64,000 bases of DNA from the IMG/VR virus record IMGVR_UViG_3300003320_000367, positions 4,819 to 68,818 of that record; one strand, given 5' to 3'. How positions within the stretch are numbered: the stretch's first letter is position 1; each line of letters starts with the position of its first letter. This DNA is from a virus. Its lineage: Duplodnaviria > Caudoviricetes. The position numbers were made by a program, and so were the translations under genes. Shown here piece by piece: positions 1-64,000 of the stretch. The notes below the pieces were generated by a model. That model worked only from the letters and a program-made list of their open reading frames with translations. It was not told the DNA's origin and ran no database searches.

Positions 1-23
1 GCCGAGACAAGGAGCAGAGCAAC

Positions 24-287
24 ATGTTGGGCATGCCGCAGGACACGATCAACAGGGACACGCAGGAGTGGCAGCGCATCGAGGAGGCTGTCGCGTTCCG
101 CATGCCCAACGGAGACGACATCCTGATCGTGCGCTCTGTGGCGTGCCCGACATGTGGCAAGCCCATCGCCCTGGTGCTGGCGGACGGGACGACGATCGGC
201 TACTCGCGTCGCCACGTCCAGTGCGGCGTCGTAACCGATGTGGCCAACGAGAGCAACGAGCAGGAAGATGGTGGCCAGGATGGCTGA
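24..287 (+). CDS. hypothetical protein with CxxC motif (start may lie upstream)
   Basis: 87 aa ORF containing CPTCG; stop overlaps the next ATG. Confidence 0.55.
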   Translation: MLGMPQDTINRDTQEWQRIEEAVAFRMPNGDDILIVRSVACPTCGKPIALVLADGTTIGYSRRHVQCGVVTDVANESNEQEDGGQDG

Positions 288-657
288 AGCGAATCTGAAC
301 GTGACCGTGGAGACAGAGGTCGAGCTCCATCCCGGACCCCGCACCTGTGAGTGGCTGGAGTCCCTGGGATGGATCCGTCCTGTGGCAGAGCCCGAGGCAG
401 ATGTGCAGACGGAGCCCGAGGACGAGGAGGAGTACGACCCGCGTCCCATGGAGCTGCTGACCGTGGAGGACGTCGTGCCTCCTGCTCGACCGCTGCGCAC
501 AGGGGCGATGTCCGGGGTCGAGGTGATGCGGTACAGGGCTGCGGTCCTGAGGCGCGATCTCATGAACGAGGTGTCGAGCCCGGAGCGAGTGGACGAGATG
601 CTCAGGATGCTGGACATCAACCCGGAGGCTCTGCCGGAGCCGGGCTGCGACTGCTGA
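280..657 (+). CDS. hypothetical protein
   Basis: ATG at 280 overlapping the previous ORF; typical high-GC codon usage. Confidence 0.65.
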   Translation: MAEANLNVTVETEVELHPGPRTCEWLESLGWIRPVAEPEADVQTEPEDEEEYDPRPMELLTVEDVVPPARPLRTGAMSGVEVMRYRAAVLRRDLMNEVSSPERVDEMLRMLDINPEALPEPGCDC

Positions 658-658
658 T

Positions 659-955
659 ATGCCCCGGCTCAACCCTGAACAGAAGCAGGCATACACGGAG
701 CTGGAGGCCGCCATCGAGCGAGTGCTCCGGCTCCGTGGTGCTGATGGCATGCTCGTTGAGTACGTGACGCTGTGCGCTGTGCAGACCATCGACGACGAGG
801 GCGACACAGCGGGCTCGGTCATGATGATCCTGCCCATGGGAGGCGGGCTGCCATATCACCGGGTCATGGGCCTGGTGGACTACACGAAGACGGTCCTGCG
901 CGCTGAGGTGGCGCGCAACGAGCTCGGAGCGGACGATGACGACGACGCTGGCTAA
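659..955 (+). CDS. hypothetical protein directly upstream of terminase
   Basis: 98 aa ORF tightly packed between neighbours. Confidence 0.7.
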   Translation: MPRLNPEQKQAYTELEAAIERVLRLRGADGMLVEYVTLCAVQTIDDEGDTAGSVMMILPMGGGLPYHRVMGLVDYTKTVLRAEVARNELGADDDDDAG

Positions 956-2543
956 CTACTTCCAGGAAGTGGCAGACGCCATGTGCGACGGCTCTGTTGA
1001 GGCCATGCGCATGTTGCTTGGCACCTCTGCTGGCAGGAGGTTCCTGACTGTTGACGAGCCGCTTCTGTTTGCCTTGACCTACATGCCGCACTCGCTCAAG
1101 ATGCCCGCTCCCATGGAGGATATCGCCGACGGAGCCGAGTCCGAGGTGGGCGTAATCTCGATGTCGGAGTTCCACTGGGACCTATGCGAGAAGGCGCGCG
1201 AGTGGGCTGAGAAGCCTGCCAGTCAGTTCGGACCGGCTGAGATGCGGGACGCCTTCATCGCACCTCGAGATGCCGGCAAGAGCACGTGGCTGTTCAAGAT
1301 CCTGCCCATGTGGGCGGCTGCACACGGCCATGTCAAGTTCGTGGCAGCGTTCGCCGACTCCGGCCCGCAGGCCAAGAAGCATCTGTCCTCGTTCAAGCGA
1401 GAGCTGGAGGCCAACCAGCTACTTCAGATGGACTTCCCCGACCTGTGCCAGCCGCTCAAGAGGCGTGGCAACGTCAACGTGGCCGACACCCAGGACCTGT
1501 ATCAGGCGCAGTCGGGGTTCGTGTTCGCTGCTGGTGGTGCGGATGTCTCTGTGCTGGGTATGAAGGTGGAGGACAAGCGTCCGGACCTGCTGATCCTGGA
1601 CGACCTGGAGCCCGATGAGGCCAGCTACTCGGACTATCAGATGGAGCAGAGGCGCGGCACACTGACCGACGCCATCCTGCCACTCAACATCCGAGCCCGC
1701 GTCATCCTGGCTGGCACCGTCACCATGCCCGGCTCGATCACGCATCAGTTGGTCAAGGCTGCTGCGGCGCAGCGAGGCGAGTTGCCAGAGGACGAGATCG
1801 AGGAGTGGATCAAGACCGAGAAGTTCCGTGTCCACCACTTCAAGCCGATCATCGTGGACGACGAGGGCAACGAGACCAGCCTGTGGCCTGAGAAGTGGCC
1901 CATGGAGTGGCTCAACTCGGTGCGTCATACCCGGTCGTTCGCCAAGAACTACGAGAACGACCCGCTCGCGATCGATGGCCAGTACTGGACTCGCGACGAC
2001 TTCACATATGGCTCGCTGCCGTGCGCGATCACGGTGCTGTCTGTGGACGGTGCAGTCACCGACAAGAAGAAGTCGGACTACACGGGGCTGGCCGTCGTTG
2101 GCGCCACGCTGCACAAGCCTGGTGATCCGCGTCGGCGCTGCGAGGTCAAGTACGCTGTTGGCGTCAAGCTCTTGGGCAAGGCGCTGCGAGCCAAGATCCT
2201 GCAGATCCTGGAGATGTACCCAGAGATCAAGGTGATCATGGTTGAGGCGAACCAGGGTGGTGAGCTGTGGCGAGAAGTCATGCACGACATGCCGGTCAAG
2301 GTGGTGCTGTTCAACAACAGCGAGCCCAAGGAGGTCCGGGCCGGCAAGGTGCACGCGCTGTACCAGAGGATCCCGACTCGTGTTCTGCACACGCAACGCC
2401 TTCAGCAGGCCGAGGAGAATCTGGTTGGATTCCCACGGCTCAAGCACGACGATATCGTGGACGCCATAGGCAACGCCGTGCTCAAGCTTCTCAGCCCGCC
2501 CAAGACGCAACAGCGTCGAGCCTCCAGCGGAACATATGGGTGA
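936..2543 (+). CDS. terL: terminase large subunit
   Basis: Walker A-like APRDAGKST, Walker B LLILDDLE, nuclease motifs SVDGA and HDDIVDA; sits before the portal. Confidence 0.93.
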   Translation: MTTTLANYFQEVADAMCDGSVEAMRMLLGTSAGRRFLTVDEPLLFALTYMPHSLKMPAPMEDIADGAESEVGVISMSEFHWDLCEKAREWAEKPASQFGPAEMRDAFIAPRDAGKSTWLFKILPMWAAAHGHVKFVAAFADSGPQAKKHLSSFKRELEANQLLQMDFPDLCQPLKRRGNVNVADTQDLYQAQSGFVFAAGGADVSVLGMKVEDKRPDLLILDDLEPDEASYSDYQMEQRRGTLTDAILPLNIRARVILAGTVTMPGSITHQLVKAAAAQRGELPEDEIEEWIKTEKFRVHHFKPIIVDDEGNETSLWPEKWPMEWLNSVRHTRSFAKNYENDPLAIDGQYWTRDDFTYGSLPCAITVLSVDGAVTDKKKSDYTGLAVVGATLHKPGDPRRRCEVKYAVGVKLLGKALRAKILQILEMYPEIKVIMVEANQGGELWREVMHDMPVKVVLFNNSEPKEVRAGKVHALYQRIPTRVLHTQRLQQAEENLVGFPRLKHDDIVDAIGNAVLKLLSPPKTQQRRASSGTYG

Positions 2544-2672
2544 GGGTATACTTCCCGCATTGCGGCTGATTGGCCCGATGCCCTGGCTGGGGCGCTGCAG
2601 GATTCGGCTTTGAATGGAGCCTCTCACCCCGGCTGAATTGTGTCTGGATTCGGTTATGGGAGGAGGTCCATA

Positions 2673-4217
2673 ATGCCGCACAAGCAGAAGCTCCGTGATT
2701 CGCTGAAGGAGCTCGACAAGGCCATTCCGGGATATGTCGAGGCCGACAAGTTCTACAAGGGCACGTTCGTCGAGCCCTTTCAGTCGCTCGTGATGCAGCG
2801 CCTGCTGGTCCGCAAGGAAGTCAACTACAAGGCCGTGCTCAGCGCGGTGCCGGTTGACGCCGTTGTGGAGAAGCTGGAGATCGTCGACATCCAGACGTCG
2901 GATCCCGAGATGACCGACTTCGTGCAGGACGAGGTCTGGAAGGCGAACCAGTTCCAGTTCGTCCACAAGACAGCCATCCTCGCGGCCGAGAAGTTCGGCG
3001 ACGCCTATGTGTTCATGTGGCCGGAGTACGACTTCGAGGAGCAGGTCGTCACGGAGGAAGGCGCGCCAGCGGCAGACCAGCCGCAGCAGGTGATGACCGG
3101 GATCGTGGCGTGCTACCAGAGCCCCATGAAGGTCCGCGTCTTCTACGACGACATGAACCCCGCCCGCAAGACCCACGCCGTCAAGCGGCTCAAGACCGGC
3201 AAGGGCAAGCAGGAGCGGGCGTGGCTGTATCTCGACGACGGCACGATCGAGCTCTACGAGACCCCGCCCAACAAGTGCGGCATCGACGACTTCGAGTATG
3301 TGGAGGACGTGGACAACCCGACCGGGCAGATCCCGTTCATCCACCTGCGCAACGATCTGCCGTACGGCTGCCCCTTGCACAAGAACGCGTATGGGCCGCA
3401 GAACCAGATCACCAAGTTCCTCGTGAACGAGGTGTCGGGCTCGGACTTCAACGCCTTCCCGCAGCGGTACGCGCTCGCCAAGACGCGGGGCTCTTCTGGC
3501 GGAGACGACATCGACTGGTCGGGCGAGGACGACACCGTTCCCGACAAGGAAGAGAACGTCATCTCCAAGCTGGTCTCCGGACCGGGGCGCATCTGGGACC
3601 TGTCGGGCTTCGACTCGGTGGGACAGTTCGCCAGTGCGGACGTCAACCAGTACATCCAGCCGCTGGACAAGGCTGTTGAGCTGATGGCTGCCGCCACGAA
3701 CACGCCTGTGTACTACTTCAAGGCGGACAGCACTGGAGGCGGTACGCCGTCGGGCGAGTCGGTCCGGCAGCGTGATGCCCGGCTCAACACCAAGGCCGAG
3801 TGGCAGCAGAAGCTCCTGGACTCTCAGTTCGAGGAGATGCTGGAGATGGCGATCGACCTCGCGTTTGAGGGCGTCGAGGACCTCTCCATCTCGATCAAGT
3901 GGAAGCCGATCGAGTACGTATCAGAGACGGAGAAGCTGGAGCTCGTCAGCAAGAAGATCGAGCTCGGAATTCCGCCTGAGATTGCCTTCACGGAGGCGGG
4001 ATACGACGAGGAGACGGTGAGCCAGTGGCTGTCTGGTAAGCCCAACGACTCCGAGCTGCTGCGCCGTGTCACCCTGCTCAACACGATGGGCGACGCCGTA
4101 CAGAAGATCGGCACGGCTGCGGCTCTGGGCATCGATCTCACCCAGGCCAACGAGCTCATCTCTGAACTGTTCAACGACATCGCTGGTCTGCGCGAGCAGC
4201 CGACAGAAGTGGAGTGA
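2673..4217 (+). CDS. portal protein (SPP1 gp6-like)
   Basis: GGAGG SD before ATG 2673; about 514 aa; PFIHLRND and FPQRY segments typical of actinophage portals; follows terL. Confidence 0.88.
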   Translation: MPHKQKLRDSLKELDKAIPGYVEADKFYKGTFVEPFQSLVMQRLLVRKEVNYKAVLSAVPVDAVVEKLEIVDIQTSDPEMTDFVQDEVWKANQFQFVHKTAILAAEKFGDAYVFMWPEYDFEEQVVTEEGAPAADQPQQVMTGIVACYQSPMKVRVFYDDMNPARKTHAVKRLKTGKGKQERAWLYLDDGTIELYETPPNKCGIDDFEYVEDVDNPTGQIPFIHLRNDLPYGCPLHKNAYGPQNQITKFLVNEVSGSDFNAFPQRYALAKTRGSSGGDDIDWSGEDDTVPDKEENVISKLVSGPGRIWDLSGFDSVGQFASADVNQYIQPLDKAVELMAAATNTPVYYFKADSTGGGTPSGESVRQRDARLNTKAEWQQKLLDSQFEEMLEMAIDLAFEGVEDLSISIKWKPIEYVSETEKLELVSKKIELGIPPEIAFTEAGYDEETVSQWLSGKPNDSELLRRVTLLNTMGDAVQKIGTAAALGIDLTQANELISELFNDIAGLREQPTEVE

Positions 4218-4221
4218 AACC

Positions 4222-4602
4222 ATGAACGCCGAGAGCTTGATGCACGAGCGCGGGTTCGTAGCCGTCGTGGTGCACAAGGACCGGCTCAACCGAGCCGAGA
4301 AGGAGGCGTGCCGGGGCGCGGTCGAGGAGGGGCTGCTTGCCGACGCTGGCAGGCACTTCGTGCTCCCCATCCAGGAGGAGCCGGTCGGCGACTTCGAGGA
4401 GGAGCAGGAGCTCGACGAGGACCCGACCACCATCCAAGAGGGCTGCAGCGACGAGCCCAGCATGTCGCAGCTCCGCTCACTGACCGTGGCGCAGCTGAAG
4501 GACCTGGCCGCCATGGAGGAGGTCGACCTCTCCGACCTCAAGCTCAAGGACGACATCCTGGGTCGCATGGCCGCTCACTTCGGCCTGGACCCGGCCAGCT
4601 GA
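4222..4602 (+). CDS. hypothetical protein with C-terminal SAP/Rho-N-like helix-extended-helix motif
   Basis: LRSLTVAQLKDLA...LKDDILGRM pattern. Confidence 0.6.
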   Translation: MNAESLMHERGFVAVVVHKDRLNRAEKEACRGAVEEGLLADAGRHFVLPIQEEPVGDFEEEQELDEDPTTIQEGCSDEPSMSQLRSLTVAQLKDLAAMEEVDLSDLKLKDDILGRMAAHFGLDPAS

Positions 4603-4614
4603 CAGGAGAACGAA

Positions 4615-4812
4615 GTGACGGAGTACATCGATAAGGTGCGAGCTGAAGCTCGACGGCTGTTCGCACGAGACCAGGTTGACGGCTTCGCTCAGTCTCGTGC
4701 ATATGACAACCGGGAGTCTGCCATCCTCAAGGACAGCAGGCTCTACACGCCGGTGGTCAGCTCCGACAAGGAGGTCCAGCTCAAGGGCTGGGTCGTGAAC
4801 GACAGGACGTGA
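4615..4812 (+). CDS. hypothetical protein
   Basis: AGGAG SD; fills the gap between neighbours. Confidence 0.6.
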   Translation: MTEYIDKVRAEARRLFARDQVDGFAQSRAYDNRESAILKDSRLYTPVVSSDKEVQLKGWVVNDRT

Positions 4813-4815
4813 GGC

Positions 4816-5862
4816 ATGGCCGAGCGCATCGACGCCGAGAAGCTGCTGGAGCTCGTGCAGCAGAAGCAGATTGACGCCATTGCCTCCATCGAGGACAAGG
4901 CGATCAAGGCTGCAACCGAGAAGCGGTATGCTGCCATCGACAGTGCCGTGCGCTCGGCCACGCTCAACTGGATCAAGGAATTCGGCTCCATGTCGGCCGA
5001 TGGGTCGGGTCCTGCACTCAACAAGATGATCAGCGATGCGTTGGGTGCGAGCAACAGCGCGCTCAAGGGGCTGGAGGACTCGGTCATCTCGTCCCTCTCA
5101 GAAGCCGTAGGCAGCGCTGTAACGACCGCGCAGGAGCAGGGCAAGGCTTTCGTTGAGGGTGCGACCGGCAAGTCGGCAGCGGCCAAGGTAGCCGTTCCTG
5201 CTGTCGATCTCGCGGAAGAGCGCGCGGCCGTGCGGGCTGCCGTGTCCGAAAGCGAGAAGGGCTTCAAGGCGCTCCTGAAGCGCAATGTTGTTGAGCGACT
5301 CGGCCTGCGAGGAATCCTGTCCGGCCTCACGCATGCACGCAACGCGCTGAACCGGGCCAAGTCAACGATCACGACGTCTGTGAACAACAACGTTCAGAAA
5401 ACGATGCACGCCACAGCCACGGCCAACAAGGCTCCGATGGAGGTCTGGGTTGCTGAGCGAGATGCCTGTGTGAATTGCCTGAAGTATGCAGGCCAGGTGG
5501 TGAAGCGTGGCGAGGACTGGGTTGGCGGGCAGTCGTGGGATCCGAATCAGGTGGACAAGAAGGCAAAGGGAGTTCGTCCTCCCTTGCATCCACATTGCCG
5601 ATGCAGGCCAGTCCCATGGAATCCAGCGTGGGCCAAGCCTGGCGAGGTAAGCTTGCCGGACGCGGTCAGCCGAGAGGCGCAAAGGTCCATCGCAAGAGGA
5701 TTCTCACTACCATCGGAATCCAATGCCAGCAGGATCAGGGCGTTGAAGGAATTGCTGAAGGGCAATCCCGACCTCCCCAAGACCGTGCTCGAAAGGGCTC
5801 GCCGAGATTTGAAGCGTGGCGAGTTCGGTCGGGGCAGGAGTGTTCCTACATCGAACCCGTGA
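4816..5862 (+). CDS. MuF-like head morphogenesis (minor capsid) protein
   Basis: WVAERDACVNC and PPLHPHCRC motifs; between portal and scaffold. Confidence 0.82.
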   Translation: MAERIDAEKLLELVQQKQIDAIASIEDKAIKAATEKRYAAIDSAVRSATLNWIKEFGSMSADGSGPALNKMISDALGASNSALKGLEDSVISSLSEAVGSAVTTAQEQGKAFVEGATGKSAAAKVAVPAVDLAEERAAVRAAVSESEKGFKALLKRNVVERLGLRGILSGLTHARNALNRAKSTITTSVNNNVQKTMHATATANKAPMEVWVAERDACVNCLKYAGQVVKRGEDWVGGQSWDPNQVDKKAKGVRPPLHPHCRCRPVPWNPAWAKPGEVSLPDAVSREAQRSIARGFSLPSESNASRIRALKELLKGNPDLPKTVLERARRDLKRGEFGRGRSVPTSNP

Positions 5863-5873
5863 GGTACTGAAGC

Positions 5874-6761
5874 ATGATGACCAACCTTCTCCGTCCTGGC
5901 CTGTCGGCCGCCAAGTCCGCCGGTGCGGGTCTGGACCTGCTGACTGCGGCCGGTGTGGACGGATACGAGCCTGGGTGGGCTCACCCCTACGCCACGGACC
6001 CCTTCTCGCCCGTGTTCTACGCCGACGGCGGGGACGAGGACGACGAGGGTGACGAGGACGAGGACGAGGAGGACGACGACAAGGGCGAGGAGGGCGACGA
6101 CGAGGACGACGATGACGACGAGGACAAGGGCAAGTCGCCCGAGGAACTCGCCGCCGAGGTCAAGCGTCTCCGTGCCGCCTACCTGAAGAAGCTGAACAAC
6201 TCCCGCAACCGGGGCAACCGGATCAAGGAGCTGGAGACCGGCAAGTCCAAGCTGGAGCAGGACTTCGCCACCCTTCAGGAGCAGTTCGCCGAGCTGCAGA
6301 AGACTGCCGGCAAGGAGATCGACTCCGAGGCCGCGCAGCGCCGGATCAACGAGCTCGTGGAGAAGGCGCGTGAGGACGGCAAGGAGGCGTTCAAGCCGGT
6401 CGTCATCAAGATGGCCGCCCGTGCCGAGCTCATGGCGCAGGGAGCGCGTCCGACCCTGGTTGACCGGCTCGTCCGGATGATCGACGTCAACGAGGTCGAC
6501 ATCGACGACGAGGACGGCACCATCGACGTCACGGACCAGGTCCTGGCGCTCAAGAAGGACATGCCCGAGATGTTCGGGCCGCGCAAGGCCACCACCAAGC
6601 GCACGCGCAAGACCACTGCCGGGGCCAACGGCGGCGAGGGCTCGGGGACCGGCAAGGGCTCCGCGCGCAAGGCCGGTGGAGCCGGTGGGAGCGACGAGGG
6701 TGCCGGTGAGGAGCGACTCACCGCTGCCCAGAAGGTAGCGAACCGGCTGCGAGGCCTGTGA
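5874..6761 (+). CDS. capsid scaffolding protein
   Basis: Acidic D/E tract, coiled coil, LKKDMPEMF-type C-terminal motif; upstream of the capsid gene. Confidence 0.8.
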   Translation: MMTNLLRPGLSAAKSAGAGLDLLTAAGVDGYEPGWAHPYATDPFSPVFYADGGDEDDEGDEDEDEEDDDKGEEGDDEDDDDDEDKGKSPEELAAEVKRLRAAYLKKLNNSRNRGNRIKELETGKSKLEQDFATLQEQFAELQKTAGKEIDSEAAQRRINELVEKAREDGKEAFKPVVIKMAARAELMAQGARPTLVDRLVRMIDVNEVDIDDEDGTIDVTDQVLALKKDMPEMFGPRKATTKRTRKTTAGANGGEGSGTGKGSARKAGGAGGSDEGAGEERLTAAQKVANRLRGL

Positions 6762-6793
6762 GCCTCCGGCTCCAGACATAGGGAGAAGTCGAC

Positions 6794-7054
6794 ATGGCCC
6801 TGGGCGAAGTCGAGAAGAAGTTCATGGACGACATGATCGCACAGCACCAGGCTGCGATCGTGGTCGCCGAGAACTACCTGAAGAAGAGCGACAACGCCAC
6901 ACGACCGGCCGATGTCGTGCGCATGGCCACGTCGATGATCTCCGACCACACGTACCAGATCGAGGAGATGCAGCGGCGCATGGACATGATGAGCGGAAAG
7001 AACAAGTCCGCTCAGATCGTTGCAGATCGTCTGATGGGCCGCGAAGCCTACTGA
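6794..7054 (+). CDS. DUF305-like helical protein
   Basis: FMDDMIAQHQAAIVVA...MATSMISDHTYQIEEMQR resembles the DUF305 helix pair. Confidence 0.65.
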   Translation: MALGEVEKKFMDDMIAQHQAAIVVAENYLKKSDNATRPADVVRMATSMISDHTYQIEEMQRRMDMMSGKNKSAQIVADRLMGREAY

Positions 7055-7192
7055 CGAATGCGTTTGCGCTGGATGGGGTATCATTGCCCCGAGCGTCGGC
7101 TTTGCGGCCGTGCAGCAGCCCTGGGTGGGGCACTAATCCCCACCTGGGGCTGATTGCATTTCACCAGATAACGATCCCTGAAGGGAGCCCAC

Positions 7193-8266
7193 ATGGACTA
7201 CTCCATGGACGACTGGGCGGCACGCAAGGCCGAGTTCGCGGCCAAGCGCGCGGCGCAGGTCGTGTGGACCGAGTTCGAGCCCGGTGACATCGTCGGCTAC
7301 CGCAAGAGCGGCCAGCCGATCTACTTCATGGTCGGCGGCGCGGCCGACAACTTCGACCAGTGGATCCCGGAGGAGACCGACTCCGAGGTCATCCAGCGCG
7401 TCGCGCAGGTGTCGGCGGTCGAGGCGTGGGGTCGTCACACGCCCATGAACTCGGCCACCAAGAAGGAGCCGCGCTCCAGCGGCATGGAGGTCAAGACCCT
7501 CAGCAAGTCGGGTCAGTACACCTCCAGCAACGACGAGAACGACGACGTCCTGCTGACGGCCCGGAAGCACACCGGCCTCCTGACCGTCGCCGAGGAGGAC
7601 CTGAACGACTCCGCTGCGGACATCATCGCGTCCAAGGAGAAGGACTGGGCCACCTCCTACGCGAAGTACTTCGACAACGCGACCCTCGCCACCTCGGCGG
7701 CCGAGAACGCGCCGACCGTCCCGTACACCTCGGTGTACTACGCGCTCACGCAGACGAACGCGACCACCGGCTACACCGCCAACGACAACATCGTCGGCAC
7801 CGTGACCGAGGGCACCGTCACGTACAACGAGCTGTCGGAGGCCCTGGGCCGGTACGAGGACGGCGACTACTTCGACGAGTCGATGTCGGTCTGCATCGCG
7901 CACCCGACGTTCCGCAAGCAGCTCCGCCAGATCAAGGACGACCAGGGCCAGCCCATCTTCGTCCGTGGCCAGGGCGGCGACGCGGGCACGCCGGACACCG
8001 TGTTCGACATCCCGGTCAAGTGGTCGAACGGCTGCCGCCTGTCCGCCACGGCCTCCGCCGCGCCCACGGGTGCGCCGATCATGGTCTTCGGCAACCGCGA
8101 CTTCCTGGTCGTCGGCGACCGGTCCACCGTCGAGACCCAGCCGATCCCGGCCGCGATCTCCACGACGGACGAGGCCAACGTCAAGATCCGCGTCCGCAAG
8201 GGCTTCGCCATCGGTCACGAGAAGGCGTTCGCCGTCCTCGTCGACGACGGCTCCGCCCTGTCGTAA
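7193..8266 (+). CDS. major capsid protein (HK97 fold)
   Basis: 357 aa; FRKQLRQIKDDQGQPIF and RKGFAIGHEKAFAVL motifs; follows the scaffold. Confidence 0.9.
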   Translation: MDYSMDDWAARKAEFAAKRAAQVVWTEFEPGDIVGYRKSGQPIYFMVGGAADNFDQWIPEETDSEVIQRVAQVSAVEAWGRHTPMNSATKKEPRSSGMEVKTLSKSGQYTSSNDENDDVLLTARKHTGLLTVAEEDLNDSAADIIASKEKDWATSYAKYFDNATLATSAAENAPTVPYTSVYYALTQTNATTGYTANDNIVGTVTEGTVTYNELSEALGRYEDGDYFDESMSVCIAHPTFRKQLRQIKDDQGQPIFVRGQGGDAGTPDTVFDIPVKWSNGCRLSATASAAPTGAPIMVFGNRDFLVVGDRSTVETQPIPAAISTTDEANVKIRVRKGFAIGHEKAFAVLVDDGSALS

Positions 8267-8395
8267 GCGCGGAAGCGCTACGTGGGCGCGTAAGCGCCGA
8301 ACGGGGACGCCCCGGTACCCGTCGCCGGGACCGGGGCGTTCTCAGCTTACGCGGCCAGCTAGGCAGCATTACGGACCCGAACCGAGGAGGACGGG

Positions 8396-8863
8396 ATGGC
8401 AAGCACGTGGGCGACCCCGGCGGAAGCGTCTGCGATCGCTGGCGTGACGCTGTACCAGTCCGACCTGGACTCGGCGCAGTCGATCATCGACCTGTACACA
8501 GACATCCACTACGGGTTGGTGCTGGATCTGCAGCCCCGCACCCTGCGCATCCTGAAGAACGCTCTGGCCTGGCAGGCCAAGTTCATGAAGGAGCAGGGCA
8601 CAACAGACTTCGGTACGACCACCGAGAAGCAGAGCGAGACGCTCGGTGACTACTCCTACACCAACGGCTCCAGCGGCTCGGGCTCGGGCGGGAGCGCGGA
8701 GGATTCCGCCATCCTGTCTCCGATCGCGCAGCGCTGGATAACCAAGCTCGGATGGAAGCGAACCCGCACTATCGATCCGTTGACCCCGAGTGAGTCTGTC
8801 CTCCTGGACACCGGAACGCTGGACGGGCTCTTCCCCTGGATTCCGAGGAGTGATCTGGGATGA
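8396..8863 (+). CDS. head-to-tail adaptor
   Basis: GAGGAGG SD; SETLGDYSYT motif; position after the capsid gene. Confidence 0.75.
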   Translation: MASTWATPAEASAIAGVTLYQSDLDSAQSIIDLYTDIHYGLVLDLQPRTLRILKNALAWQAKFMKEQGTTDFGTTTEKQSETLGDYSYTNGSSGSGSGGSAEDSAILSPIAQRWITKLGWKRTRTIDPLTPSESVLLDTGTLDGLFPWIPRSDLG

Positions 8864-9201
8864 GCTTGGTAAATCACCTGCTCAAGCAGACTGCCGATGT
8901 CTATCGGCGGACTGAAGTGTCGGACGGGCAAGGCGGAGTGGATTACTCCTATGCCCTGCTTGAGAGCGGACGCAGAGTCAAGATTGACCAAGCGTCCGCC
9001 AGGGAGCAGTTCGAGGCGGAGCAGGCCGGTGCATCCTTGACCCACAAGGTGTACCAGAAACACGACGACGACATCCAGCGTGGCGACGAGTTTCGCCAAG
9101 GCTCGGATCGTTTCCGCGTGATGAACGTCGTCGGCCCCTCCACACCGGGTGTGTATCTCCGCGCGGACGTGGAGCTCATCCAGAGCGAGCAGGAGGGCTG
9201 A
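8860..9201 (+). CDS. head closure (stopper) protein
   Basis: DGQGG turn, DIQRGDEF motif; synteny. Confidence 0.8.
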   Translation: MSLVNHLLKQTADVYRRTEVSDGQGGVDYSYALLESGRRVKIDQASAREQFEAEQAGASLTHKVYQKHDDDIQRGDEFRQGSDRFRVMNVVGPSTPGVYLRADVELIQSEQEG

Positions 9202-9383
9202 TGGCTGAGGAGGACATGCACGAGAAGCCCGCTCCGGCGGTGAAGCCGATCGGTCCCACAGAGGCGCGAGAGCGGGCTGAGGCTGCTGCCCGTGCCGGCA
9301 AGTGGGATGAGTCCACCGCATGGTCTCTGCTCGGCCTGCTCGCTCTGGAACGGCGTACAGGAGGTGGGCGTCGTGGGCATTAG
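9201..9383 (+). CDS. small hypothetical protein
   Basis: 60 aa ORF coupled to both neighbours. Confidence 0.55.
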   Translation: MAEEDMHEKPAPAVKPIGPTEARERAEAAARAGKWDESTAWSLLGLLALERRTGGGRRGH

Positions 9384-9720
9384 GGCACGCGGCATCCAAG
9401 GCGCGCAGCAGCGGCTCAGTCGTATCGCGGACAGGCTGGCAGGCGTCACGCAGGACGCCATCAACGAGTTCGCAGACGACGTCGTCGTGCACATGAAGGG
9501 AGTCGTTCCTGTCGACACCGGAAAGCTGCGCGACTCCATTGAGAAGAAGCAGGAAGGCGATGCCGTCACTGTCGGGCCACGCGGTGTCGAGTACGCAGAG
9601 TATGTCGAGTACGGAACGAGCAGGGCTCCTGCTCAGCCGTATGTCCGTCCGACGATCGAGTGGGCCAAGAAGAATGGACCCAAGCGAATCGCACGACGCA
9701 TAGAGGGGGCGATCGAGTAA
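9373..9720 (+). CDS. HK97 gp10-like tail completion protein
   Basis: PVDTGKLRDSI and YAEYVEYGTSRAPAQPYVRP motifs. Confidence 0.85.
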   Translation: MGIRARGIQGAQQRLSRIADRLAGVTQDAINEFADDVVVHMKGVVPVDTGKLRDSIEKKQEGDAVTVGPRGVEYAEYVEYGTSRAPAQPYVRPTIEWAKKNGPKRIARRIEGAIE

Positions 9721-10130
9721 TGAGCGCAACAGCCGAGGCTCCCTTCAACGACTTGCAGGCCGCGCTTTACACTGCGCTGAACGGCGTCATATCGGCCGGT
9801 GTATACGACGACGTGCCTGAGCGAATCACCAAGCCGTATGTCACAATTGGCGAGGTATTCGGAACGCCAGATAACTGGCATGGCGGATTTGGCTGGGACA
9901 TCCTGGCCACGATCCACGTGTGGACAAAGTCACGCGGATTCAAGTCCGCACTGGATGTCGCGAACGAGATCATCGCGGCGCTGGACCACAAGCGAACGGC
10001 TCTCACGCTGCCAGCGACATGGTCCATAGTTTCAATCCGATTCGTGCAGCTCCAGACGCTGCGCGACCCGGACCCCGAGATCCGCCACGTGCCGGTACAA
10101 TTCCGGCTAGTGATTCATCAGGAGGTGTGA
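9720..10130 (+). CDS. tail terminator (DUF3168-like)
   Basis: VYDDVP...PYVTIGE and IHVWT motifs; precedes the major tail gene. Confidence 0.82.
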   Translation: MSATAEAPFNDLQAALYTALNGVISAGVYDDVPERITKPYVTIGEVFGTPDNWHGGFGWDILATIHVWTKSRGFKSALDVANEIIAALDHKRTALTLPATWSIVSIRFVQLQTLRDPDPEIRHVPVQFRLVIHQEV

Positions 10131-10131
10131 T

Positions 10132-10569
10132 ATGGGTGGACAGGATGCATGGGGCACGCAGTTCAAGCGTGACTCCACGGGCAGCGGGAACTTCGTGGCC
10201 GTCGCCAGCGTCACGGACATCAGCGGTCCGAGTCGCCAGCGTGAGGCCATCGAGGTCACGGCGCACGATTCGCCGAACCAGTACCGCGAGTTCGTCAAGG
10301 GCCTGAAGGACGGCGGCGAGGTCGAGCTGACCATCAACTACGACCCCGGTTCGCCGACGATCGCCGACCTGGACGACGACTTCGAGGAGGACGCGCTCCG
10401 CGACTACCAGATCGTCATCTTCCCGGCCACCATCAACGAGTGGACCTGGGACTTCAGCGGGCTCATCACCGACCTCGGCGACGAGTTCCCGCACGACGAC
10501 AAGATGGAGCGGTCGGTCACCTTCAAGATCTCCGGCAAGCCGACCCTGACGCCGACTGCCGGCAGCTGA
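10132..10569 (+). CDS. major tail (tube) protein
   Basis: EVTAHDS...EFVKGLKDGGEVELTINYDP and FKISGKP motifs. Confidence 0.88.
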   Translation: MGGQDAWGTQFKRDSTGSGNFVAVASVTDISGPSRQREAIEVTAHDSPNQYREFVKGLKDGGEVELTINYDPGSPTIADLDDDFEEDALRDYQIVIFPATINEWTWDFSGLITDLGDEFPHDDKMERSVTFKISGKPTLTPTAGS

Positions 10570-10588
10570 GCAGCGAGGAACAAGAACA

Positions 10589-10999
10589 ATGGCACTGGTA
10601 ACGAAGCAGCAGATCTCCGAGGCTGTCGACCGCAAGTGGGAGGACGTGCCGGTCCCCGAGTGGGGCGGCGACGTGCGACTCATGGAGCTGTCGGCCTCCG
10701 ACCGGGGATACATCGAGGCGGGCTCGGTCGTCGCCAACGGCCAGACGCCGCAGCTCAAGGTCGAGTCGCTCAAGGTGTACCGCGAGAAGCTCGTGGGCAT
10801 GTCCATGGTCGACGAGAACTTCGAGCGGGTGTACTCCAACAAGGAGATCGCAGCCGGGGCTCTGGCCAACAAGTCCGGTGCCATCATCGAGAAGCTGGCC
10901 GCCAAGGTTCAGGAGCTCTCGGGCATGGGCCGGTTCGCCGTGAAGGAAGCCGAGGGAAACTCCGACGCCGCCCCGAGCGACTCTTCCGCTTCCGCCTAG
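10589..10999 (+). CDS. tail assembly chaperone; -1 frameshift extension to 11292
   Basis: Between tail tube and tape measure genes; slippery GGGAAAC at 10954-10960; -1 frame open to 11292 encoding ELTEWIAFEKITGPLG. Confidence 0.85.
   Translation: MALVTKQQISEAVDRKWEDVPVPEWGGDVRLMELSASDRGYIEAGSVVANGQTPQLKVESLKVYREKLVGMSMVDENFERVYSNKEIAAGALANKSGAIIEKLAAKVQELSGMGRFAVKEAEGNSDAAPSDSSASA
10954..10960 (+). other. programmed -1 ribosomal frameshift site G GGA AAC
   Basis: X XXY YYZ heptamer near the chaperone end; -1 frame gives the typical long chaperone. Confidence 0.8.
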
Positions 11000-11284
11000 C
11001 GGAGCACCTCGGGATGACGGTGGCCGATCTGGACCATCGCCTGAGCTCCACAGAGCTGACCGAGTGGATCGCGTTCGAGAAGATCACGGGTCCACTCGGT
11101 CGGCGTCGGTCGGATATCCAGGCGGCCACCATAGCGGCCACTGTAGCGAACGCGAATCGCGGCAAGGGCGGCAGGAAGTTCAAGATGTCGGACTTCCTGA
11201 TTCCATACGGAGAACAGCGCAAGACTCCCGAGCAGATGCTCGAGACGATCAAGAGCCTTAACCGGTCGATGGGAGGTGAAGAGC

Positions 11285-12874
11285 ATGGCTGATGTGACGA
11301 TCGATATCGATGCGAATATGGGTAACACATCCGCAACGATCAACGACGCATCCAACAGCCTTGACGATCTCGGCGACGCCGCCAACTCAGCGGGTGGCGA
11401 CCTCGACCAGGCTGGCAACTCGGCACAGGACGCCGGTGGCCGACTCGGAGCGGTCGGAGCCGGAGCCATCGGCGCGAGCGCTGCGTTCGCCAACATGAAC
11501 GACATCGTTGGTCAGGCTGTCGACCTGTGGCACCAGGGCGACCAGCGAGCCGACGATCTGGCGCGTGCACAGAACGACGTGGCGCAGGCAGCGCTCGACG
11601 TCAAGCAGGCCAACCAGGACATGCGCCAGTCTCAGATCGACGCGAACCAGGCTCAGGCCGACGGTGCTCAGGCTGGCATCGACCTGGAGCAGGCTCTGCT
11701 TGACCAGAAGAAGGCCCAGCAGGACTACAACGACGCCGTCAAGAAGTACGGAGCCGACTCGCTGGAGGCCCAGCAGGCCGCCATCGACCTGAAGCAGGCA
11801 GATCAGGACGCCAAGCAGGCCAAGATCGACGGCAAGCAGGCGACCGAGGACTACAGCCAGGCACAGCTCGACGGCAAGCAGGCTGCGATCGATGCCAAGG
11901 GTGCACAGCTCGACCTCAACGAGGCGCAGCGGAACGTCACGAGCGCGTCTGTGATGGACGGATGGTTCGGCGTCATCTCGCAGGTCGGCACCGCGCTGTT
12001 TGGCCTCATAGGCACGTTCGCTCTGTTCGGCACGGAGACTGTGGCCACAGCTGCTACCGCTGTTGGCTCGGCCATCGCCACGGCTGCTGCATGGGTCGGT
12101 TCCTGGATCTTGATGGCTGCCAGCGCGCTTGCGAGCGCGGCCTCGATGGCTGCTGCATGGCTCCTGTCCATCTGGCCGATCGCGCTTATCATCGCGGCCG
12201 TCGCCGGTCTCGTCGCCCTGATCATCATTTACTGGGACGACATCAAGGAATGGACCATCAAGATCTTCACCGCCGTCTGGAACTGGCTCAAGGGCCTGTG
12301 GGACGACATTGTTGATATCTTCTGGTGGGCCGTTGGAATGGCCAAGTCCATCTTCCTGAACTTCACCCCGCTCGGAATCATCATCAAGAACTGGGGCGCC
12401 ATATCCGGCTGGATCTACAACCAGTGGAAGGGGATCTCGTCCACTGTCGGCGGATGGGTGAAGCACATCAAGGGCTTCTTCAGCGGAATGTGGGATGGTG
12501 TCGTTTCCGGCCTGAAGTGGGCTCTGAACGGAATCATCGGCCTGCTGAACGACGGCATCTACGGTGTGAACGTCCTGATCTCCGGTGCCAACCGAATCCC
12601 CGGAGTCAACATCGGATTCATCCCATACATTCCGTACCTGGCAGAGGGTGGCGTCACGACCGGGCCGACAATGGCCATGATCGGTGAAGGTCGCGAGCAG
12701 GAAGCCGTGCTCCCGCTTAGCAAGCTTCAGGGTATGCTGAACATGGCTGGCAGCGGCGGCGGACAGGTCGTCGTGTTCGAGCTTCGCGGCGGAAGCCGTG
12801 CGTTCAGGGAGTTCTTCCAGGAGTCTGTTCGTACGACATCTGGTAAGAGCGTGATCAAGTTTGCGGAGGGATAA
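11285..12874 (+). CDS. tape measure protein (short, about 529 aa)
   Basis: Q/A/D coiled coil then amphipathic W/I/A repeats; C-terminal IPYLAEGGV and EAVLPL; follows the chaperone. Confidence 0.88.
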   Translation: MADVTIDIDANMGNTSATINDASNSLDDLGDAANSAGGDLDQAGNSAQDAGGRLGAVGAGAIGASAAFANMNDIVGQAVDLWHQGDQRADDLARAQNDVAQAALDVKQANQDMRQSQIDANQAQADGAQAGIDLEQALLDQKKAQQDYNDAVKKYGADSLEAQQAAIDLKQADQDAKQAKIDGKQATEDYSQAQLDGKQAAIDAKGAQLDLNEAQRNVTSASVMDGWFGVISQVGTALFGLIGTFALFGTETVATAATAVGSAIATAAAWVGSWILMAASALASAASMAAAWLLSIWPIALIIAAVAGLVALIIIYWDDIKEWTIKIFTAVWNWLKGLWDDIVDIFWWAVGMAKSIFLNFTPLGIIIKNWGAISGWIYNQWKGISSTVGGWVKHIKGFFSGMWDGVVSGLKWALNGIIGLLNDGIYGVNVLISGANRIPGVNIGFIPYIPYLAEGGVTTGPTMAMIGEGREQEAVLPLSKLQGMLNMAGSGGGQVVVFELRGGSRAFREFFQESVRTTSGKSVIKFAEG

Positions 12875-12876
12875 CA

Positions 12877-15800
12877 GTGGTGAGTCTGCCGCCCACTACT
12901 CGCGGTGAGCTGTTCTACGACGGTGCATGGAACAACGCATCCATAAGGCAGACGTCTGAGATCACCATCACTCGCGGCCTGTCTTCGGAGTCGACAACGT
13001 CGGCCGACCCGATGTCGTGCGAATGCGACCTCGACAGTCGCGACTTCCTGTACGCCCCTCGCAACCCAGAGAGCCCTCTGTTCGGCAAGGTGGGTCGCAA
13101 CACACCGTTCCGTCTCCGGATCGAGGCTGGAGGTCCGTACTTCACCTCGGCCGGGACGACGGGCGTGTTCTCGTTCTCGACGCCGGACAACGCAGCGTTC
13201 GACACGACTGGCGACCTCGACCTTCGCATGGACTGCAAGGCCGACGACTGGTACAGCGCTATGACGTACTGCGTCAGGTACACACCTGGCACGGTCGCGT
13301 TCGCGTTGGCCTCCAACAGCGCTGGCTACTTGTACTTCTGGTGGACGCCTGCCAGCGGAACCCGATACGCCAAGTCGACCGTTCCGCTGTCCCTGGCGAA
13401 CGGAGAGCGCGCTGTCATCCGCGTCACCGTGGACGTCGACAACGGGAGCAGCGAGTCCGAGGTTCGCTTCTGGATCTCCAAGGACGTCAATGCAGAGAAC
13501 TGGACGCTGCTTGGCGACTCCGTCACGCAGGCCACGGCCGCTCCGTTCCAGAACATCTCCGGATCCATCTACGTGGCCGACAACCAGCTGTCGCTCCTCC
13601 CCGACGGCTCGTCCGGCACCGACCGTTTCCGTGGAGAGGTCTACGCCTTCCAGCTCTGGGACGGTGTCAACGATCAGCTCAAGGTCGACCTCGAGATCGG
13701 ACGCGATGGCGTGGCCGGTGGCACGACGCTCGTCGACGGAACCGGCTTCACATGGACGCGGTCCGGCGTGTCGTCGTTCTCCAACAAGTACTACAGGGCG
13801 GTCGGAGAGGTTCCTTCCTGGCCTCCGACGCGGAACCTGACCGGCAGCGACAACTACGTCTCCATCGCTCCTACTGGCATCACTCGACGCATGGATGCCG
13901 GCAACAAGCCTGTCGACTCCGCGCTGCTCCGCTTCATCAAGGACCAGAGCCCGGTTGAGTGCTGGCCGCTCACAGACGGCCCGAGCTCGACGGTCGCCAA
14001 GTCCCTCGTCGGCGGACAGGACATGCAGATCCTGTTCGACCCCGACAACGACAACGGAGACCCGCAGAAGCTTGCAGGCGGATCGCTGGCGGACTGGATC
14101 GAGCCGGTCATCGCCTTCCCGCCCGAGTCCAACGGAACCATCGCTGGCAAGGTGCCGCGCGTCGCCACGCAGACGCACACGGACATCGACTTCTTCATCA
14201 CCGGCGGAGGATCGCGGTCCGATGGCGGATTCAGGATCATCGACGAGGGTGCGGGTACCAACACCGATCCTCAGATCGAGATCTTCATGGAGACGTACGG
14301 TGCCGGTGGAACCGTCGGAACGCTCCCGACGACATGGACATATCGAGACGATAACGGTTCGTCCATCGGATTGCTGTTCAGCCCGAACCCCGACGCAAAC
14401 ATCTACAACGATACGAATCCGCACCACATCAGGCTCCACTTCGAGCCGGGTTCTAGCAGCACGCTCGTCGAGCTGTATGTCGACGGTGCATTCGTAACAA
14501 ATGGGACGCTTGCATTCGGCATGCAGCCGATCAAGACGATCAAGTACGGAGCCGGATACACGACACCCGCGAATCCGCCGACGATGACCGACAGGTCTCT
14601 TGGATACTTCACGTACTGGGAGAGCGCTAGCGCTCCGACGGTTACGCAGATGTACCAGGCCATGCTCGGATTCCCCGGCGAGACGACGGGCGAGCGCATC
14701 CTCCGGCTTGCGGCTGAAAACGGCTACACGGCCTCTGTAAGCGGAGATAACGCCGACCAGGCAACCCTGGGCCTTCAGGACCGCGACAAGCTGCTAGCGC
14801 TGTTGCAGGAGGCTTCGGACTCCGACTTCGGATACCTCCTCGAACGTCGCGACGCGCTCGAGATCTACCATCGCGGGCAGAGCACGCTCTGGAACCAGGC
14901 TCCTGTCATAGAGCTGGACTTCTCAGCGGGCCTGATCTCGAAGCCGTTCAAGCCGGTCGACGACGACAAGCTGACAGAGAACGACGTCTCCGTGTCGGCC
15001 AAGCGCAGGAGCATCCCGTCTCGCAACATCCTGGAGACCGGATCGATGTCTGTGCAGGATCCGCCTGATGGCGTTGGCCGATACGACAACTCGTACGAGT
15101 ACAGCTACGACACAGACCTCCAGGCTGCCAACGCATCGTACATGCGGCTCAGCATGGGCACGTATGATGGCGTGCGGTACACACGCATCACGCTCAATCT
15201 CGCCAACGAGCGTGTGTACGCAATGCTGCACAAGATCCTGCGAGCCGATGTTGGCGACATCATCAGGCTGACCAACATCCCCAAGGACCATGGCCCTGGC
15301 CCGGTCGACGTGATGATCCAGGGCTACGAGGAAGTCATCGCACCCGACCAGTGGACGATCACGTTCAACTGCAGGCCTGGTGCCCCGTGGACCGCTGGAC
15401 AGGTGTACCTGCTCGGTGAGAAGAATCCGTTCGTCTGGATCGACACGGCCGGTTGCGTGTCGGGTGACACGGCCGACACGACGCAGCGACAGATCGACCT
15501 GTACACGACCGCCGACTACGAGTGGACGTCGGATCTGGCGCACAGCCCGTACGACGTGCGCGTCGGCGGCGAGGTGATGACCGTCCTGGGTCCGCAGGGT
15601 CCGATCCTGACCGAGTCCCTGTTCGACACGAGCATCTCGCCGTGGACGAGCCAGAACGGTTCGAGCGTGTGGTCGGACGCCGTAGTCCATCCGCATCCTC
15701 GTGCCCGTGGCTCGCTCAAGTTCACGCCGTCCGGAGGCTTCAGCGCTGGAGGTCCGCTGTCGGAGCTCTCCGCTGTCGGCACCATCACTCCGTCGGTGAC

Positions 15801-16788
15801 GTACGCCATCGGCTACTGGGTGTACTCGGTCAACGGTCTGTCCGACTTCCGTGCAGTTGCGGACTGGTACGACTCCGCCGGGACATATCTGTCCACCTCT
15901 GGCGCCACGGCTACCAACGCGCCTGCGAAGACATGGACATATGTCTCGGCTACTGCTGCCGCTCCTGCGAACGCGAGTCGATACCGGATGCGTGCAAGGT
16001 ATGGCGTCGCAACAACTGCAAGCGACGTCTACTACATCTGGGCTCCCCGTCTGACGCTCGTGAGCGCATCTGCGATCTACGACACATTCACGAGGACGCA
16101 GGCCGACACCTGGGGGACCAGCGACTCGGGAGACGTCTGGGGATTCTCGGGCGGAGCCGCTGCCGACTACGACACGACCGGCTCGGCTGGTACGCATACG
16201 TGCACAGCCGTCAACTCGTCTCGCTACAGTTACATCCCGGTCGGACATCTCGACCAGGACGTCAAGGTCACCGTCTCGACTCCCGCGCTCGCCACGGGAG
16301 GTCCGCACTACGTAGGACCTGTTGTTCGATTCACCGACTTCGACAACAACTACACGTGCAGGCTCGTGTTCAACACGAATCAGACGGTTCAGATCAAGAT
16401 CAACAAGCGCGTTGCAGGAACGCAAACAGACATCACAACCGTGAACCTCCCATGGACGCATTCAGCAGGAGGTGTGTTCGCTGTTCGTATGCGTATCGAT
16501 GGATCGCGAATCAGGGCCAAGGCATGGCCGACGTCTGGATCGACGGAGCCGACTGCATGGCACGTTGACGTGGTGGATACGGATCTTCCCAACGGAAGCA
16601 ATGTCGGAGTTCGAACTACGCTCGACAGCGCAAACACCAACACGCTTCCGTTCGTGATCTCGTACTGGCAGTTCGAGACTATCAGCAATCAGAGGTTCAG
16701 CGTCACGAGGTCGGAGAACAACGTCGTCAAGAGCCACGTGACCGGCGAAGACGCTAGGCTTGCAATTCCGGCTTACGTACAGATGTAG
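12877..16788 (+). CDS. large minor tail/baseplate protein with probable carbohydrate-binding domains
   Basis: 1303 aa, T/S/G-rich beta-type sequence, directly after the tape measure gene. Confidence 0.8.
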   Translation: MVSLPPTTRGELFYDGAWNNASIRQTSEITITRGLSSESTTSADPMSCECDLDSRDFLYAPRNPESPLFGKVGRNTPFRLRIEAGGPYFTSAGTTGVFSFSTPDNAAFDTTGDLDLRMDCKADDWYSAMTYCVRYTPGTVAFALASNSAGYLYFWWTPASGTRYAKSTVPLSLANGERAVIRVTVDVDNGSSESEVRFWISKDVNAENWTLLGDSVTQATAAPFQNISGSIYVADNQLSLLPDGSSGTDRFRGEVYAFQLWDGVNDQLKVDLEIGRDGVAGGTTLVDGTGFTWTRSGVSSFSNKYYRAVGEVPSWPPTRNLTGSDNYVSIAPTGITRRMDAGNKPVDSALLRFIKDQSPVECWPLTDGPSSTVAKSLVGGQDMQILFDPDNDNGDPQKLAGGSLADWIEPVIAFPPESNGTIAGKVPRVATQTHTDIDFFITGGGSRSDGGFRIIDEGAGTNTDPQIEIFMETYGAGGTVGTLPTTWTYRDDNGSSIGLLFSPNPDANIYNDTNPHHIRLHFEPGSSSTLVELYVDGAFVTNGTLAFGMQPIKTIKYGAGYTTPANPPTMTDRSLGYFTYWESASAPTVTQMYQAMLGFPGETTGERILRLAAENGYTASVSGDNADQATLGLQDRDKLLALLQEASDSDFGYLLERRDALEIYHRGQSTLWNQAPVIELDFSAGLISKPFKPVDDDKLTENDVSVSAKRRSIPSRNILETGSMSVQDPPDGVGRYDNSYEYSYDTDLQAANASYMRLSMGTYDGVRYTRITLNLANERVYAMLHKILRADVGDIIRLTNIPKDHGPGPVDVMIQGYEEVIAPDQWTITFNCRPGAPWTAGQVYLLGEKNPFVWIDTAGCVSGDTADTTQRQIDLYTTADYEWTSDLAHSPYDVRVGGEVMTVLGPQGPILTESLFDTSISPWTSQNGSSVWSDAVVHPHPRARGSLKFTPSGGFSAGGPLSELSAVGTITPSVTYAIGYWVYSVNGLSDFRAVADWYDSAGTYLSTSGATATNAPAKTWTYVSATAAAPANASRYRMRARYGVATTASDVYYIWAPRLTLVSASAIYDTFTRTQADTWGTSDSGDVWGFSGGAAADYDTTGSAGTHTCTAVNSSRYSYIPVGHLDQDVKVTVSTPALATGGPHYVGPVVRFTDFDNNYTCRLVFNTNQTVQIKINKRVAGTQTDITTVNLPWTHSAGGVFAVRMRIDGSRIRAKAWPTSGSTEPTAWHVDVVDTDLPNGSNVGVRTTLDSANTNTLPFVISYWQFETISNQRFSVTRSENNVVKSHVTGEDARLAIPAYVQM

Positions 16789-16801
16789 TAGGAGGTGCAC
16801 G

Positions 16802-17215
16802 ATGCGGAAGCTTGCCGGCATGCGGCTCACGGCCGATCTGCTCAACGACAACACGGCTGACGAGGAAGTCACGACTGGTGTAACTGCAGCGACAGACTTC
16901 ACGGTGTCCGACTTCATCGGTCGCAAGGTGAACGGCATGACGTTCATCACTGTGACCTTCAACAGGACCGGAGCGACGATCCCCGAGACGTCCGCCGGAT
17001 CCGGAAACATCGGCGACACCACGGCCGGAACTCTTCCTGTTGGATGGCGTCCGCAGGAGCTGATCGAGGCCATGTGGGATTCCGGCTTCAACGATGGTGG
17101 CGCCACGATCAATTCCAGCGGCACCATCACGCTCAGGACGACGTCCGGAAGCTCCGGGGTTGGTAACGGCCACAATCCGCGAATCACCGCGATGTGGATC
17201 AGCGAGAACGGATAA
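16802..17215 (+). CDS. minor tail protein
   Basis: GGAGG SD; AGMRLTADLLN start typical of actinophage minor tail proteins. Confidence 0.7.
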   Translation: MRKLAGMRLTADLLNDNTADEEVTTGVTAATDFTVSDFIGRKVNGMTFITVTFNRTGATIPETSAGSGNIGDTTAGTLPVGWRPQELIEAMWDSGFNDGGATINSSGTITLRTTSGSSGVGNGHNPRITAMWISENG

Positions 17216-17223
17216 GGAGAATC

Positions 17224-17466
17224 ATGGCATATGGCTCGGCAACTCCTGGTGCGAATCCTGAGCTGACTGCAAGGTTCAATGCTTCGACGACTGGCGGATA
17301 CTCGCTGTCGATCGACTGTTCTGTCTTCGCAGACAATTCCGGCACCGACGGCATCGACCAGGTGTTCCAGGAATTCATCGACCATGTCGCGTCCAATCCG
17401 AAGTTCTCATTCGTGTACGGACAGAAGAAGCAGAACCAGGTTCAGCAGATAACTCCGACTCCGTAA
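17224..17466 (+). CDS. hypothetical protein (tail module)
   Basis: AAGGAG SD before ATG 17224. Confidence 0.65.
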   Translation: MAYGSATPGANPELTARFNASTTGGYSLSIDCSVFADNSGTDGIDQVFQEFIDHVASNPKFSFVYGQKKQNQVQQITPTP

Positions 17467-17535
17467 GCACCGCAGAAAGCGCGGTCTGAAAGCATGAGAT
17501 AGGATTCTCGGGGTCAGCTGAAAGGAGCCTGCGCG

Positions 17536-17742
17536 ATGTCAACACCGCAGCACGATGACTCGGTTCCCGAGCGTCTCGCGAGAATCGAGACCAAGGTGGA
17601 CCAGATCCTGGAACGGACCCGAGAGGACAGGACCGACTTCCGATCCAGGATCAGGGCGTTGGAGTACTGGCGCTACGGGACAGGAGCGGCCGTGATCGCC
17701 TCTGTCGTGAATCTGATCCCCGGTTCAACCCCGAAGGGCTGA
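17536..17742 (+). CDS. small membrane protein (coiled coil plus C-terminal TM) next to lysis genes
   Basis: LARIETKVDQIL coil followed by a hydrophobic tail. Confidence 0.65.
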   Translation: MSTPQHDDSVPERLARIETKVDQILERTREDRTDFRSRIRALEYWRYGTGAAVIASVVNLIPGSTPKG

Positions 17743-17907
17743 GAGCCCGCGTAAGGCCCGAACGGCTGCCTGTGAGGCCCGCGTACCGACCCTGAGCTAC
17801 GGGGCCGCGTAGCGGGCCTCTACGGCCGTTTACGGATGCTCTCCGGGGAAGCCCTTCGGGTAAGATTGAAGACGGAACACGAATCGGGGGAGAAAGCAGG
17901 TGGCAAC

Positions 17908-18879
17908 ATGGCAAGTCCGATGAGTGCAAGCGCGCTCGTGACGGTGCTCCGTGCAGAGGGAGTCATCGTCAAGACGCCTCGCTCCGGATGGGCCACGCAC
18001 GAGCGAGACGACGAAACCGGCAAGACATTCGGCCCGGTCAACGGCGTCCTCATCCACCACACAGCGGGGCACGGCGACTTCAACGTCGTGTACGACGGAA
18101 ACTCGTCTCTCCCCGGACCTCGTGCACACGTCTACATCAACAAGGCTGGCGAAGCGCTCATGTGCTCCGCCGGACGTGCGAACCATGCAGGCGGCGGAGA
18201 CCCGAACGTTCTGCAACAGGTCATCAACGAGTCCTACGGCACGAAGCCCAGCGCGACGCAGTACCACGAGGGTTCGCCGGGTGCAGCCGACGGCAACGAC
18301 CACTTCTACGGGTTCGAGTGCGAGAACCTGGGAGACGGCAAGGACCCGTGGCCGCATGTGCAGTACGTGGCCATGGTTAAGGCGACCGTCGCGATCCTCC
18401 GTCACTACGGATGGACCGAGAAGTCCTGCATCGGCCACCTGGAGTGGTCGAACTGGAAGCCGGACCCGCGAGGCTTCACGATGGCCCAGTTCCGTGCAGA
18501 CGTCAAGGCTGCACTCGCACTCCCTGCCGGCAAGTGGCAGGCGACCCCGTCCGACACCAACACCGGAGGTAGCACCGTGGCCCTCAGCGAGGACGACATC
18601 CACAACATCTTCTACGCGGACATCGTGCCCGCGCAGGAGCCGCCCTACAACAACTCCGACTGGGAGCAGGGCAACAAGACCTGGACGTTCAAGTACACCC
18701 TGTACACGATCGTCAAGGCCGGTCGCGAGGCGCTCGCCAAGCTGACCGCGATCCTGGACGACACGGCCGCGATCAAGACCTCGCTCGGGTCGATCTCGTC
18801 CACCGGACTGACGGAGGCGCAGATGGACGCGCTCGCCGACAAGGTCGCCGACAAGCTCGCCGCGCGACTGAAGGACTAG
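17908..18879 (+). CDS. endolysin, N-acetylmuramoyl-L-alanine amidase (Amidase_2)
   Basis: VLIHHTAG, GRANHAG, YGFECEN, IGHLEW and DPRG motifs. Confidence 0.9.
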   Translation: MASPMSASALVTVLRAEGVIVKTPRSGWATHERDDETGKTFGPVNGVLIHHTAGHGDFNVVYDGNSSLPGPRAHVYINKAGEALMCSAGRANHAGGGDPNVLQQVINESYGTKPSATQYHEGSPGAADGNDHFYGFECENLGDGKDPWPHVQYVAMVKATVAILRHYGWTEKSCIGHLEWSNWKPDPRGFTMAQFRADVKAALALPAGKWQATPSDTNTGGSTVALSEDDIHNIFYADIVPAQEPPYNNSDWEQGNKTWTFKYTLYTIVKAGREALAKLTAILDDTAAIKTSLGSISSTGLTEAQMDALADKVADKLAARLKD

Positions 18880-18890
18880 CAGGAGGCACC

Positions 18891-19127
18891 ATGGCTCTCA
18901 GCACCAAGAACAAGAAGGTCATCAGAACCGTCATCCAGACGGCCGTCGGAATCGCCGTGGCTCTGCCCGGCCTGATCAACGCCTCGGGGCTCGACCAGTC
19001 GCTCCCCTGGGTGGCGGGTGCTCTCGCGGCATCCGCAGTCGTGACGCGGATCATGGCCATCCCGGCCGTCCAGAAGCTCCTGGGCGGGCTCAGCACCGAG
19101 GAAGAGGACAAGGTCCTCCAGAAGTAG
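18891..19127 (+). CDS. holin
   Basis: Two hydrophobic helices and a charged C-terminus; RTVIQTAVG and AVVTRIMAIPAV; follows the endolysin. Confidence 0.8.
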   Translation: MALSTKNKKVIRTVIQTAVGIAVALPGLINASGLDQSLPWVAGALAASAVVTRIMAIPAVQKLLGGLSTEEEDKVLQK

Positions 19128-19137
19128 GAGAAGTGAC

Positions 19138-20916
19138 ATGCCGATCCCCGTGGGGGTGGAAACCGTAACGGTGTCCAGCGGAGAGCCTCTTACGCTCCCC
19201 GATGGAACGCTGTACAAGGGCCACATCCGGTTCACAGCACCAGACCTGGCAGTCGTCCCCGGCGACGACTTCACCCTCGGGGGAGAGGCTGTCGCCGAAC
19301 TCGTCGACGGTGAATTCTCCATCACGCTCGTTCCGCAGGACGCCACAGGCATCGCTCCGACCGGATGGTCGTACACGATAGTCGGGGAATTCAGCAACGC
19401 ACCGGGCTGGACTCGATATGCGGTCCTGAGCAAAGACAGCCCGAGCGTTGTTCTGTCGGACATCCTGGATGCCACATCCACCGATCCCGCTCTGTCGAGC
19501 AGCTCTGTCTTCAAGAGCCAGGCCCTGAACTACATCGGCCTGGACACGGGCATCATCGAGGGTGGCGAGCTCAACGCCAACGCCATCAGCCCGCTCTCGC
19601 TCGACATCTCAGACACCAACGGCATCATCGTCGACTACGAGACCGATCCGCACGCTCCGGTCGTCACCGAGATCGCCTTCACCGCGCAGACCGTGGCCCT
19701 GGCCGACGCCACGAAGCCTGTGACCTGGTGGATGATTAGCAGCGCTGGTGCGGTCGTTCAGCAGACGACGAGGCCGACCAACACGCAGCGACGCACGCAC
19801 ATCCAGCTCGGTGCAACCGTCACCGATGGCACGTCGATCATCGTCGACCAGTCCATCCCGACGATCCTGCCGCAGCCGACCAACCAGCTGTACGACCTGA
19901 TGGACGCCATCGGTCCATTCAACATCACGGGCAACAGGCTGTCGGCTGCCAGCACCAATCTCACGCTCGCCAAGGAGAGCGGCAGCGTCTTCTCGCGAGG
20001 CTTCAACCACTTCGCCGGTGCAACGCTCACGAGCGATCCGCACGTGTCCTCGGTGGCGGCTCAGAACCCCGTCTCGATGCGATACGTCACCAGGACGCCC
20101 GCACCGGCAACGGCTCCCGTCACCAGCGTCATCCCTGGCAGCTACGACGTAGGCGGAGTCATCACGGCGATCCCAGGAGCAGGAACGGTCGCGACGATCC
20201 AGCGCGTTTTCCTGTTCCCCGAGAACTCTGTCACGCAGCAGATCGTCGTCCAGTACGGCCAGACGGTATACAGTAGCCTCGATGCTGCTGTTGCTGGCAT
20301 CAACACCGTGGCATACGTGAAGAATCCAGTGAACGAGTCTGGCGTCCTGATCGGCTATTTGGTCATGACGAAGAACTGCTCCAACCTCAGCAACTCCAAC
20401 CAGGCTCGCATCATCGCTGCTTCGCGTTTCAGCGAGAATCCGGCCGGTGTGTCGACCACCCTCGCTCTGGCTCTCGCCCTGACCGGCGGAACGATGACCG
20501 GCACGATCAACGCCACGTTGGCCACAGCGGCGACCGTCGCGCTGGCAAGCCTGGTGACCGGAGACACGTTCGACAGGTACAGGCGTTACGCCGACGGTCT
20601 CCAGGAATGGGGTCCCGGCAACGCGAGTCGTGACACGAACCTCTATCGCGGCGCTGCCGACAGGCTCCAGACAGACGACACCTTCCGCATCGGTGCGGCC
20701 GGAACGCTTGAGCTCGGGTCGTCCGGAGACGTCAACCTGTACCGGGCCGCAGCAAACCGTCTGGCGACAGACGACGTATTCGTTGCAGGTGCGGGGCTCG
20801 GAGTTGGCAACTCCGCCCTGGCCACGACGCCAGGCTCTGTCGTGCGCAAGATCGAGGTGTTCGACGCTGCCGGGGCAAGTCTCGGATTCATCCCGGTGTA
20901 CAGCAGCATCGCATGA
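19138..20916 (+). CDS. tail fibre / receptor-binding-like protein
   Basis: 592 aa, T/S/A-rich; N-terminal anchor-like domain; repeated DTNLYRGAADRLQTDD / DVNLYRAAANRLATDD. Confidence 0.65.
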   Translation: MPIPVGVETVTVSSGEPLTLPDGTLYKGHIRFTAPDLAVVPGDDFTLGGEAVAELVDGEFSITLVPQDATGIAPTGWSYTIVGEFSNAPGWTRYAVLSKDSPSVVLSDILDATSTDPALSSSSVFKSQALNYIGLDTGIIEGGELNANAISPLSLDISDTNGIIVDYETDPHAPVVTEIAFTAQTVALADATKPVTWWMISSAGAVVQQTTRPTNTQRRTHIQLGATVTDGTSIIVDQSIPTILPQPTNQLYDLMDAIGPFNITGNRLSAASTNLTLAKESGSVFSRGFNHFAGATLTSDPHVSSVAAQNPVSMRYVTRTPAPATAPVTSVIPGSYDVGGVITAIPGAGTVATIQRVFLFPENSVTQQIVVQYGQTVYSSLDAAVAGINTVAYVKNPVNESGVLIGYLVMTKNCSNLSNSNQARIIAASRFSENPAGVSTTLALALALTGGTMTGTINATLATAATVALASLVTGDTFDRYRRYADGLQEWGPGNASRDTNLYRGAADRLQTDDTFRIGAAGTLELGSSGDVNLYRAAANRLATDDVFVAGAGLGVGNSALATTPGSVVRKIEVFDAAGASLGFIPVYSSIA

Positions 20917-21839
20917 TCAAAATCTACATGCTCAGCTCCAACGCGGACTTCCGGGGCAATCGGTGGCGATTCGACGTTAAGGACGCCGCCGAGCGCCTCG
21001 GATGGACCGTGGTGCATCGTGAGACAAAGGGCGCAGAGCCAGACGATGTCGTTCGAGAAGCATCACAGTGCGACATATTCATGTGGCTCCGAGTTAACAG
21101 GGTCGACCCGGCTGGGAATCCATACGAAATGCTGCGTCGGATTGAGGCCACGGGAACCAAGACCGTCGGGCTGCACATGGATCTGTACTGGGGAATTGAG
21201 AACAGGATTCCGCTTATCGACCCTGTTTCGAATCCATGGTTCTCATGCCAGACTGTCTTCACTGCTGATGGCGGCAACCATGCCTTGTGGCGAGACAAAG
21301 GTATCGAGCACAGATGGCTTCCGCCAGCTATGGGCGACGCTCATTTCGGTCTGAGCGAGATAGCTGCTGGCAGACAGATCAAGCCGTACATCTTCGTCGG
21401 GACATGCTCAGGGATGATCCATGGCGACCATCGTAGGCAGCTGCTGTACTGGGCTCAGCGCAAGTGGGCGACGGAGTTCAAGCACTACGGCGTCAACAAC
21501 AGGATCGTCGGAGATCAGCTGAATCAGGTATATGCACGCGCAAGGATCGTGCTTGGCGACTCAGCTGCTAGCAGCTTCTACTGGTCAGATAGGGTTCCGA
21601 CCACCATGGGTCGTGGCGGGGTGCTCGCGCATCCTCGCACAGCCGGCATGGAGGCTCAGGGATACAACGAGAGCAACATGATCCTGTTCAACAGGTTCGA
21701 CTTCAATTCGCTTGGTGAAGCTATAGACTCCATGTCAGACGCCGATGTTGCTGCGATGCGAGAGGCTGCTCTCGCGGTAACATGGGAGCGACACATGTGG
21801 CGCCACAGGCTTGAGTCGATAGCGAGGACGGTTCTGTAA
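20913..21839 (+). CDS. glycosyltransferase (GT-B, CgeB/Glyco_trans_1_2-like)
   Basis: FVGT, LNQVYARARIVLGDS and YWSDRVPTTMGRGGVL motifs. Confidence 0.8.
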   Translation: MIKIYMLSSNADFRGNRWRFDVKDAAERLGWTVVHRETKGAEPDDVVREASQCDIFMWLRVNRVDPAGNPYEMLRRIEATGTKTVGLHMDLYWGIENRIPLIDPVSNPWFSCQTVFTADGGNHALWRDKGIEHRWLPPAMGDAHFGLSEIAAGRQIKPYIFVGTCSGMIHGDHRRQLLYWAQRKWATEFKHYGVNNRIVGDQLNQVYARARIVLGDSAASSFYWSDRVPTTMGRGGVLAHPRTAGMEAQGYNESNMILFNRFDFNSLGEAIDSMSDADVAAMREAALAVTWERHMWRHRLESIARTVL

Positions 21840-22753
21840 TGAGGATCCATCTCATCAGCAGGGATAACGGGGCTGGCTTGTCTACGGACATGTCCCTGCT
21901 GCAAGCGATGCTTGAAGAAGCAGGGCACGAGATCCATCGCGTCGACTGGACAGCACGCGGAATGGAGCGTTGCGATGTCGGCATCTTCCTGGAGCTTATG
22001 CAGCCCAGGCTTCTCCCCGCGATGCAGCACGCCATCGGAATCTTCAACCCCGAGTGGTTCATGGTCCAGTGGCGTCGGTACCTCAACAACATGACGCAGA
22101 TCTGGTCGAAGGGCGTCGATGCTCACAACGCCTTCCTCTCACTGGGCCACGAGAAGCGTGCACATCTGACCGGATTCCTGTCGCAGGACCTGTGGGCTCC
22201 GACCGGAACTCGTCAGGACAAGTGCCTGCATCTCAAGGGGCACTCCGACCTCAAGAACACACCTGCAATTCTGGAGGCATGGCGTAGGAATCCGGACCTC
22301 CCGGAGCTCATCATCATCTCGAACAATCCGGTCGAGGACCTGCCTCGTAACGTTACGTTGCTGCGGCGCGTGACCAATGAGGAGCGCAACAGGCTGATGA
22401 ACGAGTGCTACATCCACTTGTGCCCGAGCCGTGCAGAGGGATGGGCTCACTACATCACAGAGGGCCTGTCGACCGGTGCCGCTGTTATCACGACAGATGC
22501 ATCTCCTATGAACGAGCAGGTTCGTCCAGAGTTCGGATTCCTGCTCCAGCCCGCTGGCAGCCACGCACGCGGTATGGTTCGTGAGTACGACGTCAAGCCG
22601 GACGACATCGCGGATGCGGTTCGATCAGCGCTGTCGATGGACAATCACGAACGAGACAAGCGGTCGGCTCTGGCTCGGCGTCATATCCTCGATCGCAACG
22701 AGGCTTTCAAGAACAATGCACTTCGGCTTCTGGGAGAACTACGATGCATCTGA
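21839..22753 (+). CDS. glycosyltransferase family 1/4 (GT-B)
   Basis: HLCPSRAEGWAHYITEGLSTGAAVITTDASPMNE matches the E-x7-E GT4 signature. Confidence 0.85.
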   Translation: MRIHLISRDNGAGLSTDMSLLQAMLEEAGHEIHRVDWTARGMERCDVGIFLELMQPRLLPAMQHAIGIFNPEWFMVQWRRYLNNMTQIWSKGVDAHNAFLSLGHEKRAHLTGFLSQDLWAPTGTRQDKCLHLKGHSDLKNTPAILEAWRRNPDLPELIIISNNPVEDLPRNVTLLRRVTNEERNRLMNECYIHLCPSRAEGWAHYITEGLSTGAAVITTDASPMNEQVRPEFGFLLQPAGSHARGMVREYDVKPDDIADAVRSALSMDNHERDKRSALARRHILDRNEAFKNNALRLLGELRCI

Positions 22754-23307
22754 GCGAACTGCTCAAGAACGAGCTGGACAGCTATCGCAAGCGCACCGGC
22801 AAGGAGCAGGTCAAGATCCTGGAGACCGGCACCGTCCGAGATGAGCGCGAGCAGTACCACCAGAACGACGGCTGGTCCACGCTGACGTTCGCCGAGTACG
22901 TGCGCGACAACGGCGGCGAGCTCACGGGCATCGACCTCTATCTCGGAGCCGCCGACAACGTGCTGTCTCGACACGGAGTCCGGGAGCACGCCAAGCTCAT
23001 CCAGGGCTACTCCGTCGACGTGCTTGCCGGCATGCTGGAGCTGGCAGACGTGGTCCGGCCGTCGTTCGACGTCGTCTTGCTCGACAGCGACAACGACAGC
23101 AACCTCATTCTGCACGAGTTCATGATCGTGCGCCGGATGCTCAACCACGACGCGCTCGTCCTCGTGGACGACATCAACCTGTCGTCGCCGCACGTGTTCA
23201 AGGGCGACAAGATCGTGCCCTGGCTCGAACAGAACGGTCTCGGCTACAGGACGCTGCGCCGGACCGGTACGACCTACGCCACCGACATGCTCGCGATCGA
23301 CATCTGA
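22744..23307 (+). CDS. class I SAM-dependent methyltransferase
   Basis: ILETGT, GIDL, FDVVLLDS and VLVDD motifs. Confidence 0.8.
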   Translation: MHLSELLKNELDSYRKRTGKEQVKILETGTVRDEREQYHQNDGWSTLTFAEYVRDNGGELTGIDLYLGAADNVLSRHGVREHAKLIQGYSVDVLAGMLELADVVRPSFDVVLLDSDNDSNLILHEFMIVRRMLNHDALVLVDDINLSSPHVFKGDKIVPWLEQNGLGYRTLRRTGTTYATDMLAIDI

Positions 23308-23314
23308 GGTGGCC

Positions 23315-23869
23315 ATGCGCGAATCAGAGTGGACCAAGCCAAGGGCGGAGTGTCCGCATCCGGAGCGATGGACGACGGACGACGGTGAGTCGACCGAGCA
23401 CCAGGTCACCGACCTCGTGGCCGACTTCATCACCGCGCTCAAGCCGGACTTCGTTCTGGAGACCGGCACGGCGTTCGGTCAGACGGCCGAAGCCGTAGGA
23501 CGCGCTCTCGCGGCCAACGGGCACGGCAGGCTCGTAACCCTTGAGCCCGACCCCGAACGGCGCTCTACGGCCCAGCTACGGGTCTCCGGGCTGCCCGTAG
23601 ACGTGCTCGCCGAATCGAGCCTCGACTGGCAGCCCACGCAGCCCATCGACTTCATGTGGCTGGACTCGCTTCCGCATCTCCGTCCGCTGGAGATCCAGCG
23701 CTTCCGAGAGCACGCCAGTCCGTCATGCGTGCTCGGCATCCACGACACGGCGACCCACGGCACGATCGCTGTCGACCTCGACAAGCTGGCGTCCGAGGGC
23801 GTGATCGTTCCGCCCCTCTACCTGCCCACGCCACGCGGTGTGTGCTTCACGCGATACAGGAGCAACTGA
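23315..23869 (+). CDS. class I SAM-dependent methyltransferase (Methyltransf_24-like)
   Basis: VLETGTAFGQT, LVTLEPD, IDFMWLDS and IHDT motifs. Confidence 0.85.
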   Translation: MRESEWTKPRAECPHPERWTTDDGESTEHQVTDLVADFITALKPDFVLETGTAFGQTAEAVGRALAANGHGRLVTLEPDPERRSTAQLRVSGLPVDVLAESSLDWQPTQPIDFMWLDSLPHLRPLEIQRFREHASPSCVLGIHDTATHGTIAVDLDKLASEGVIVPPLYLPTPRGVCFTRYRSN

Positions 23870-24729
23870 TGAGCGAGATCGTTCTCGTTCCTGCATGGAG
23901 GCGGCCTGAGTTCCTGTGGGCCGCCCTCACGCGGATCTGGGCTGCGCGAGACCGGGACGACATCGTCGTTCGCGTCTGCCTCGACAGGCACCATCATCAC
24001 GACGTTGAGTGGGCCGCCAAGCAGTTCAACAGCCGGGTCGCGGAAGGCAAGTTGGAGATCGTCAACCGCGAGCAGCACAGGACGCGGGGCAACAGCTTCA
24101 ACGTCATCCGGTCCTACGAGGAAGCGCTGTCAGACGGATTCGACACGATCCACCTCGTCGAGGAGGACGTGCTGGTCGGATACGACTACTTCGACTTCCA
24201 CAGGCGTGCGCACGAGATCGTGCACGATGCCTTCTCGGTGTCGGCATGCAGGAATCAGAACTTCCCGATCGGACAGGACCCCGAGCCGGACGACGAGGCT
24301 CTGTACCTGCATAACTCGTACCAGTCCATCGGCGTCAGCTTCATGCGGGCTGTCCTGGAGTACTCGCTTGCCGGCATCGGGATGGAGTACTACAACAACA
24401 TGGTTGGGTACTGCAAGGAGCGCTTCCCGAACTCTGCCATCCCGGCTGGCCACGCCGAGCAGGACGGGCTCCTCCATCGGCAGCAGGAGCACCTTGCTCT
24501 GCCGACCGTCTACGGAGCCCTGCCGCGTGCATACCACGCAGGGTTCGTGGGCTACCACCGTAAGGGTGCCATGATGGCCGGGACCATCGAAGAGCGAGCC
24601 AAGATGATCCTGGGGATGTCGGCCGACGAGCTCAACGCTCGTGCCCACAGCTATCCGGACCACACCACGATCGACCTCGACAAGGAGCGGGACTCGGTCC
24701 GCTACGTCGTCAAGTGGCCGGAGGTATAG
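23869..24729 (+). CDS. glycosyltransferase (GT-A / family 2-like)
   Basis: VLVPAWRRPEFL start; IHLVEEDV DxD-like motif. Confidence 0.72.
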   Translation: MSEIVLVPAWRRPEFLWAALTRIWAARDRDDIVVRVCLDRHHHHDVEWAAKQFNSRVAEGKLEIVNREQHRTRGNSFNVIRSYEEALSDGFDTIHLVEEDVLVGYDYFDFHRRAHEIVHDAFSVSACRNQNFPIGQDPEPDDEALYLHNSYQSIGVSFMRAVLEYSLAGIGMEYYNNMVGYCKERFPNSAIPAGHAEQDGLLHRQQEHLALPTVYGALPRAYHAGFVGYHRKGAMMAGTIEERAKMILGMSADELNARAHSYPDHTTIDLDKERDSVRYVVKWPEV

Positions 24730-24731
24730 CG

Positions 24732-24947
24732 ATGGGTGATGTAACTGCTGATGTGTTCTGGGGAACGCTCCTGCTTGCTGGCGTGGCGTACGAGGTAGCC
24801 GCGATCAGATCCAAGAGATGGAAGGACACGCTGTCCGACACGACCCGCAAGTGGTTCATGACGGACAAGCCGGTCGGCAAGGCCGTGTTCGGCATCGGCT
24901 GGGTTGCCTTCGCGGGCTGGTACCTCTGGCACATCCTCTGGCAGTAG
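24732..24947 (+). CDS. small two-TM membrane protein
   Basis: Two hydrophobic segments with TLSDTTRKWF between them. Confidence 0.65.
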   Translation: MGDVTADVFWGTLLLAGVAYEVAAIRSKRWKDTLSDTTRKWFMTDKPVGKAVFGIGWVAFAGWYLWHILWQ

Positions 24948-24983
24948 TCTGCACAAAATCTCCGAGAGGGGTTTTGATCCAAG

Positions 24984-25000
24984 TGCACATGGGGTAAAGT
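24984..25000 (+). promoter_or_regulatory. putative early-type promoter -10 region (TGCACATGGGGTAAAGT)
   Basis: One mismatch to TGCACATGGGGTATAGT of the right-arm promoter at 59521-59537. Confidence 0.55.
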
Positions 25001-25042
25001 TCTTCTCGTCAGGACAACTCGAAAGCCCCAAGGAGGCTCCCC

Positions 25043-25570
25043 ATGATCACCACCGCCGCTGAGTTCGAGCAGGCCGCCTACTCTGGCTACGTCTCCCGTG
25101 GCATCGGCGACACGGACGGCTGGTACCACCCGATCGACAAGACCGCGTTCGTGGACGCCATGCGCCTCCGTCTGCCGGTCGCCCCGGAGGACTTCACCCG
25201 GTACAACGACACCGAGTTCCGGCCGACCCAGGAGGAGTGCGACATGTACAACCGCTCCTTCGGTGGCAAGCCGAAGAGCCTGCGCCTCGCGGTCCGGACG
25301 GACAAGGGCTGGAGGACGGTCGAGGTTGCCGGCACGAAGGCCGCTCACGAGTTCCTCTCGGTGCTCGCCACGAGGGTTGGCTGGCTGGAGGCTCGCCTGG
25401 AGGACTACGCGATGATCGACACCTACACCTGGGTGCCGCAGATCCGGATGCTCTTCGGCTCCTGGGTTAAGGGCAACATCGCCATCACGGACAAGAAGAA
25501 GATCCGCATGGGTGACCGGTTCGGCAAGTTCGCCGGTCTCCTGGACTACAGCGAGACCCACGAGCTGTAA
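25043..25570 (+). CDS. hypothetical protein
   Basis: CCCCAAGGAGG SD; 175 aa; strong codon bias. Confidence 0.8.
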   Translation: MITTAAEFEQAAYSGYVSRGIGDTDGWYHPIDKTAFVDAMRLRLPVAPEDFTRYNDTEFRPTQEECDMYNRSFGGKPKSLRLAVRTDKGWRTVEVAGTKAAHEFLSVLATRVGWLEARLEDYAMIDTYTWVPQIRMLFGSWVKGNIAITDKKKIRMGDRFGKFAGLLDYSETHEL

Positions 25571-25583
25571 GCCAGAACCAACA

Positions 25584-25622
25584 AGAAGAGCCCCGCTTCC
25601 CGGGAGGGAGGCGGGGCTCTTC
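25584..25622. terminator. putative bidirectional terminator hairpin
   Basis: GAAGAGCCCCGC...GCGGGGCTCTTC between convergent arms. Confidence 0.7.
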
Positions 25623-25737
25623 GGCGTTCTGATGCCGGCATGAGGGCTAGCTGGCCGCGTAACGAGCGAACGGGTCGGGGTCGGTCCCCTTGCCCACCGG
25701 CTCCGAGTTCGCTCGTTACGCGGGCTCCTACGGCTTC

Positions 25738-27573
25738 TCAGTCGTTCTTGAAGGCGAGGGGCAGGTGCTTGGACATCTGCGGGATCGGGCCTCGCAGAAG
25801 CACCCGGCGGAACCGGCCGTCGCAGACGACGATCTTGCCAGTGTCCGTCTCGCTCCGCAGGAGTCGTCCGATGCCCTGTGCGAGCCGCGTGTGCATGCAC
25901 TCGTTGCTGTACGAGAACTGCATGTCCCGCGTCTTCCCGCCGATCGCGTTGTGCAGAAGCGTCGGCACGGAGTAGGGCAGCTTCCAGATGGCCACCAGGC
26001 TGAGCGCCTTGCCCGGCACGTCGACGCCCTTCCAGAAGCTCTCGACGCCCACGAGGATGGCGTTGCCGTCCTCCTTGAACGCCTTCACCAGACCGGGGTT
26101 CGCGGACGTGTTACCGGGCTCCTGGCACAGCACGAGGCGCTTCCCCTGGTACCGGCGCACGGCCTTCTGGTACAGCCTGTCGGCGTCCACGTTGGACGTG
26201 GCCAGGATCAGGACGCCGCCGTCGGTCTCGTCGATGTGCTCGGCGAGGATGTCCCAGCGCTGGTCGAACCAGCCCTTGTTCTGCCAGTCGCCGGGGTCCA
26301 TGCCGGCATCCACGACGATGCCCTCGCACGCGCCACGCCAGTCGAACATCTGCGGGATGAAGTCCGGCTTGGCGGTGGAGTAGCCGGTGCGACGCGGCAG
26401 CGACGCGGGGACGGTTGCCGAGATCATCCGGGGCTGCCAGCGACGGCACGCGTCCTGCACGTGGATGCCGACGTTGAGCACGTCCCAGTGGATGCCGTTG
26501 GGGTCGATCCAGGTCAGGCCCTTGCCGTCGTCCCACTCCTGCTTGGCGGACACCTCCATCGCCTGGATCCTCCGTTCGAGGAAGCCCATCGCGGTCTCGG
26601 TCTCGTCCGGGTCGAGGTCCTCCAGCTCGGACAGTCGCGGGTCGTTCTTGACCTCCTCACGCAGACCCTTGAGGATGGCGACCACCTCAGCCCGCTCCTG
26701 ATCGTTGAGCGCCCGGTCCTTGAAGCGCTTCATGGGCGACTTGGCGTCGGCCGACCGGCCCTCGGCGATCTCGCTCTCGATGTACTTGTCCACGACGTCC
26801 TTCATGTCCTCCTGGAGGACCTTGGACAGGTCGGGGCCGAGAGCCCGGCCAGACGTCGGAGTGAGCTCCCAGCCCAGCGACGAGCGGACCGTCTCGGGCA
26901 GCTGCTGAGCCTCGTCCACGTACGGCTGTCCGAACGGGATGAGCTGGACCGCGCCATCGGTCTGGTCGTACAGCTTCGAGTTCACCAGCCACATGGAGGT
27001 GTTGGTGAGGACAACGTCGGCCTCGTGCGAGAGCAGGCGAGCCCGCTTGGCCCAGCAGATGCCACCGTCGTGAGCGCAGTCCTCGCGCATGCACACACCG
27101 TCGCCAGCGCACGAGACGCAGCGACCACCACCGTTGCATGGGTTGATGATGCCGTCGATCGGCTTGGCCTGCTCCAGGCCACGCATCCTGTCGACGGCGA
27201 AGCACCTGGCCAGCATGGCCTTGTACTCCTTGTTGTCCTCGTTGTTGGCCGACGCACACGCGTAGTGGCGACGACCCTTGACGACCGCGTACGTGAACAG
27301 CCCCGACTCCGCCATGCGGGGCAGGTCCTTGATGGCGTACTGGTCCAGCAGGGTGTTGTCAGCGGCGATGATGATGCTGTGGTCGCCGGTCAGCTCAGCG
27401 TTGGCCGCCGCGTGAGCGATGGCCGCGAACGACTTGCCAACACCGGTCGGAGCCTGGACATATCGAGCGCCTCCGTCGCTCAGGAACTGCAGGAGGTCCA
27501 GCTGTCGCGGACGAGGCGTGATGCCGGCAGCCTTCATCAGCTCAACCGCCGTCTCGTAGACGCCTTGGGTCAT
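25738..27573 (-). CDS. DinG/YoaA (XPD-family) helicase
   Basis: QAPTGVGKS, VDEAQ, FWKGVDVPG and QGIGRLLRS motifs; Cys cluster. Confidence 0.88.
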   Translation of the reverse strand: MTQGVYETAVELMKAAGITPRPRQLDLLQFLSDGGARYVQAPTGVGKSFAAIAHAAANAELTGDHSIIIAADNTLLDQYAIKDLPRMAESGLFTYAVVKGRRHYACASANNEDNKEYKAMLARCFAVDRMRGLEQAKPIDGIINPCNGGGRCVSCAGDGVCMREDCAHDGGICWAKRARLLSHEADVVLTNTSMWLVNSKLYDQTDGAVQLIPFGQPYVDEAQQLPETVRSSLGWELTPTSGRALGPDLSKVLQEDMKDVVDKYIESEIAEGRSADAKSPMKRFKDRALNDQERAEVVAILKGLREEVKNDPRLSELEDLDPDETETAMGFLERRIQAMEVSAKQEWDDGKGLTWIDPNGIHWDVLNVGIHVQDACRRWQPRMISATVPASLPRRTGYSTAKPDFIPQMFDWRGACEGIVVDAGMDPGDWQNKGWFDQRWDILAEHIDETDGGVLILATSNVDADRLYQKAVRRYQGKRLVLCQEPGNTSANPGLVKAFKEDGNAILVGVESFWKGVDVPGKALSLVAIWKLPYSVPTLLHNAIGGKTRDMQFSYSNECMHTRLAQGIGRLLRSETDTGKIVVCDGRFRRVLLRGPIPQMSKHLPLAFKND

Positions 27574-27679
27574 TGCCCTAACTCCTCATTCTGCATTCTT
27601 CATCGGGTTCTTACGGACCTCGAGAGTTTACCGTGAACGGGGTCGCCCGGCAAATGACCAGACGGGCGACCCCGTGGCA

Positions 27680-28282
27680 TCAGGCCGCCTTGAGCAGGTC
27701 AACCCGGTGCTTGCGGAGCCACATCACTGCATGTCGTGTTGCGTCACGTGCGTGATCCGGCCCCGGTGTGTACATCGCCATCAGCTTGAGCCGTTCGTCG
27801 GTCATGACCGACTTGGCGTCTCCAGGCGACTGCCAGTACGGCTCGAACTGAGCGCGCGTGCCGCTGGCCACCTTCAGGCCACGCCACAGCTGGTAGTCCA
27901 CCTTGTGTCCGATCCGGACAGGCGACAGGAGCTCGCGCCCCTTGATTGCCGATCGGAGGATGAAGTCCTCGATCACCATGTCGGCCTGCTCCGGACCGAA
28001 GGACCTGTTGGCGAACCATCGCAGGATCGCCAGCGTCTGCTCGTTCTCGGTTCCGTTGAGGCATGCAGCCTCCCATGCAAGCAGGCATCGCTGGAGGGGA
28101 ACCTCTCGCCTGGCAAGGCCATCTGCCCAGTACCACACTGTGCAGATCCCCGTTGATCCTCCGGGGTCAACAGCCGTGATCGACGAGAAGACCGTCAGGT
28201 CGTCCTCCTCCGAAGCGCGAAGCCTCTGGATGCCGTTGCTCGATCCACCGGAAGGATCGGATGTGGCCCAGGACCAATCCAC
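27680..28282 (-). CDS. RuvC-like nuclease (resolvase candidate)
   Basis: ITAVDPGGSTG, VIEDF and HARDATRH motifs. Confidence 0.72.
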   Translation of the reverse strand: MDWSWATSDPSGGSSNGIQRLRASEEDDLTVFSSITAVDPGGSTGICTVWYWADGLARREVPLQRCLLAWEAACLNGTENEQTLAILRWFANRSFGPEQADMVIEDFILRSAIKGRELLSPVRIGHKVDYQLWRGLKVASGTRAQFEPYWQSPGDAKSVMTDERLKLMAMYTPGPDHARDATRHAVMWLRKHRVDLLKAA

Positions 28283-28537
28283 CTAAAGAACTCCTCTCCA
28301 TCCGGACCTGGCGATGTAGCGCCAGCGGAACGTCTTGTCCTTTATGGTCAGGTCCTTCTTCCGATGGATGATCTCGACAGCCGAGCCGTGCCCTCCGAGC
28401 ATCTGCGCGATCGCCCTGAGCTCCGTGGCCAGCTTGGGCCACTCGCCGGGGTCGAAGTCCACGCCCTCCTCGAAGTCCCAGACGCCACCGTCCCAGATGA
28501 CCACTGGTGCATTCGTTGCGTCTGACACAGCCTTCAC
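28283..28537 (-). CDS. hypothetical protein
   Basis: GTG start coupled to the upstream gene. Confidence 0.55.
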   Translation of the reverse strand: MKAVSDATNAPVVIWDGGVWDFEEGVDFDPGEWPKLATELRAIAQMLGGHGSAVEIIHRKKDLTIKDKTFRWRYIARSGWRGVL

Positions 28538-28740
28538 AGCGCCTTGTTCCCGATGAGCACCTGCCACATGGCGACCTCGGCGATGGACGCCGGGCGAACA
28601 CGACCCTGGCGCGGGCTGTTATGGTTCTCGTCCGTCGCGTCGAAGACGACGTTGACCAGCCTGGCGTCTCGGCCAGAGCCGGTCACGACGAACCCCAGGC
28701 CCACGCCCACGGCCTTCTCGCGGTCGTTGCGCCACTTCAT
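28534..28740 (-). CDS. hypothetical protein
   Basis: AGGAG SD; 68 aa. Confidence 0.6.
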   Translation of the reverse strand: MKWRNDREKAVGVGLGFVVTGSGRDARLVNVVFDATDENHNSPRQGRVRPASIAEVAMWQVLIGNKAL

Positions 28741-28749
28741 GTGTTGCTC

Positions 28750-29262
28750 CTACTCTCCGCCGAGGAGGCGGGTGTCGTTCTCTTCCACCGCACGTGCGAA
28801 GATCTCCGTCGTGGAGCCCTCGTCACGGATACGGGCAGCGAGCTCAGCGTTGCCTACATAGCCGTTGGGCATCGCTTCCACTGCTGCCGCCACGCCGAGC
28901 GAGATCAGCTCGGGAAGCGACTTGTTGCCTCGCGATTCCAGCATGGCGCTTGCAACAGCCTCGTATGCCTTCTCCAGGCAGCTGAGGGCTTGCTCTCCAA
29001 CCGACATCTTCTTCCTATTGCAGTCGTCGACTCCGAGCCCAGACTTGCCATCCCAGCTGTCGCCCTTGTCGTTGTTGCATGGCTCGCACATCAGCTGGAG
29101 ATTACCCAGAGCTCGCGGGTGTCCACCCTTAGACAAAGGGCGAATGTGGTCAACGGTCAGTTTGTCGTTCGGGAACTCCTTCTTGCATCCTCGGCAGACA
29201 AGACCGTCTCGCGCTACGAGCTTACGTCTGTTCCTCGCTATCCCCTTCTTCGCCATCACCAA
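28750..29262 (-). CDS. HNH endonuclease
   Basis: RDGLVCRGC...TVDHIRPLSKGG...NLQLMCEPCNNDKG. Confidence 0.88.
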   Translation of the reverse strand: MVMAKKGIARNRRKLVARDGLVCRGCKKEFPNDKLTVDHIRPLSKGGHPRALGNLQLMCEPCNNDKGDSWDGKSGLGVDDCNRKKMSVGEQALSCLEKAYEAVASAMLESRGNKSLPELISLGVAAAVEAMPNGYVGNAELAARIRDEGSTTEIFARAVEENDTRLLGGE

Positions 29263-29482
29263 CCCATTTGATCCTCATGCCGGCAGCCTCGACAGCTCTG
29301 GTCCAATTGCGGAACTCCTCGACGGATTCCTCATTCATGAACCTTGCTATCGCATGCAGAACCGATCCCCGTTCTATGTACAGATACGTTCCCTTGCGCC
29401 CCGGTGCATCCGAGATCGTAAGGTTCCCCGGATGCTCAGTTGTATCCGAGGATGATGTTGTCTCCGAGTTCGACATCTGCAC
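29222..29482 (-). CDS. hypothetical protein
   Basis: 86 aa ORF in a packed operon. Confidence 0.5.
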   Translation of the reverse strand: MQMSNSETTSSSDTTEHPGNLTISDAPGRKGTYLYIERGSVLHAIARFMNEESVEEFRNWTRAVEAAGMRIKWVGDGEEGDSEEQT

Positions 29483-29684
29483 GACCGGCCTCCTCGATCA
29501 TGTTGCAGATGATCGCGTGACGTGGCGGGTCCGTCACGCCGCACAGCGAGCAGCAGTAGCCCTTGTTGGATCCAGAGATCTGACCGGCCCTGCCGCACCC
29601 CACGATGATGCAGTCACTTTGCGCCACGTGCGTCCTCGTTGTCCTTGTGCTCAGCACATTCCCAGCCGCCCTCTCCGTCTGCAC
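29436..29684 (-). CDS. Cys-rich hypothetical protein (start uncertain)
   Basis: CIIVGC...CCSLC...H motif. Confidence 0.45.
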   Translation of the reverse strand: MQTERAAGNVLSTRTTRTHVAQSDCIIVGCGRAGQISGSNKGYCCSLCGVTDPPRHAIICNMIEEAGRADVELGDNIILGYN

Positions 29685-29811
29685 GGATCAGGTCGCCCTC
29701 TTCGAACCGACCTTCGATGCACTCGTAGTGCGAGCACGCACCGCCATAGTTGGCGTTGAAGGCCGGACCCTTCTTGTTCGGCTCTCCACCGAACGTCATG
29801 GACGGGCTCAT
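29614..29811 (-). CDS. small putative Zn-binding protein
   Basis: CSHYEC...FEEGDLIRADGEGGWECAEH. Confidence 0.55.
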   Translation of the reverse strand: MSPSMTFGGEPNKKGPAFNANYGGACSHYECIEGRFEEGDLIRADGEGGWECAEHKDNEDARGAK

Positions 29812-29929
29812 CGCCCTCGTCCCGCTCCGCTAGAACCGGCCCAGATCAGGGCCGCAGCGACGATCACGATGACGATTATGCTCTTGCCCGACATGCCTGT
29901 GCTGCTGTCCTTCGCAGCGAGCAGGATGC

Positions 29930-30397
29930 TCAGAGCTGACGCATGCACTTGACCTCCAGCAGTTCAGCGGCGAAGTACCAGTCGATACCTTCGCCGACCT
30001 TGTCCAGTTCGAACGAGCGCTTGTACGCATCGGCCGCATCGCCCTCAAGGATGGACCGCGCAGCCCTCTCGTGGTAGCCGGTCTTCATCAGGGAGCACAG
30101 CTCTGCGCGCTTCGCGTTGATCGAGTGACGCCAGCCGAGGTCCACGACGCCAGCCGTCATGTACAGGCGCTCGTCGTTCCACTCCATCGGCTCGAGCGGA
30201 TCCTTGGGTCGATAGGTCGAGGACGTCTGGGGCAGCTGCCCCTTGTTGTCGCCCTTGTCCGCGTTGGCGTCTCCGCCGCTGATCAGCGCGACCACCCAGA
30301 CCAGAACCACCAGTCCGAGAACGAACACGATCCTGCGAACCCAGCGACGAGCCGGGCTGTCGTTCTGGCCGGGCTCCCAGTCGTAGTCGAGCTCCAT
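29930..30397 (-). CDS. membrane-anchored hypothetical protein
   Basis: GGAGG SD; single TM segment IVFVLGLVVLVWVVALI. Confidence 0.65.
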   Translation of the reverse strand: MELDYDWEPGQNDSPARRWVRRIVFVLGLVVLVWVVALISGGDANADKGDNKGQLPQTSSTYRPKDPLEPMEWNDERLYMTAGVVDLGWRHSINAKRAELCSLMKTGYHERAARSILEGDAADAYKRSFELDKVGEGIDWYFAAELLEVKCMRQL

Positions 30398-30399
30398 GT

Positions 30400-30705
30400 C
30401 TACTGCCTCCAGATCTCTCGCCATCGGACTCGGCCTGTGACCCAGAACCAGATCATCCGTGGCTTGGTTGCGTACCGCCATACGCGGTCGTATGCGCCGA
30501 AGTATCCCTCGAACGCATGGATATGGAAATACGCCTGGCAAGATTCGCACCAATAGAGCCCGCCGACCCTGAGAAGCTCAGGATTCGGCAGGTGTGCACA
30601 ATCCTCTTTGTGTGGCGTCCCGCTCACAGCCACGACCCCTTCCCGTCGCACAGCCCGGCGAGCCGGACGATCCAGTGGAGCGGACTCCAGCGGAACCTCC
30701 AGCAA
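30400..30705 (-). CDS. hypothetical protein (start uncertain)
   Basis: CxxC/H motif YWCESC; fills the gap. Confidence 0.45.
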   Translation of the reverse strand: MLEVPLESAPLDRPARRAVRREGVVAVSGTPHKEDCAHLPNPELLRVGGLYWCESCQAYFHIHAFEGYFGAYDRVWRYATKPRMIWFWVTGRVRWREIWRQ

Positions 30706-30738
30706 GCCGGGCAGATCATGCGTTCGTGCACAGAACCG

Positions 30739-30975
30739 TCAGGCCGAGCCGCTGGTGTCGCTGGGCGACGGGGTCGGCGAGGAGGGCGACGGGCTCTGGG
30801 TCGGAGTCTGGGTTTCGACCGGCGACTCGGAGGGCGACGGCGACTCGGTTGGGTTGCAGCAGCATCCCGTCGAAGGATCCGTGGTCTCCGCGCTCGACAC
30901 GCTCGCCATCGCTGCGGTCGCCCCGAGTACGACGCCCGCGATCCCCACAGCGATCGTGTTCAACTGCTTCTTCAC
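30739..30975 (-). CDS. secreted S/T/P-rich small protein
   Basis: Signal-peptide-like N-terminus, CCC, then SPSPSESPVETQTPTQSPSPSSPTPSPS. Confidence 0.6.
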   Translation of the reverse strand: MKKQLNTIAVGIAGVVLGATAAMASVSSAETTDPSTGCCCNPTESPSPSESPVETQTPTQSPSPSSPTPSPSDTSGSA

Positions 30976-32024
30976 TTCTTCTCCATTCCCGGCCGACGGC
31001 CGATGGTGTGGAAAAGCGGCTTGAACGACCGCTGCTCGTCCTTGGCCCAGGGCTTGTCGCACTGCCCCTCGGGCGACTCCCAGCCCTGGAAGGTGCACTT
31101 GGCACCCTGCCGCCCCTGGCCGTTGCACAAGCCGCACTTACCCTTGGTGCCGTAGACCTCGTCGATGACGACCTCGCCGTCGCCCATGCACTCGATGCAG
31201 AGCGTGCCGGTCTTCTCGCACGAGATCTTGATGTACGGCTCCAGCCACGGGCTCTGCTCCAGGATGGCCGTGCGCATCTTGCGCATGACGTCGACCATCT
31301 CCCACATGAACATGGAGCATCCCCGGTACGCGAACACGTTGATGAACTCGCGCACGGTGTAGGTGCACTGGATGAAGTTCACCGTGCCCTCAGGCAGGAT
31401 GAAGCGGGCGTCCTGGTACGAGATGTCGCGGTCGCACGCGATCTGGTACGCATCCCAGGCCGCCTCAGCCGCCTTCTGGAAGGCCGCACGGGCGACGGGG
31501 TCCTTCCAGACGGACAGCGGCATGCGGACGTCCGGCCGGTCGCCGTACCACGTCGCACGCTGGCTCTGCTGGTGGAAGGCCGCGTTGCGCGACCGGACGA
31601 GCTGATGGGTCAGAGCCCGGCTCGCGTTGAAGACCTGGAAGACGATCGACTGCGTCTCCAGCGCGGACTGGAGGCCGCCCCGCATCATCTCCTCCCAGTC
31701 GCGGTCGTCGTCTCCGCCGTCCGGAGCGAGGCCGACCGTGGCCCGCGTCGCGGAGGACAGGACCGCCTTGAACAGCTCCTGGTCGACGCCCTGGACGAGC
31801 TTGACCTGCAGACCGGCGGTGCCCGTGTAGATGTCGCCGTTGTCCGTCGGCGAGACGTGCTCGCCATCGTTGACCGAGTGCTTGTTGAACGCGACGTCGG
31901 CCAGCGTGATGTTGCCGTGGTCGTCCGGATTGTGCACGTAGTGCGCGCTCGATCCGAACGGGGCGAACGGCTGCTCCATGCGGTGGTTGTCGAGCCAGTC
32001 CGGAATGTTGTTGCCGATGCTCAC
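30972..32024 (-). CDS. thyX: ThyX-like flavin-dependent thymidylate synthase
   Basis: SRALTHQLVRSRNAAFHQQSQR (RxR-x7-S) and DARFILPEG. Confidence 0.8.
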   Translation of the reverse strand: MSIGNNIPDWLDNHRMEQPFAPFGSSAHYVHNPDDHGNITLADVAFNKHSVNDGEHVSPTDNGDIYTGTAGLQVKLVQGVDQELFKAVLSSATRATVGLAPDGGDDDRDWEEMMRGGLQSALETQSIVFQVFNASRALTHQLVRSRNAAFHQQSQRATWYGDRPDVRMPLSVWKDPVARAAFQKAAEAAWDAYQIACDRDISYQDARFILPEGTVNFIQCTYTVREFINVFAYRGCSMFMWEMVDVMRKMRTAILEQSPWLEPYIKISCEKTGTLCIECMGDGEVVIDEVYGTKGKCGLCNGQGRQGAKCTFQGWESPEGQCDKPWAKDEQRSFKPLFHTIGRRPGMEKK

Positions 32025-32362
32025 TGGTTGCCCTGCTTCCTGATCTCGTCGATGATGGCCTCGCCCCACGCCACGAACACAGCGGCGTTCTGCACGACCT
32101 CGTCGAACAGCTTGCGGAGGTCCGTCTCGCTCGCGGCCTCCATGAACTCCTCACCGGCGATGGTCAGCCAGTCGTCCTTGCCGGCAGCGTGGTTGGCGTC
32201 GCAGATCTCCTTCCACTGCTCCTGGAGAACCTTGGCCAACTCGCTTCCGGTTCCGTGCGGGTGGCGCTGGACACCCCACCTCTCCAGCTGCCTCTGACGC
32301 TCGGCTCGCACCGCCGCCATCATGGCGATGTGATTGGAGTCCAGCTGAACCCTGTCGCTCAT
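32021..32362 (-). CDS. MazG-like nucleotide pyrophosphohydrolase
   Basis: All-alpha; EEFMEA...DEVVQNAAV motif. Confidence 0.62.
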   Translation of the reverse strand: MSDRVQLDSNHIAMMAAVRAERQRQLERWGVQRHPHGTGSELAKVLQEQWKEICDANHAAGKDDWLTIAGEEFMEAASETDLRKLFDEVVQNAAVFVAWGEAIIDEIRKQGNQ

Positions 32363-32484
32363 TCCGTTCCTGTTCTGTGAAAGCCGTAGGAGCCCGCGTA
32401 ACGGATCGCGGGGACGGCATCGGTACCTTCTACCGGCGGACCGTGGTTCGGCCGCCTACGGGGCGCGTAGGCCCCATGCCGGGG

Positions 32485-33159
32485 TCAGTCCGTCCCCGGC
32501 GTCACGGAGCCTCCGGCCGCGATGCGCTCGATCACGGCCGTGGCGTCCGCCTCCGACATTCCGACCACCTCGTGCGGGATGACCTGCATGGGCTGCGTCT
32601 CGTCGGACTCCATCGCGGCCGACTTGCCGTTCTGGCGAGGCCAGTTGACGTACTGCCTCGGCTTGGCCGCCGTCGGCCACGTGACCTTGATGGACTGCGT
32701 GTCCTCGTTACCGGGAAGGTCGGTCGGCTTGGCCTTGGCGTCCTGCACCTTGGGCCTGACGGTCATGAGCGCCGTGGCCGTGGCTCGTACGCGCTCGGGG
32801 TTCGGCGGGGCAGGCGTCTCCTGGGTGCGCTCGGACGCGCTCTCCGCCTCCTCGCCGTACGGCTTGACGTTGTGCGACCACTTGCGCTGGAGCGCCTCGT
32901 AGTCCGGCTCCTCCCAGTGCTCCTCGGTGACGGCGACGACGTTGACGATGATCGTCTCCAGGTCGGTCGGCATGATGAACTGCTTGTGGCCGTTGACGTT
33001 GATGAACTCGATGGCGTAGTCCCGCAGCGACAGGGCCGACTTGGCCTGCTGCTCCAGGTCCTCCAGCTCCCAGCCGGTGTGCACCTGCTTGTGCTGTGCC
33101 CGGTACTGGCGTCCGCTGTGGGCCACGTAGATCAGCTCGACAGTGGCGATCTTGCTCAT
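32485..33159 (-). CDS. hypothetical protein
   Basis: 224 aa ORF with GAGGGAG SD. Confidence 0.7.
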   Translation of the reverse strand: MSKIATVELIYVAHSGRQYRAQHKQVHTGWELEDLEQQAKSALSLRDYAIEFINVNGHKQFIMPTDLETIIVNVVAVTEEHWEEPDYEALQRKWSHNVKPYGEEAESASERTQETPAPPNPERVRATATALMTVRPKVQDAKAKPTDLPGNEDTQSIKVTWPTAAKPRQYVNWPRQNGKSAAMESDETQPMQVIPHEVVGMSEADATAVIERIAAGGSVTPGTD

Positions 33160-33306
33160 GAGTAAAGCTCCCTCTGCTTCTTGCGAGTCTTGGCCTTGCG
33201 GGACTGGACGAGATGCACGAGCATCTTGCCTTGGAACAGCTGGTTGCTCTTACGACGACGTGTCGCCCGCTGATACGAACGAACGCGGCGCATGGTGTCG
33301 CTCATG

Positions 33307-33486
33307 TCACTTCCAGACAACGGTCACGGGGTGATCGGTCCAGACCCACGTCTTGAAGGCCCAGAACGCCCCGATGAACACGACGACCGGGCACACGTTC
33401 CAGACCAGCGTCAGCGAGATCCGCTGCATCAGCGAGAGCTCGTCGTCCTGCTCGTACAGAGCCTTGAGGCTCATCCTCCGGAACAT
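33307..33486 (-). CDS. small membrane protein
   Basis: GAGG SD; single TM segment. Confidence 0.55.
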   Translation of the reverse strand: MFRRMSLKALYEQDDELSLMQRISLTLVWNVCPVVVFIGAFWAFKTWVWTDHPVTVVWK

Positions 33487-33500
33487 GGCCCGGTCCTCTC

Positions 33501-36500
33501 TCAGTCGGGGTCGATAACCCACATGTGTGAACAGTGCACTGTCTTGCCGTAGAACGGCTTCTTCTCAACACGCATCAAGACGAAGTCGTGGCCCAGCTTG
33601 ATGTCCCACAACGCATCCTTCAGCTTCGGATACAGCCACCTGTTGACCTTGACAGTCATCAGTCCGGACTCGTCCTCCATGTACAGCGTCATGCTGTCCT
33701 TGAGGTTCGGATCCTTGACCGTTGCCGGGTCCAGCTCATCACCCGTCCGAGACCTGTGGTTCTCAAACAGGTCCTGGAGGTTCCGGGCTCGGACCGTTCC
33801 AAGTATAACGTGTCGAGATTTCTTCGCCTCGTAGGGGATGTTGTCTGCCAGCGTATCGGGCACCGGGCAGCTTCCGAGCTCACCGCGCTTGATGGCCTGG
33901 ACGATCGTCGCAGCGCCGTTCTTGAGCTTGTCGAGCTCGAACGGATCCTCCTTCTCGCAGAACTCCTTGATCTTGGTCATCTTGGCCGGTCCGATGCCGC
34001 GCACCTTGATCAGATCATCCCAGGAGTCGAACCCATCGAGGTCGTCGCGTGTCTCCAGGATGGCACGGGCATACGACTCGCCAATTCCGCTGATCTGGTG
34101 GAAGCCCGCCTGCACGCCACGGTTGCTCGGATGGATCTCCCATGTCTCGCTGGATGTGTTGAGCTCCGGAGGGAAGATCTTGTAGTCGCGACCATACCGG
34201 CTGTCGCCCGCGTCCCGCATCAGGGTGATGTGCTTCCCCTTCTTCGGGTCCGGATCGGTCTTCCGCAGCTGAGCTGCATAGAAGGCGAGCGGATGATGCT
34301 GCTTGAGCCACATGCACCAGAAGGCCAACATGCTGTACGACACACAGTGCGCCATGTTGAAGGCGTACGTGCCCGACGTGACCAGCTTCTTCCAGATCTT
34401 GTCGGCCAGCTCGTCCGAGATGTCCTGCGAGCGTGAGCCCTCCAGGAACGTCTGGTACAGCCGGTTGAATGCAGCCTCGCCCTTCTTCTGCGAGATTACC
34501 TTCCGGATCTCAGAGGCATGGACCCACGGGAACTTGCCAACGTTGCGGCACAGCGCGAGGATCTGCTCCTGATAGATGATCTGGTATTGACTGTAATGCG
34601 TCAGCTCGTCTACCAGTGGATGGAGATGCTCCACCTTTTGGCGCCCGTGCTTGACTGCAATGTAGTCACCAGTGCTACCACTATGGAGCGGCCCAGGACG
34701 ACTGAGCGCGTTGATGTCGCAGAGTTCCAGGAATGTCGTGGGAGCCACCTCCTGGCAGACCATGCGAGTCGTGCGACCTTCGAACTGGAAGATACCGACA
34801 ACGTCAGCTCGCCGAAATGCGTCGAGCGTTTTCTCATCCTCCATCGAAATTGCATAGAGGTCCTCCAGCGACATTCCGATCAGGTCGAGTGCGATGCGAA
34901 TCATCCCCATGGTTTGCAGCCCAAGGGCGTCCAGCTTCAGGAGGCCGAGGTACTCGCCGTCGTACTTGTCGACGGAAAGCACCGCGAGCGACTTCTTCTC
35001 CTTGCCGACATTGTCCTTGGTGTACGTGGCCACGTACTCATGGAGCGGCTTTGCCCCGACGACCACGCCCGCAGCGTGAACTCCGAATCCCTTGAGGTTG
35101 CCTTCGAGCTGGATGGCCCGGTGCAAGTCCGGGAACTCGTCGAACACCTCCTTGGCCTGAGGGAAAGCCTCGACCGTGTCAGCGAGCGACGCGTCGAATC
35201 GGGAGTCACCACCCGACCGCTCAACGATGACCTCCTTGACCTGCTCCGCCTTGAACTTGGGGATCTCGTACACACGGGCGACGTCGTCAACCGCGTTCTT
35301 GCCCCGGTAGCGAGTGTAGGTTCCGATGTTGCCGACGCGGTCTGCTCCGTACCGCTTGATCATGTGCTGGCGGACATAGTCCCGACGCTCGTCATCGAAG
35401 TCGAGGTCGACATCCGGCAGGTCGTGGCGGTTGGGGTCGATGAATCGCTCGAACATCATCTGCGGATAGAGCATCGGGTCGATCTCGGTGATCCTCAGGA
35501 GGTAGCACACCAGGCTGGCAGCCGCCGACCCGCGCGCCGGTCCGACCGGGATGCCGGCATCCTTGGTGTGGCGAACTGCGTCCGACAGCATCAAGAAGTA
35601 GTCGACGAAGTCCTTCTGGACAATCAGATCGAGCTCGTACTCGGCACGCGCCTTGTAGTTGAGCTGCCTGTCCTTTGGGAACTTGTTGAAGCCTCGGTAC
35701 TTCCAGCCGTCGTTCATCCACTTGCGGATCATGTCGACAGAGGACATGCCCTCGCGATATCCGGGCTCCTGGTCGATGGGGTAGCGCACCCGGTCCATCT
35801 TCGGGAGCAGGACCTGGCAGCGCTCGGCGATCTCAGCCGTGGACGCGATGGCCTCCTCGGCTCCGCGCTTCGACAGGCCGGTTCCGCGCAGCCGGTCGTA
35901 CACCATCTTGTCCGACGTCGGGAACGTCAGGCGGATGTCGTACTCCCAGCCCGCCTCTGCGGCCGCCACGGTTCCGATGTTGCGCCCGGCTGCATGCAGG
36001 ATCTTCTGCATCTCATTGTCTTCCGGGAACGGATAGTGGCAGTCGGATGTCGCTGCCAGCTTGATCCCGTACTTCTTCCCGACCTGCTCATACCACTGAT
36101 TGAGCTTGCCGGACCGAGCGAGTTCCGGAAACTGCTGTGTCTCCAGGTAATACCGATCTCCGAACAGCTTGTGGAACGCGCGCAACGTCTTGAGCGCTTC
36201 GAGCTCGTCGCCCTTGCGAATCCACTTGCCTCCGAGGAGGTTGTTGGCCAGCATGGAGTCGGCGCAGCCCGAGAGACAGATGAGACCCTCGTGATGATCC
36301 TTGAGCATCTCGCCGGTCACGGTCGGCCAGCGATAGAACCCCTCGGCCCAGGACCGCGTGACGATCTGGTTCAGATTGTGCAGACCAGTCTCGTTCATCG
36401 CAAGCAGCGTGAGGTGCGCCTTCTGCGACATGCCGACGCGAACCTTGCCGGTCTTGTCGACCCACTCCATCTCGCGCATGTTCGACGGGGCGGTGTACGC

Positions 36501-36698
36501 CTCCAGGCCGAACAGCGGACGCACGCCGTACTTCTGGCACGACAACATGTGCTTGACGTGTGACGAGATGTTGCCGTGCTCGGTGAGAGCCAGGGCAGCC
36601 ATCCCGAGATCGGCAGCTCGCTTGGCGTGCGTATCGGGCGAGCCATATCCGTCCATGTACGAATACGTCGTGTGATGGTGCAGCGACACATACTTCAT
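33501..36698 (-). CDS. dnaE: DNA polymerase III alpha subunit (C-family, PHP domain)
   Basis: SLHHHTTYSYMDG, ALTEHGN, GPARGSAAASLV, LPDVDLDFD, HAAGVVV and KLDALGL motifs. Confidence 0.95.
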   Translation of the reverse strand: MKYVSLHHHTTYSYMDGYGSPDTHAKRAADLGMAALALTEHGNISSHVKHMLSCQKYGVRPLFGLEAYTAPSNMREMEWVDKTGKVRVGMSQKAHLTLLAMNETGLHNLNQIVTRSWAEGFYRWPTVTGEMLKDHHEGLICLSGCADSMLANNLLGGKWIRKGDELEALKTLRAFHKLFGDRYYLETQQFPELARSGKLNQWYEQVGKKYGIKLAATSDCHYPFPEDNEMQKILHAAGRNIGTVAAAEAGWEYDIRLTFPTSDKMVYDRLRGTGLSKRGAEEAIASTAEIAERCQVLLPKMDRVRYPIDQEPGYREGMSSVDMIRKWMNDGWKYRGFNKFPKDRQLNYKARAEYELDLIVQKDFVDYFLMLSDAVRHTKDAGIPVGPARGSAAASLVCYLLRITEIDPMLYPQMMFERFIDPNRHDLPDVDLDFDDERRDYVRQHMIKRYGADRVGNIGTYTRYRGKNAVDDVARVYEIPKFKAEQVKEVIVERSGGDSRFDASLADTVEAFPQAKEVFDEFPDLHRAIQLEGNLKGFGVHAAGVVVGAKPLHEYVATYTKDNVGKEKKSLAVLSVDKYDGEYLGLLKLDALGLQTMGMIRIALDLIGMSLEDLYAISMEDEKTLDAFRRADVVGIFQFEGRTTRMVCQEVAPTTFLELCDINALSRPGPLHSGSTGDYIAVKHGRQKVEHLHPLVDELTHYSQYQIIYQEQILALCRNVGKFPWVHASEIRKVISQKKGEAAFNRLYQTFLEGSRSQDISDELADKIWKKLVTSGTYAFNMAHCVSYSMLAFWCMWLKQHHPLAFYAAQLRKTDPDPKKGKHITLMRDAGDSRYGRDYKIFPPELNTSSETWEIHPSNRGVQAGFHQISGIGESYARAILETRDDLDGFDSWDDLIKVRGIGPAKMTKIKEFCEKEDPFELDKLKNGAATIVQAIKRGELGSCPVPDTLADNIPYEAKKSRHVILGTVRARNLQDLFENHRSRTGDELDPATVKDPNLKDSMTLYMEDESGLMTVKVNRWLYPKLKDALWDIKLGHDFVLMRVEKKPFYGKTVHCSHMWVIDPD

Positions 36699-36958
36699 TT
36701 GCAGTTGATCCTCACCCACGGGGAAGGCTCCAGCACAGCGCCGATCCGATTGCCTTCGGTCACTTGTTCCTGAAGCCATTCGAGGTACTTGTCCAGGTCA
36801 TTTCGCGACACCTGGCATATGCGACTGGCCGCCTCGCACAGCGCCACGTGACGCCCCCGAATATACCGGTCCTTGTTGCCGGCATCCATCTCTCGTTTGG
36901 CGCTCAGGACCTCTGACAGCAACCATGTGATCGTCGCTCTGCTGGGGGCTCCCGACAT
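36695..36958 (-). CDS. hypothetical protein
   Basis: AAAGGA SD; coupled to dnaE. Confidence 0.6.
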   Translation of the reverse strand: MSGAPSRATITWLLSEVLSAKREMDAGNKDRYIRGRHVALCEAASRICQVSRNDLDKYLEWLQEQVTEGNRIGAVLEPSPWVRINCK

Positions 36959-37030
36959 GTTGTTCCTTTCATGCAGAGGGCCGACCGTCCACCGGAGGGG
37001 TGGCAGACGGTCGGCCCGGTCTCGCGGGTG

Positions 37031-38026
37031 TTACTGGCGGTTGGCCCAGTCGGCCAGCGTGCGGAGCCCGGCCTCCTGCTCCTTGCTCATGACGTGGTGG
37101 TCCTTCTGCGCCCGCTCGATCAGAGCGGTCGGCACGAGCGACAGCGGCTCACGGTCGGCACCGGGGTACGGCTCGTGGTAGTACCGGATGCGACCGTCCA
37201 CCTGCTCGGTGACGACTCGGGCCGGTCCGACCTTCGCTCCGACTCCGTGCTGCATCGCGTCGGCCTCGGCGAACTCCTCCGTCATGAAGGCGTCCGCTCC
37301 GTCGTTCCGGACGCGGAAGCCGTACGCGCCGTTCTCCGGGCTCCGCGAGGACTCGTCGGTCACCGGGGACCCGCCGAGCTCCCGCGCTCGCCTACGGGCC
37401 TCTCGAGCGCCGTAGAGGCGCTCGTCCGTGCCGCGCTTCAGCCGGTCGGCCATCTCGACCTGCTGCTTGACAGCCCAGTCGTGCATCGTCGGAGTCGGCC
37501 GGTCCTCTCCGTCGCTCATGGATGCTGCGTACTCCGCCTCGGCCTGCTGCTCGCCGAGCATGTTCGTGGCCCGGTCGCGGACCAGCGTGCGGAACGGCTC
37601 CGTCAGGACGCCGGACATCTTGAGCGCGTTCTCCGCGTCGCCACCGACCATCCGGAAGAAGGCGTCCACGGCGGCATCGTCCTCGTTGTAGACGTACGCC
37701 TGCTCTGCCTCGCGCTGGAGCCCGAACATGTGCAGCGTGAGGAAGAGGTGGCTGATGAGGTCCTTGATGATCTCGTCGGTGTCCTCGAAGTCCAGCTGCT
37801 CGCCGTCCCACATGGCTCGCTTGAGCTTGATCATCTTGCGGTGGATGTCGGAGTACTGCCCGCGCACTCCGAGCTCGTACGCCGAGCCGGAGCCGTAGTC
37901 CCTGTTCTTCCTGGCGAACAGCGCCAGCCACTCCGGCATGATGCGCGTGGCGATGACGACAAGCTCTTCGCTGTCGCCAGACTGGCCTCCGATGAAGACG
38001 CTGTCGCCGTCGTTCTCAACCCGCAT
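37031..38026 (-). CDS. DUF1599-like (nucleotide-modification-associated, all-alpha) protein with long C-terminal extension
   Basis: FARKNRDYG...SDIHRKMIKLKR...EDTDEIIKDLISH pattern. Confidence 0.68.
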   Translation of the reverse strand: MRVENDGDSVFIGGQSGDSEELVVIATRIMPEWLALFARKNRDYGSGSAYELGVRGQYSDIHRKMIKLKRAMWDGEQLDFEDTDEIIKDLISHLFLTLHMFGLQREAEQAYVYNEDDAAVDAFFRMVGGDAENALKMSGVLTEPFRTLVRDRATNMLGEQQAEAEYAASMSDGEDRPTPTMHDWAVKQQVEMADRLKRGTDERLYGAREARRRARELGGSPVTDESSRSPENGAYGFRVRNDGADAFMTEEFAEADAMQHGVGAKVGPARVVTEQVDGRIRYYHEPYPGADREPLSLVPTALIERAQKDHHVMSKEQEAGLRTLADWANRQ

Positions 38027-38666
38027 AGATCCCAGTCCTGTTCTTGTGCATTTCGATCAGCTCCAGGATCGTCTCCTGGGCTGCGCTCAACGTCCAGACA
38101 AACATCTGGTCGTCATCGGGCGTGTAGCCCTGGTTGGCCTCGTTGCGCCGCATGATCGGCACGACTCCGAGCCTCTTCGCCACCCCCAGCTGACTGAGGT
38201 CGTCGTCCAGCGCGCAGACCACACGATCGCGCCCGACGGACTTGACGAGGTCCCTGTACTTGTGCTCGCCGTACAGGATGTGGTCTACCTTGATCCCGTT
38301 CCGGCGAAGCCAGTGCTGGGTGTCAAGGTCGATGGTCGACATGTGCAGATACGGACGCGTTGTGCATGCAGCCACTGCTACACCAGCGCCACGGATCGAG
38401 CGGACCATCTCTGCGGCACCTTCGAACACTGGGATGGAGCGCTTCATGCCACCCATCCTGTATGCCAGCTTGCACTGGCGATACGTTGCCTTGCTCATGC
38501 CGAGCTGTGCCGCGAACGACCCGACGACGCCAGGGTCCCACTTGATGTCTCTCCCGGTCCACATCTGGGCGAACCGTTCGAAGTGCCTGTGGTAGTCCCC
38601 GAGCGTCCCGTCGAGGTCCAGCGCCACAATCGGCGAATTAGGCCCCGGTCGTCGAGATCGATACAT
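38016..38666 (-). CDS. HAD-superfamily phosphatase / deoxyribonucleotidase-like
   Basis: VALDLDGTL, CTTRP and ALDDD motifs. Confidence 0.8.
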   Translation of the reverse strand: MYRSRRPGPNSPIVALDLDGTLGDYHRHFERFAQMWTGRDIKWDPGVVGSFAAQLGMSKATYRQCKLAYRMGGMKRSIPVFEGAAEMVRSIRGAGVAVAACTTRPYLHMSTIDLDTQHWLRRNGIKVDHILYGEHKYRDLVKSVGRDRVVCALDDDLSQLGVAKRLGVVPIMRRNEANQGYTPDDDQMFVWTLSAAQETILELIEMHKNRTGIYAG

Positions 38667-39432
38667 CCGGCTCTACTCCGTCCATGATCTTGTTGGCCTC
38701 CTCCCAGGCCTCGTGCGAGAGGACGCCCTTGGTCCACTTACCGTACCGCCCCATCCGGTGAACTCCGGGGAAGCATCGGCAAGTTGTGCTGATCGGCTTG
38801 ATTACGCGCCAGATCTGGCCGTTGTACTGGATCGGGTACTTGTCGTGCGGCCACTCGGTGTTGGTGAAGCCGAGGATCTTGCTCGCACGATACCAGTCGA
38901 ACCCCGGCTCTCCGTTGCACAGAACCGTGTTGTTCGAAAGCTGGCACTCCAGCTCGTTCGTGGCCCAGATCTGCTCGGACTCGAACTTGTGCGTTCGCTC
39001 GAAGCAGAGGATGTGCGCCGGGATCGTCGAGATGACGACGTCCGGATTCCACTCGCGCATCACCTTTGACAGCACCTTCGGCGAGATGGTGACGTCGTGC
39101 ACGTCAGAGCCGTACAGCGACCACAGGCTGTCGTACGCCTCGCGGATGTCCCAGGCGAGATGCCGACCCACGAGCGTCTCGGGGCTGACCTCGACCTTGG
39201 CGTCCGGCCCGTACACCTTGTCCCTGTACCCGGCCACGCTCCCCGAGATCTCGTAGTTGATCAGGAACGGCTCCTTGATCGACACGCCCGGGATCGGAGC
39301 GTGCAGATACTGAGCGCCGTTCATGAACGACTTGCGCGCCTTCGACATGACGATGAAGTCCGCGCCCCGGTTGTATGCCGCATGCGCCGCGATGAGGCCT
39401 GCCGGGCCACAGCCCAGGATCAACACCTTCAC
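38638..39432 (-). CDS. FAD/NAD-dependent oxidoreductase-like protein
   Basis: KVLILGCGPAGLIAA Rossmann motif; C-terminal MGRYGKW. Confidence 0.75.
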   Translation of the reverse strand: MKVLILGCGPAGLIAAHAAYNRGADFIVMSKARKSFMNGAQYLHAPIPGVSIKEPFLINYEISGSVAGYRDKVYGPDAKVEVSPETLVGRHLAWDIREAYDSLWSLYGSDVHDVTISPKVLSKVMREWNPDVVISTIPAHILCFERTHKFESEQIWATNELECQLSNNTVLCNGEPGFDWYRASKILGFTNTEWPHDKYPIQYNGQIWRVIKPISTTCRCFPGVHRMGRYGKWTKGVLSHEAWEEANKIMDGVEPDVSISTTGA

Positions 39433-39608
39433 TTGATGAGGCTCCTTCTGAATGTGATCACCACATGTCCGTGGCGTGTGTGGAACAGGACGCCGTTCAG
39501 GAACGTCCACTTGAATCGCTGCGTCTTGAGGATCGGTCCGCCGCCCCGAGCAGCATACATCAGGGCGACAGGACCGTACAGGCAGCGATGCCTCGGATGC
39601 TTCTTCAC
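39429..39608 (-). CDS. small hypothetical protein
   Basis: GTG overlapping the upstream TGA; stop overlaps the next start. Confidence 0.45.
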   Translation of the reverse strand: MKKHPRHRCLYGPVALMYAARGGGPILKTQRFKWTFLNGVLFHTRHGHVVITFRRSLIK

Positions 39609-39811
39609 GCTGACGGAGAAGATTCCCCATCGCTTGACGGCAAGCTGACTATAGCGATCAGCTTGTCGCCTATCTCGTGGATCCTGCATCGTGTTGCTCC
39701 GGCCCTTGCGTGCGGCTCGCACTGCGAATCGATGACGTGAATTCCGCCGCACACCCTGTCCTTTGCGCAGATGCATCCGTCCTCTGGAGGCAAGCAGCAG
39801 ATGAGGCTCAT
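39605..39811 (-). CDS. small Cys-rich hypothetical protein
   Basis: ATG coupled to the upstream stop. Confidence 0.45.
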   Translation of the reverse strand: MSLICCLPPEDGCICAKDRVCGGIHVIDSQCEPHARAGATRCRIHEIGDKLIAIVSLPSSDGESSPSA

Positions 39812-40047
39812 CGCCTGAGCCTGGACATGTTCGGATGCGGCATCTTGTAGAACGACTTGAGGTCGCTCGGCGCGGCCCACAGCTTGGGATTGATTCCCCA
39901 CTGGACTGCGTCCGAGTCGTCGGCCATCTTGCGATGGTCTATCCAGAGGTCGAGCAGCGCGTCGACCAGATCCGGATTGTTGTTCTTGCGAGCGAGAGTG
40001 ATTCGCTCTCCGATGTATCTGGCAGCCTCGGGTCTGATTTCAGCCAT
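39808..40047 (-). CDS. hypothetical protein
   Basis: 79 aa; coupled to neighbours. Confidence 0.6.
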   Translation of the reverse strand: MAEIRPEAARYIGERITLARKNNNPDLVDALLDLWIDHRKMADDSDAVQWGINPKLWAAPSDLKSFYKMPHPNMSRLRR

Positions 40048-40604
40048 TACAGATTCACCACCCTGCGTCTGATGTTATCCGGCAGCCAGAGGTCGTCAAC
40101 CTCCATCGCTGCCTTGTCCTGCTTGTTCACCCTGAGCTCGTATCCGTCGCCTGTCGGAACGGGCCAGAGAACAGGCCAGTATTCGTCCACCTCCGCCCAT
40201 GGTACCTTGACGTCGGCCACGATCGCCTTGTGTCGGATGCCAGCCGACCAGTGCGACTGCATGACGTGCTCGTCCTCGAACCATGCCGGCATCTGGAACT
40301 CGTGGCCTCGCCGCGTCAACTCCCTTCCGGCGTTGGCGAATTGCCAGAACCATCCGACGTCGTTGTATCGGTTGAGCCTGAGCTCCTGGCACGCCAGAGC
40401 GCCGTAGACCAACAGCGCGAGATGCCTGTCCTTCCAGCCCTGCTCAGCAGCCGGAAGCTTCTCGGCTCCTCCGCCGAATCGGCTGTGTGCCGAACCGAGC
40501 AGCTTGACCAGATCCTCCAGCGCATCGTCCATGAGCAGGTCGAGCGTCATGGTCGGCCTCGGATCGAGCCACCAGATGACTCGGACGTCGCTCACTTGAA
40601 CCAT
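40047..40604 (-). CDS. pyrimidine-dimer DNA glycosylase-like (MSMEG_6728-family-like) protein
   Basis: LLVYGALACQE, PAWFEDEHVMQSHWSA and YWPVLWP resemble this family; N-terminus divergent. Confidence 0.5.
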   Translation of the reverse strand: MVQVSDVRVIWWLDPRPTMTLDLLMDDALEDLVKLLGSAHSRFGGGAEKLPAAEQGWKDRHLALLVYGALACQELRLNRYNDVGWFWQFANAGRELTRRGHEFQMPAWFEDEHVMQSHWSAGIRHKAIVADVKVPWAEVDEYWPVLWPVPTGDGYELRVNKQDKAAMEVDDLWLPDNIRRRVVNL

Positions 40605-40792
40605 CCTTCCACTTCCTCAGCCGAGACACCCGGCTTGTGCTCTACGACGTCGATGATCTCGAAGCCCTGGTCCTCCAGCTCGTCGGCTCGGTCGTTGGCT
40701 CCATCCTCGCTATACGAGACGACCGATGCAGTGACCTCGCCACGTTCGTTGAGCCACACGGGCTTGAAGCAGCGATATGTTGACTTCTTCAC
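40592..40792 (-). CDS. small acidic hypothetical protein
   Basis: GGAG SD before GTG. Confidence 0.55.
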   Translation of the reverse strand: MKKSTYRCFKPVWLNERGEVTASVVSYSEDGANDRADELEDQGFEIIDVVEHKPGVSAEEVEGWFK

Positions 40793-41130
40793 CGCCTGTC
40801 CTCCATGCGGATCTCGAGCAGATTCGAGGACGTCGGCTTGACCAACACGGTCGTGGCCGCGTAGATCTTCAGCGTGTCGTTCTCGATGTGAACCTGGAAC
40901 TGGTCGGCCCAGCCCCGTTTGTCGCCCGTCTTGAAGATGATGCGGGCGTCTCGCGGCAGCGCCTCGTCCTCGATCGGATGCGAGCACTGGAGGAAGGTGT
41001 TCGTGTCGTTGACGTCCTGCTCAAGTGCTTTCTGCATCTGCCGAATTGAAGCGCGCAAGGAGTTCAGGTGGTCCTGCGCCCACTTGGGCAGGCGCTCCTC
41101 ACGCGGGTCGATCTTGTAGTAGATATCCAT
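40789..41130 (-). CDS. hypothetical protein
   Basis: GGAGG SD; 113 aa. Confidence 0.7.
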   Translation of the reverse strand: MDIYYKIDPREERLPKWAQDHLNSLRASIRQMQKALEQDVNDTNTFLQCSHPIEDEALPRDARIIFKTGDKRGWADQFQVHIENDTLKIYAATTVLVKPTSSNLLEIRMEDRR

Positions 41131-41219
41131 TCCACCTCCCTCAAGGCCGCGCTCCGGCCCGTCCAGCTCCCCTGCTCGGATGCAGAGAAGTAGCCGGAGC
41201 GCGACGTTCAGGACTCGGC

Positions 41220-41939
41220 TCAGCCAGCCGAGACGGCGATGCCGACCATCTGGCCGGACTTGACGAGGAAGTCGTCGCGGTCGCCCTGCTTGACGTCGAC
41301 GGAAGTGTCGATCACCTTGAGCTCCCAGCCCGCGTTCGGCTGGCCGGGCTGGATGACCTTGCCCTCCTCGTCGCGCCGACGCCGGATGTGCGCCACGGCG
41401 ATGGTGTTCTTCGGCTTGTACAGGCTCGGCTCGATCCAGGCGACGGGCGTCTTCGATCCGCAGGTGGAGTCGTACAGCGTGACCGTGATGTTCTTGGCCC
41501 GCCGCATGTCGCTGCCCTTCTTGAAGGCCGCAGCGTTGAGGACGATGTCCGTGATGCGGATCGGGATCCGCTTGAACTCCAGGCGGAGCGTCTCGTCGTC
41601 GCCCGCTCCCTCGCCCGTCTGGTTGTCACCGGTGTGCGTGGCCGAGCCAGCGGCCGAGCCCTCGTTGGCGAAGGAGTCCAGCTCGTCCCAGCCGAGGTAC
41701 TTGACCGGCTTGGTCCGGGCGTAGAACGTGCCGACACCGTCCAGGTCGGAGCCGACCTTGCGGCTCAGCCAGCCGAGCGCACCGCCGTGTCCGCCGGTGG
41801 ACTTGTCCCAGCCCAGGCCCATCTCCAGAACCTCGACGCTGTCCAGCGGGTTCCAGCCGTCGTCCGGCGTGATCGTCTGGAGCTGGGCGTAGTCGACCTC
41901 GACGACCGGGGTGGTGTAGCCCTTGCTCAGGTCCGCCAT
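41220..41939 (-). CDS. terD: TerD-domain protein
   Basis: MGLGWD, DLDG, HTGDNQTGEGAGDDET motifs. Confidence 0.85.
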   Translation of the reverse strand: MADLSKGYTTPVVEVDYAQLQTITPDDGWNPLDSVEVLEMGLGWDKSTGGHGGALGWLSRKVGSDLDGVGTFYARTKPVKYLGWDELDSFANEGSAAGSATHTGDNQTGEGAGDDETLRLEFKRIPIRITDIVLNAAAFKKGSDMRRAKNITVTLYDSTCGSKTPVAWIEPSLYKPKNTIAVAHIRRRRDEEGKVIQPGQPNAGWELKVIDTSVDVKQGDRDDFLVKSGQMVGIAVSAG

Positions 41940-42109
41940 GGGGAATGCATCTCCTTCTCCGGTCCACTCAGACCGGAATCAGTAGGAGCCCGCGTAAGGG
42001 CTCCGGGGGACGGGGTCGGCCCCTTTGACCGACCCCAGGGTTACGACGTGCGAGAGGCCCCGTAGCGGGCTGCCTTGGGGCCTCTCTGGGTGGGACGGAC
42101 GCGCGCCGG

Positions 42110-42970
42110 TTAGAACGGCGGCTCGTCGTCGCCGTCCTGGACGACGATCTCGTCCTCGACGAGCTTGGCGAGGAGCTTCTTCTTACCAGCGGGACCCTTG
42201 AAAGGGTTGAGGTCCGAGTCCTCGTACTCGTACTGCTTGGCGAGCTTCTTCAGCTCCACGAGGGACATCTTGGCGGCCGTGTCGTACGGAACGCCCTCCT
42301 CCTCGTCCTCGTCGCTGGAGTCCTCGTCCTCCTCGTCCTCCGACTCGTCCTCGTCCTCCTCGTCGACGTCGTCGACCTCGTCCTCCGCCTCGTCCTCGAC
42401 GTCGTCGACCTCGTCCTCCGCCTCGTCCTCGACGTCGTCGACCTCGTCCTCGGGCTCGGACTCGTCCTCGGCCTCGACCTTGGACTTCGGCTTCCAGCCG
42501 GGGATGATGTCGGCCGACTCCGCGATCCAGGGCGTCTCCTCGCCCTCGATGGCGTTGCGCGTGTCCTTCTTGCGCTGGAAGGTCATGCCCGCCTTGACGC
42601 CCTCGGGCTTGCGACCGCCGATGCGGGTGACCTTGCCGCCGTCGTCGACCTCGTCGTGCACGACGTCCGCCATGTTCTTGCCGCAGACGGCCTGCATGTA
42701 CTGGGCGATCCGGGTCTGCTGGATCTCGTGCTCGCCGGGGATCAGGCGGTGCCAGGCGGTGAAGCCCTTGCACTCACCGGACTCGATCTCCCACATCGTG
42801 TTGATGTAGGGGGTGCCGGGGTTCTTGGAGTTCTCGCCCGTCAGCCGGATGGACGCCGACTTCTGGACGACCGGGTAGATGACACCCGGCTTCGGCAGCG
42901 GACCCTCGTATGGGGTGAAGCCGGAGTCCGTGGAGACGTTGTTGCCAACGCCGAACTTCATCTTGGCCAT
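42110..42970 (-). CDS. ssDNA-binding-like protein with acidic tail
   Basis: Follows the AAA ATPase; duplicated DEVDDVEDEAE tract; ends in EPPF. Confidence 0.65.
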   Translation of the reverse strand: MAKMKFGVGNNVSTDSGFTPYEGPLPKPGVIYPVVQKSASIRLTGENSKNPGTPYINTMWEIESGECKGFTAWHRLIPGEHEIQQTRIAQYMQAVCGKNMADVVHDEVDDGGKVTRIGGRKPEGVKAGMTFQRKKDTRNAIEGEETPWIAESADIIPGWKPKSKVEAEDESEPEDEVDDVEDEAEDEVDDVEDEAEDEVDDVDEEDEDESEDEEDEDSSDEDEEEGVPYDTAAKMSLVELKKLAKQYEYEDSDLNPFKGPAGKKKLLAKLVEDEIVVQDGDDEPPF

Positions 42971-42990
42971 GTGCTGAGTTCTCCTTGTGG

Positions 42991-43776
42991 TTACGCCGTG
43001 GCGCGGCGAGCAGCCGTCGTCTTCTTGGCTGCGGTCTTACGGACGGGGCGAGATGCCGGTGCCTCGATGGTCTCGCGGACCTGCTTGAGGGTCGGCTTGT
43101 CGATGTACCGAGGCAGCTTGCCGAAACGGTCCTTGCCCCGATACGGGCCGGTGTTGCGGAAGTAGACACGGCGCACTTCGCGACCGTTGTCGTCCTCCGC
43201 CATCACCCCGAACCCGGCCACGTTCATGTGGCCGAGAGCCTGCTGGGCGACTTCGCCCCTGCCACCGTGCACGTACGGGAGGATGTAGGGCTCGCCCTCG
43301 GCGTCCTCCAGGTTGTACGGATGCGCGGTGTACAGCGTGTTCATCGGCAGGTCGTTGAACTGCATGATGAACTTGATCGTCTGGATCTGCGCCTTCTGGT
43401 GCACGTCCATGGATGGGACGTCCGGATCGCGCTTGCCAGGGTTGGCGGCGTACGAGGCGTCGAGCGCGGATCGCTGGAGGATGCGCTGGGCTCCTCCGAC
43501 CGTGTCCACGCACGCCCATCGGAACTCCTTGTGACCTTCGTCACGGAGCCATCGATACGCCTCGTCCAGGTCCTTGTAGGTCTTGATGGGCCACTCCTCG
43601 GCGGTTGAGCCGAGCGCGGCAGCGGAGATGGTGCCCTCGGGGTCGCACGTGAGGAACAGCACGCCCTCGTCCGAGCCTCCGAACACCGTCTTGCCCCACC
43701 CAGCATCCGCCACGAGCGTCATGTGGATGAACGCCTTCTGGTCCTTGATGGACCTGATGGCTTTAGGCCGTGCCAT
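42991..43776 (-). CDS. AAA_24 / Sak4-like ATPase
   Basis: ADAGWGKT, WACVDT and YRGKDR motifs. Confidence 0.82.
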   Translation of the reverse strand: MARPKAIRSIKDQKAFIHMTLVADAGWGKTVFGGSDEGVLFLTCDPEGTISAAALGSTAEEWPIKTYKDLDEAYRWLRDEGHKEFRWACVDTVGGAQRILQRSALDASYAANPGKRDPDVPSMDVHQKAQIQTIKFIMQFNDLPMNTLYTAHPYNLEDAEGEPYILPYVHGGRGEVAQQALGHMNVAGFGVMAEDDNGREVRRVYFRNTGPYRGKDRFGKLPRYIDKPTLKQVRETIEAPASRPVRKTAAKKTTAARRATA

Positions 43777-43939
43777 CGTCCTCCTCTTCCATCTCCGCGA
43801 TCCGCTGGTCGATCTCGTCGAGCCGCGTGCGGATGAACTCGTGATCCTCGGTGCTGATGGCCTTCGCCCCCAGCGCCCGTCCGATCCTACGCCTCAACCG
43901 GTCAACCTCGCCGGGGCCAGCGTCCTTGACGCTCCTCAT
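43763..43939 (-). CDS. small hypothetical protein
   Basis: Coupled to neighbours. Confidence 0.55.
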   Translation of the reverse strand: MRSVKDAGPGEVDRLRRRIGRALGAKAISTEDHEFIRTRLDEIDQRIAEMEEEDDGTA

Positions 43940-44934
43940 GCTGCCTTCCTCATGTCTCGGTGGTCCCCGTACGGGTCCCTCTTCTTGTAGACCGCCTCCT
44001 TGTACTCCTCTACGTCCGCACCTGCTTCGTCGAGCATGCACATCTTGTAGAACTCGCATCGCCAGGAGCAGTCCCTCTGCGGCCTCTTGTAGATCGGGAG
44101 CGTGCCGTTACGCATGGCCTCCATGTGCATGGCCTCAGCCTGGATGCGACGCTCCATGTTGGCCCTGTTGGCCTCCGACTTCCAGTCGACCTCTCGGACG
44201 AACAGCGGAGCCGGTTGATTCTTGCTGACCGAGCCGTTCTTGTTGAGCGACTCGCCGCGCTCGTTGGTCGGCCGGTCGTCCGGCAGCCCCTTGCGCATGA
44301 AGTTGTACTGGATGCCAGCGATCTCCTCGCGTGGCCCGATCAACCCCTGCTTGCGGAGCACACGCGTGGCCACGTACCAGTACGAACCGGCCTGGTCGTC
44401 GAGCGGCAGATGCGCGGTCGAGATGCCGGCAGCCGTCTTGTGCTCCATGAGGAAGATCTCGCCGGTGCCCGTGTCCCTGTACACCCCGTCGAACGTGCCA
44501 ACGTAGCGCACCAGAGCCTTGCGCTTTCCGTTGGGCAACCGGCCGACTCGCGGGTCGGCGATGAGGAGGCGGAACGTCTGTTCCGTGGCGATGACGTCCC
44601 AGTGCTCGTCCTCGCCGTACTTGTCGACGTAGCCCTCCATCATCGCGATGCCGAGCTCCTTGGCCTCGACGAACTTCGCTCCATCCTCGTCGTACTCGGT
44701 CGGGATGTAGCGCTCCTCGTCGGCGCAGAAGTCCTCCCAGGTGTCAGCCGGGTGCGGACCGCGCTCCTTGCCCTTGCGATACCACTCTGCGAGAGCGATG
44801 TGGATCCCTTGGCCGAACCAGAGCGGGTTCGAGTCCCGCTTGGCTGCCAGGCCCTCGTTCGTGGACCACTGCCACTTCTGGGGGCACTCCTTGAAGGTTC
44901 CTCGCTCAGACGTTCGCAGCATCTGTATGGGCAT
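43936..44934 (-). CDS. PD-(D/E)XK exonuclease (RecB/Cas4-like)
   Basis: RTSERGTFKECP, VGTFDGV, LMEHKT and CSWRCEFYKMC motifs. Confidence 0.85.
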   Translation of the reverse strand: MPIQMLRTSERGTFKECPQKWQWSTNEGLAAKRDSNPLWFGQGIHIALAEWYRKGKERGPHPADTWEDFCADEERYIPTEYDEDGAKFVEAKELGIAMMEGYVDKYGEDEHWDVIATEQTFRLLIADPRVGRLPNGKRKALVRYVGTFDGVYRDTGTGEIFLMEHKTAAGISTAHLPLDDQAGSYWYVATRVLRKQGLIGPREEIAGIQYNFMRKGLPDDRPTNERGESLNKNGSVSKNQPAPLFVREVDWKSEANRANMERRIQAEAMHMEAMRNGTLPIYKRPQRDCSWRCEFYKMCMLDEAGADVEEYKEAVYKKRDPYGDHRDMRKAA

Positions 44935-45151
44935 AGAGCTCCAGCTCCTCGTTGGCGTGCGCCGGACGGACGATGTGGTGCATCCCCGTCAGACTGCCTC
45001 GGTTGATGTCGAACCAGCCCATGCTCGGGCCGGTGCTCCATCCGCCCTTGAGTTCCTTGTCGTGGTTCTTGGCCTTGTCGGCCGTCGTGAACACGCCACG
45101 GACTCTGGTACGCGGTCCTTCGGGGTCCTGGATCAGGAGGAAGATCTGCAT
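44906..45151 (-). CDS. hypothetical protein
   Basis: GGAGAG SD. Confidence 0.55.
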   Translation of the reverse strand: MQIFLLIQDPEGPRTRVRGVFTTADKAKNHDKELKGGWSTGPSMGWFDINRGSLTGMHHIVRPAHANEELELYAHTDAANV

Positions 45152-45240
45152 GTTGCTCTCCGGGGATGACGAGGGGGACCGGCCGGTGGTGGCGCGGTCC
45201 CCCTCGGGTTGTGCGGTTGGTGCTGGTGCCGGCAGCGAGA

Positions 45241-45783
45241 TCAGCCGAGGTCGTCCTCGTCGAAGTCGTCCTCGACCGGGGCGGTCTTCTTCGCGGCGGG
45301 CTTGGCGGCCGGACGGCGGCGACGGCGGGACACCGGCTTGGCGGGTTCCTCGTCCTCCTCCTCGACCTCCGGCTCCGGCTCGGCCTTGGGCTTGGCGGCA
45401 GCGGAGCCCCGGCGACGACGCGACGGACGCGCGGGCTTCTCGGCCTCGTCCTCGGTCTCGTCGGCCGCTTCGGCCTTGGCCTTCTTGGCCGCCTCCTTCT
45501 TGGCCTTGGCCTCGGCTTCGTCGCGCTTGCGCTGCTCGCGGGCCTCGCGCTTCTCCTCGCGCTCCGCCTCGCGCTTCTCGGCGTCGGCCCGCTTCTCGGC
45601 CAGAACCGCCTGGTTCTCCGGCGACTTCTGGAACTCGATCCGGAGGGCGCAGGCCATCTGGACGGACTTGACGTCGACGTCCTCGTAGCCGGTCTTGTCG
45701 GCGATCCACTCGGCGAACCGCTCGTGCAGGTCCGAGGGGTCCTTCTCGACCAGCTTCTCGAAACGCGAGTTGTCTTCACTCAT
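45241..45783 (-). CDS. hypothetical protein, paralogue 1 of a 3-member family
   Basis: PSDLHERFAEWIADKTGY...KSVQMACALRIEFQKSPENQ plus charged tail. Confidence 0.8.
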   Translation of the reverse strand: MSEDNSRFEKLVEKDPSDLHERFAEWIADKTGYEDVDVKSVQMACALRIEFQKSPENQAVLAEKRADAEKREAEREEKREAREQRKRDEAEAKAKKEAAKKAKAEAADETEDEAEKPARPSRRRRGSAAAKPKAEPEPEVEEEDEEPAKPVSRRRRRPAAKPAAKKTAPVEDDFDEDDLG

Positions 45784-46023
45784 TGGGAATTGCTCCATAT
45801 CGGATCGGGTTGGCACGGACAACTATACCTCAAATTGGCCGTGCTCGATTGTTTCAGGAACGCGTGTCGCGATTGTTACGCCTGGAGTATCGGTCCTTGA
45901 TTCTGTGTCGCCTTTCACATTCCGCCTGTCCCGCCTGGTAGCCGACGCGATATGCGTGCCAGGCCATCCCGGACGGAACCAGCGTGAGCGTTATGACGAA
46001 CAGAACATCCATCAGATCCACAG

Positions 46024-47910
46024 CTACTCCTTCAACAGTCGAAGCGCGAACTTCACCCCTCGTCGTCCGTCCAGGATCTTCTTCTGGATCTCGTCCTTGC
46101 CGACGTTCGAGTGGGCGATGCTCTCGTCTATGCTCCCCCTGGCGTAAAGGTAGTGGATTGTTACTCGGTGGATGCGGGACACTCGGTGGATGCGGTCTTC
46201 GACCTGCTCCTGGTCGTCCGGGATGAACGTCTCGTCCATGAAGAACAGCTCGTCGCAGTGCTGGTCCAGGTCGATAGCGACGCCACCAGCCATCGTGTTG
46301 ATGAGCATGATGCGCGGGCCACCTTCGGCCTGGAACTTCTCCTGCGCTGCCAGGCGCTGCTTCGGCGTCACGCTGCCGGTGATCTTCAGCGTCGGCACCT
46401 TGAGCTTCCGGAACTCGGCCTCCATGGCGTCAATCACCCGGCTGAACTGCGAGGCGATGACGTACTTGGTGCCGTTGCTGTACCTGTTGCTCCCGACCAG
46501 GCCACGTTCCTCCAACAGCTCAAGGAGGAACAACCACTTGCAACTCTTGGACATGATCGGACCGTCGGCTCCCTGGTACGCCGTTGCGATCTGGCGCAGC
46601 CGGGTGAGTTCGGCGAGGACTCCCGTCACGGAGACTGCCTCCTCGCCGAACATCGCCTCACCCATTTCCCGCATCTCATCGTACTGCTTCTGCTGCTGGG
46701 GCGACGGATCGCACCAGTGCTCGATGTACTGCTTGGGTGGGAGGTCCTGGGCAACCTCAGCCTTGGTCCGTCGCAGCATCACGTAGTCCAGCGATCGGTA
46801 CAGCGCTTCAGCACGAGCCGGGTTCAGCCCGCCGATGCTCTGTCCGAACCGTGTCTCCTGGACCTCCAAGTACTGAGACGCCCAAGTCCACTTGGAGCTG
46901 TACTGCTTGGGATCGAGCCAGTGCAGGACGCCCCAGAAGTTGACCGGGTTGCCCTTGATGGGTGTGCCGCTCAGAGCGACCTTCAGCCCGTCGTCGTCGA
47001 TCGGCAGGCGACACAGCCCCTCGGCCATCTGCGTCTTGGCATGCGCACCCTTGATCCCGCTCAGGAACCGGTGTGACTCGTCGACCGTGATCGTCGTCCA
47101 GGACGGCTCGAAGAACTCCGGGAACTGGATAACGTACGGACGAGGCGCGGTCTTGTGCCCCTCCTCGCGATGGAAGATGTCCTCGTCTGGCGTTGAGAAG
47201 TCCTCGACGAACGACTTGCACTTCTGGCACCAGCGACCCATCTTGATGCGGGTCGTCTCGGGGTTGATGATGACGAATCGGGGTTCGTCAGCTGGAGCTT
47301 CCAGTGCGGCGTTGATCGCCCTCTTCTTCTGGAGCGCGCTGCCGGTCACCGGGAACACTCTGAAGTCGGTCCACTTGCGAACCTCCTTCTCCCACACGAT
47401 GCGGATGGCCGTGGCCGGGCATGCGATCAGGTGAAGTCCGACCTCAAGCCCGCGCTCGACGATGCCTCCGAGCGTCTGAATGGACTTGCCCAGACCTGGC
47501 TGATCCGCCAGCAGGACGCCGCCCTGTGGCTGGTTGGCGAGGAACGACGCACCCACACGCTGATAGGTCCTCGCGTCCATCGCCATAGCCAGCCGGGGCA
47601 GGATCTCGTGCAGGCGGTCCAGCTCTGTGTCCTTGAGCTGCCCCAGAGACCTCATGGCCTCTTCTTCTGCGCGAGCCAGACGAGCCCAGGCAGTGAGCCG
47701 AGGCCCGATGTGCAGCATGTCCGTGAAGACGTGGCGCAGCATCCGACAGGTCTGAAGCGACAGCGGATAGCTCCAACAGCGCCTCTTCTTTGACCAGTTG
47801 TGCCCCGGAACCTCCTGGCACATCTCGCTCACGCCGGGGAAGAACGGACTACGCAGGACGATCCGGTCACCCTTCTCGTCGAGCTCGATATGCACTCTGG
47901 GTGCCGGCAT
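46024..47910 (-). CDS. SNF2-family helicase
   Basis: LLADQPGLGKS, VDESH, ALSGTP and QVEDRIHR motifs. Confidence 0.92.
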   Translation of the reverse strand: MPAPRVHIELDEKGDRIVLRSPFFPGVSEMCQEVPGHNWSKKRRCWSYPLSLQTCRMLRHVFTDMLHIGPRLTAWARLARAEEEAMRSLGQLKDTELDRLHEILPRLAMAMDARTYQRVGASFLANQPQGGVLLADQPGLGKSIQTLGGIVERGLEVGLHLIACPATAIRIVWEKEVRKWTDFRVFPVTGSALQKKRAINAALEAPADEPRFVIINPETTRIKMGRWCQKCKSFVEDFSTPDEDIFHREEGHKTAPRPYVIQFPEFFEPSWTTITVDESHRFLSGIKGAHAKTQMAEGLCRLPIDDDGLKVALSGTPIKGNPVNFWGVLHWLDPKQYSSKWTWASQYLEVQETRFGQSIGGLNPARAEALYRSLDYVMLRRTKAEVAQDLPPKQYIEHWCDPSPQQQKQYDEMREMGEAMFGEEAVSVTGVLAELTRLRQIATAYQGADGPIMSKSCKWLFLLELLEERGLVGSNRYSNGTKYVIASQFSRVIDAMEAEFRKLKVPTLKITGSVTPKQRLAAQEKFQAEGGPRIMLINTMAGGVAIDLDQHCDELFFMDETFIPDDQEQVEDRIHRVSRIHRVTIHYLYARGSIDESIAHSNVGKDEIQKKILDGRRGVKFALRLLKE

Positions 47911-48326
47911 CAGCTACTCCATACGATCTGGTCGCGCATGAACCCCATCCGGTCGAGTTCGTCCCAGCATCGCTCGCATGGCTCGCGTGTTGAGTACAGC
48001 ATCACGTCAGGGGTTACCAGCTTGTAGTGGCGGAAGTACTTCATCGCGGCGTTGATCTCCGCGTGTACAGCAGTGCACTCGCCATCGCCATCGAACCGGG
48101 ATCCGGTCGGCAGCTGCTCGAACGAGAGCAACCCACGCGGGCAGCCTCCGTCGTCGCAGTTGGTCCGACCGGACTCCGGCCCGTTGTATCCGACGAACGT
48201 CCAGTAGTTGTCGACAACCAGAACGGCACCGACTTGAGAACGACAGCACGAGCTCCGTCCGGCGACAGCCTGCGCCACGCCGAGCCAGACCTTGCGCCAG
48301 TCGTCACGAGATCGTTGGGATGTCAA
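47910..48326 (-). CDS. dCMP deaminase
   Basis: QVGAVL, GYNG, VHAEINA and PCERC motifs. Confidence 0.88.
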   Translation of the reverse strand: MTSQRSRDDWRKVWLGVAQAVAGRSSCCRSQVGAVLVVDNYWTFVGYNGPESGRTNCDDGGCPRGLLSFEQLPTGSRFDGDGECTAVHAEINAAMKYFRHYKLVTPDVMLYSTREPCERCWDELDRMGFMRDQIVWSS

Positions 48327-48516
48327 TCTGAATCACCAGCCAGAAGTAGTACAGGGAGGTGAAGAACGCTACCGTCCCCGGAACGACGAACGACTGGTCC
48401 TCGTCGGCGTGAAGAAAGAATCGGCGCTGGACCCACAGGGCCAGGCAGCCAGACCCGATCCCGAGGGTCAGCTGACCCAGGATGACCAGGATTCCGACGA
48501 GTCCGATCTCGCTCAT
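48304..48516 (-). CDS. small two-TM membrane protein
   Basis: Two hydrophobic helices. Confidence 0.55.
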   Translation of the reverse strand: MSEIGLVGILVILGQLTLGIGSGCLALWVQRRFFLHADEDQSFVVPGTVAFFTSLYYFWLVIQIDIPTIS

Positions 48517-48752
48517 GTGTGCAGTGCTCGCTCTCTTGCTAGTTGCCGGGCTTGTGGGTTGCGGTCGCGGACGCACCCGGCTTCGGGGTGTCGTCCGTCT
48601 TGGTGCTGTCTCCGCCGCAGCTCTGCAGGCCGATGGTCAGAACCACCCCGCAGATAACTCCGGTGAAGAACGTCTTGGGTCCGCCTCCGCGCATCTCCAT
48701 CGCGGCTTCCTTGGACAGGGCAAGAGAGGCACCGTCCGGGACCTGATTCCAT
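48513..48752 (-). CDS. membrane-anchored / lipoprotein-like small protein
   Basis: Hydrophobic helix ending LQSC, then a T/D/K-rich tail. Confidence 0.55.
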   Translation of the reverse strand: MESGPGRCLSCPVQGSRDGDARRRTQDVLHRSYLRGGSDHRPAELRRRQHQDGRHPEAGCVRDRNPQARQLARERALHT

Positions 48753-48888
48753 CTCATCTCACGGCCTCCGAGCCGATGGGACGGGCAGGAGCGCCCCGAG
48801 AACCGATCCTACGGGGTCGTAGGCGGCCTACGGGGCGCTCCCGAGTACCTTTGCCCGACGCGGTCGCGCCGAGCCGTTACGCAGCCGT

Positions 48889-48981
48889 TTACAGGCTCTG
48901 CGCGATGACGACGATCGCTCGGGCTACACACCCCAGGAAGATGCCCCAGAGTATGCACCTGACGAGCTCGTGCCGAGTCAT
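48889..48981 (-). CDS. very small hydrophobic peptide
   Basis: ATG coupled to the upstream stop; 30 aa TM-like. Confidence 0.4.
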   Translation of the reverse strand: MTRHELVRCILWGIFLGCVARAIVVIAQSL

Positions 48982-49550
48982 GACGTGAGCTTGGCGTAGC
49001 AGGTGTCCCCGATGCCGCGCTCTCGGGTGTGCTTCTGCGTCAGCGGCGAGCCGCATCGTCCACACGTGCCCACGTTCAGACCGAACAGAGCGAACGCGGC
49101 GACCGGGTCCTTGGCGATCCGCTTGAGGATCTTCTCGGGCCGGTAGATGCGCTGCATCTTGAAGTCGCCAGGCGCTCCGGTCAGCTCCCACAGGATGCGG
49201 TGTCGCGTCCCGCCGATGGCGTAGAACCGGATGTCGTCGTCGTCCTCGTTGCGCAGAGCATACTTGCCGTTGTCCACCTTGGCGAACAGCTCCTCGCGAG
49301 AGGCTCCAGCGTTGGGCTGCTTGAGCATCTTGCTCAGGAAGTCGCCGATCTCGCGCAGGCTCAGCCCGGCGATCATCAGGTGGTAGTCCTCGTCGCTCAT
49401 GTCCTTGTGCTCGGGGAGGCGAACCTTCTCGCGACCCAGGGCCTGCGCCAGGGACATCTGCTTGGGACTGGGCTGGCCCGGCCTGCTGGCGAAACAGGAC
49501 CGGACCTGAGCCACGCTGGCGTGCTCACCCTTGCAGTTACCGCACCTCAT
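48978..49550 (-). CDS. DUF6011-like Zn-ribbon protein
   Basis: N-terminal CGNC..H; C-terminal CGRCGSPLT...RGIGDTC. Confidence 0.7.
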   Translation of the reverse strand: MRCGNCKGEHASVAQVRSCFASRPGQPSPKQMSLAQALGREKVRLPEHKDMSDEDYHLMIAGLSLREIGDFLSKMLKQPNAGASREELFAKVDNGKYALRNEDDDDIRFYAIGGTRHRILWELTGAPGDFKMQRIYRPEKILKRIAKDPVAAFALFGLNVGTCGRCGSPLTQKHTRERGIGDTCYAKLTS

Positions 49551-50527
49551 CAGCCGATCGCCTTCCTTCCACCGCCAACGCGGTCCTGGCCGATGTCGGC
49601 GGTGCGACCGTCGCGCTGGCCACGCTCGTACGCCTCGCCCACAAGGCTCTGCCTGTAGCCCTTGCCGTCCTTGTGTCCGAGCAGCTTCTTGAGCTCGTCC
49701 ATCATGTCCTTGACGGCCTTGTTACGGTCGTACAGAACGAGCTCTGCACCGGACGTCGCGGCAACCTGCTGCTCGCGGTACTTCCGCAGCTCGTGGAACC
49801 GGCGACGAACCTCGTTGAGGAAGCCCTGTGCGTAGGACCGCTGGAAGGTCACGGGCGACTGCACGGCTCGGTATGTGTCGCCGATCTCGGAGCACCAGCG
49901 CTTGCAGGCTCGGATCAGGCGACCGCCGTCCTTCTTGCCCTTGCCGGCATCGTCCACCTCCCAGGGCGTGATCTCCCAGCCGGGTCCGAGCGGCAGCCCG
50001 AGCTCCGTGGCCTCGTGATACGCCTGGTTCATCAGGTGCGCGATGTTCCGCCACTTGATCCCAGCCTCGTGCAGGATGTAGACGTTCTCGTCGTAGCTGA
50101 GCTCCTTGATCGGCTTGGGGTCCAGCTTCTGGAGCGCCTGGAGGCGCAGCGAGGTGTACACCATACCGACCAGCTCGATGTTGGACGGGAACCCGACGAG
50201 GTATCCGGTTCCATTGGTCCATCCGAGGAACTGGCAGTCGTAGTGCTCGGCCACGGCGATGATCAGGTTGTACCACTGGTTGCCCAGCTTGTCGTTTGCC
50301 GGCATGAACTCGAAGACGACCTTGTCCGGCGTCTCGACCTTGCCACCGGCGATCTTGCGGGCCTCGGCGAGCATGGCCGCGTCGATCGCGTACTTCTGCA
50401 TGAGCTGCTCGGCCTTGGCGAGGTACGCATCGCGCTCCGCCGGGTTGTCCGTCCCGTCCGCCTTGTTGAGGACGGCCTGGATGCGAGCGAGCATCGGGTT
50501 GGTCTGCTGCTTCTGGTTCTCGATCAC
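49550..50527 (-). CDS. DUF2786-family protein
   Basis: LARIQAVLNKADGT...ERDAYLAKAEQLMQKYAID; SYAQGF. Confidence 0.8.
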   Translation of the reverse strand: MIENQKQQTNPMLARIQAVLNKADGTDNPAERDAYLAKAEQLMQKYAIDAAMLAEARKIAGGKVETPDKVVFEFMPANDKLGNQWYNLIIAVAEHYDCQFLGWTNGTGYLVGFPSNIELVGMVYTSLRLQALQKLDPKPIKELSYDENVYILHEAGIKWRNIAHLMNQAYHEATELGLPLGPGWEITPWEVDDAGKGKKDGGRLIRACKRWCSEIGDTYRAVQSPVTFQRSYAQGFLNEVRRRFHELRKYREQQVAATSGAELVLYDRNKAVKDMMDELKKLLGHKDGKGYRQSLVGEAYERGQRDGRTADIGQDRVGGGRKAIG

Positions 50528-50543
50528 GATTGCGAATCTCCTC

Positions 50544-50600
50544 AGGACTCGTCAGCACCGGCACCTTACCGGCGGACCTCCTTCTCGGAGGTTTCGTCCT
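50544..50600 (-). ncRNA. type II hammerhead ribozyme HH-H
   Basis: AGGAC GAAA CCUCC gagaa GGAGG UC| CGCCGG uaaggug CCGGUG CUGACGA GUCCU; predicted cut after 50575. Confidence 0.9.
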
Positions 50601-50614
50601 AGGCTGAGGATGGA

Positions 50615-50764
50615 TCAGAAGAAGATGGCCCAGATGGCCAGCCCGGCGATGGTCATGCCGCCAAGGAACGCCAGGGCCAGGATGCCAGTCATGATCAGGC
50701 AGCACCCCTTGCCGTCGCGGTCCATGTCGTGCTTGTCCCACCAGTTCTTCATGAAGCTGGCCAT
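50615..50764 (-). CDS. small membrane protein
   Basis: Single TM segment; coupled start. Confidence 0.55.
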   Translation of the reverse strand: MASFMKNWWDKHDMDRDGKGCCLIMTGILALAFLGGMTIAGLAIWAIFF

Positions 50765-51081
50765 CAGGGGCGGAACTCCTCGTCGATCTCGTCGAGCTTG
50801 TGCTCCAGCTCGTCGAGGCGCTCGGGGCGCAGAGCCCTCACGTCCTCTTCGAGAGCGTCGGCCTCTCGCTCGGGTAGCTTGGGGTCCGACATGAGCATGG
50901 TCAGGATCTTGCGGATGCAGCCCCAGCACGAGAGCAGCCCCATGGGGTACCACTCGCCAGCTTCCGGGGTGATCTCCGGATCGTCCAGATCACGAGGGAT
51001 GCAGCAGACAGCCGCCTTCTCGTGGCACAGATAGCAATTGGACCCGCGTTGCGCCGGGCTGACGCACACCTCTGGCTTCAC
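50764..51081 (-). CDS. Cys-rich hypothetical protein
   Basis: CYLC...CCIP...CWGC. Confidence 0.6.
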   Translation of the reverse strand: MKPEVCVSPAQRGSNCYLCHEKAAVCCIPRDLDDPEITPEAGEWYPMGLLSCWGCIRKILTMLMSDPKLPEREADALEEDVRALRPERLDELEHKLDEIDEEFRP

Positions 51082-51362
51082 CGGATCGCCTCCCACAGCG
51101 GCTTGGGGGCGTACGGGTTGTAGTCCGACCACGAGCTGACCTGGTCGGTGGCGACCCAGACTGCCTTGCGCTCGGGCTCTCTGAGCTCGCCCTCGACGTG
51201 GTCGCTCAGCTCCTCGCCGGAGATGACGCCGACGACCGCGCCAGTGAGCGGGTAGGTCGGCTGGATGCAGGCAAGTACCTCCACCTCGCTCGTGTCGACG
51301 TCGGACGCCTTGAGGTCCTCCTGGATCTCCAGGAGCTTCTCGATGAGTTCGTCCAGCTTCAT
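51078..51362 (-). CDS. hypothetical protein
   Basis: GGAGG SD adjoining hammerhead HH-G; MKLDELIEKL. Confidence 0.75.
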   Translation of the reverse strand: MKLDELIEKLLEIQEDLKASDVDTSEVEVLACIQPTYPLTGAVVGVISGEELSDHVEGELREPERKAVWVATDQVSSWSDYNPYAPKPLWEAIR

Positions 51363-51378
51363 ATGCAAGATCCTCCAC

Positions 51379-51453
51379 GATCTCGTCAGCAGCCGCACCA
51401 TACGGCCGGACGCCCGTCCCACGGCTGGCAGCCGCGTTCCGAGCGTTTCGATC
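51379..51453 (-). ncRNA. type II hammerhead ribozyme HH-G
   Basis: GAUC GAAA CGCUCG...CGGGCG UC| CGGCCG uauggug CGGCUG CUGACGA GAUC; predicted cut after 51409. Confidence 0.9.
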
Positions 51454-51562
51454 TGGGGTGGAGGTCACCCTCTCTGCGACCTTGCGTAGGCCACAGCGAG
51501 GGCGATGGTTAATAACCAGAACCACAGCCCCGAGAGGTCTGGTCTGGGCCTGTGATTCACGT

Positions 51563-52045
51563 TCAGTCCTTCGTCTCGACGAACCCGGCCTCGTCCGTTC
51601 CGAAGTCGCTCGGAGCGTTCTCATCCCGGATACCGTACTCGCGCCGACGCTTGACCTCCTCGGCTGACACGAGCGTCATCTGGCGACCCTTGAAGTCGAT
51701 GCCGATGTCGTACCGCGCCTTGAGCTCGTGTACCAGCCACGCCGGGTTGATCCACAGCGGCACGTACATCTTTCCGTCGTTGCAGAGCTCGATGTACGCG
51801 GCCTTGAGCAGGTCGTCGCATCCCATCTCGCGGAGCGTCTTGGGCAGCTCCATCATGTCCGGGGTCGGGTCGGTGTTGCACCAGCGCAGGTTCCAGTCGA
51901 CCTCGTCGTTGTCTGCATCGCGCAGCCGCAGCCGGTTGATCGCGTCGTTGGCCTTGTCCTGGTCGGTGAACACTGCGAAGTGCTCCTCGCGGTCCTCCTC
52001 GACCAGGACCTTGTAGATGTTCCAGACCGTCGACTCGGTTTCCAT
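51563..52045 (-). CDS. hypothetical protein
   Basis: GAGGAGG SD adjoining HH-F; METESTVWNIY. Confidence 0.75.
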   Translation of the reverse strand: METESTVWNIYKVLVEEDREEHFAVFTDQDKANDAINRLRLRDADNDEVDWNLRWCNTDPTPDMMELPKTLREMGCDDLLKAAYIELCNDGKMYVPLWINPAWLVHELKARYDIGIDFKGRQMTLVSAEEVKRRREYGIRDENAPSDFGTDEAGFVETKD

Positions 52046-52058
52046 GCATCCTCCTCGG

Positions 52059-52120
52059 GGACTCCTCAGCAGCGCCATCCAGCGCCGGACCATCGGGGCC
52101 GGAGCCCCTAGGTTTCGTCC
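52059..52120 (-). ncRNA. type II hammerhead ribozyme HH-F
   Basis: GGAC GAAA CC..GGGGC uccg GCCCC..GG UC| CGGCGC uggaug GCGCUG CUGAGGA GUCC; predicted cut after 52088. Confidence 0.87.
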
Positions 52121-52180
52121 TTGCCCCAGCACCCCGGCCGGAGGACTCGAAGTCTCTCCGACCGGGGGCGTCATGGGGTG

Positions 52181-52645
52181 TTACTTCTTGGTGGCCGCCG
52201 TCCGCCGGGTGCGCCGGGCGGTGGTCGCCTTCTTGGGCTCAGGAGCGGCCTCCGTGGCCGCCTCCGCGCCGTTCTCGCCGTCGCCCTCAGCGGTGGGCTC
52301 GGCGTCCGCCTTCGGGGCCTCAGCGGGCTCCTCGGGCTTCGCCTCGTCCTTCTGCTCGCCGCCCTTGAGCTTGGCGAGCTCCGCCTCCAGCTTGGCCAGC
52401 TTCCGAGCCTTGGCCTCCTCCGCCTTCTTGGCGGCCTCAGCCTTGCGCTCGGCGAGAGCCTTCTGGTTCTCCTCGCTGGACTGGAAGTCCATCCGCATGG
52501 TGACGGCGAGCTGGACCGTCTTCAGGTCCGGGGTGTAGCCCGTCTTCTCCTCGATCCACTTGGCGAACGCCTTGTGGAGCTCGGTGGGCTCAGCGGCCGC
52601 ACGCTCAGCGAAGGTCTTCTTGCTGGGGGTGGTGTTCTCGGCCAT
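52181..52645 (-). CDS. hypothetical protein, paralogue 2 of a 3-member family
   Basis: PTELHKAFAKWIEEKTGY...KTVQLAVTMRMDFQSSEENQ plus K/A/E tail. Confidence 0.8.
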   Translation of the reverse strand: MAENTTPSKKTFAERAAAEPTELHKAFAKWIEEKTGYTPDLKTVQLAVTMRMDFQSSEENQKALAERKAEAAKKAEEAKARKLAKLEAELAKLKGGEQKDEAKPEEPAEAPKADAEPTAEGDGENGAEAATEAAPEPKKATTARRTRRTAATKK

Positions 52646-52661
52646 GGTGTTTCCTCCTTGG

Positions 52662-52725
52662 GGACTCATCGGCACCGGCATCCACCGGCGGACGAGCAGC
52701 GCTTCCCAGCGGGCTCGTTTCGTCC
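52662..52725 (-). ncRNA. type II hammerhead ribozyme HH-E (variant core CCGAUGA)
   Basis: GGAC GAAA CGAGC...GCUCG UC| CGCCGG uggaug CCGGUG CCGAUGA GUCC; predicted cut after 52691. Confidence 0.78.
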
Positions 52726-53148
52726 TTGTTGTTGATGAGTGCCGGCATCTCCTCAGCTTGTTGAGGGTTGCGGTTGCCGGCATACCGTCCACCTTTCGAC
52801 TTCCTGGCCAGAGGTGCCCCGAGCGGGGTGTCTCACTTGACCCAGGCTTGAAGAGGTGGAGTTCGTCGCTCGCTAGCAGCTTTCAGTACCGCCCGGATGT
52901 GTGCGCTTCCTCCACCCGCAGTGGGTGGCGGCTGCCCGTCCTCGGGAAGTCCAGTCGCTTCGCTCGCAACTACCGGTTTTGGGGAGTCCGGTTCCTGTCT
53001 AGAGTCAGCGGCCAGGACCAGGGTCCTGTGCGCGATCTCAGCCGTCTCTCTTGGCTGTCCTGCTCGGGTTCGCGGTCTTCGGGCGGAACCTCGACCCTCG
53101 GCCAGACCGGCCATCCGGGGAGTTCGTTCCTTGCCCTCGTCGCTTCCT
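52692..53148 (-). ncRNA. candidate structured non-coding RNA B (promoter to HH-E cut)
   Basis: No SD-led ORF; 5' part homologous to 57582-57675. Confidence 0.55.
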
Positions 53149-53155
53149 GAGTAGA

Positions 53156-53185
53156 ACTATGCGCCATATCCGGGTCCGAGGCAAC
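53156..53185 (-). promoter_or_regulatory. putative early promoter GTTGCC-N18-CATAGT
   Basis: Matches the repeated right-arm promoter family. Confidence 0.65.
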
Positions 53186-53352
53186 TCAGCCCCTACCTGG
53201 TCATTCACCGTGTTTGACCAGGTAGGAGCATGTGCAAACTTCGTGGAACTTTTTTCGACTTTTTCTATTTCCGCAGGCCGGCATGAGTGCGACGCGTCAT
53301 GGGGTGAATCGGGCGAACCATATCGTCAACGGCGATTCACCCGGCCTCCGGC

Positions 53353-53754
53353 CTACCAGCAGCCGGTGTGGATGGGCGTGAACTTGAGGTTCTCGTCCTC
53401 CGCCTTGAACAGCGCCTTGGTGTAGTCGGTCTTCCGCACGGTGTACCAGACGTCGTCGTCCTTGGCGGAGCCATTGACGTTGTCCAGCTCCACGCAGTAC
53501 AGCGCGGGCTTGGCCCTGCGATCGACGACCTTCTTCCAGCTGGTCACAGTCTTGTAAGACTTGCACTTGCCGGCAACCTTGCGCGTGCAGACGCGCTCGG
53601 TCTTCTTCTCCCTGTGGCTCTTCTCCTTGACGGCGGCCACGTGCCTGACATCGTCGCGGTCGCCAGACACCGGCTTCTGCGCGGGTGCACTGGCGTCGCA
53701 CGCCACGGCCGCAACCATCACAGCGCCAACCAGCACTGCGTTCCTGATCCTCAT
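53353..53754 (-). CDS. putative lipoprotein
   Basis: MRIRNAVLVGAVMVAAVAC lipobox-like signal. Confidence 0.7.
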   Translation of the reverse strand: MRIRNAVLVGAVMVAAVACDASAPAQKPVSGDRDDVRHVAAVKEKSHREKKTERVCTRKVAGKCKSYKTVTSWKKVVDRRAKPALYCVELDNVNGSAKDDDVWYTVRKTDYTKALFKAEDENLKFTPIHTGCW

Positions 53755-53770
53755 GCTGTTCCTTCGCTCG

Positions 53771-53959
53771 TTACTTCACGATGTTGTACGAGACGACGAC
53801 GTGCTTTGCAGCATCTTCGGCGATCATCTCTCGCACCCGCTCGTCGCGGTCCTCTGGGAGGATCGCCTCCCAGAGGTGCTTCGGAATCCTGAGCCAGCCC
53901 TTCATGGTGGTGGCTGCCGGTCCGTAGCCGATCTCAAAGTGGACCTCGATGTCGTCCAC
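53771..53959 (-). CDS. small hypothetical protein
   Basis: AAGGAG SD before GTG. Confidence 0.6.
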   Translation of the reverse strand: MDDIEVHFEIGYGPAATTMKGWLRIPKHLWEAILPEDRDERVREMIAEDAAKHVVVSYNIVK

Positions 53960-54066
53960 ATTCGGCTCCTTCGGCCGTAGGTGGCCCATAGCGGGCTCGG
54001 GAGCGCCCCGGCCTCCCAAGGGGATGACCGGGGCGCGTTCGGCCCTTACGTGGCCGCGTAGGCCCG

Positions 54067-54435
54067 CTAGAGAGCCTTCAGGGCGTACAGCCGGTTCTGC
54101 TCGTCGCGCACGACCAGCGATCCGTCCTGCATCTCGCCGACCTGCTCGAAGAGGCCGAGGGACTTGCCGGCATCCGGGTTGCCCTTCTCTGACACGTCCG
54201 GCTTGGTGTCGGCCTCCAGGCGCCAGCTGTTGCCGGCAGAGATGACCGTGATGTCCATCCGCTCCATCAGCCGTCGCATGACGTTACGCACGGAAGCCTG
54301 GTGAGCCTCCGGCGGAAGCGCGTTCATCAGCTCGTGCACGGTGACGATGCGACCCCGGTTGGCGAGCATGAACTCGACAACGCGGGGCTCGACGACGATG
54401 CGCTTGCGACCCTCTGCGGGCTTGCCACGAACCAT
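54067..54435 (-). CDS. hypothetical protein, possible winged helix
   Basis: CCCCAAGGAGG SD; VTVHELMNAL...SVRNVMRRL. Confidence 0.7.
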   Translation of the reverse strand: MVRGKPAEGRKRIVVEPRVVEFMLANRGRIVTVHELMNALPPEAHQASVRNVMRRLMERMDITVISAGNSWRLEADTKPDVSEKGNPDAGKSLGLFEQVGEMQDGSLVVRDEQNRLYALKAL

Positions 54436-54455
54436 GGTGCAGTCCTCCTTGGGGA

Positions 54456-54848
54456 CTAGTTCTCGTACTTGACGTGCTCGGCCGCGTCGGTGGCCGCGTA
54501 GGTGTTGTTCTTCGGGTTCAGGACGATCCAGCGCTGGCGCTCCAGGCCAGCCCAGACCGCAGCCCGCTCCAGCTCGTTGAGCCTGCCGCCCTTGGTCACC
54601 TCGGCCTCGTGCTCGGCCACGGCGAACAGGAACAGGGCTCGCAGGTCCATCAGCGAGTATCGCGTGGCCAGTGCGTGGCGGACGTGCGGGCGAGTCTCCT
54701 CGCGCTTCGACTTGGAGCCGAGCCGGTACATCGCCAGCTGGTACTCGGTCGCGAAGTCGAGATGGTCCGCGAACGTCTGCGGGTTGAGCGGGACGCCTAC
54801 GGTCTCGGCGTCGAACGCCACTTGGATCCTGTGCTTCCGGTCGTACAC
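54456..54848 (-). CDS. hypothetical protein
   Basis: AAGGAGG SD adjoining HH-D. Confidence 0.75.
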   Translation of the reverse strand: MYDRKHRIQVAFDAETVGVPLNPQTFADHLDFATEYQLAMYRLGSKSKREETRPHVRHALATRYSLMDLRALFLFAVAEHEAEVTKGGRLNELERAAVWAGLERQRWIVLNPKNNTYAATDAAEHVKYEN

Positions 54849-54862
54849 TTGGTCCTCCTTCG

Positions 54863-54915
54863 GGACTCTTCAGGAGCGTCATCCAACGCCCGACCTCCTT
54901 TCGGAGGTTTCGTCC
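54863..54915 (-). ncRNA. type II hammerhead ribozyme HH-D
   Basis: GGAC GAAA CCUCC gaaa GGAGG UC| GGGCGU uggaug ACGCUC CUGAAGA GUCC; predicted cut after 54892. Confidence 0.9.
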
Positions 54916-54919
54916 TTGT

Positions 54920-55105
54920 CTACAGTTCGGACATGACCAGCAGAATGCACTCGTCGCTCATGAACGGAAACTCCCGCTTGATGGCGTCGAACACGAGCTG
55001 CTGGTCCTGGGTCAGCGCCTGCGCCTCCTGCGTCGGCTCGGGATCAGCGCGGCGATCAGCTCGCCCAGAAGGTCTGCGAGCAAGTCGATGAAGAACACCG
55101 CGCAT
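54920..55105 (-). CDS. small hypothetical protein
   Basis: ATG coupled to the upstream TGA. Confidence 0.5.
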   Translation of the reverse strand: MRGVLHRLARRPSGRADRRADPEPTQEAQALTQDQQLVFDAIKREFPFMSDECILLVMSEL

Positions 55106-55266
55106 CACTGCCCCGCCGGAGGACCGTACAGGTCCATCGCGTCGGCGTCCGGCGGCTGGACCTGCTGCTCGGGCGTGTGCCCTCGGACCTCCTGCTGGAT
55201 GACCGGGTCGGCCTCCGGCGGAGGAGCCGCCTCGTGCCCGCCGTGGGACTTGGGGATGCCGCTCAC
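55105..55266 (-). CDS. small disordered P/Q/E-rich peptide (below ORF-track cutoff)
   Basis: AAGGAG SD, GTG start; MSGIPKSHGGHEAAPPPEAD... Confidence 0.45.
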   Translation of the reverse strand: MSGIPKSHGGHEAAPPPEADPVIQQEVRGHTPEQQVQPPDADAMDLYGPPAGQ

Positions 55267-55493
55267 TTGTCACTCTCCTTCTTGGCCTTGGCCAGCGGGA
55301 TGAGGAGCCCCTGCTCGCTCATCGACACCATCTTGCAGAAGCTGACGATCTCCTTGATGACGCGCGGAGGCGCGCTGTGGATGACGACGTAGTCCTTGTT
55401 GACCACTCCGTCGAAGATCGCGAACGTCGACATCTTGATCAGTCCGTCGGCGTTCATGATGTAGTCGTACACAGCCTTGCGGTCGTTGTCCAT
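55263..55493 (-). CDS. hypothetical protein
   Basis: CCCCAAGGAGG SD; MDNDRKAVYDY. Confidence 0.7.
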   Translation of the reverse strand: MDNDRKAVYDYIMNADGLIKMSTFAIFDGVVNKDYVVIHSAPPRVIKEIVSFCKMVSMSEQGLLIPLAKAKKESDK

Positions 55494-55513
55494 GGGGTGT
55501 CCTCCTTGGGGAC

Positions 55514-55828
55514 TCAGTTGACCGGGTCGACCCGGTCGAGGTAGCGACGGAGCGCGGCGCGCACCGACTGAGGCTTGACGCCGTAGGAGCGCGCTAGGCG
55601 ACCGACGGAGTGGCAGTCGCCGCCCTCCTTGAGGAACGCGCCGTAGAGCTGTGCACCGGCCAGCGGGAGCCTCTTGTAGGGCCGAGGCTTGTGGCCTTTG
55701 CGGAGCAGCACCTTCCGGATGGTGCTCTCGTTGACGCCGAAGTGCCTCGCCGTCCGCGAGTTGTTCTGGCCGTGTTCGCGCCACGCCTTGACGACCTCGT
55801 CGTCGCTCGGCAGCGGGATCAGACCCAT
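55514..55828 (-). CDS. tandem helix-turn-helix DNA-binding protein
   Basis: NNSRTARHFGVNESTIRKVL and SVGRLARSYGVKPQSVRAAL. Confidence 0.72.
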   Translation of the reverse strand: MGLIPLPSDDEVVKAWREHGQNNSRTARHFGVNESTIRKVLLRKGHKPRPYKRLPLAGAQLYGAFLKEGGDCHSVGRLARSYGVKPQSVRAALRRYLDRVDPVN

Positions 55829-55842
55829 GGAATCCTCCTTGG

Positions 55843-55895
55843 GGACTCATCAGGAGTGCCATCCAGCACCCGACCGGTCGAAGCCGGTTTCGTCC
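55843..55895 (-). ncRNA. type II hammerhead ribozyme HH-C
   Basis: GGAC GAAA CCGG cuucga CCGG UC| GGGUGC uggaug GCACUC CUGAUGA GUCC (canonical core); predicted cut after 55872. Confidence 0.93.
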
Positions 55896-55914
55896 TTGTG
55901 TGCAAGCCGGCATG

Positions 55915-56220
55915 TCATCGGCCGATGGTGCCGCGCTCCATCTCGCGCTTGCGATAGTCGGCTGCGGCGTCCAGGCACGGCGTGCGGTTCTTCTTGAGGT
56001 CCTGCACAGCCTGCCAGATTGCGCCGGAGTAGTTCCAGCCCGCGCTCAGGTTCATCCGGGTGTGCGCCTCGGCGACAGCCACCGTGCGCTGCCCCGGCGT
56101 GAGCTCGCGCAGGATGGGCGCAGCCGCCCGGTTGCCACGGTGCGTCGTCTGGTTCTCCCACTCGTCGAGCTGCTCATCGGTGATGACGCGCTCGCCAACC
56201 TGAGGCTTGTTCGTGGTCAT
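55915..56220 (-). CDS. hypothetical protein
   Basis: GAGGAGG SD adjoining HH-B. Confidence 0.75.
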   Translation of the reverse strand: MTTNKPQVGERVITDEQLDEWENQTTHRGNRAAAPILRELTPGQRTVAVAEAHTRMNLSAGWNYSGAIWQAVQDLKKNRTPCLDAAADYRKREMERGTIGR

Positions 56221-56234
56221 GTGGTCCTCCTCGG

Positions 56235-56306
56235 GGACTCGTCAGTACGGCGATCAGCCGCAGACGGCCCGCCCTCCCCTGGCTGGGGAGTCGGGCCGTT
56301 TCGTCC
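56235..56306 (-). ncRNA. type II hammerhead ribozyme HH-B
   Basis: GGAC GAAA CGGCCCG...CGGGCCG UC| UGCGGC ugauc GCCGUA CUGACGA GUCC; predicted cut after 56263. Confidence 0.9.
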
Positions 56307-56317
56307 TTCGAGGTTGC

Positions 56318-56920
56318 TTAGTCGTCCAGCGCGGGGCAGCAGGGCTTGGCGTTGTAGGCCATGTAGTTGTCCTTCAGGCTGCTCTCGCCCGAGTCGATCA
56401 TGTCCGAGTAGATCAGGTGGGTCAGCTCGGTGTGGCTGCTGACCTGCGCGGTCTCCTTGGAGAAGCCCTTGGCCTTGGTCATCTTCTTCAGGTCGGCGCA
56501 GCCGAACTTGTGCACCTCGGGCTCGCCGTTGCCGTAGACCACGGTCAGCTTCTGGACCGGACCCGGCTCCTCGGTCTTGGCCTCCTCGGCGACCGGCTCG
56601 ACCTCCTTGGGCTCCTCGACCGCCTCGGCCTGCTCGCCACGGAGCTTCGCCAGCTCGGCCTCCAGCTTGGCCTTCTTGCGCTCGGCCGAAGCCTTCTTGC
56701 GGGCCGCAGCCGCCGCCTTGCGCTCAGCCAGCGCCTTCTGGTTCTCGGGGGAGGCCTGGAAGTCCATCCGGAGGACGGTCACCAGCTGGACCGTCTTCAG
56801 GTCGACCCGGACGCCGGTCTGAACGAACAGCCACTCAGCGAAGTCCTCGTGCAGCTGGGTCGGAGCCTTGGCCGCGATGGCCTCGTAGTTCTTCGGGGTC
56901 TTGTTGGTGTTGGCAGCCAT
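56318..56920 (-). CDS. hypothetical protein, paralogue 3 of a 3-member family (extra C-terminal Cys/His domain)
   Basis: PTQLHEDFAEWLFVQTG...KTVQLVTVLRMDFQASPENQ; VHKFGCAD...PCC. Confidence 0.8.
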   Translation of the reverse strand: MAANTNKTPKNYEAIAAKAPTQLHEDFAEWLFVQTGVRVDLKTVQLVTVLRMDFQASPENQKALAERKAAAAARKKASAERKKAKLEAELAKLRGEQAEAVEEPKEVEPVAEEAKTEEPGPVQKLTVVYGNGEPEVHKFGCADLKKMTKAKGFSKETAQVSSHTELTHLIYSDMIDSGESSLKDNYMAYNAKPCCPALDD

Positions 56921-56963
56921 GGGGTCCTCCTTGGGGACTTCGTCGGTTGGCCTTACAGTAAGA

Positions 56964-56993
56964 ACTATACTCCATTGCAGCCGGCATGGCTAC
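56964..56993 (-). promoter_or_regulatory. putative early promoter GTAGCC-N18-TATAGT
   Basis: Repeated promoter family. Confidence 0.75.
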
Positions 56994-57064
56994 TCTGGAG
57001 TGGAACTTTCTTGCCGGCACAGCCGGGGAGCTGGGGGCTCCCCGGCTGGCCGTCGCGCCTTGCC

Positions 57065-57268
57065 TCAGCGCTGGATCTCGTCCGGACCCGGCGTGCCGAG
57101 CGGGTTCTCGACCTGGATCAGGTCGGTGCCCTCGGCCCCGGTGGGCTGCGGCCGGTCGGTGATGCGGCTGTTGTCCGCGTGGTTCCCCGACTGGCCACCC
57201 TGGCCCTCGTGCTGCGTCCCGTTCGGCGGGTTGCTCGCCTGCGGTACGCGCTTCGGCAGGATGCCCAT
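57065..57268 (-). CDS. small disordered hypothetical protein
   Basis: AAGGAGG SD adjoining HH-A. Confidence 0.65.
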   Translation of the reverse strand: MGILPKRVPQASNPPNGTQHEGQGGQSGNHADNSRITDRPQPTGAEGTDLIQVENPLGTPGPDEIQR

Positions 57269-57282
57269 CGTGTTCCTCCTTG

Positions 57283-57346
57283 AGACTCCTCAGGACCGCC
57301 GTTCAGCGGCCGACAGCCAGCGTCTCCCGACGGGGCTGTTTCGTCT
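57283..57346 (-). ncRNA. type II hammerhead ribozyme HH-A
   Basis: AGAC GAAA CAGCC...GGCUG UC| GGCCGC ugaacg GCGGUC CUGAGGA GUCU; predicted cut after 57312. Confidence 0.9.
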
Positions 57347-57678
57347 TGTGTGTTGCGAGGGCGTCGGTGGGACCTACCATCCGCTCCGCCCTCTCGCCAG
57401 GCCCTTGCGCCTTGCCAACCTCTCGGATGTTCTCTCGTGGGGTGGCTGGTTCCGTGTCTCCCTAGCCAGTCCCGCGTCCGTCCCCGAGGAGTTGCGCGCT
57501 ACTACCCTGTCTACCAGTTTTCTTGTGGTGGGTTGGTGCCCAGTCTCCGAGATTGCATTTCCTGCTTCCGACCCCTCGCACGGCCGCCTTGCTCGGTGTT
57601 CGCGTTCTTCGGGTGGAGCCTCGACCGTCGGCTGGAGTCGCCGTCCCGGGAGCTTCGCTCGCCGCCCTCTCGCTTACA
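57313..57678 (-). ncRNA. candidate structured non-coding RNA A (promoter to HH-A cut)
   Basis: No SD-led ORF; homologous to 53053-53146. Confidence 0.55.
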
Positions 57679-57684
57679 GGAACT

Positions 57685-57714
57685 ATCATGCTCCATATCC
57701 ACGGGAAAGGCAAC
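57685..57714 (-). promoter_or_regulatory. putative early promoter GTTGCC-N18-CATGAT
   Basis: Variant of the promoter family with TGGAG before the -10. Confidence 0.6.
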
Positions 57715-58000
57715 ACGGCGTCTACCTGGTCAAACATGATGAATGCCCTGGTAGGAGGCTTGCCGGCATTTCGAAAGTTTTTTGAAGAATCTTCGTTTGA
57801 CCAGGTAGACCTGAGGATGGGCTGGGCGCGGCCCTACGTGGCCCGTAGGCGGCTCCGCGCGGGCTCTCGGGCCCAACGGGGCTCGGGCCGGTCCTACGGC
57901 CGTTACGCGGCCACGTAACGGGCATGCCGGCATGCGAGCGCCCGAACGCGAGAGAGCCCCGCTCCCTGAGTGGGAACGGGGCTCGGGCCGGTTGGCCGGA

Positions 58001-58201
58001 TCAGCCGCGTGCGATCCTCTCGATCATGGCCTTGGCGTGCGGGCCGAAGTCGTCGGTGGACATGTCGCCAGCGACCATCTCGTCCACGATGTACGTCGCA
58101 TCCTCGCGGTCGATCATGTTGACCATCATCACCGTGTAGATGACATCCTCGCGAACCTCGTCGGCCGACTTGGCTTCCAGCGCGGCCTTGAAGTCTTCCA
58201 T
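58001..58201 (-). CDS. small acidic hypothetical protein
   Basis: CCCCAAGGAGG SD. Confidence 0.7.
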   Translation of the reverse strand: MEDFKAALEAKSADEVREDVIYTVMMVNMIDREDATYIVDEMVAGDMSTDDFGPHAKAMIERIARG

Positions 58202-58309
58202 CTCGCCCTCCTTGGGGACTCGTGCGTTGACCAGATCATCTTACCGTGCGTCTGGAGAAATGGAAACCCCCGACCCTCCGAAGGGAGAGCCGGGGGTCGC
58301 CGGGGTTGG

Positions 58310-58669
58310 TCAGGCGCGGCAGCGGTTCAGCGCCTTGTAGGCCTCCTGCATCGCCTTGCGCTCGGCCTTCTCCATCTCGTTCTGGACCTGGGAGGTGGAG
58401 CCAGCAGCCGGGTTGAACATCAGCTGGTCGGCCGCGTCCTCCAGCCACTCCTCGATGGCCGCCATGCCGGCACGGTTCCAGCGGGTCTGCAGCTTGGCGG
58501 TCAGGCGGGCCGCCGCCTGCGCCTCGATCAGGACCTCCAGGGTGCCGGAGGTGACGATCACACCGGCCGCGAACTGGTCGGTGACGCGGGCCTGAGCGGC
58601 GAGCAGGGCCTGCGCGGCGGACTGGGCGATCTTGGCGACGGTCTCGGCGGTCTTCGCGGAGTTCATCAT
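58310..58669 (-). CDS. Ala-rich helical hypothetical protein
   Basis: CCCCAAGGAGG SD; own promoter. Confidence 0.75.
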   Translation of the reverse strand: MMNSAKTAETVAKIAQSAAQALLAAQARVTDQFAAGVIVTSGTLEVLIEAQAAARLTAKLQTRWNRAGMAAIEEWLEDAADQLMFNPAAGSTSQVQNEMEKAERKAMQEAYKALNRCRA

Positions 58670-58723
58670 GGCGGCCTCCTTGGGGCCTCGGAGGAGAGCC
58701 TTGCGCTCTCCCTTACAGTAAGA

Positions 58724-58753
58724 ACTATACTCCAGTCTGGAGGTTCGCGCTAC
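58724..58753 (-). promoter_or_regulatory. putative early promoter GTAGCG-N18-TATAGT
   Basis: Repeated promoter family. Confidence 0.75.
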
Positions 58754-58829
58754 TCCAGATCGAAGATTCTTTCTACTGCCTCAGGCCCGCACCCCCGAAG
58801 GAGTGCGGGCCGGTTGCCGGCAAGTGCGC

Positions 58830-59186
58830 TCAGCCCTCCAGGGGCAGCGCGGGCGGAACGTACCCGGTCCGCTCGATCGCCACGATCAGCATCGCCCGCA
58901 GCGCGGGGACGTCGGGCGAGTCCGAGTTGACCACGTCGTCGTACAGCTCACGCGCGGTCGCCTCCAGGTCGGTCACCAGCTCCATGTTGTCGGGCGTCAT
59001 CGCGTCGTACATCGCGCAGCTGCAGTAGCTGTGCGACCCGCACCCGCAGCCCGTCGCCTTCAGCGAGAACAGCTCGCCGGTCTCGTCCTTGATCACCAGC
59101 ATCGCGACACCCGCCAGGTCGTACCGCTCCTGCGTGATGTCGACGTCGCCGAGGACCGTGTAGCCGGGGATCGTGTAGTCGCTCAT
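58830..59186 (-). CDS. hypothetical protein (GCGCGSHSYCSC motif)
   Basis: CCCCAAGGAGG SD; own promoter. Confidence 0.75.
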   Translation of the reverse strand: MSDYTIPGYTVLGDVDITQERYDLAGVAMLVIKDETGELFSLKATGCGCGSHSYCSCAMYDAMTPDNMELVTDLEATARELYDDVVNSDSPDVPALRAMLIVAIERTGYVPPALPLEG

Positions 59187-59228
59187 GATGGCCTCCTTGG
59201 GGCTCTTGCTCTCTCGCTTACAGGAACT

Positions 59229-59258
59229 ACTATACTCCATGTGGAGCCGTTTGGCTAC
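59229..59258 (-). promoter_or_regulatory. putative early promoter GTAGCC-N18-TATAGT
   Basis: Repeated promoter family. Confidence 0.72.
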
Positions 59259-59488
59259 TATGCAGCCGACTCAATTTTGCGGATGTGCCCCGCGTAAACG
59301 GCGTCGCCCTTCGCCAGGTGGACGTAGTCCTCGAATCGGTTCCACTCGGGCGTGTCGCCCTTGCAGGCCAGGCCCTTGTAGCACCGCACCCGCACGCGAA
59401 GGACCGTCTCCTCGGGGCGCTGGATGATGCGCCTGGTGATGACGTAGGTGTAGCCCTTGCGATAGATCTCGCGGGTGTTGGCGGCCAT
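59258..59488 (-). CDS. small basic hypothetical protein
   Basis: CCCCGAGGAGG SD; own promoter. Confidence 0.75.
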   Translation of the reverse strand: MAANTREIYRKGYTYVITRRIIQRPEETVLRVRVRCYKGLACKGDTPEWNRFEDYVHLAKGDAVYAGHIRKIESAA

Positions 59489-59520
59489 TGCGTCCTCCTC
59501 GGGGACTTGCTGTTGATAGA

Positions 59521-59551
59521 ACTATACCCCATGTGCACATCTACGCGCTAC
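59521..59551 (-). promoter_or_regulatory. putative early promoter GTAGCG-N19-TATAGT
   Basis: Repeated promoter family. Confidence 0.7.
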
Positions 59552-59629
59552 CCCTTTGTGCAAGCCGGCATGCCGGCAAGGGCAGAGCCCCGGCTCCGCT
59601 GGGGAACCGGGGCTCTTCTTGGTGCCGGG

Positions 59630-59932
59630 TCAGCTGGGGTCGACCAGGACGATCGCCTTCTCGCCGCCCATCTCCCCGGCGTCCACGTACGCGCCGAGCT
59701 CCGTCTGGAGCAGCGTCGCCAGCCACGTGGCGTCCATGTGGGCGGGGACCGCGTAGAACCCGTCCAGGGAGACCTGCTCGTCGATCTTGGCCAGGAGCGC
59801 GTCGCGCTTGCCGACCAGCATGTCCAGCGTGTTCTCCTTCAGGAGGGTCGGAACGGTCGGGTTGGCGACGTCCAGGTCGTAGGACAGGACGGAGATCTGA
59901 ACGGCCAGCTCGTACTTCTCGTGCTCGTCCAT
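59630..59932 (-). CDS. hypothetical protein
   Basis: CCCCAAGGAGG SD. Confidence 0.75.
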   Translation of the reverse strand: MDEHEKYELAVQISVLSYDLDVANPTVPTLLKENTLDMLVGKRDALLAKIDEQVSLDGFYAVPAHMDATWLATLLQTELGAYVDAGEMGGEKAIVLVDPS

Positions 59933-59986
59933 CGGGGCCTCCTTGGGGCCTCGGGGCCGACCCTCGCGGTCGGCCTTACACTAAGA

Positions 59987-60016
59987 ACTATACCCCATGT
60001 GCAGATGGATGGAAAC
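59987..60016 (-). promoter_or_regulatory. putative early promoter GTTTCC-N18-TATAGT
   Basis: Variant of the promoter family. Confidence 0.62.
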
Positions 60017-60142
60017 CTGCATCCTGAAGATTGTTGAAAATCAGTAGGTGGCCGTTTGCCGGCTTGCCGGCACGAGGTCGGACGCGGGTAGCCGAGAGGC
60101 CCTCTCCGGCTGTGGAGAGGACCTCCCTGGGCTTCCTAGGGG

Positions 60143-60871
60143 TCAGCAGGACACGCACACCCGGTACTCGCGACGGGTCGGGATGCCGTAGTACGACGGG
60201 CCGGACTCGCGACCCGGGATCGGCTCCGACACGATCTTGGTGTTGGCGTAGGTCACGCCGCCCTTGCACCGTGCGCAGATGGCCTTGTCGTAGGTCTCCG
60301 GGAACCGGTAGTCGACCGAGACCTCGCCCGGCTTGTGCAGCTCGCGGTGGTCCGTGCCCTGGCTGGTGGCCGGGATGCCCGGCACCTGGACGACATAGGT
60401 GAACCGGGTCTGGCCCCACATCGGATTGACGTTGTCGCCGTGGTCGATCACCCGGACGACCTCGACCTCTCCGGCGGGGCAGACATAGCCGTGGGGGCGC
60501 TCGCCCGGCAGGAAGTACAGCTTGTCGCCGACCTGGTGCTCGGCACCCTCGACGATCTCGGCCTTGGACTCCTCCTGCTGCGCGGCCTTGGCCGCCTCGG
60601 CGATGGCCTCCAGCGCAGCCAGCGCGGCCTTCTCGCAAGTCTTGCAGAGCTTGCGGCCGCCGGTGATGCGAGCGGCGTCCAGAGCGTCCTGCAGGTTGGC
60701 GTAGCTGGCTCCCTGGGCCAGACGGCCACGGGTCAGGACGCCGCAGGCGTTCTCCGCGTAGTAGGCCACGACGCCGGTCTCGTTGATGTTCTCGTCGGTC
60801 TGGTTGCTGGTGGTCTTGCAAGCGATCCCGGCGATGTGGTTGGTGGCTCGGTTGTAGCGGATGCTGAACAT
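60143..60871 (-). CDS. hypothetical protein with Cys motifs and an SH3-like segment
   Basis: CCCCGAGGAGG SD; LCKTC and ICARC. Confidence 0.75.
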   Translation of the reverse strand: MFSIRYNRATNHIAGIACKTTSNQTDENINETGVVAYYAENACGVLTRGRLAQGASYANLQDALDAARITGGRKLCKTCEKAALAALEAIAEAAKAAQQEESKAEIVEGAEHQVGDKLYFLPGERPHGYVCPAGEVEVVRVIDHGDNVNPMWGQTRFTYVVQVPGIPATSQGTDHRELHKPGEVSVDYRFPETYDKAICARCKGGVTYANTKIVSEPIPGRESGPSYYGIPTRREYRVCVSC

Positions 60872-60913
60872 TGGGTGCCTCCTCGGGGCTCCGTTCCCTG
60901 CCTTACGAGAGTA

Positions 60914-60943
60914 ACTATACTCCATCTGCACATGCGACGCTAC
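60914..60943 (-). promoter_or_regulatory. putative early promoter GTAGCG-N18-TATAGT
   Basis: Repeated promoter family. Confidence 0.75.
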
Positions 60944-61109
60944 CCGTTTCCGCAAAATTGTTGAAACGGATTTGCCGGCCTCCTGCAGCCTCCAGGGTGG
61001 CGTCTGGGCTTTAACGGATGCTGCACATGTGGACAGGCCGGCAGACAGGCCCTAGAATGTGCAGGAGCCCCGCTCCCTCCTGTTGGAGGTGCGGGGCTCC
61101 TTGGGTCGG

Positions 61110-61385
61110 TCAGACCTCGCCGTCGTTGTCGGTCAGGTGCTTGAGATCCAGGTCCATCGCGTCCGCATCGGCGCTGGGGTGCTCGATGATCTTGTAGCCC
61201 ACCGCGTTGATGTCGTCGCGAGCGACCCAGTAGGCATATGCCTGGGGCTCGCCGGGGACCGTCTCGACCACCTCGTGCCACTGGCCACGGATCCGGCCGG
61301 TCGGGTCGATGGTGGTGCCGGGGATCTCAGTCGTCGCGCGGACCTTGATCATCAGCTCGTCGTCGGTGTTCTCTGCGTCGAACAT
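61110..61385 (-). CDS. hypothetical protein
   Basis: CCCCAAGGAGG SD; own promoter. Confidence 0.75.
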   Translation of the reverse strand: MFDAENTDDELMIKVRATTEIPGTTIDPTGRIRGQWHEVVETVPGEPQAYAYWVARDDINAVGYKIIEHPSADADAMDLDLKHLTDNDGEV

Positions 61386-61422
61386 CTGGCCTCCTTGGGG
61401 CGCTCTCTTGCTTACGAGAACT

Positions 61423-61452
61423 ACTATACTCCAGCCGGGGTGGAGGCGCTAC
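61423..61452 (-). promoter_or_regulatory. putative early promoter GTAGCG-N18-TATAGT
   Basis: Repeated promoter family. Confidence 0.75.
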
Positions 61453-61474
61453 CCTCCACCCCGACTTTCTTGGA

Positions 61475-61714
61475 TCAGATCCAGGTCTCGCCCATCCAGT
61501 AGCCGGTGCCCATCGCGGCCCAGCTGACGCCCCGGTAACCCTTGGCCTTCATCTCGTTGGAGAGGTTGAGCAGGGCGTCCTCGTTGTTGCGAACCTTGCG
61601 GACCTCCAGCGTCTCGCGCTCCGCGCCGTAGCCGGTCTTGAAGGTGGCGGTCGCCCAGCCGTTGCGCTGGTTGCGGTACTCGATGCGGATCGCGGGGAGC
61701 TGGTTCTCGGTCAT
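61475..61714 (-). CDS. hypothetical protein
   Basis: CCCCAAGGAGG SD; own promoter. Confidence 0.75.
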   Translation of the reverse strand: MTENQLPAIRIEYRNQRNGWATATFKTGYGAERETLEVRKVRNNEDALLNLSNEMKAKGYRGVSWAAMGTGYWMGETWI

Positions 61715-61753
61715 CTGGTGCCTCCTTGGGGCGTTCTCTCGCTTACAGTAAGA

Positions 61754-61783
61754 ACTATACTCCAGACTGCAGTCTTCCGCTAC
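61754..61783 (-). promoter_or_regulatory. putative early promoter GTAGCG-N18-TATAGT
   Basis: Repeated promoter family. Confidence 0.75.
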
Positions 61784-61948
61784 CCCTTTGTGCAACTTTC
61801 TTGAAGATTCTTTTGCAGGCATGCCGGCTTCGATTTTGGGCATCAAACCAAGTCTACTCCATGTCCACATGCCGGCGCTACCCATCGGCCAAGATTCTTT
61901 GGACATGCCGGCACGCCCCGACCCGGAGGCCGGGGCGCAACCCGCAGA

Positions 61949-62134
61949 CTAGCAGCCGAAGCCGTGGGGGTGGGCCATACGGCCGCAGTCCAGGCAGACG
62001 TGGGACAGGCAGTAGCGGAACGGCGGGAGCGCGGCACACGCCGGGCACGCGGCCACACGAGCCGCCGTAAGCGACACCAGCCGGACGTAGAGGGCGGAGA
62101 CGGGCACCAGGACCGGAGCGGGACGAGCGGGCAT
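61949..62134 (-). CDS. small Cys-rich (Zn-finger-like) protein
   Basis: CCCCAAGGAGG SD; CPAC...C...CLDC. Confidence 0.65.
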   Translation of the reverse strand: MPARPAPVLVPVSALYVRLVSLTAARVAACPACAALPPFRYCLSHVCLDCGRMAHPHGFGC

Positions 62135-62165
62135 TTGGACCTCCTTGGGGTCGTTGACGAGTACA

Positions 62166-62236
62166 ACTATACTCCAGATGCCGGCAAAAAGCAACTCTGC
62201 AGTTTTGTTGCCTTCCATGTCGAGATGGCGTATAGT
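62166..62236. promoter_or_regulatory. back-to-back divergent promoters (- strand GTTGCT-N18-TATAGT; + strand GTTGCC-N18-TATAGT)
   Basis: -10 boxes at 62166-62171 (-) and 62231-62236 (+). Confidence 0.7.
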
Positions 62237-62282
62237 TGGTGTTGTGGGCGGGTGGTCCGCCCCGGTCCCCAAGGAGGGCGAG

Positions 62283-62615
62283 ATGGCAACCAAGCACGAG
62301 CTGGCCATGCAGGTGGCGGCGGCTCTCGGTCGGCCCAACGACGACGCGACCATCGCGGCGTACCAGGTGCTCCCGATGGCCGAGCTGGAGGTACAGGCGC
62401 GTGAGCTGCCAGGCGTCGTGGCGCGTCTCCGGGCCGAGGGCCACTGGAACGCCGAGGCGGAGGCGATGCAGGTCCAGCTGATGGACACCGACGAGTGCGA
62501 GCTGTGCGGCGAACCGGCGGACGGCGAGATGGGCCAGTTCCAGGACAGCGACCGGACCGAGGTCGTGTGGTGCCACGCGGGCTGCGGTGAGGACGCCGGT
62601 CTCGACATGTGCTAG
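62283..62615 (+). CDS. hypothetical protein, lone + strand gene in the right arm
   Basis: CCCCAAGGAGG SD; C-terminal CELC...CHAGC. Confidence 0.75.
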   Translation: MATKHELAMQVAAALGRPNDDATIAAYQVLPMAELEVQARELPGVVARLRAEGHWNAEAEAMQVQLMDTDECELCGEPADGEMGQFQDSDRTEVVWCHAGCGEDAGLDMC

Positions 62616-62625
62616 TCCAAATGCA

Positions 62626-62666
62626 AGAGAGCCCCGGTCCCCTGCAGAAGGGATCGGGGCTCTCTG
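62626..62666. terminator. putative bidirectional terminator
   Basis: AGAGAGCCCCGGTCC...GGATCGGGGCTCTCT between convergent genes. Confidence 0.68.
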
Positions 62667-62967
62667 CTTGCCGGCTGTGGCGACAGGGTCGCGTGTCAGG
62701 TGGCTCCTATGCCATGCCGGCAATCTCTTGAGGTTGTGTCCTCAGCTGTTGGTCACAGCCTCGTAGTCTGCAAGGTCGCGGATCACGTCGGTGGTCGGTC
62801 GCTTGCGTCCTGACGGAAGCCTACCTCGTTCGCGCCACGCGGGCTCGCAGACGCCCTCTAGGACGGCTGGAACGCTCGGAGCGGCCGGTTGCCCAGGGTC
62901 GGGCTCGTTCGCTCGGCAGGCGGCCACGGAGGGGCTCGGACAGTCCCACGGACACCATGCGCACTGG

Positions 62968-63273
62968 CTACTCGTCCGAGGCATCCTCGAACTCCTCGGT
63001 GGACATCGTACGCACCCGCTCGTCAAGCAGATTGATGAGGCGCTCGTTCCACGGACTGAACGGGCTCGTGAGGATCTCGAATCCCTCGCTGTTGGACTCT
63101 CGCTCGTTCAGCGTACGAGCCAACATGAGCGCGAGCGTCTCGACTCGGAGCGCCCACGTCTCGTCCGGGCTGAGCCCGTTCAGCTCTGCATACTCTCGGA
63201 CCTCGGCGTCCAAGTAGTTCTGCATAGCGCGCTTCTTGCTGTAGTCACCGAGCTGCATCTTGTCATCCTCCAT
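62968..63273 (-). CDS. hypothetical protein
   Basis: Coupled to the primase stop. Confidence 0.6.
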   Translation of the reverse strand: MEDDKMQLGDYSKKRAMQNYLDAEVREYAELNGLSPDETWALRVETLALMLARTLNERESNSEGFEILTSPFSPWNERLINLLDERVRTMSTEEFEDASDE

Positions 63274-64000
63274 TGAGCGTGAACTTGCCGACTGCTGCAT
63301 CGCCCGTGAGAGCGATGCCCAGAAGCACCTTACGCTTGCTGGAGTCGTCGTTTCCGAGCTTCTTGGTGCCCATCTTGAAGCCCAGCTCTTCCAGTCTGGC
63401 GTAGAACGCCGTAAGCCCCGGCGTGTCGCGCGAACGCTCTGCCTTCGCCCACGCCTGCATGTGCGTGAAGAGGTCCCGCCTCTGCGGCGTGTAAGCCTCG
63501 TCCCCGACGACGACGTCTCCGTCCTCGACGGCCGATGCAAGCCACATCTGCACAACGTCCGCATCCGAGCGGTACGCCATGGATGCAGTCACAACCTGAG
63601 AAGGAGGGACTAGTCCTTCCTCGCGATACAGGCGGAGCCCCTCGACGATCCAGGCCAGGACGCCCTCCTGCTCGCCAGGGAACCCGCCGTCGCCGAGGAT
63701 CTTGTCGGCCAGCTTCTCGTCACGATCGGGGTGCCCCTTGGGGAAGGCGACCGACCACGGGACGACCTGGATGCGGTTCCAGATGGCCTCGTCCTCGGCG
63801 TTGATCCTCGACAGGTGGTTCGTGGCCACGAGCACGAGGCACTCGGGCTGCCAGCGGGTGTTGCCCTCTCGACTGTAGTTGCCTCGCGTGGAGACGCCGT
63901 CGCCGCCCGTGAGCTGCTTGACGAAGCGCTCGTCCAGAGGCTCGTTGGGCGCGAGCTCGCTGCTGACGACGAAGCGCTTGCCCCGGATGGCGTCGCGGTC
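63263..64000 (-). CDS. P4/D5-family primase-helicase, C-terminal part (runs off the window)
   Basis: RFVVSSE, FVKQLTGGD, LVATNH and AIWNRIQVVPW SF3 helicase motifs. Confidence 0.88.
   Translation of the reverse strand, partial: DRDAIRGKRFVVSSELAPNEPLDERFVKQLTGGDGVSTRGNYSREGNTRWQPECLVLVATNHLSRINAEDEAIWNRIQVVPWSVAFPKGHPDRDEKLADKILGDGGFPGEQEGVLAWIVEGLRLYREEGLVPPSQVVTASMAYRSDADVVQMWLASAVEDGDVVVGDEAYTPQRRDLFTHMQAWAKAERSRDTPGLTAFYARLEELGFKMGTKKLGNDDSSKRKVLLGIALTGDAAVGKFTLNGG

Follow-up and report, generated by a model that had tools for sequence, protein, structure and literature searches.

Type II hammerhead ribozymes of a clade-specific subclass in a Streptomyces phage, with the Shine-Dalgarno sequence of the next gene in a predicted extension of stem II

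Why does a phage place hammerhead ribozymes directly in front of its ribosome-binding sites? The question is raised by a 64,000-nucleotide stretch of DNA (the window) of a Streptomyces phage with the relatives Lizz, Rooney and Dryad, which carries on its minus strand eight type II hammerheads (HH-A to HH-H), each immediately 5' of a Shine-Dalgarno sequence (SD) and a start codon. Clusters of type II hammerheads are known from the operons of prophages and phages (Perreault et al., 2011; PMC3088659; Rfam RF02276). Hammerheads are known from bacteria and phages by the hundreds, and a 2019 review stated that their purpose there needs additional work (PMC6765202). The original prediction for the window was that in three of the eight, HH-G, HH-H and HH-B, the 5' flank extends stem II by pairing with the SD, which would be hidden in the uncut fold and exposed by cleavage.

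The cores of all eight lie in the intergenic gaps of one strand, and these gaps are minimal. HH-G, HH-H and HH-B each contain CUGACGA, GAAA and GUC, in agreement with the hammerhead core C3-U4-G5-A6-N7-G8-A9, G12-A13-A14 and an N-U-H cleavage triplet; HH-E, with CCGAUGA, is the sole core exception of the eight. The three helices, of which I and III end in loops and II is open, are supported by covariation in the alignment of the loop-I-class hammerheads: across 26 sequences 99.7% of 337 cells of stems I, II and III are paired, as compared to 27-41% in slid controls, and 6 of the 13 stem pairs vary on both sides. At the gathering threshold (37 bits) Rfam model RF02276 matched none of the eight hammerheads; in E-value mode five of them scored 21.9-28.8 bits (E 0.03-1.9), below threshold because their stem III insertions and 3' tails, not the core, deviate from the model. 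From the conserved core we infer that the window hammerheads cleave themselves.

For HH-G seven base pairs between CCUCCAC and GUGGAGG, a CCCA bulge and a UGG/CCA contact of the bulge with loop I had been predicted, and for HH-H the pairing of UCCUC with GAGGA, an AGCCU bulge and an AGGU/GCCU contact. Both helices and both bulges were found where they had been placed; the loop contacts can form, and the arrangement as a whole is conserved and covaries in the relatives. In 5' to 3' order the HH-G locus comprises:

51465-51560, minus strand: unannotated small ORF upstream of HH-G, 31 codons, GTG start, one hydrophobic helix
51458-51464, minus strand: anti-SD CCUCCAC, 5' strand of the stem II extension
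51454-51457, minus strand: 5' internal loop CCCA, whose CCA can form a pseudoknot with UGG of loop I
51383-51453, minus strand: ribozyme body in the order GAUC, GAAAC, stem III hairpin, GUC, stem I hairpin, CUGACGA
51450-51453, minus strand: stem II 5' strand GAUC
51409, minus strand: C17, with the predicted cut between 51409 and 51408
51396-51402, minus strand: loop I UAUGGUG
51379-51382, minus strand: stem II 3' strand GAUC, directly followed by the SD strand
51372-51378, minus strand: SD strand GUGGAGG, then 9 nt to AUG (51360-51362)
51078-51362, minus strand: downstream gene, 94 aa, AUG start

The HH-H locus comprises:

50615-50764, minus strand: upstream membrane-protein ORF, 49 codons, annotated as membrane protein in Lizz, Rooney and others
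50606-50610, minus strand: anti-SD UCCUC
50601-50605, minus strand: 5' internal loop AGCCU, of which GCCU can pair with AGGU of loop I
50549-50600, minus strand: ribozyme body in the order AGGAC, GAAAC, stem III, GUC, stem I, CUGACGA
50596-50600, minus strand: stem II 5' strand AGGAC
50575, minus strand: C17, with the predicted cut between 50575 and 50574
50562-50568, minus strand: loop I UAAGGUG
50544-50548, minus strand: stem II 3' strand GUCCU, directly followed by the SD strand
50539-50543, minus strand: SD strand GAGGA, with the start codon GUG at 50525-50527
49550-50527, minus strand: downstream gene, 325 aa, GUG start, DUF2786 and DUF7168, phrog_421

At HH-B there is a single feature to add:

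56229-56313, minus strand: 5 bp extension CCUCG (56309-56313) with CGAGG (56229-56233), formed across AA/C mismatches

The 94-aa product downstream of HH-G had no family match in Pfam or PHROG. In HH-H the pairing of loop I AGGU (50563-50566) with GCCU includes one G.U pair. When the segment from the upstream stop codon through the start codon was folded, the MFE and the centroid fold of HH-B, HH-G and HH-H both had the hammerhead three-way junction closed by the extension, with z-scores of -1.5 (HH-H), -2.7 (HH-G) and -3.9 (HH-B). In HH-G and HH-H stem II resumes past an internal loop of 4-5 nt in its 5' strand as an anti-SD:SD helix of 5-7 bp; in the modelled active fold the SD of both is paired within this extension of the ribozyme stem.

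In the majority form of type II hammerheads loop I forms a pseudoknot with nucleotides immediately 3' of stem II (PMC3088659), the usual partner being a CCA just 3' of the stem. HH-A to HH-F correspond to this published form, their partner lying directly 3' of stem II (in HH-C, HH-D, HH-E and HH-F the pairing is UGG with CCA or CCG), whereas HH-G and HH-H have no CCA-type partner at this position. Sequence comparison places the latter two in a clade-specific subclass of type II hammerheads, with HH-B outside it. In this subclass loop I (GUANGGY) pairs with (A/G/C)CC in an internal loop of 4-6 nt on the 5' strand, stem II continues past the internal loop as a helix of 4-7 bp, and the SD of the next gene abuts stem II as the 3' strand of this helix.

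An extension of 4 bp or more is present in 20 of the 22 loop-I-class hammerheads from 16 related phages or contigs, versus 3 of the 69 hammerheads of the other class in this set (Fisher 6e-15, uncorrected for relatedness). The variants of the helix covary (UCCUC:GAGGA, UCCC:GGGA, CCUCCAC:GUGGAGG, UUCUCC:GGAGGA), and the anti-SD of HH-G reads CCUCCGC, CUCCAC, UCCAC or CCACCAC in its orthologues. For counting pairs the sequences were split by the length of the internal loop (alignments A4 and A5), since differences in this length cause the MAFFT alignments A1-A3 to misregister the 5' flanks. With the alignments in register the four central pairs of the helix are 91-100% paired; three of their four columns contain two or three pair types, the remaining one being an invariant C-G, and five of the seven extension pairs vary on both sides. 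Examples of compensation are UCCUC:GAGGA versus UCCC:GGGA (L230, L128) and the +1 pair, where the A-U of the window is replaced by G-C in phiRKBJ001. The SD strand is near-invariant within orthologue families, so that most two-sided changes fall between paralogous families, and all of them yield SD/anti-SD-like sequences. The predicted pairing of an extended stem II with the SD was thus upheld for HH-G and HH-H, where it belongs to the active fold, is conserved and covaries; for HH-B it can form, but the orthologues do not conserve it. On this comparative evidence we regard the extension of HH-G and HH-H as a real, conserved and new structural variant of a known ribozyme.

The other six window ribozymes lack a conserved SD helix. 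That SD pairing is general to phage type II hammerheads was ruled out by 149 cases from outside the clade that have a ribosome-binding site, in which 5'-flank:SD pairing was not enriched over permuted or upstream-control flanks. Further IMG/VR matches sharing the loop motif are without an anti-SD. For pairing of the 5' flank with loop I outside the clade the permutation test was not significant; individual cases look convincing.

What could the extension be good for? The explanation that we prefer, and to which we give an even chance, is that HH-G and HH-H represent a subclass with an SD-masking extension, that cleavage frees the SD, and that the processed RNA is favoured for translation of the downstream gene. 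As long as the RNA is uncut and in its active fold, the 30S subunit would have no access to the SD. The predicted cut, after C17, falls between stems III and I and would part the strands, the anti-SD going with the 5' product and the SD with the 3' product. The products would then be held together by stem II, the extension and the pseudoknot only; their binding is predicted at -5.8 (HH-G) and -10.5 kcal/mol (HH-H), weak enough in the model for release in seconds to tens of seconds. The released SD would be accessible, possibly in the loop of a new hairpin of the 3' product. The helix would equally be opened by ribosomes that reach the end of the small upstream ORF, and the two routes probably act together. 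More tentatively, and with somewhat less than an even chance, we envisage a ribozyme-gated start, at which translation would begin only after the cut or after termination on the upstream ORF, and at which the hairpin loop of the 3' product would display the SD.

In the folding model the SD of HH-G goes from a mean unpaired probability of 0.32 in the precursor to 0.66 in the 3' product, and that of HH-H from 0.20 to 0.65. The computed cost of opening the full SD of HH-G does not fall after cleavage (5.8 versus 6.1 kcal/mol) because the new hairpin takes up part of the SD. With unconstrained folding the SD gains also in HH-A, HH-B and HH-F, none of which has a conserved helix, and the thermodynamic contrast is therefore not specific. 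As a separate candidate, an UCCUCC upstream of HH-F was considered as SD mask; unconstrained folding pairs it with the SD, but it is part of a terminator-like hairpin and is unconserved in the orthologues. Fast hammerheads cut within seconds of completion, which may make masking too brief to be of consequence; this speaks against the proposed mechanism. Cleavage-activated translation is plausible, the modelled topology being consistent with it.

The internal loop and the helix might, however, serve only to build a contact between stem I and stem II and to clamp a short open stem II, with cleavage being fast and constitutive and masking having no regulatory consequence; the SD would be used as the 3' strand because there is nothing else between stem II and the start codon. 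We consider this possible, although less likely. Stem II is indeed short (4 bp) and in HH-G weak (GAUC/GAUC), contacts between a loop and an internal loop are a known route to faster natural hammerheads, the operon with its minimal intergenic gaps is compact, and 5'-flank:SD pairing is not general in the 149 other phage hammerheads. In addition, type II forms use a pseudoknot (PMC3088659). On the other hand, an unclamped stem II of 4 bp suffices in six hammerheads of the same operon and in 69 of the clade, and one hammerhead of Yara has a 5' ACC pseudoknot without closing helix, which indicates that the extension helix is not structurally required. Moreover, a paired SD would hinder initiation until the strands part, and a dead ribozyme should therefore still lower translation.

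Less probable in our judgement is that the main effect of the helix is to make translation of the downstream gene depend on termination at the upstream ORF and that the ribozyme merely processes the transcript. An SD-occluding helix opened by upstream translation is a classical coupling device. The UGA of the 31-codon ORF (51465-51467) abuts the anti-SD of HH-G with a gap of 0 nt, and that of the 49-codon ORF (50615-50617) is 4 nt from the anti-SD of HH-H, both within the reach of a ribosome (~10-13 nt). In nearly all orthologues a UGA or UAG lies 0-4 nt before the anti-SD (in L056 the stop codon is inside the internal loop), and the C-terminus of the 31-codon ORF, VAYARSQ(R/G)G followed by the stop as read off the 5' flanks, is retained in relatives despite synonymous changes. 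With the stop codon so close, a circumstance that the original prediction overlooked, terminating ribosomes would unmask the SD without cleavage. However, the cleaved and dissociated downstream RNA no longer contains the anti-SD, which would confine coupling to RNA that is uncut or to cleavage products that have not yet come apart; a third family of the same architecture (L128, locus with minus-strand index 4525) lacks a stop codon in the 26 nt upstream; and hammerheads of the other class are equally near to stop codons without having the helix.

There remains chance complementarity of C/U-rich flanks to purine-rich SDs without function, which for HH-G and HH-H we regard as highly improbable, being contradicted by the 20 of 22 versus 3 of 69, by the compensatory changes and by the fact that the helix accompanies the move of the pseudoknot out of the 3' tail and into the 5' internal loop. 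For HH-B chance is the best reading. Its extension is missing in the orthologues of Lizz, Rooney, phiRKBJ001 and Wentworth, it is the only one of at least 5 bp among the 69 other-class hammerheads, and it is probably specific to the window and fortuitous. From the window alone the probability of a chance pairing, estimated from random 20-mers of the phage sequence with bulges liberally allowed, was ~0.06 for HH-G, ~0.07 for HH-H and ~0.15 for HH-B. These values are not negligible, and it is the comparative data that decide for HH-G and HH-H and against HH-B. A permutation test among flanks of the clade is uninformative because they share anti-SDs.

How does a hammerhead that would mask the SD and free it by cleavage compare with known systems? 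It shares with the type II hammerheads of Perreault et al. the core CUGANGA, GAAA and GUC, the several copies flanking single genes in a phage transcript and the Watson-Crick pseudoknot with loop I. It differs in that the partner lies in an internal loop of the 5' strand, after which stem II resumes as the SD:anti-SD helix. This would be a second layout of the type II tertiary contact (5' internal loop plus closing helix), which current covariance models score poorly. The terms Shine-Dalgarno and ribosome-binding site do not occur in PMC3088659, and a literature search retrieved no paper that describes hammerheads of Streptomyces phages or a natural hammerhead that masks an SD.

Coupling systems with an SD-occluding helix likewise have an anti-SD just past the upstream stop codon that pairs with the SD of the next gene; here, in contrast, a whole self-cleaving ribozyme sits between the two strands and would sever them. 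The natural hammerheads of Schistosoma and sTRSV have a contact of a hairpin loop on one stem with an internal loop on the other, the latter at a distance of 4-6 bp from the core. The dimensions in HH-G and HH-H are similar (stem I of 6 bp with a 7-nt loop; stem II of 4-5 bp before the internal loop), but the Schistosoma and sTRSV contacts are non-canonical, whereas here three or four Watson-Crick or G.U pairs are predicted and the roles of the stems are mirrored.

There is also a likeness to engineered hammerhead ON-switches, as the original prediction had recognized. In one such device the ribosome-binding site is hidden in an extended stem, the gene is expressed only if the ribozyme is cleavage-competent, and an inactive core mutant gives no detectable expression (PMC3664830). 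These platforms (Schistosoma hammerhead, aptazymes) have in common with HH-G and HH-H that the ribosome-binding site is paired in a stem extension and that the cut parts the mask from the site. However, they are synthetic, of type I or III and extended at stem I, while HH-G and HH-H are natural, of type II and extended at stem II; the tertiary contact is part of the extension, and no control by a ligand or trans-RNA is evident. In HH-G and HH-H a conserved and covarying structure appears to provide a physical link between an active ribozyme fold and the ribosome-binding site of the next gene. The loose notion that processing may alter the efficiency of translation thereby becomes a specific hypothesis testable with mutants. 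If correct, it would give a bacterial or phage hammerhead a concrete biological role and provide the first natural counterpart of the synthetic devices with a ribosome-binding site in a hammerhead stem, evolution having arrived at the design principle of the synthetic ON-switches.

The window has a G+C content of 63% and derives from a Streptomyces phage; its region 50000-58000 is 81-85% identical to nine GenBank Streptomyces phages (Lizz, ShakeNBake, PHTowN, Rooney, Gibson, phiRKBJ001, Wentworth, Dryad and Yara), in which the matching region is a series of small leftward genes, hypothetical for the most part. An Rfam search of the window gave no match at the gathering threshold; in E-value mode there were five minus-strand matches to Hammerhead_II (21.9-28.8 bits, the threshold being 37 bits; E 0.03-1.9). 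A core-motif scan found eight hammerheads on the minus strand and none convincing elsewhere (coordinates span GAAAC to CUGANGA):

57342-57287, minus strand, hammerhead HH-A
56302-56239, minus strand, hammerhead HH-B
55891-55847, minus strand, hammerhead HH-C
54911-54867, minus strand, hammerhead HH-D
52721-52666, minus strand, hammerhead HH-E, core CCGAUGA
52116-52063, minus strand, hammerhead HH-F
51449-51383, minus strand, hammerhead HH-G
50595-50549, minus strand, hammerhead HH-H

Despite scores below the Rfam threshold, these ribozymes are hammerheads by their core and helices. All eight have a stop codon, or a non-coding stretch, on the 5' side and, on the 3' side, the next minus-strand gene with its Shine-Dalgarno sequence (SD) and start codon. 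The core of HH-E (U4C; 52666-52721, minus strand) is the same in the orthologous ribozyme of phiRKBJ001 (L003, 3759-3814) and recurs in an IMG/VR relative (L068, near 540), and is thus conserved, not a mutation private to this phage.

The original prediction was that in HH-G, HH-H and HH-B stem II has an extension in which the 5' flank (anti-SD) pairs with the downstream SD, beyond a bulge in HH-G and HH-H, and that cleavage with release of the 5' product would expose the SD. The sequences and coordinates claimed for it are correct:

HH-G, minus strand, 5'-CCUCCAC-CCCA-GAUC-core-GAUC-GUGGAGG-3'
HH-H, minus strand, 5'-UCCUC-AGCCU-AGGAC-core-GUCCU-GAGGA-3'
HH-B, minus strand, 5'-CCUCG-AA-GGAC-core-GUCC-C-CGAGG-3'

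The complementarity to loop I was also found (UGG:CCA in HH-G, AGGU:GCCU in HH-H), and from upstream stop to start codon the junction closed by the extension is the minimum-free-energy and the centroid fold of all three. Within a single window chance pairing is not negligible: judged by random 20-mers from the phage, with bulges of 0-6 nt permitted, the observed helix lengths have P ~0.06 (HH-G), ~0.07 (HH-H) and ~0.15 (HH-B).

Pattern scans of IMG/VR added seven related contigs, and the comparison covered 91 non-identical type II hammerheads from a clade of 16 related genomes or contigs. Loop I reads GUANGGY in 22 of the 91, which are the G and H orthologues, one further family in contig L128 and one Yara ribozyme, the latter lacking the helix. 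Of these 22, 20 have 4 bp or more of extension (16 have 5 bp or more), as do only 3 of the remaining 69 (5 bp or more only in HH-B of the window); the Fisher P of 6e-15 is not an independent-sample probability, since the sequences are related. The parsed order is fixed: 0-4 nt separate the stop codon from the anti-SD, which is followed by a loop of 4-6 nt with (A/G/C)CC, then by stem II, the core and stem II again, and after a further 0-2 nt by the SD strand. Across relatives the two strands co-vary:

Anti-SD:SD pairs in the clade
UCCUC(A):(U)GAGGA, window, Lizz, Dryad, L135
CCUCG:CGAGG, phiRKBJ001
UUCCUC:GAGGAG, L056
UCCC:GGGA, L230, L128
CCUCCAC, CCUCCGC, CUCCAC or UCCAC:GUGGAGG, G family
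UUCUCC:GGAGGA, L128 family

In two sub-alignments registered by internal-loop length, the four central extension pairs are 91-100% paired (slid controls of the whole structure, at most 51%), three of the four columns show two or three kinds of pair, and 5 of 7 extension pairs have two-sided changes; the helices of the hammerhead itself are 99.7% paired, with two-sided changes in 6 of 13 pairs. Because the SD strand is nearly constant inside each orthologue family, most two-sided changes fall between paralogous families. The predicted extension therefore stands for HH-G and HH-H, where it is kept and covaries in the clade and is very probably real and selected; it does not hold for HH-B, whose extension is probably fortuitous, CCUCG being missing from the orthologues in Lizz, Rooney, phiRKBJ001 and Wentworth. 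The L128 family (minus-strand index 4525, + coordinates 9960-10044) is a third gene family, for an 85-aa protein, with the architecture of G and H (UUCUCC-AACCA-GGUC…GACC-GGAGGA) and no stop codon in the 26 nt upstream.

The topology is as proposed: a cut after C17, between stem III and stem I (51409/51408 in HH-G, 50575/50574 in HH-H), would part the anti-SD on the 5' product from the SD on the 3' product. In ViennaRNA folds at 30 °C (rough values, pseudoknots ignored) the mean unpaired probability of the SD rises from 0.32 in the precursor to 0.66 in the 3' product of HH-G and from 0.20 to 0.65 in HH-H. The products are predicted to bind each other with -5.8 (HH-G) and -10.5 kcal/mol (HH-H), equivalent to off-rates of ~10^2 to 3x10^-2 per second if the on-rate is taken as 10^6 per M per second, so that they could plausibly separate during the life of an mRNA. 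The gain in accessibility is not specific, as HH-A, HH-B and HH-F gain too in unconstrained folds, and in HH-G opening the SD in full costs no less after cleavage (5.8 vs 6.1 kcal/mol). A measurable rise in translation through cleavage is a plausible prediction, with an even chance of being true.

In the predicted 3' products the last core bases and the 3' strand of stem II pair with a segment just past the SD, which then lies in a hairpin loop of 6-7 nt (50533-50551 and 51366-51385, minus strand; H, CGAGUC-CUGAGGA-GAUUCG; G, CGAGAUC-GUGGAG-GAUCUUG). The partner in the H hairpin of L056 is GACUUG, two changes that keep all six pairs, and the Yara counterpart is AGUC..GACU. In uncut RNA this hairpin would be in competition with the active fold.

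The original prediction did not include that a small membrane-protein ORF has its stop codon just before the anti-SD:

51560-51465, minus strand, ORF of 31 codons upstream of HH-G, 0 nt from the anti-SD
50764-50615, minus strand, ORF of 49 codons upstream of HH-H, 4 nt from the anti-SD

The 31-codon ORF encodes one hydrophobic helix and ends …LWFWLLTIALAVAYARSQRG*, a C-terminus preserved through synonymous changes in Lizz, Dryad, L056, L088 and L133; the GenBank relatives examined seem to carry no annotation for it. Classical translational coupling is thus a rival or complementary route of unmasking, because a ribosome terminating there would sit on the anti-SD and open its pairing. The helix may also have a purely structural role, clamping the open 4 bp stem II and presenting the pseudoknot loop; against this, it is absent from 69 clade ribozymes and from a Yara ribozyme that has the 5' pseudoknot.

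Phage type II hammerheads seem as a rule to sit just before a ribosome-binding site: of 243 non-identical ones (IMG/VR loci L010-L251), 68% have an SD-like motif, a start codon and an ORF (40 codons or longer) within 30 nt 3', versus 5% of random same-strand positions. Outside the clade, pairing of 5' flank and SD is no greater than in permuted or upstream-control flanks, and the anti-SD is absent from other IMG/VR ribozymes sharing the G/H loop motif. Many hammerheads of low-GC phages (for example L018, L019, L021, L026, L037, L041) have AUCAG directly 3' of stem II (CUGAUGA-GUCC-AUCAG), complementary to core CUGAU, and could form an alternative inactive hairpin. In other phages (for example L053, L057, L139, L157) complementarity to loop I is seen in the 4-5 nt just before stem II, which frequently contain a UAA stop (CUAAC, GUAA and CGUAA vs GUUAG, UUAC and UUACG in the loop); type II hammerheads may often have pseudoknots on the 5' side, although a permutation test of this pairing in other phages was not significant. 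Two gene junctions of the window without hammerhead carry the ribozyme 3' module straight after the stop codon (54436-54455, UAG-UCCCCAAGGAGGA; 55495-55515, CUGA-GUCCCCAAGGAGGA; both minus strand); the junctions are footprints of lost ribozymes, or else GUCCCCAAGGAGG is an extended ribosome-binding module in common use.

HH-C to HH-F have the 3'-tail pseudoknot of type II hammerheads described by Perreault et al. (2011): GUCC is followed by CCA or CCG, which pairs with UGG of loop I, and then by AGGAGG. HH-A and HH-B share this tail, with loops (UGAAC, UGAUC) that have no evident partner. In HH-G and HH-H, which lack a 3' partner, the SD adjoins stem II directly and loop I has its partner in the internal loop of the 5' strand. 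This combination of a 5' pseudoknot and an SD:anti-SD closing helix is not in Perreault et al. (2011), where 'Shine-Dalgarno' and 'ribosome binding' do not occur, nor was it found in the reviews and literature searched, an incomplete coverage that gives absence of evidence only. That the principle can work in bacteria is known from engineered hammerheads whose extended stem I contains the ribosome-binding site (PMC3664830), whereas in HH-G and HH-H the SD lies in the extension of stem II.

Follow-up and report, generated by a model that had tools for sequence, protein, structure and literature searches.

The right-hand arm of the 68.8-kb genome of a lytic Streptomyces phage is transcribed leftward and carries small genes followed by replication genes; judging by gene order, these genes are probably early. 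Within 6.8 kb of this arm, eight elements (HH1-HH8) part blocks of 1-4 genes, and each of them runs into a Shine-Dalgarno sequence (SD) and a start codon. The question raised by this locus is whether the elements are ribozymes able to cut polycistronic RNA ahead of each gene, or leaders of some other kind. In the window analysed here, a 64-kb stretch of the genome, all eight lie on the minus strand, which is the gene strand. It is probable, on the evidence given below, that they are true type II hammerheads, maintained by selection and cleaving the polycistronic RNA before each gene.

The order of parts is the same in 8/8 elements: the 5′ strand of stem II, GAAA, the stem III hairpin, GUC, a 6-bp stem I hairpin, CUGANGA, the 3′ strand of stem II, the SD, and the start codon. 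Loops close stems I and III and the ends open at stem II, so all eight have the type II permutation. HH1-HH6 (class 1) have the SD outside the ribozyme, and in HH7 and HH8 (class 2), the SD pairs with an upstream anti-SD which extends stem II. The elements and their genes are the following, with scores from our covariance model and, where given, from the Rfam model RF02276.

HH1: 57283..57346, minus strand; stem II AGAC/GUCU, core CUGAGGA, triplet GUC, H17 at 57312; covariance model 70.8 bits, Rfam 22.6 bits.
HH1 gene: start codon 57268, minus strand; 67 aa.
HH2: 56235..56306, minus strand; stem II GGAC/GUCC, core CUGACGA, H17 at 56263; covariance model 56 bits, Rfam 21.9 bits.
HH2 gene: start codon 56220, minus strand; 101 aa.
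HH3: 55843..55895, minus strand; stem II GGAC/GUCC, core CUGAUGA, H17 at 55872; covariance model 72.4 bits.
HH3 gene: start codon 55828, minus strand; 104-aa helix-turn-helix protein.
HH4: 54863..54915, minus strand; stem II GGAC/GUCC, core CUGAAGA, H17 at 54892; covariance model 74.1 bits.
HH4 gene: GUG start 54848, minus strand; 130 aa.
HH5: 52662..52725, minus strand; stem II GGAC/GUCC, variant core CCGAUGA (C4 for U4), H17 at 52691; covariance model 73.1 bits.
HH5 gene: start codon 52645, minus strand; 154 aa.
HH6: 52059..52120, minus strand; stem II GGAC/GUCC, core CUGAGGA, H17 at 52088; covariance model 70.8 bits.
HH6 gene: start codon 52045, minus strand; 160 aa.
HH7, class 2: 51379..51453, minus strand; stem II GAUC/GAUC, 7-nt loop I UAUGGUG, H17 at 51409; covariance model 35.8 bits, Rfam 25.8 bits.
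HH7 gene: start codon 51362, minus strand; 94 aa.
HH8, class 2: 50545..50599, minus strand; stem II GGAC/GUCC, loop I UAAGGUG, H17 at 50575; covariance model 54.8 bits, Rfam 28.8 bits, z -2.49 in the folding analysis.
HH8 gene: GUG start 50527, minus strand; 325 aa, DUF2786/DUF7168.

The initial annotation had described eight minus-strand elements with this layout, and all are present, seven at the coordinates it gave; HH8 spans 50599-50545, one base off at each end. Its stem II pairs (GGAC/GUCC, AGAC/GUCU, and GAUC/GAUC) are each seen among the eight, and its predicted cleavage positions coincide exactly with the H17 positions listed above. The predicted 3′ leaders, between the predicted cut and the start codon, measure 42-47 nt, the length it had proposed. 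A G-U at the second pair of stem I, which it held to be constant, recurs in 8/8 elements and in 40 of 45 distinct sequences across the relatives. It had also taken the core and the GUC triplet to be kept throughout: GUC is found in 8/8, whereas the core is complete in 7/8, HH5 having CCGAUGA. The near-identical leader sequence that it expected was not borne out, since the leaders have a common architecture and not a near-identical sequence.

The proposed coupling to the SD is confirmed. Every element stands at a fixed distance from an SD and a start codon, conserved in related phages; the gap between the end of the element and the start codon is 13-17 nt in the window copies and in the relatives, and in the phage Lizz 8/8 copies end 14-16 nt upstream of an annotated CDS start. 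Upstream surroundings vary. HH1 comes after an ORF-free leader of about 365 nt and HH5 terminates one of about 455 nt, while the stop codon of the preceding gene lies 11 nt before stem II of HH2 and just 4 nt from that of HH4.

The motif is highly specific to these sites. A strict regular-expression descriptor gave 7 matches in the 64-kb window, all on the minus strand and all among the eight elements, and 0 matches in 300 dinucleotide-preserving shuffles. The element that it did not catch is HH6, whose stem III is weak, with two closing pairs followed by a 2×3 internal loop. The word GACGAAAC occurs 8 times against 1.8 expected. Applied to the entire 68.8-kb genome, the covariance model (R1) returned exactly the eight elements, with scores of 35.8-74.1 bits. 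The next match, of 18.7 bits at 18917-18974, was rejected because the motif is absent there. The Rfam search for type II hammerheads suggested by the initial annotation succeeded in part: RF02276 (Hammerhead_II) matched 5/8 elements at 21.9-28.8 bits, the best Hammerhead_II matches in the region, but gave 0 matches at its gathering score of 37 bits, and the other three elements did not appear at E values up to 10. These ribozymes thus escape standard annotation based on Rfam thresholds, and hammerhead annotation is absent from the GenBank stretches examined in six relatives.

These relatives (Lizz, Gibson, Wentworth, Dryad, Yara, and phiRKBJ001) are cultured Streptomyces phages in which the covariance model found 42 further copies, 6-8 per phage and all on the gene strand. 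The resulting set comprises 50 copies in seven phages with a DNA identity of 82-86%. Across the 50 copies, the core varies only at N7 and through the U4C change of one orthologue group, the C4 of HH5 being conserved in 6/6 orthologues. The complete set of core features (C3 U4 G5 A6 N7 G8 A9, G12 A13 A14, an A15.1-U16.1 pair, and an H17 other than G) is found in 7/8 window copies and 44/50 overall. All four bases occur at N7, the position that hammerheads leave free, and H17 is C in 47 copies, A in 3, and G in none; judged from the alignment, the freedom of N7 and the never-G H17 match known ribozyme constraints. Pairing is kept in 96.7% of alignment cells as compared to 71.2% when shuffled and 32-45% when the partners are slid, and stems I and II are 100% paired across copies. 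Covariation in related phages, which the initial annotation had named as a check, is strong, with compensatory changes on both sides at 12/16 pairs; all three stems covary, as the three helices of a type II hammerhead should.

Thermodynamic folding gives a more mixed picture. The minimum-free-energy fold contains the hammerhead junction in HH2, HH3, HH5, and HH8 and does not give the full junction in HH1, HH4, HH6, and HH7; in HH4 and HH7, it favours an SD hairpin which competes with stem II. In most published type II hammerheads, loop I forms a pseudoknot of 4 bp or more with the 3′ tail (Perreault et al. 2011, PLoS Comput Biol, PMC3088659). Unlike in those, no such loop I-tail pseudoknot is evident here: the longest helix is 3 bp (UGG:CCA), and permutation over the 50 copies was not significant for pairing of loop I with the 3′ tail (153/2000) or the 5′ leader (434/2000). 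In class 2, the loop GGU can pair with a leader bulge RCC, with few independent events. Because the usual pseudoknot is not detectable, fast cleavage at physiological Mg2+ is not assured.

From these features follow predictions on in vivo cleavage, on the type of RNA ends, and on possible effects on RNA stability or translation. Each motif in the nascent polycistronic RNA would fold to a three-way junction and cleave after C17, 42-47 nt upstream of the next start codon. Since the open helix is stem II, the products would be held by a 4-bp helix alone and should separate. The stem III hairpin would form the end of the upstream product, which would carry a 2′,3′-cyclic phosphate there. In the downstream product, the 5′-OH would sit right at the 6-bp stem I hairpin, and CUGANGA, the SD, and the start codon would come next. 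A hairpin would in this way cap the 5′ end of each internal cistron, in the manner of the leaders predicted to follow the promoter-like sites of the phage. One such site is the following.

Promoter-like site: 56961..56992, minus strand; -10 UAUAGU inside the repeated word AUAGUUCU, a consensus match only.

The word AUAGUUCU repeats on the minus strand at 53153, 58721, 59518, 59984, and 61751, with a one-mismatch copy at 57679. These repeats suggest several transcription starts in the arm, all of them putative and assigned by consensus match only. In the predicted folds of the 3′ products, a 5′ hairpin is joined through a linker to an SD mini-hairpin, and the same fold is obtained for two putative primary leaders, at 59982 and 58719.

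The part played by the SD can be read differently. The hammerhead folds might be mainly translational riboregulators, acting through an SD helix (anti-SD:SD or the GUCC...GGAC mini-hairpin), with cleavage secondary, slow, or a mere trigger. This reading is unlikely, and the two classes of element bear on it in opposite ways. In class 2, the anti-SD CCUCCAC of HH7 (51464-51458) is complementary to the SD GUGGAGG (51378-51372), and UCCUCA of HH8 (50610-50605) pairs with the SD UGAGGA (50544-50539) in a minimum-free-energy fold which holds this helix together with the junction. Class 2 leaders carry the anti-SD with differing sequence pairs (CUCCAC:GUGGAG, UCCUCA:UGAGGA, CCUCG:CGAGG, and UUCUCC:GGAGGA), and their longest anti-SD helix averages 4.44 versus 3.47 in scrambled leaders (maximum 3.91 in 1000 trials). 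Conversely, class 1, which accounts for 6/8 window copies, shows no anti-SD signal (2.59 versus 2.63 in the control). An extended stem II was rejected as a trait common to all elements. Besides HH7 and HH8, it is present only in HH2, and there in this genome alone: CCUCG (56313-56309) is able to pair with the SD CGAGG (56233-56229), and the pairing is absent from orthologues.

The mini-hairpin provides a second argument for regulation. GUCC, the 3′ strand of stem II, doubles as the 5′ arm of this hairpin (GUCC...GGAC), and the same strand is part of an extended RBS module that is found at ribozyme-free sites as well.

Extended RBS module GUCCCCAAGGAGGA without hammerhead: 54443..54456, minus strand; from the module search.

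The module is found again at 55500-55513, 56925-56938, 58206-58219, and 59493-59506, and its GUCC strand is that of stem II in HH2-HH6. At hammerhead-free RBS modules, the mini-hairpin covaries, 37 of 88 being fully paired versus 13.7 expected. A three-way switch, with the 3′ strand of stem II alternating between its 5′ strand and a post-SD arm, was considered and demoted, as the strand relation is not kept in the wider set (2/5 GAUC copies, 0/5 GGUC copies). The relation is visible in HH7 (GAUC/GAUC/GAUC) and in one Yara copy (GAGC/GCUC/GAGC). Beyond this, a pure regulator needs neither 11 invariant catalytic bases nor a never-G H17.

It is more doubtful still that the array consists for the most part of inactive or selfish repeats, travelling with the conserved RBS module as homology patches for gene-cassette recombination. 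Chimeric copies do occur: one Dryad element joins an HH3-type stem III to an HH4-type stem I, core, and tail, and in phiRKBJ001 and Wentworth the HH2 body is fused to the HH3 tail and gene, the intervening gene being missing. The existence of GUCCCCAAGGAGGA without a ribozyme and the apparently weakened HH5 and HH6 point the same way. Inactive copies, however, would lose core bases, whereas 44/50 retain them all and only N7 drifts; moreover, the stems vary by compensatory pairs, and all copies keep a single orientation and one fixed distance to start codons. The probability that the elements resemble hammerheads by chance, or as a by-product of a conserved RBS leader, is negligible. As the 3′ part (GAGUCCCCAAGGAGGA) belongs to RBS modules in general, the copies owe some of their similarity to something other than the ribozyme, and CTGANGAGTC by itself is not enriched in the window, but this reading is refuted by the shuffles, the covariance-model search, and the covariation of all three stems, and the 5′ half (GGACGAAAC, stem III, and GUC) occurs only at hammerhead sites.

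Selected, self-cleaving type II hammerheads are thus the preferred reading. In HH7 and HH8, the anti-SD:SD pairing extends stem II, and folding, cutting, and SD access would therefore be linked. A further proposal, which is tentative as a whole, is that the array provides built-in cistron insulation together with translation timing. The type II topology would then have been selected for the protective hairpin that both products retain, and the leaders of internal genes would mimic primary 5′ UTRs, in which a short linker joins a 5′ hairpin to an SD mini-hairpin. In HH7 and HH8, the upstream anti-SD would lock the SD in the extended stem II while the bulge docks into loop I; cleavage and refolding would move the SD to a hairpin loop and turn translation on. 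The phage group is a practical test bed for hammerhead function, with relatives that carry 6-8 copies in a fixed RBS register and natural variants that differ in the core (U4C), in having a weak stem III, and in the presence or absence of an anti-SD.

Several known systems share features with this array. RiboJ-type insulators consist of an engineered sTRSV hammerhead plus a hairpin before the RBS. As is proposed for the phage, the hammerhead removes upstream RNA and the RBS is left in a fixed, short, structured leader; RiboJ is engineered, whereas the phage elements are natural type II motifs with putative insulation. The SAS/ESAS of cluster K mycobacteriophages is likewise a conserved sequence module just upstream of many actinophage start codons, and to our knowledge no ribozyme core is known in it. 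Hammerhead and other small ribozymes are also conserved in the 5′ UTRs of viral genomes, but these are mainly type I hammerheads of eukaryotic RNA viruses, where they act in cap-independent translation, while the present elements belong to a DNA phage with SD-led bacterial translation. Generic type II copies are common in viral contigs, often shortly before an SD. The ribozyme-plus-RBS fusion gave 1 match in 185,579 bacterial species genomes, on a 1.5-kb metagenome-assembled contig, and hence is seemingly not a common prophage element. A literature search, with most subscription journals outside its coverage, found no actinophage description of such an array.

The novelty claimed by the initial annotation was nonetheless overstated, because type II hammerheads and hammerhead clusters flanking single prophage genes were published in 2011 (Perreault et al., PMC3088659). 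Three clustered prophage arrangements cleaved in vitro in that study, the one from A. tumefaciens also in vivo (in E. coli), and the processing of long phage transcripts was proposed as their role. The two systems are alike in the catalytic core, in the permuted topology, which closes stems I and III with loops and leaves stem II open, in the placement of several copies between single genes or short blocks of phage origin, and in the proposed cutting of long phage transcripts to gene-length mRNAs. They differ in that eight copies occur per genome here, as against three tandem arrangements tested there, one of them a triple, and in that the hosts there were prophages of Gram-negative or clostridial bacteria, whereas here a lytic Streptomyces phage group is concerned. 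The present elements also score under the RF02276 gathering threshold, and the SD lies directly behind stem II, 13-17 nt before the start in every copy, whereas the 2011 paper has 0 mentions of "Shine-Dalgarno" or "ribosome." With its hammerheads all pointing the same way and set around single phage genes or short gene blocks, this array is an addition to the known clustered hammerheads of phages and prophages.

Between window positions 57346 and 50545, eight intergenic elements of one order (HH1 to HH8) are read on the - strand. Each opens with a 4-nt strand (GGAC, AGAC or GAUC), followed by GAAA, a hairpin whose length varies between elements and GUC, and continues with a 6-bp hairpin (5-7 nt loop), CUGANGA and a second 4-nt strand that complements the opening one. 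A Shine-Dalgarno sequence (SD) lies behind each element, and the start codon follows 13-17 nt past the element end. This core is the hammerhead catalytic core in its type II permutation, with stems I and III capped and stem II open. The residues before the scissile bond (H17) lie, from HH1 to HH8, at 57312, 56263, 55872, 54892, 52691, 52088, 51409 and 50575, and the predicted 3′ leaders measure 42-47 nt. The initial annotation had observed the eight elements correctly and its type II identification is sound; its cleavage positions and leader length are the same as those computed here.

The elements exceed what chance would produce. A strict descriptor (GAAA; stem III and stem I each with four or more closing pairs; U followed by any base but G; C[U/C]GANGA; three or more of the four stem II pairs) matches seven sites when both strands of the 64 kb are scanned, every one among these elements, and gives 0 matches in 300 dinucleotide-preserving shuffles. 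An internal loop in stem III is the sole reason why HH6 is missed. A covariance model built from ten copies, with the SD region excluded, retrieves exactly HH1-HH8, whether run on the window or on the full 68,818-bp virus record (35.8-74.1 bits); the next-best match (18.7 bits) was rejected, being without the hammerhead motif. The Rfam comparison proposed in the initial annotation succeeds in part: Hammerhead_II places five of the eight elements as the region's best matches, at 21.9-28.8 bits, but none reaches the gathering score of 37. As a consequence, the elements are unannotated in the fetched stretches of six related GenBank records.

The window is part of a lytic Streptomyces phage, its region being 82-86% identical to Lizz, ShakeNBake, PHTowN, Gibson, Rooney, phiRKBJ001, Wentworth, Dryad and Yara. 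In six of these relatives, the covariance model finds 42 further copies, 6-8 per phage and always on the gene strand; in Lizz, 8/8 copies end 14-16 nt upstream of an annotated CDS start. The check for covariation that the initial annotation proposed is positive in the alignment of 50 copies (window plus six relatives), where standard pairs occupy 96.7% of cells versus 71.2% in shuffles and 32-45% with slid partners, 12 of 16 pairs change on both sides, and pairing of stems I and II is complete throughout. Within the core, N7 alone varies freely, with all four bases seen; H17 is C in 47 copies, A in 3 and G in none, and beyond this the core differs solely in HH5 and its orthologues, all of which have C in place of U4. 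Judged from the alignment, this is how an active hammerhead is constrained, as opposed to a generic leader structure. Stem I pair 2 (e.g., 57310/57295) is G-U, as pointed out earlier, in 8/8 window copies and in 40 of the 45 distinct sequences; the Rfam type II consensus has G-C there. The adjoining stem I pairs covary freely.

Some relatives carry chimeric hammerheads. In Dryad (L005 11168-11225), stem III is of HH3 type, but stem I, the core and the tail are of HH4 type; in phiRKBJ001 (L003 11149-11224) and Wentworth (L004 10219-10294), an HH2 body is joined to the HH3 tail and gene, and the gene between HH2 and HH3 is absent. By sequence, these copies look like recombination junctions between gene cassettes.

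The coupling of hammerheads to the ribosome-binding site (RBS) is real and exists in two designs. In class 1 (HH1-HH6), loops are of 5-6 nt (UGRNYG), and the SD, which begins 0-3 nt past stem II, is not part of the ribozyme. GUCC, the 3′ strand of stem II, is here one segment of a longer RBS module, GUCCCCAAGGAGGA, which also serves hammerhead-free genes.

RBS modules in the window
54443-54456, - strand: GUCCCCAAGGAGGA, hammerhead-free gene
55500-55513, - strand: GUCCCCAAGGAGGA, hammerhead-free gene
56925-56938, - strand: GUCCCCAAGGAGGA, hammerhead-free gene
58206-58219, - strand: GUCCCCAAGGAGGA, hammerhead-free gene
59493-59506, - strand: GUCCCCAAGGAGGA, hammerhead-free gene
58674-58687, - strand: extended module NNCC-CCRAGGA-GGNN, further site
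59937-59950, - strand: extended module, further site
62139-62152, - strand: extended module, further site

Early-arm genes with and without a hammerhead share the extended module, which holds the SD within a small hairpin. The four bases 5′ of CCRAGGA covary with the GGNN 3′ of it (GUCC/GGAC, GGCC/GGCC, GACC/GGUC, GCCC/GGGC). Fully paired modules number 37/88 versus 13.7 expected by permutation (0/5000 permutations reach 37), a count inflated by orthologues, though several pair types contribute. A three-way switch, in which GUCC would pair alternately with the ribozyme 5′ strand and the post-SD arm, was rejected, as it is not conserved in the wider set.

In class 2 (HH7, HH8), loops are of 7 nt (UANGGYR), and the leader bears an anti-SD 4-5 nt upstream of stem II, complementary to the SD directly behind stem II. 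This pairing is kept with differing sequences (CUCCAC:GUGGAG, UCCUCA:UGAGGA, CCUCG:CGAGG, UUCUCC:GGAGGA), and the mean longest helix is 4.44 versus 3.47 for scrambled leaders; class 1 gives no such signal (2.59 versus 2.63). The bulge between anti-SD and stem II, RCC(U)A, is able to pair with the GGU of loop I, a suggestive arrangement that represents few independent events.

More than 120 IMG/VR stretches contain the motif in its generic form (type II hammerhead, GGAC/GUCC stem II), and the covariance model gives 142 matches on 80 loci fetched from them. An SD and start codon lie close behind 65/135 of the IMG/VR copies versus 6.7% of random positions. Few sequences carry the exact fusion with the GUCC-CNRAGGAG module (seven IMG/VR stretches and, of 185,579 species genomes, a single contig); it is the mark of a narrow set of Streptomyces-type phages. 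In low-GC phages (loci L019, L025, L026, L031, L033, L041, L044), the tail behind stem II of many unrelated type II hammerheads is AUCAG, the complement of CUGAU in the catalytic core; this match would allow the 3′ product to refold after cleavage, burying the core.

Genes downstream of the hammerheads are small and mostly of unknown function, with one helix-turn-helix and one DUF2786/DUF7168 protein. The sequence AUAGUUCU (-10-like UAUAGU plus UCU) recurs before right-arm genes and leaders, two of which are putative primary 5′ UTRs.

Promoter-like sites and putative leaders
53153, - strand: AUAGUUCU
56961, - strand: AUAGUUCU
57679, - strand: AUAGUUCU with one mismatch
58721, - strand: AUAGUUCU
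59518, - strand: AUAGUUCU
59984, - strand: AUAGUUCU
61751, - strand: AUAGUUCU
59925-59982, - strand: putative primary 5′ UTR; 8-bp hairpin (5-nt loop), CCGA, SD mini-hairpin
58662-58719, - strand: putative primary 5′ UTR; same layout

With one mismatch counted, the whole window holds 25 matches versus 12 expected, and exact copies cluster in the right arm; these sites are probably a phage promoter family. HH1 and HH5 (U4C core) each close an ORF-free stretch behind such a site, of ~365 nt (57347-57714, -) and ~455 nt (52726-53185, -), respectively, read in the initial annotation as candidate paralogous non-coding RNAs. GC-rich perfect hairpins (-) stand at 57015-57050, after a 67-aa gene, and at 54020-54060, after a gene ending at 54067. 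Lacking a U tract, they are unlisted by the terminator scan; they may mark where transcripts end or serve as processing barriers.

According to Perreault et al. (2011; PMC3088659), most type II hammerheads possess a pseudoknot of at least 4 pairs between loop I and the post-stem II tail, which is critical for fast cleavage. The best loop I-tail helix in the present copies has 3 bp (UGG:CCA), and permutation tests for a loop I pseudoknot with tail or leader are non-significant for both. The thermodynamic fold forms the hammerhead junction in HH2, HH3, HH5 and HH8 but not in HH1, HH4, HH6 and HH7. Given these points, the U4C core of HH5 and the weakened stem III of HH6, self-cleavage of most copies is predicted as only likely.

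In the type II topology, the two products would be joined by the 4 bp of stem II alone. The upstream product would end 3′ in the stem III hairpin, and the downstream product would carry the stem I hairpin at its 5′ end. Folding of the predicted 3′ products gives a 5′-terminal hairpin, a linker and an SD mini-hairpin, and the likely primary leaders behind two of the promoter-like AUAGUUCU sites, at ~59982 and ~58719, fold like them. In bacterial mRNA decay, 5′-terminal hairpins and non-monophosphate 5′ ends slow 5′-end-dependent RNases, and 3′ hairpins slow 3′ exonucleases. The array would therefore supply every internal cistron with the ends of a stable primary transcript, a plausible mechanism.

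The initial annotation set the novelty too high. Natural type II hammerheads, also clustered around prophage genes, were published in 2011 by Perreault et al. (PMC3088659), with in vitro cleavage for three such arrangements, the A. tumefaciens one also in vivo in E. coli; the authors suggested that such ribozymes split the long transcripts of a phage into gene-length mRNAs. A 2019 review still termed their purpose undefined, and the literature search found no description of actinophage hammerheads or of hammerhead coupling to SD sequences. The array is a further example of the type II clusters known since 2011 to flank prophage genes, with two refinements of note: the SD coupling in two designs and the proposed mimicry of primary leaders.

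Follow-up and report, generated by a model that had tools for sequence, protein, structure and literature searches.

Several hammerhead ribozymes lying on one strand within a few kb, and flanking one phage gene or a short run of them, mostly of unknown function, were described as clusters by Perreault et al. (2011, PMC3088659). Clustered bacterial and prophage copies proved active in self-cleavage, both in vitro and in E. coli, and the processing of transcripts into gene-length mRNAs was proposed for them in the same work. In Desulfovibrio, cyPhyRNA-seq has recorded cleaved type II hammerheads close to phage-like genes (PMC8782182). What hammerheads of bacteria and phages do biologically has yet to be formally settled (PMC6765202). 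Cleavage by the glmS ribozyme is metabolite-dependent and destabilises its message (Collins et al., 2007, reviewed in PMC3328962). Retrozyme and viroid-like units, a few hundred nt long and bounded by hammerheads, have ends that can be joined by tRNA ligase or RtcB (PMC7761336, PMC7229834).

The window, the whole stretch of DNA analysed here, comprises 64 kb from the 68.8 kb genome of a lytic Streptomyces phage. A loose motif scan (4-bp stem II, GAAA and CYGANGA) gave eight type II hammerhead matches in it, every one of them on the minus strand and within 50545–57346 (Table 1). Like the clusters of 2011, this array is confined to a few kb, about 6.8, of a complete phage genome, with every copy on the gene (transcribed) strand and one to four genes in each interval. 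A covariance model made from 50 hammerhead copies scored the eight at 58–89 bits and the next-best site in the window at 12.8 bits; the full genomes of the source phage and four relatives held no additional copies. The outermost cuts of the original prediction, 50575 and 57312, match exactly the H17 positions obtained here.

Table 1. Features of the array, listed along the direction of transcription. Every start codon given is preceded by a Shine-Dalgarno (SD) sequence that follows the predicted cut.
Feature	Position	Strand	Predicted cut (H17), after	Start codon	Model score (bits)	Remarks
Hammerhead a	57283–57346	−	C57312	ATG 57268	79.3	Stem II AGAC/GUCU; core CUGAGGA
Terminator-like hairpin	57013–57056	−				Inside the 1049 nt interval; −37.1 kcal/mol, z −5.3
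Internal promoter	56961–56992	−				TAGCCA, 17 nt spacer, TATAGT, then TCT; belongs to a phage promoter motif with six copies
Hammerhead b	56235–56306	−	C56263	ATG 56220	70.8	Stem II GGAC/GUCC; long stem III
Hammerhead c	55843–55895	−	C55872	ATG 55828	71.8	
Hammerhead d	54863–54915	−	C54892	GTG 54848	75.9	
Strong hairpin	54003–54036	−				After gene 54435–54067, in the 2201 nt interval; 71-nt stretch −44.1 kcal/mol, z −3.6
Internal promoter and leader	52726–53160	−				CATAGTTCT at 53160–53153; conserved ORF-free leader of about 430 nt running into hammerhead e
Hammerhead e	52662–52725	−	C52691	ATG 52645	88.9	Variant core CCGAUGA (U4C)
Extra GC-rich hairpin	52124–52178	−				Between the stop of gene 52645–52181 and hammerhead f; −42 kcal/mol, z −6.1
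Hammerhead f	52059–52120	−	C52088	ATG 52045	72.5	
Unit f-g	52087–51409	−				679 nt
Extra GC-rich hairpin	51465–51505	−				Between the stop of gene 52045–51563 and hammerhead g; −29.9 kcal/mol, z −5.8
Hammerhead g	51379–51453	−	C51409	ATG 51362	58.4	Differing stem II GAUC/GAUC
Unit g-h	51408–50575	−				834 nt
Hammerhead h	50545–50599	−	C50575	GTG 50527	70	

On sequence and modelled fold, the eight elements are type II hammerhead ribozymes that are predicted to self-cleave. The three-way junction, with stems I and III closed and stem II open, is both the minimum-energy and the centroid fold of all eight. Among 45 distinct copies from seven phages, pairing is kept in 100% of cases for stems I and II and in 91.8% for stem III, and in 12 of the 16 stem pairs both partners have changed. 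Covariation scored 0.539, compared with 0.159 in shuffles, none of 500 of which reached it, and with about 0.1 when the partners were slid. C-GAAA-C, GU and C.GA.GAG are invariant in the alignment of 50 copies. The core is fully canonical in seven of the eight window copies; the exception, hammerhead e, has a C at core position 4 that is common to all six phages, and a compensatory change is seen in its stem III among them.

The elements share with the Rfam type II family RF02276 the core CUGANGA, the GAAA, the A15.1-U16.1 pair, the GUH cleavage triplet and the arrangement of closed and open stems. They differ from it in that none of the eight reaches its gathering score of 37 bits (five fall at 21.9–28.8 bits and three are unlisted even at E up to 10), in a stem II of 4 bp rather than the consensus 2 bp, in the conserved U4C copy, and in the want of a convincing loop I-tail pseudoknot. 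The pseudoknot between loop I and the 3′ tail is common, although not obligatory, and speeds many type II hammerheads. Its best candidate here, UGG/CCA, was paired in 66% of cells, and the best helices joining loop I to the tail or to the 5′ flank, of 2–4 bp, were no better than those of shuffled loops, so that rates of cleavage in vivo are uncertain. Rfam matches to mir-4523, PtaRNA1 and IS1222_FSE (E 1.9–6.2) were taken as chance.

Six related phages have hammerheads at the same gene junctions. The relatives keep 6–8 copies at equivalent junctions, and the full genomes of four of them contain none elsewhere. Individual ribozymes are missing at particular junctions in some relatives (Gibson, for example, has no g); therefore no single copy is essential. 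Hammerhead annotations are lacking from the related GenBank records inspected. When a hammerhead followed by an SD was sought in 185,579 species genomes, the single match was a MAG contig of 1.5 kb, and no genome of Streptomyces was among the matches.

This patchy occurrence would also be expected of a mobile cassette boundary, in which a module of hammerhead and ribosome-binding site (RBS) spreads by recombination among mosaic phages with little effect on expression. Presence and absence vary at equivalent junctions, stem III types are shuffled between positions, and the near-identical stem II and core sequences could serve as recombination points. The RBS motif GTCCNNNAGGAGG occurs 12 times, against 0.34 expected, with five copies accompanied by a ribozyme and six serving early-region RBSs that have none. 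Selection on the fold and core of an RNA, and not on DNA identity alone, is nevertheless indicated by the compensatory changes and invariant catalytic bases in the 45 distinct copies, and all copies lie on the transcribed strand and keep a common register with the SD. Spread of a largely silent cassette is thus a decidedly unlikely account of the array.

That register is close. Each of the eight ribozymes ends 2–4 nt upstream of the SD of the next gene. Among 157 hammerheads of the same pattern in 120 viral contigs, 76% have an SD and start codon within 45 nt, compared with 13% of random positions, and the median distance from ribozyme to start codon is 23 nt. When the leaders were folded alone, stem I stayed at the extreme 5′ end, and in seven of the eight 3′ products the first base is predicted to be paired in this GC-rich hairpin of 6–7 bp; about 11 single-stranded bases then lead to the SD. 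Folding of the trailers placed stem III at the 3′ end of every 5′ product, as had been claimed, with the new end one or two bases past the hairpin. Stem III is often extended to about 13–14 bp, and in some units a further GC hairpin precedes it; two such hairpins named in the original prediction proved real by their folding energies (Table 1). The type II layout alone gives hairpins at both new ends. In d and h the downstream GGAGG could be masked by pairing with the CCUCC strand of stem III, but stem III differs in relatives, so SD masking of this kind is not conserved.

Successive predicted cuts bound units of 1049, 391, 980, 2201, 603, 679 and 834 nt. The five sizes in the original prediction (391, 980, 603, 679 and 834 nt) are all exact, the genes it named fall within the predicted units, and the independent annotation of phage Lizz bears out its counts of four ORFs in the 980 nt unit and three in the 834 nt unit. 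Absent from its list are the 1049 and 2201 nt intervals, each of which contains one terminator-like hairpin and an internal promoter. The units are not tandem repeats: sequence, length and gene content vary from one to the next, as do stems I and III of the bounding ribozymes. Ten unit proteins were compared with Pfam and PHROGs; one is a helix-turn-helix protein and the rest belong to families of unknown function. These protein families are uninformative about RNA ends.

On balance it is probable that the ribozymes divide leftward transcripts into linear, hairpin-ended mRNAs that each carry one to four genes, and that each gene block is thereby insulated. The ribozymes would be embedded in the leaders of leftward-transcribed, promoter-proximal genes, which are probably early genes. 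As RNA polymerase passed, each ribozyme would fold and cut after its GUC, and multi-gene transcripts would be resolved into linear pieces. The downstream piece would begin with a 5′-OH, its first base mostly buried in stem I, followed by the SD; the upstream piece would end in a 2′,3′-cyclic phosphate just past stem III. This end chemistry, part of the original prediction, follows for the internal fragments from the hammerhead mechanism if the ribozymes cleave. Each block would then have a standard translation start, independent of the RNA upstream, and with both ends capped by hairpins its level would be uncoupled from that of its neighbours. Discrete, hairpin-protected mRNAs are a reasonable expectation from the models, because the new ends sit at the stem I and stem III hairpins.

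The 5′-OH had itself been regarded as protective. This premise is weakened and is not general, as RNase J takes 5′-OH ends (PMC3328962, PMC4652760). Any protection of the ends is more likely due to the stem I and stem III hairpins than to the 5′-OH, and since a 5′-OH can attract RNase J (PMC3328962), the messages could on balance be either stabilised or destabilised. Cleavage might even act as a destabilising switch, exposing the 5′-OH to RNase J and stripping away the protection afforded by upstream ribosomes, so that mRNA life is shortened and the genes are shut off. The 5′-OH product of the glmS ribozyme is degraded by RNase J1 (PMC3328962), the exonuclease mode of RNase J accepts 5′-P or 5′-OH ends, S. 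coelicolor has RNase J (PMC4652760), and the unit genes lie downstream of a sigma-70-like promoter family near the right end of the genome. RNase J, however, threads a single-stranded 5′ end, whereas seven of the eight 3′ products begin paired in a hairpin. In addition, stem III is often far longer than catalysis needs, which with the extra hairpins looks like 3′ protection and not disposal, and the SD directly after the ribozyme suggests a product destined for translation. A switch of this kind is accordingly unlikely.

The original prediction also suggested circular mRNAs. The ends of a unit would be joined by host RtcB or by reversal of the ribozyme reaction, to give exonuclease-resistant RNAs translatable from an internal SD. 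The end chemistry of the units suits RtcB, Streptomyces species have a single copy of an RtcB family gene (PMC9206652), each unit has its own SD, and hammerhead-flanked units do circularise in eukaryotic retrozymes (PMC7761336, PMC7229834). The phage itself encodes no RNA-repair enzyme of this kind: profiles for RtcB, RNA_ligase (Rnl-type), 2_5_RNA_ligase2 (2H phosphoesterase) and AAA_33 (PNK-like kinase) had no matches in it. As predicted, rtcB is absent from the window, and it is absent likewise from the rest of the 68.8 kb genome; RNA-repair genes were also lacking among the Lizz genes inspected (1–93 of 103 annotated features).

The junctions also argue against circles. When unit ends were joined in silico, a complete hammerhead with matching stem II was rebuilt in five of the seven units (in one case with the U4C core), and these circles should re-cleave because the junction restores the ribozyme. 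A stem II of a mere 4 bp would have to hold together the ends of a translated RNA of 0.4–2.2 kb. No annotated gene reads across a unit junction; the frames that span junctions lie in other phases than the annotated genes, as a GC content of 65% would lead one to expect, and none is stop-free. The 1049 and 2201 nt intervals are interrupted by their terminator-like hairpins and promoters, and both unit sizes and the presence of ribozymes vary among relatives. Circular or spliced products of clustered hammerheads were sought by Perreault et al. (2011, PMC3088659) and none was detected. Circular mRNAs are thus not supported, and we regard them as very improbable. In units f-g and g-h the stem II halves are mismatched (GAUC vs GUCC), and their ligated junctions could persist because no active ribozyme is rebuilt. 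Were these two units joined by RtcB and maintained as translatable circular mRNAs unable to re-cleave, they would be the first case of natural circular mRNAs made by ribozymes in a DNA phage; such an outcome is scarcely to be expected.

In its outline, the proposal of linear gene-block mRNAs is that of Perreault et al. (2011, PMC3088659), who put forward both the gene-length processing and the speculation about circles; the end chemistry and possible circles considered here restate that published idea. The present array differs in having eight copies, all of type II, each in fixed register with an SD, and in belonging to a cultured-type family of lytic Streptomyces phages; the 2011 paper mentions neither Streptomyces nor SD placement. 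The points added are the hairpins at both ends given by the type II layout, the finding that most circles would rebuild the ribozyme, and the spacing of about 23 nt to start codons in viral contigs. A cultured phage family, genetically tractable hosts and eight ribozymes in a fixed RBS register make a convenient test system, in which insulation of translation, stabilisation or destabilisation of the message and formation of circles could be separated.

As in glmS, a ribozyme in a 5′ leader is predicted to cleave itself and leave a 5′-OH on the coding fragment; unlike the glmS product, the phage product would have its 5′ end folded into a hairpin, and a ligand-binding domain is not evident. Retrozyme and viroid-like units are non-coding tandem repeats with identical type I or III ribozymes, whereas the phage units are different protein-coding mRNAs. 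Viroid circles fold into compact rods in which the ribozyme is inactive; in the phage, most junctions would rebuild an active ribozyme. In synthetic insulators of the RiboJ type, a hammerhead sits between promoter and RBS; its cleavage strips off the RNA upstream and leaves a 5′ hairpin, standardising translation and stabilising the message. The phage array may be the natural counterpart of these ribozyme insulators, with hammerheads predicted to self-cleave directly upstream of the RBS. It is distinguished from them by being natural, of type II and repeated inside operons, and in that each element would also form the 3′ end of the preceding message.

Eight predicted type II hammerheads, lettered a to h in transcript order, lie on the minus strand of this Streptomyces phage, and the original prediction held that the segments between successive cuts are long-lived, possibly circular, mRNA modules. 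The underlying observation is accurate to single-base resolution. The five unit sizes that it listed (391, 980, 603, 679 and 834 nt), like the start and end coordinates that it gave for the region, match the H17 positions exactly, and its gene content, four genes in the 980 nt unit and three in the 834 nt unit, agrees with the independent annotation of the related phage Lizz. The extra hairpins that it placed before stem III in some units are real and strong (-29.9 kcal/mol, z -5.8, and -42 kcal/mol, z -6.1). The 5'-OH and 2',3'-cyclic phosphate ends follow from the hammerhead mechanism, given the predicted cleavage, and trailers folded alone keep stem III at the 3' end, as had been proposed.

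At gathering thresholds Rfam reported nothing in the window, and at relaxed thresholds its Hammerhead_II model (RF02276) matched the minus strand at five places, scoring 21.9–28.8 bits where the cut-off is 37. Read directly, the minus strand shows eight full type II hammerheads. A loose motif (four pairable bases, GAAA, up to 110 nt, CYGANGA and the four partner bases) has exactly eight matches in the 64 kb, all on that strand and within the array. Six relatives contain 6–8 copies each, at equivalent gene junctions and on the gene strand; some junctions in relatives are without individual ribozymes. No catalytic base varies across the 50 aligned copies (C-GAAA-C, GU preceding the cut, C.GA.GAG). 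Among 45 distinct sequences pairing is complete in stems I and II (100% each) and present in 92% of cells in stem III, with two-sided changes at 12 of the 16 stem pairs; stem II occurs in four versions, GGAC/GUCC, AGAC/GUCU, GAUC/GAUC and GAGC/GCUC. The covariation score was 0.54, compared with 0.16 when partners were shuffled (none of 500 shuffles reached 0.54) and about 0.1 when partners were slid by 1–3 columns. A covariance model built from the alignment scored the eight copies at 58–89 bits and the next best site in the window at 12.8 bits, and a search of the complete genomes of this phage, Lizz, Gibson, Dryad and Yara gave strong matches in the array region only. By both minimum free energy and centroid, all eight fold as a three-way junction with GAAA and CUGANGA unpaired. 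The pseudoknot to which many type II hammerheads owe their speed was not detectable in these copies. The eight hammerheads are established at the level of sequence, and their catalysis is predicted.

The window forms bases 4819–68818 of a virus record that is complete at 68,818 bp. The left part of the genome holds the structural genes, which point rightward; the replication genes, together with many small genes, point leftward and extend from the right end. The array lies within this leftward arm, upstream of the replication genes. Over 7.1 kb around it, identity to nine Streptomyces phages is 82–86% (Lizz, ShakeNBake, PHTowN, Gibson, Rooney, phiRKBJ001, Wentworth and Dryad, with Yara over a small part only). 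The minus strand carries six copies of ATAGTTCT, against 0.29 expected, in a common promoter-like context of TAGCCA or TTTCCA, 17 nt and TATAGT, also given as GTAGCG/TAGCCA, about 17 nt and TATAGTTCTTACTGTAAGG. These look like a phage promoter family, probably early, driving the leftward small-gene region. Two copies are inside the array, each downstream of a strong hairpin, and the 1049 and 2201 nt intervals, absent from the original list, therefore probably each comprise more than one RNA species. The array appears to extend over three transcription units.

Positions of the predicted ribozymes and of neighbouring features in the window
Feature	Position	Strand	Remark
Predicted cuts (H17), hammerheads a to h	57312, 56263, 55872, 54892, 52691, 52088, 51409, 50575	-	successive intervals 1049, 391, 980, 2201, 603, 679, 834 nt
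Loose-motif matches	50545-57346	-	eight matches
Hammerhead e	52725-52662	-	core CCGAUGA
ORF-free leader	52726-53147	-	about 430 nt
Extra hairpins	~51465-51505, ~52124-52178		
ATAGTTCT copies	53153-53160, 56961-56968, 58721-58728, 59518-59525, 59984-59991, 61751-61758	-	motif count
Internal promoter-like copy	56992-56961	-	just after terminator-like hairpin 57013-57056 (-37.1 kcal/mol)
Internal promoter-like copy	53160-53153	-	downstream of strong hairpin 54003-54036, two small genes between
GTCCNNNAGGAGG without hammerhead	54444-54456, 55501-55513, 56926-56938, 58207-58219, 59494-59506	-	motif match
GTCCNNNAGGAGG without hammerhead	62265-62277	+	motif match
phrog_20596 paralogue	56321-56920	-	E 4e-97
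phrog_20596 paralogue	52184-52645	-	E 1e-49

The 603 nt unit depends on hammerhead e, in which C replaces the conserved U4. This position is C in all six phages compared, Dryad reading CCGAAGA, and in phiRKBJ001 a pair of stem III has changed from G-C to C-G, which is compensatory; the retention of C4 together with this change indicates that the fold is under selection. Its cleavage rate may be low, and this copy is possibly a slow or a regulated form. Between the second internal promoter and this hammerhead lies the ORF-free leader, which is 91% identical over six phages, above the neighbouring coding DNA (82–86% across the 7.1 kb). RNAalifold gave it 132 pairs, 10 with compensatory changes, and Rfam gave no match at E up to 10. 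On this modelling the leader could be a structured phage RNA not previously described, set free by the ribozyme. Also encoded within the array are two paralogous proteins that belong to the same PHROG, a family of unknown function; one gene comes directly after an internal promoter and the other after the long leader and the U4C hammerhead.

Along the RNA, the type II order is a stem II strand, GAAA, the stem III hairpin, GUC and the cut, the stem I hairpin, CUGANGA and the other stem II strand. As a consequence the upstream product would end with stem III plus 1–2 bases and a 2',3'-cyclic phosphate, and the 5'-OH base of the downstream product would already be paired in stem I. From topology, type II should be the sole permutation that leaves a closed hairpin at both new ends. 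Leaders folded alone keep the GC-rich, 6–7 bp stem I at the extreme 5' end, the first base being paired in seven of the eight. Copies b and g have a stem III of about 13–14 bp, and those of a, e and f are extended too, far more than catalysis requires.

Decay by RNase E is stimulated by a 5' monophosphate. The premise that a 5'-OH end is protected is half right: the RNase E argument is fair, but RNase J in its exonuclease mode acts on 5'-monophosphate or 5'-hydroxyl ends and is present in Streptomyces coelicolor (PMC4652760), and RNase J1 destroys the glmS ribozyme product that carries a 5'-OH (PMC3328962). By itself, a 5'-OH does not protect an RNA in a Streptomyces host. Any protection of the 5' end would be due to the stem I hairpin at that terminus, and any at the 3' end to stem III, the extra hairpins and a cyclic phosphate closed to extension by tailing enzymes. 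The reading with the best support, and a reasonably probable one, is that of discrete linear mRNAs whose ends are capped by hairpins.

Circular mRNAs, the other half of the proposal, could be made by an RtcB-type ligase. The original prediction saw no RtcB gene in the window, and there is none in the whole phage genome either. No Rnl-type RNA ligase, 2H phosphoesterase or PNK-like kinase was found in the phage, nor any RNA-joining or repair enzyme among the Lizz genes inspected (1–93 of 103 annotated features). An RtcB family gene has been reported as single-copy across Streptomyces (PMC9206652). When the 3' end of each unit was joined in silico to its own 5' end and folded, units a-b, b-c, c-d, d-e and e-f (the last with the U4C core) gave a complete hammerhead with compatible stem II. 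Since the ribozyme is rebuilt exactly at the ligation site, these five circles should re-cleave. Joined f-g and g-h have a mismatched stem II (GAUC against GUCC) and form no hammerhead, and in this folding model a stable circle is structurally conceivable for these two units alone. At the in-silico junctions no annotated gene reads through and no frame is free of stops. Stable circles are unlikely, and discrete linear, hairpin-capped mRNAs are favoured over them.

The hammerheads are placed close to translation signals, GGAGG beginning 2–4 nt and the start codon 14–19 nt after stem II. A scan of IMG/VR with the exact pattern of this hammerhead type yielded at least 120 stretches, with up to six same-strand copies per contig among the matches listed, and up to seven by covariance model. 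Among 157 hammerheads in the matches listed, 76% have, within 45 nt downstream, an SD-like motif and the beginning of an ORF (30 codons or longer), compared with 13% at random positions on the same strands, and the start codon lies a median of 23 nt beyond the ribozyme end. A position just before a ribosome-binding site thus characterises the class and is not peculiar to this phage. A GGAC that overlaps the SD can pair with GUCC, so that the 3' strand of stem II also contributes to a ribosome-binding-site hairpin, and after the predicted cleavage this strand may refold onto the SD region. The ribosome-binding motif GTCCNNNAGGAGG occurs 12 times, against 0.34 expected, and six early-region sites are without a hammerhead; a start codon follows at the three that were read (54444, 55501 and 56926). 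Among 185,579 species genomes no Streptomyces genome carries the phage family's hammerhead-plus-SD pattern, and the only match (DATIPO010000416.1, 444-514) is on a contig of 1.5 kb from an Acidobacteriota MAG; this contig is probably a piece of phage DNA that was binned there.

A literature search on hammerheads in Streptomyces phages found nothing relevant, and the related phage records inspected have no hammerhead annotation. Both the arrangement and the idea have already been published. Perreault et al. (2011) described prophage genomes that often have multiple hammerheads flanking single genes or short gene blocks, which they took to imply that long phage transcripts are processed to operon- or gene-length mRNAs (PMC3088659). 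According to a 2019 review, such ribozymes may split polycistronic transcripts into RNAs that differ in stability or translation efficiency, with proof pending (PMC6765202). This phage is a clean further example, and a good experimental system for clustered phage hammerheads.
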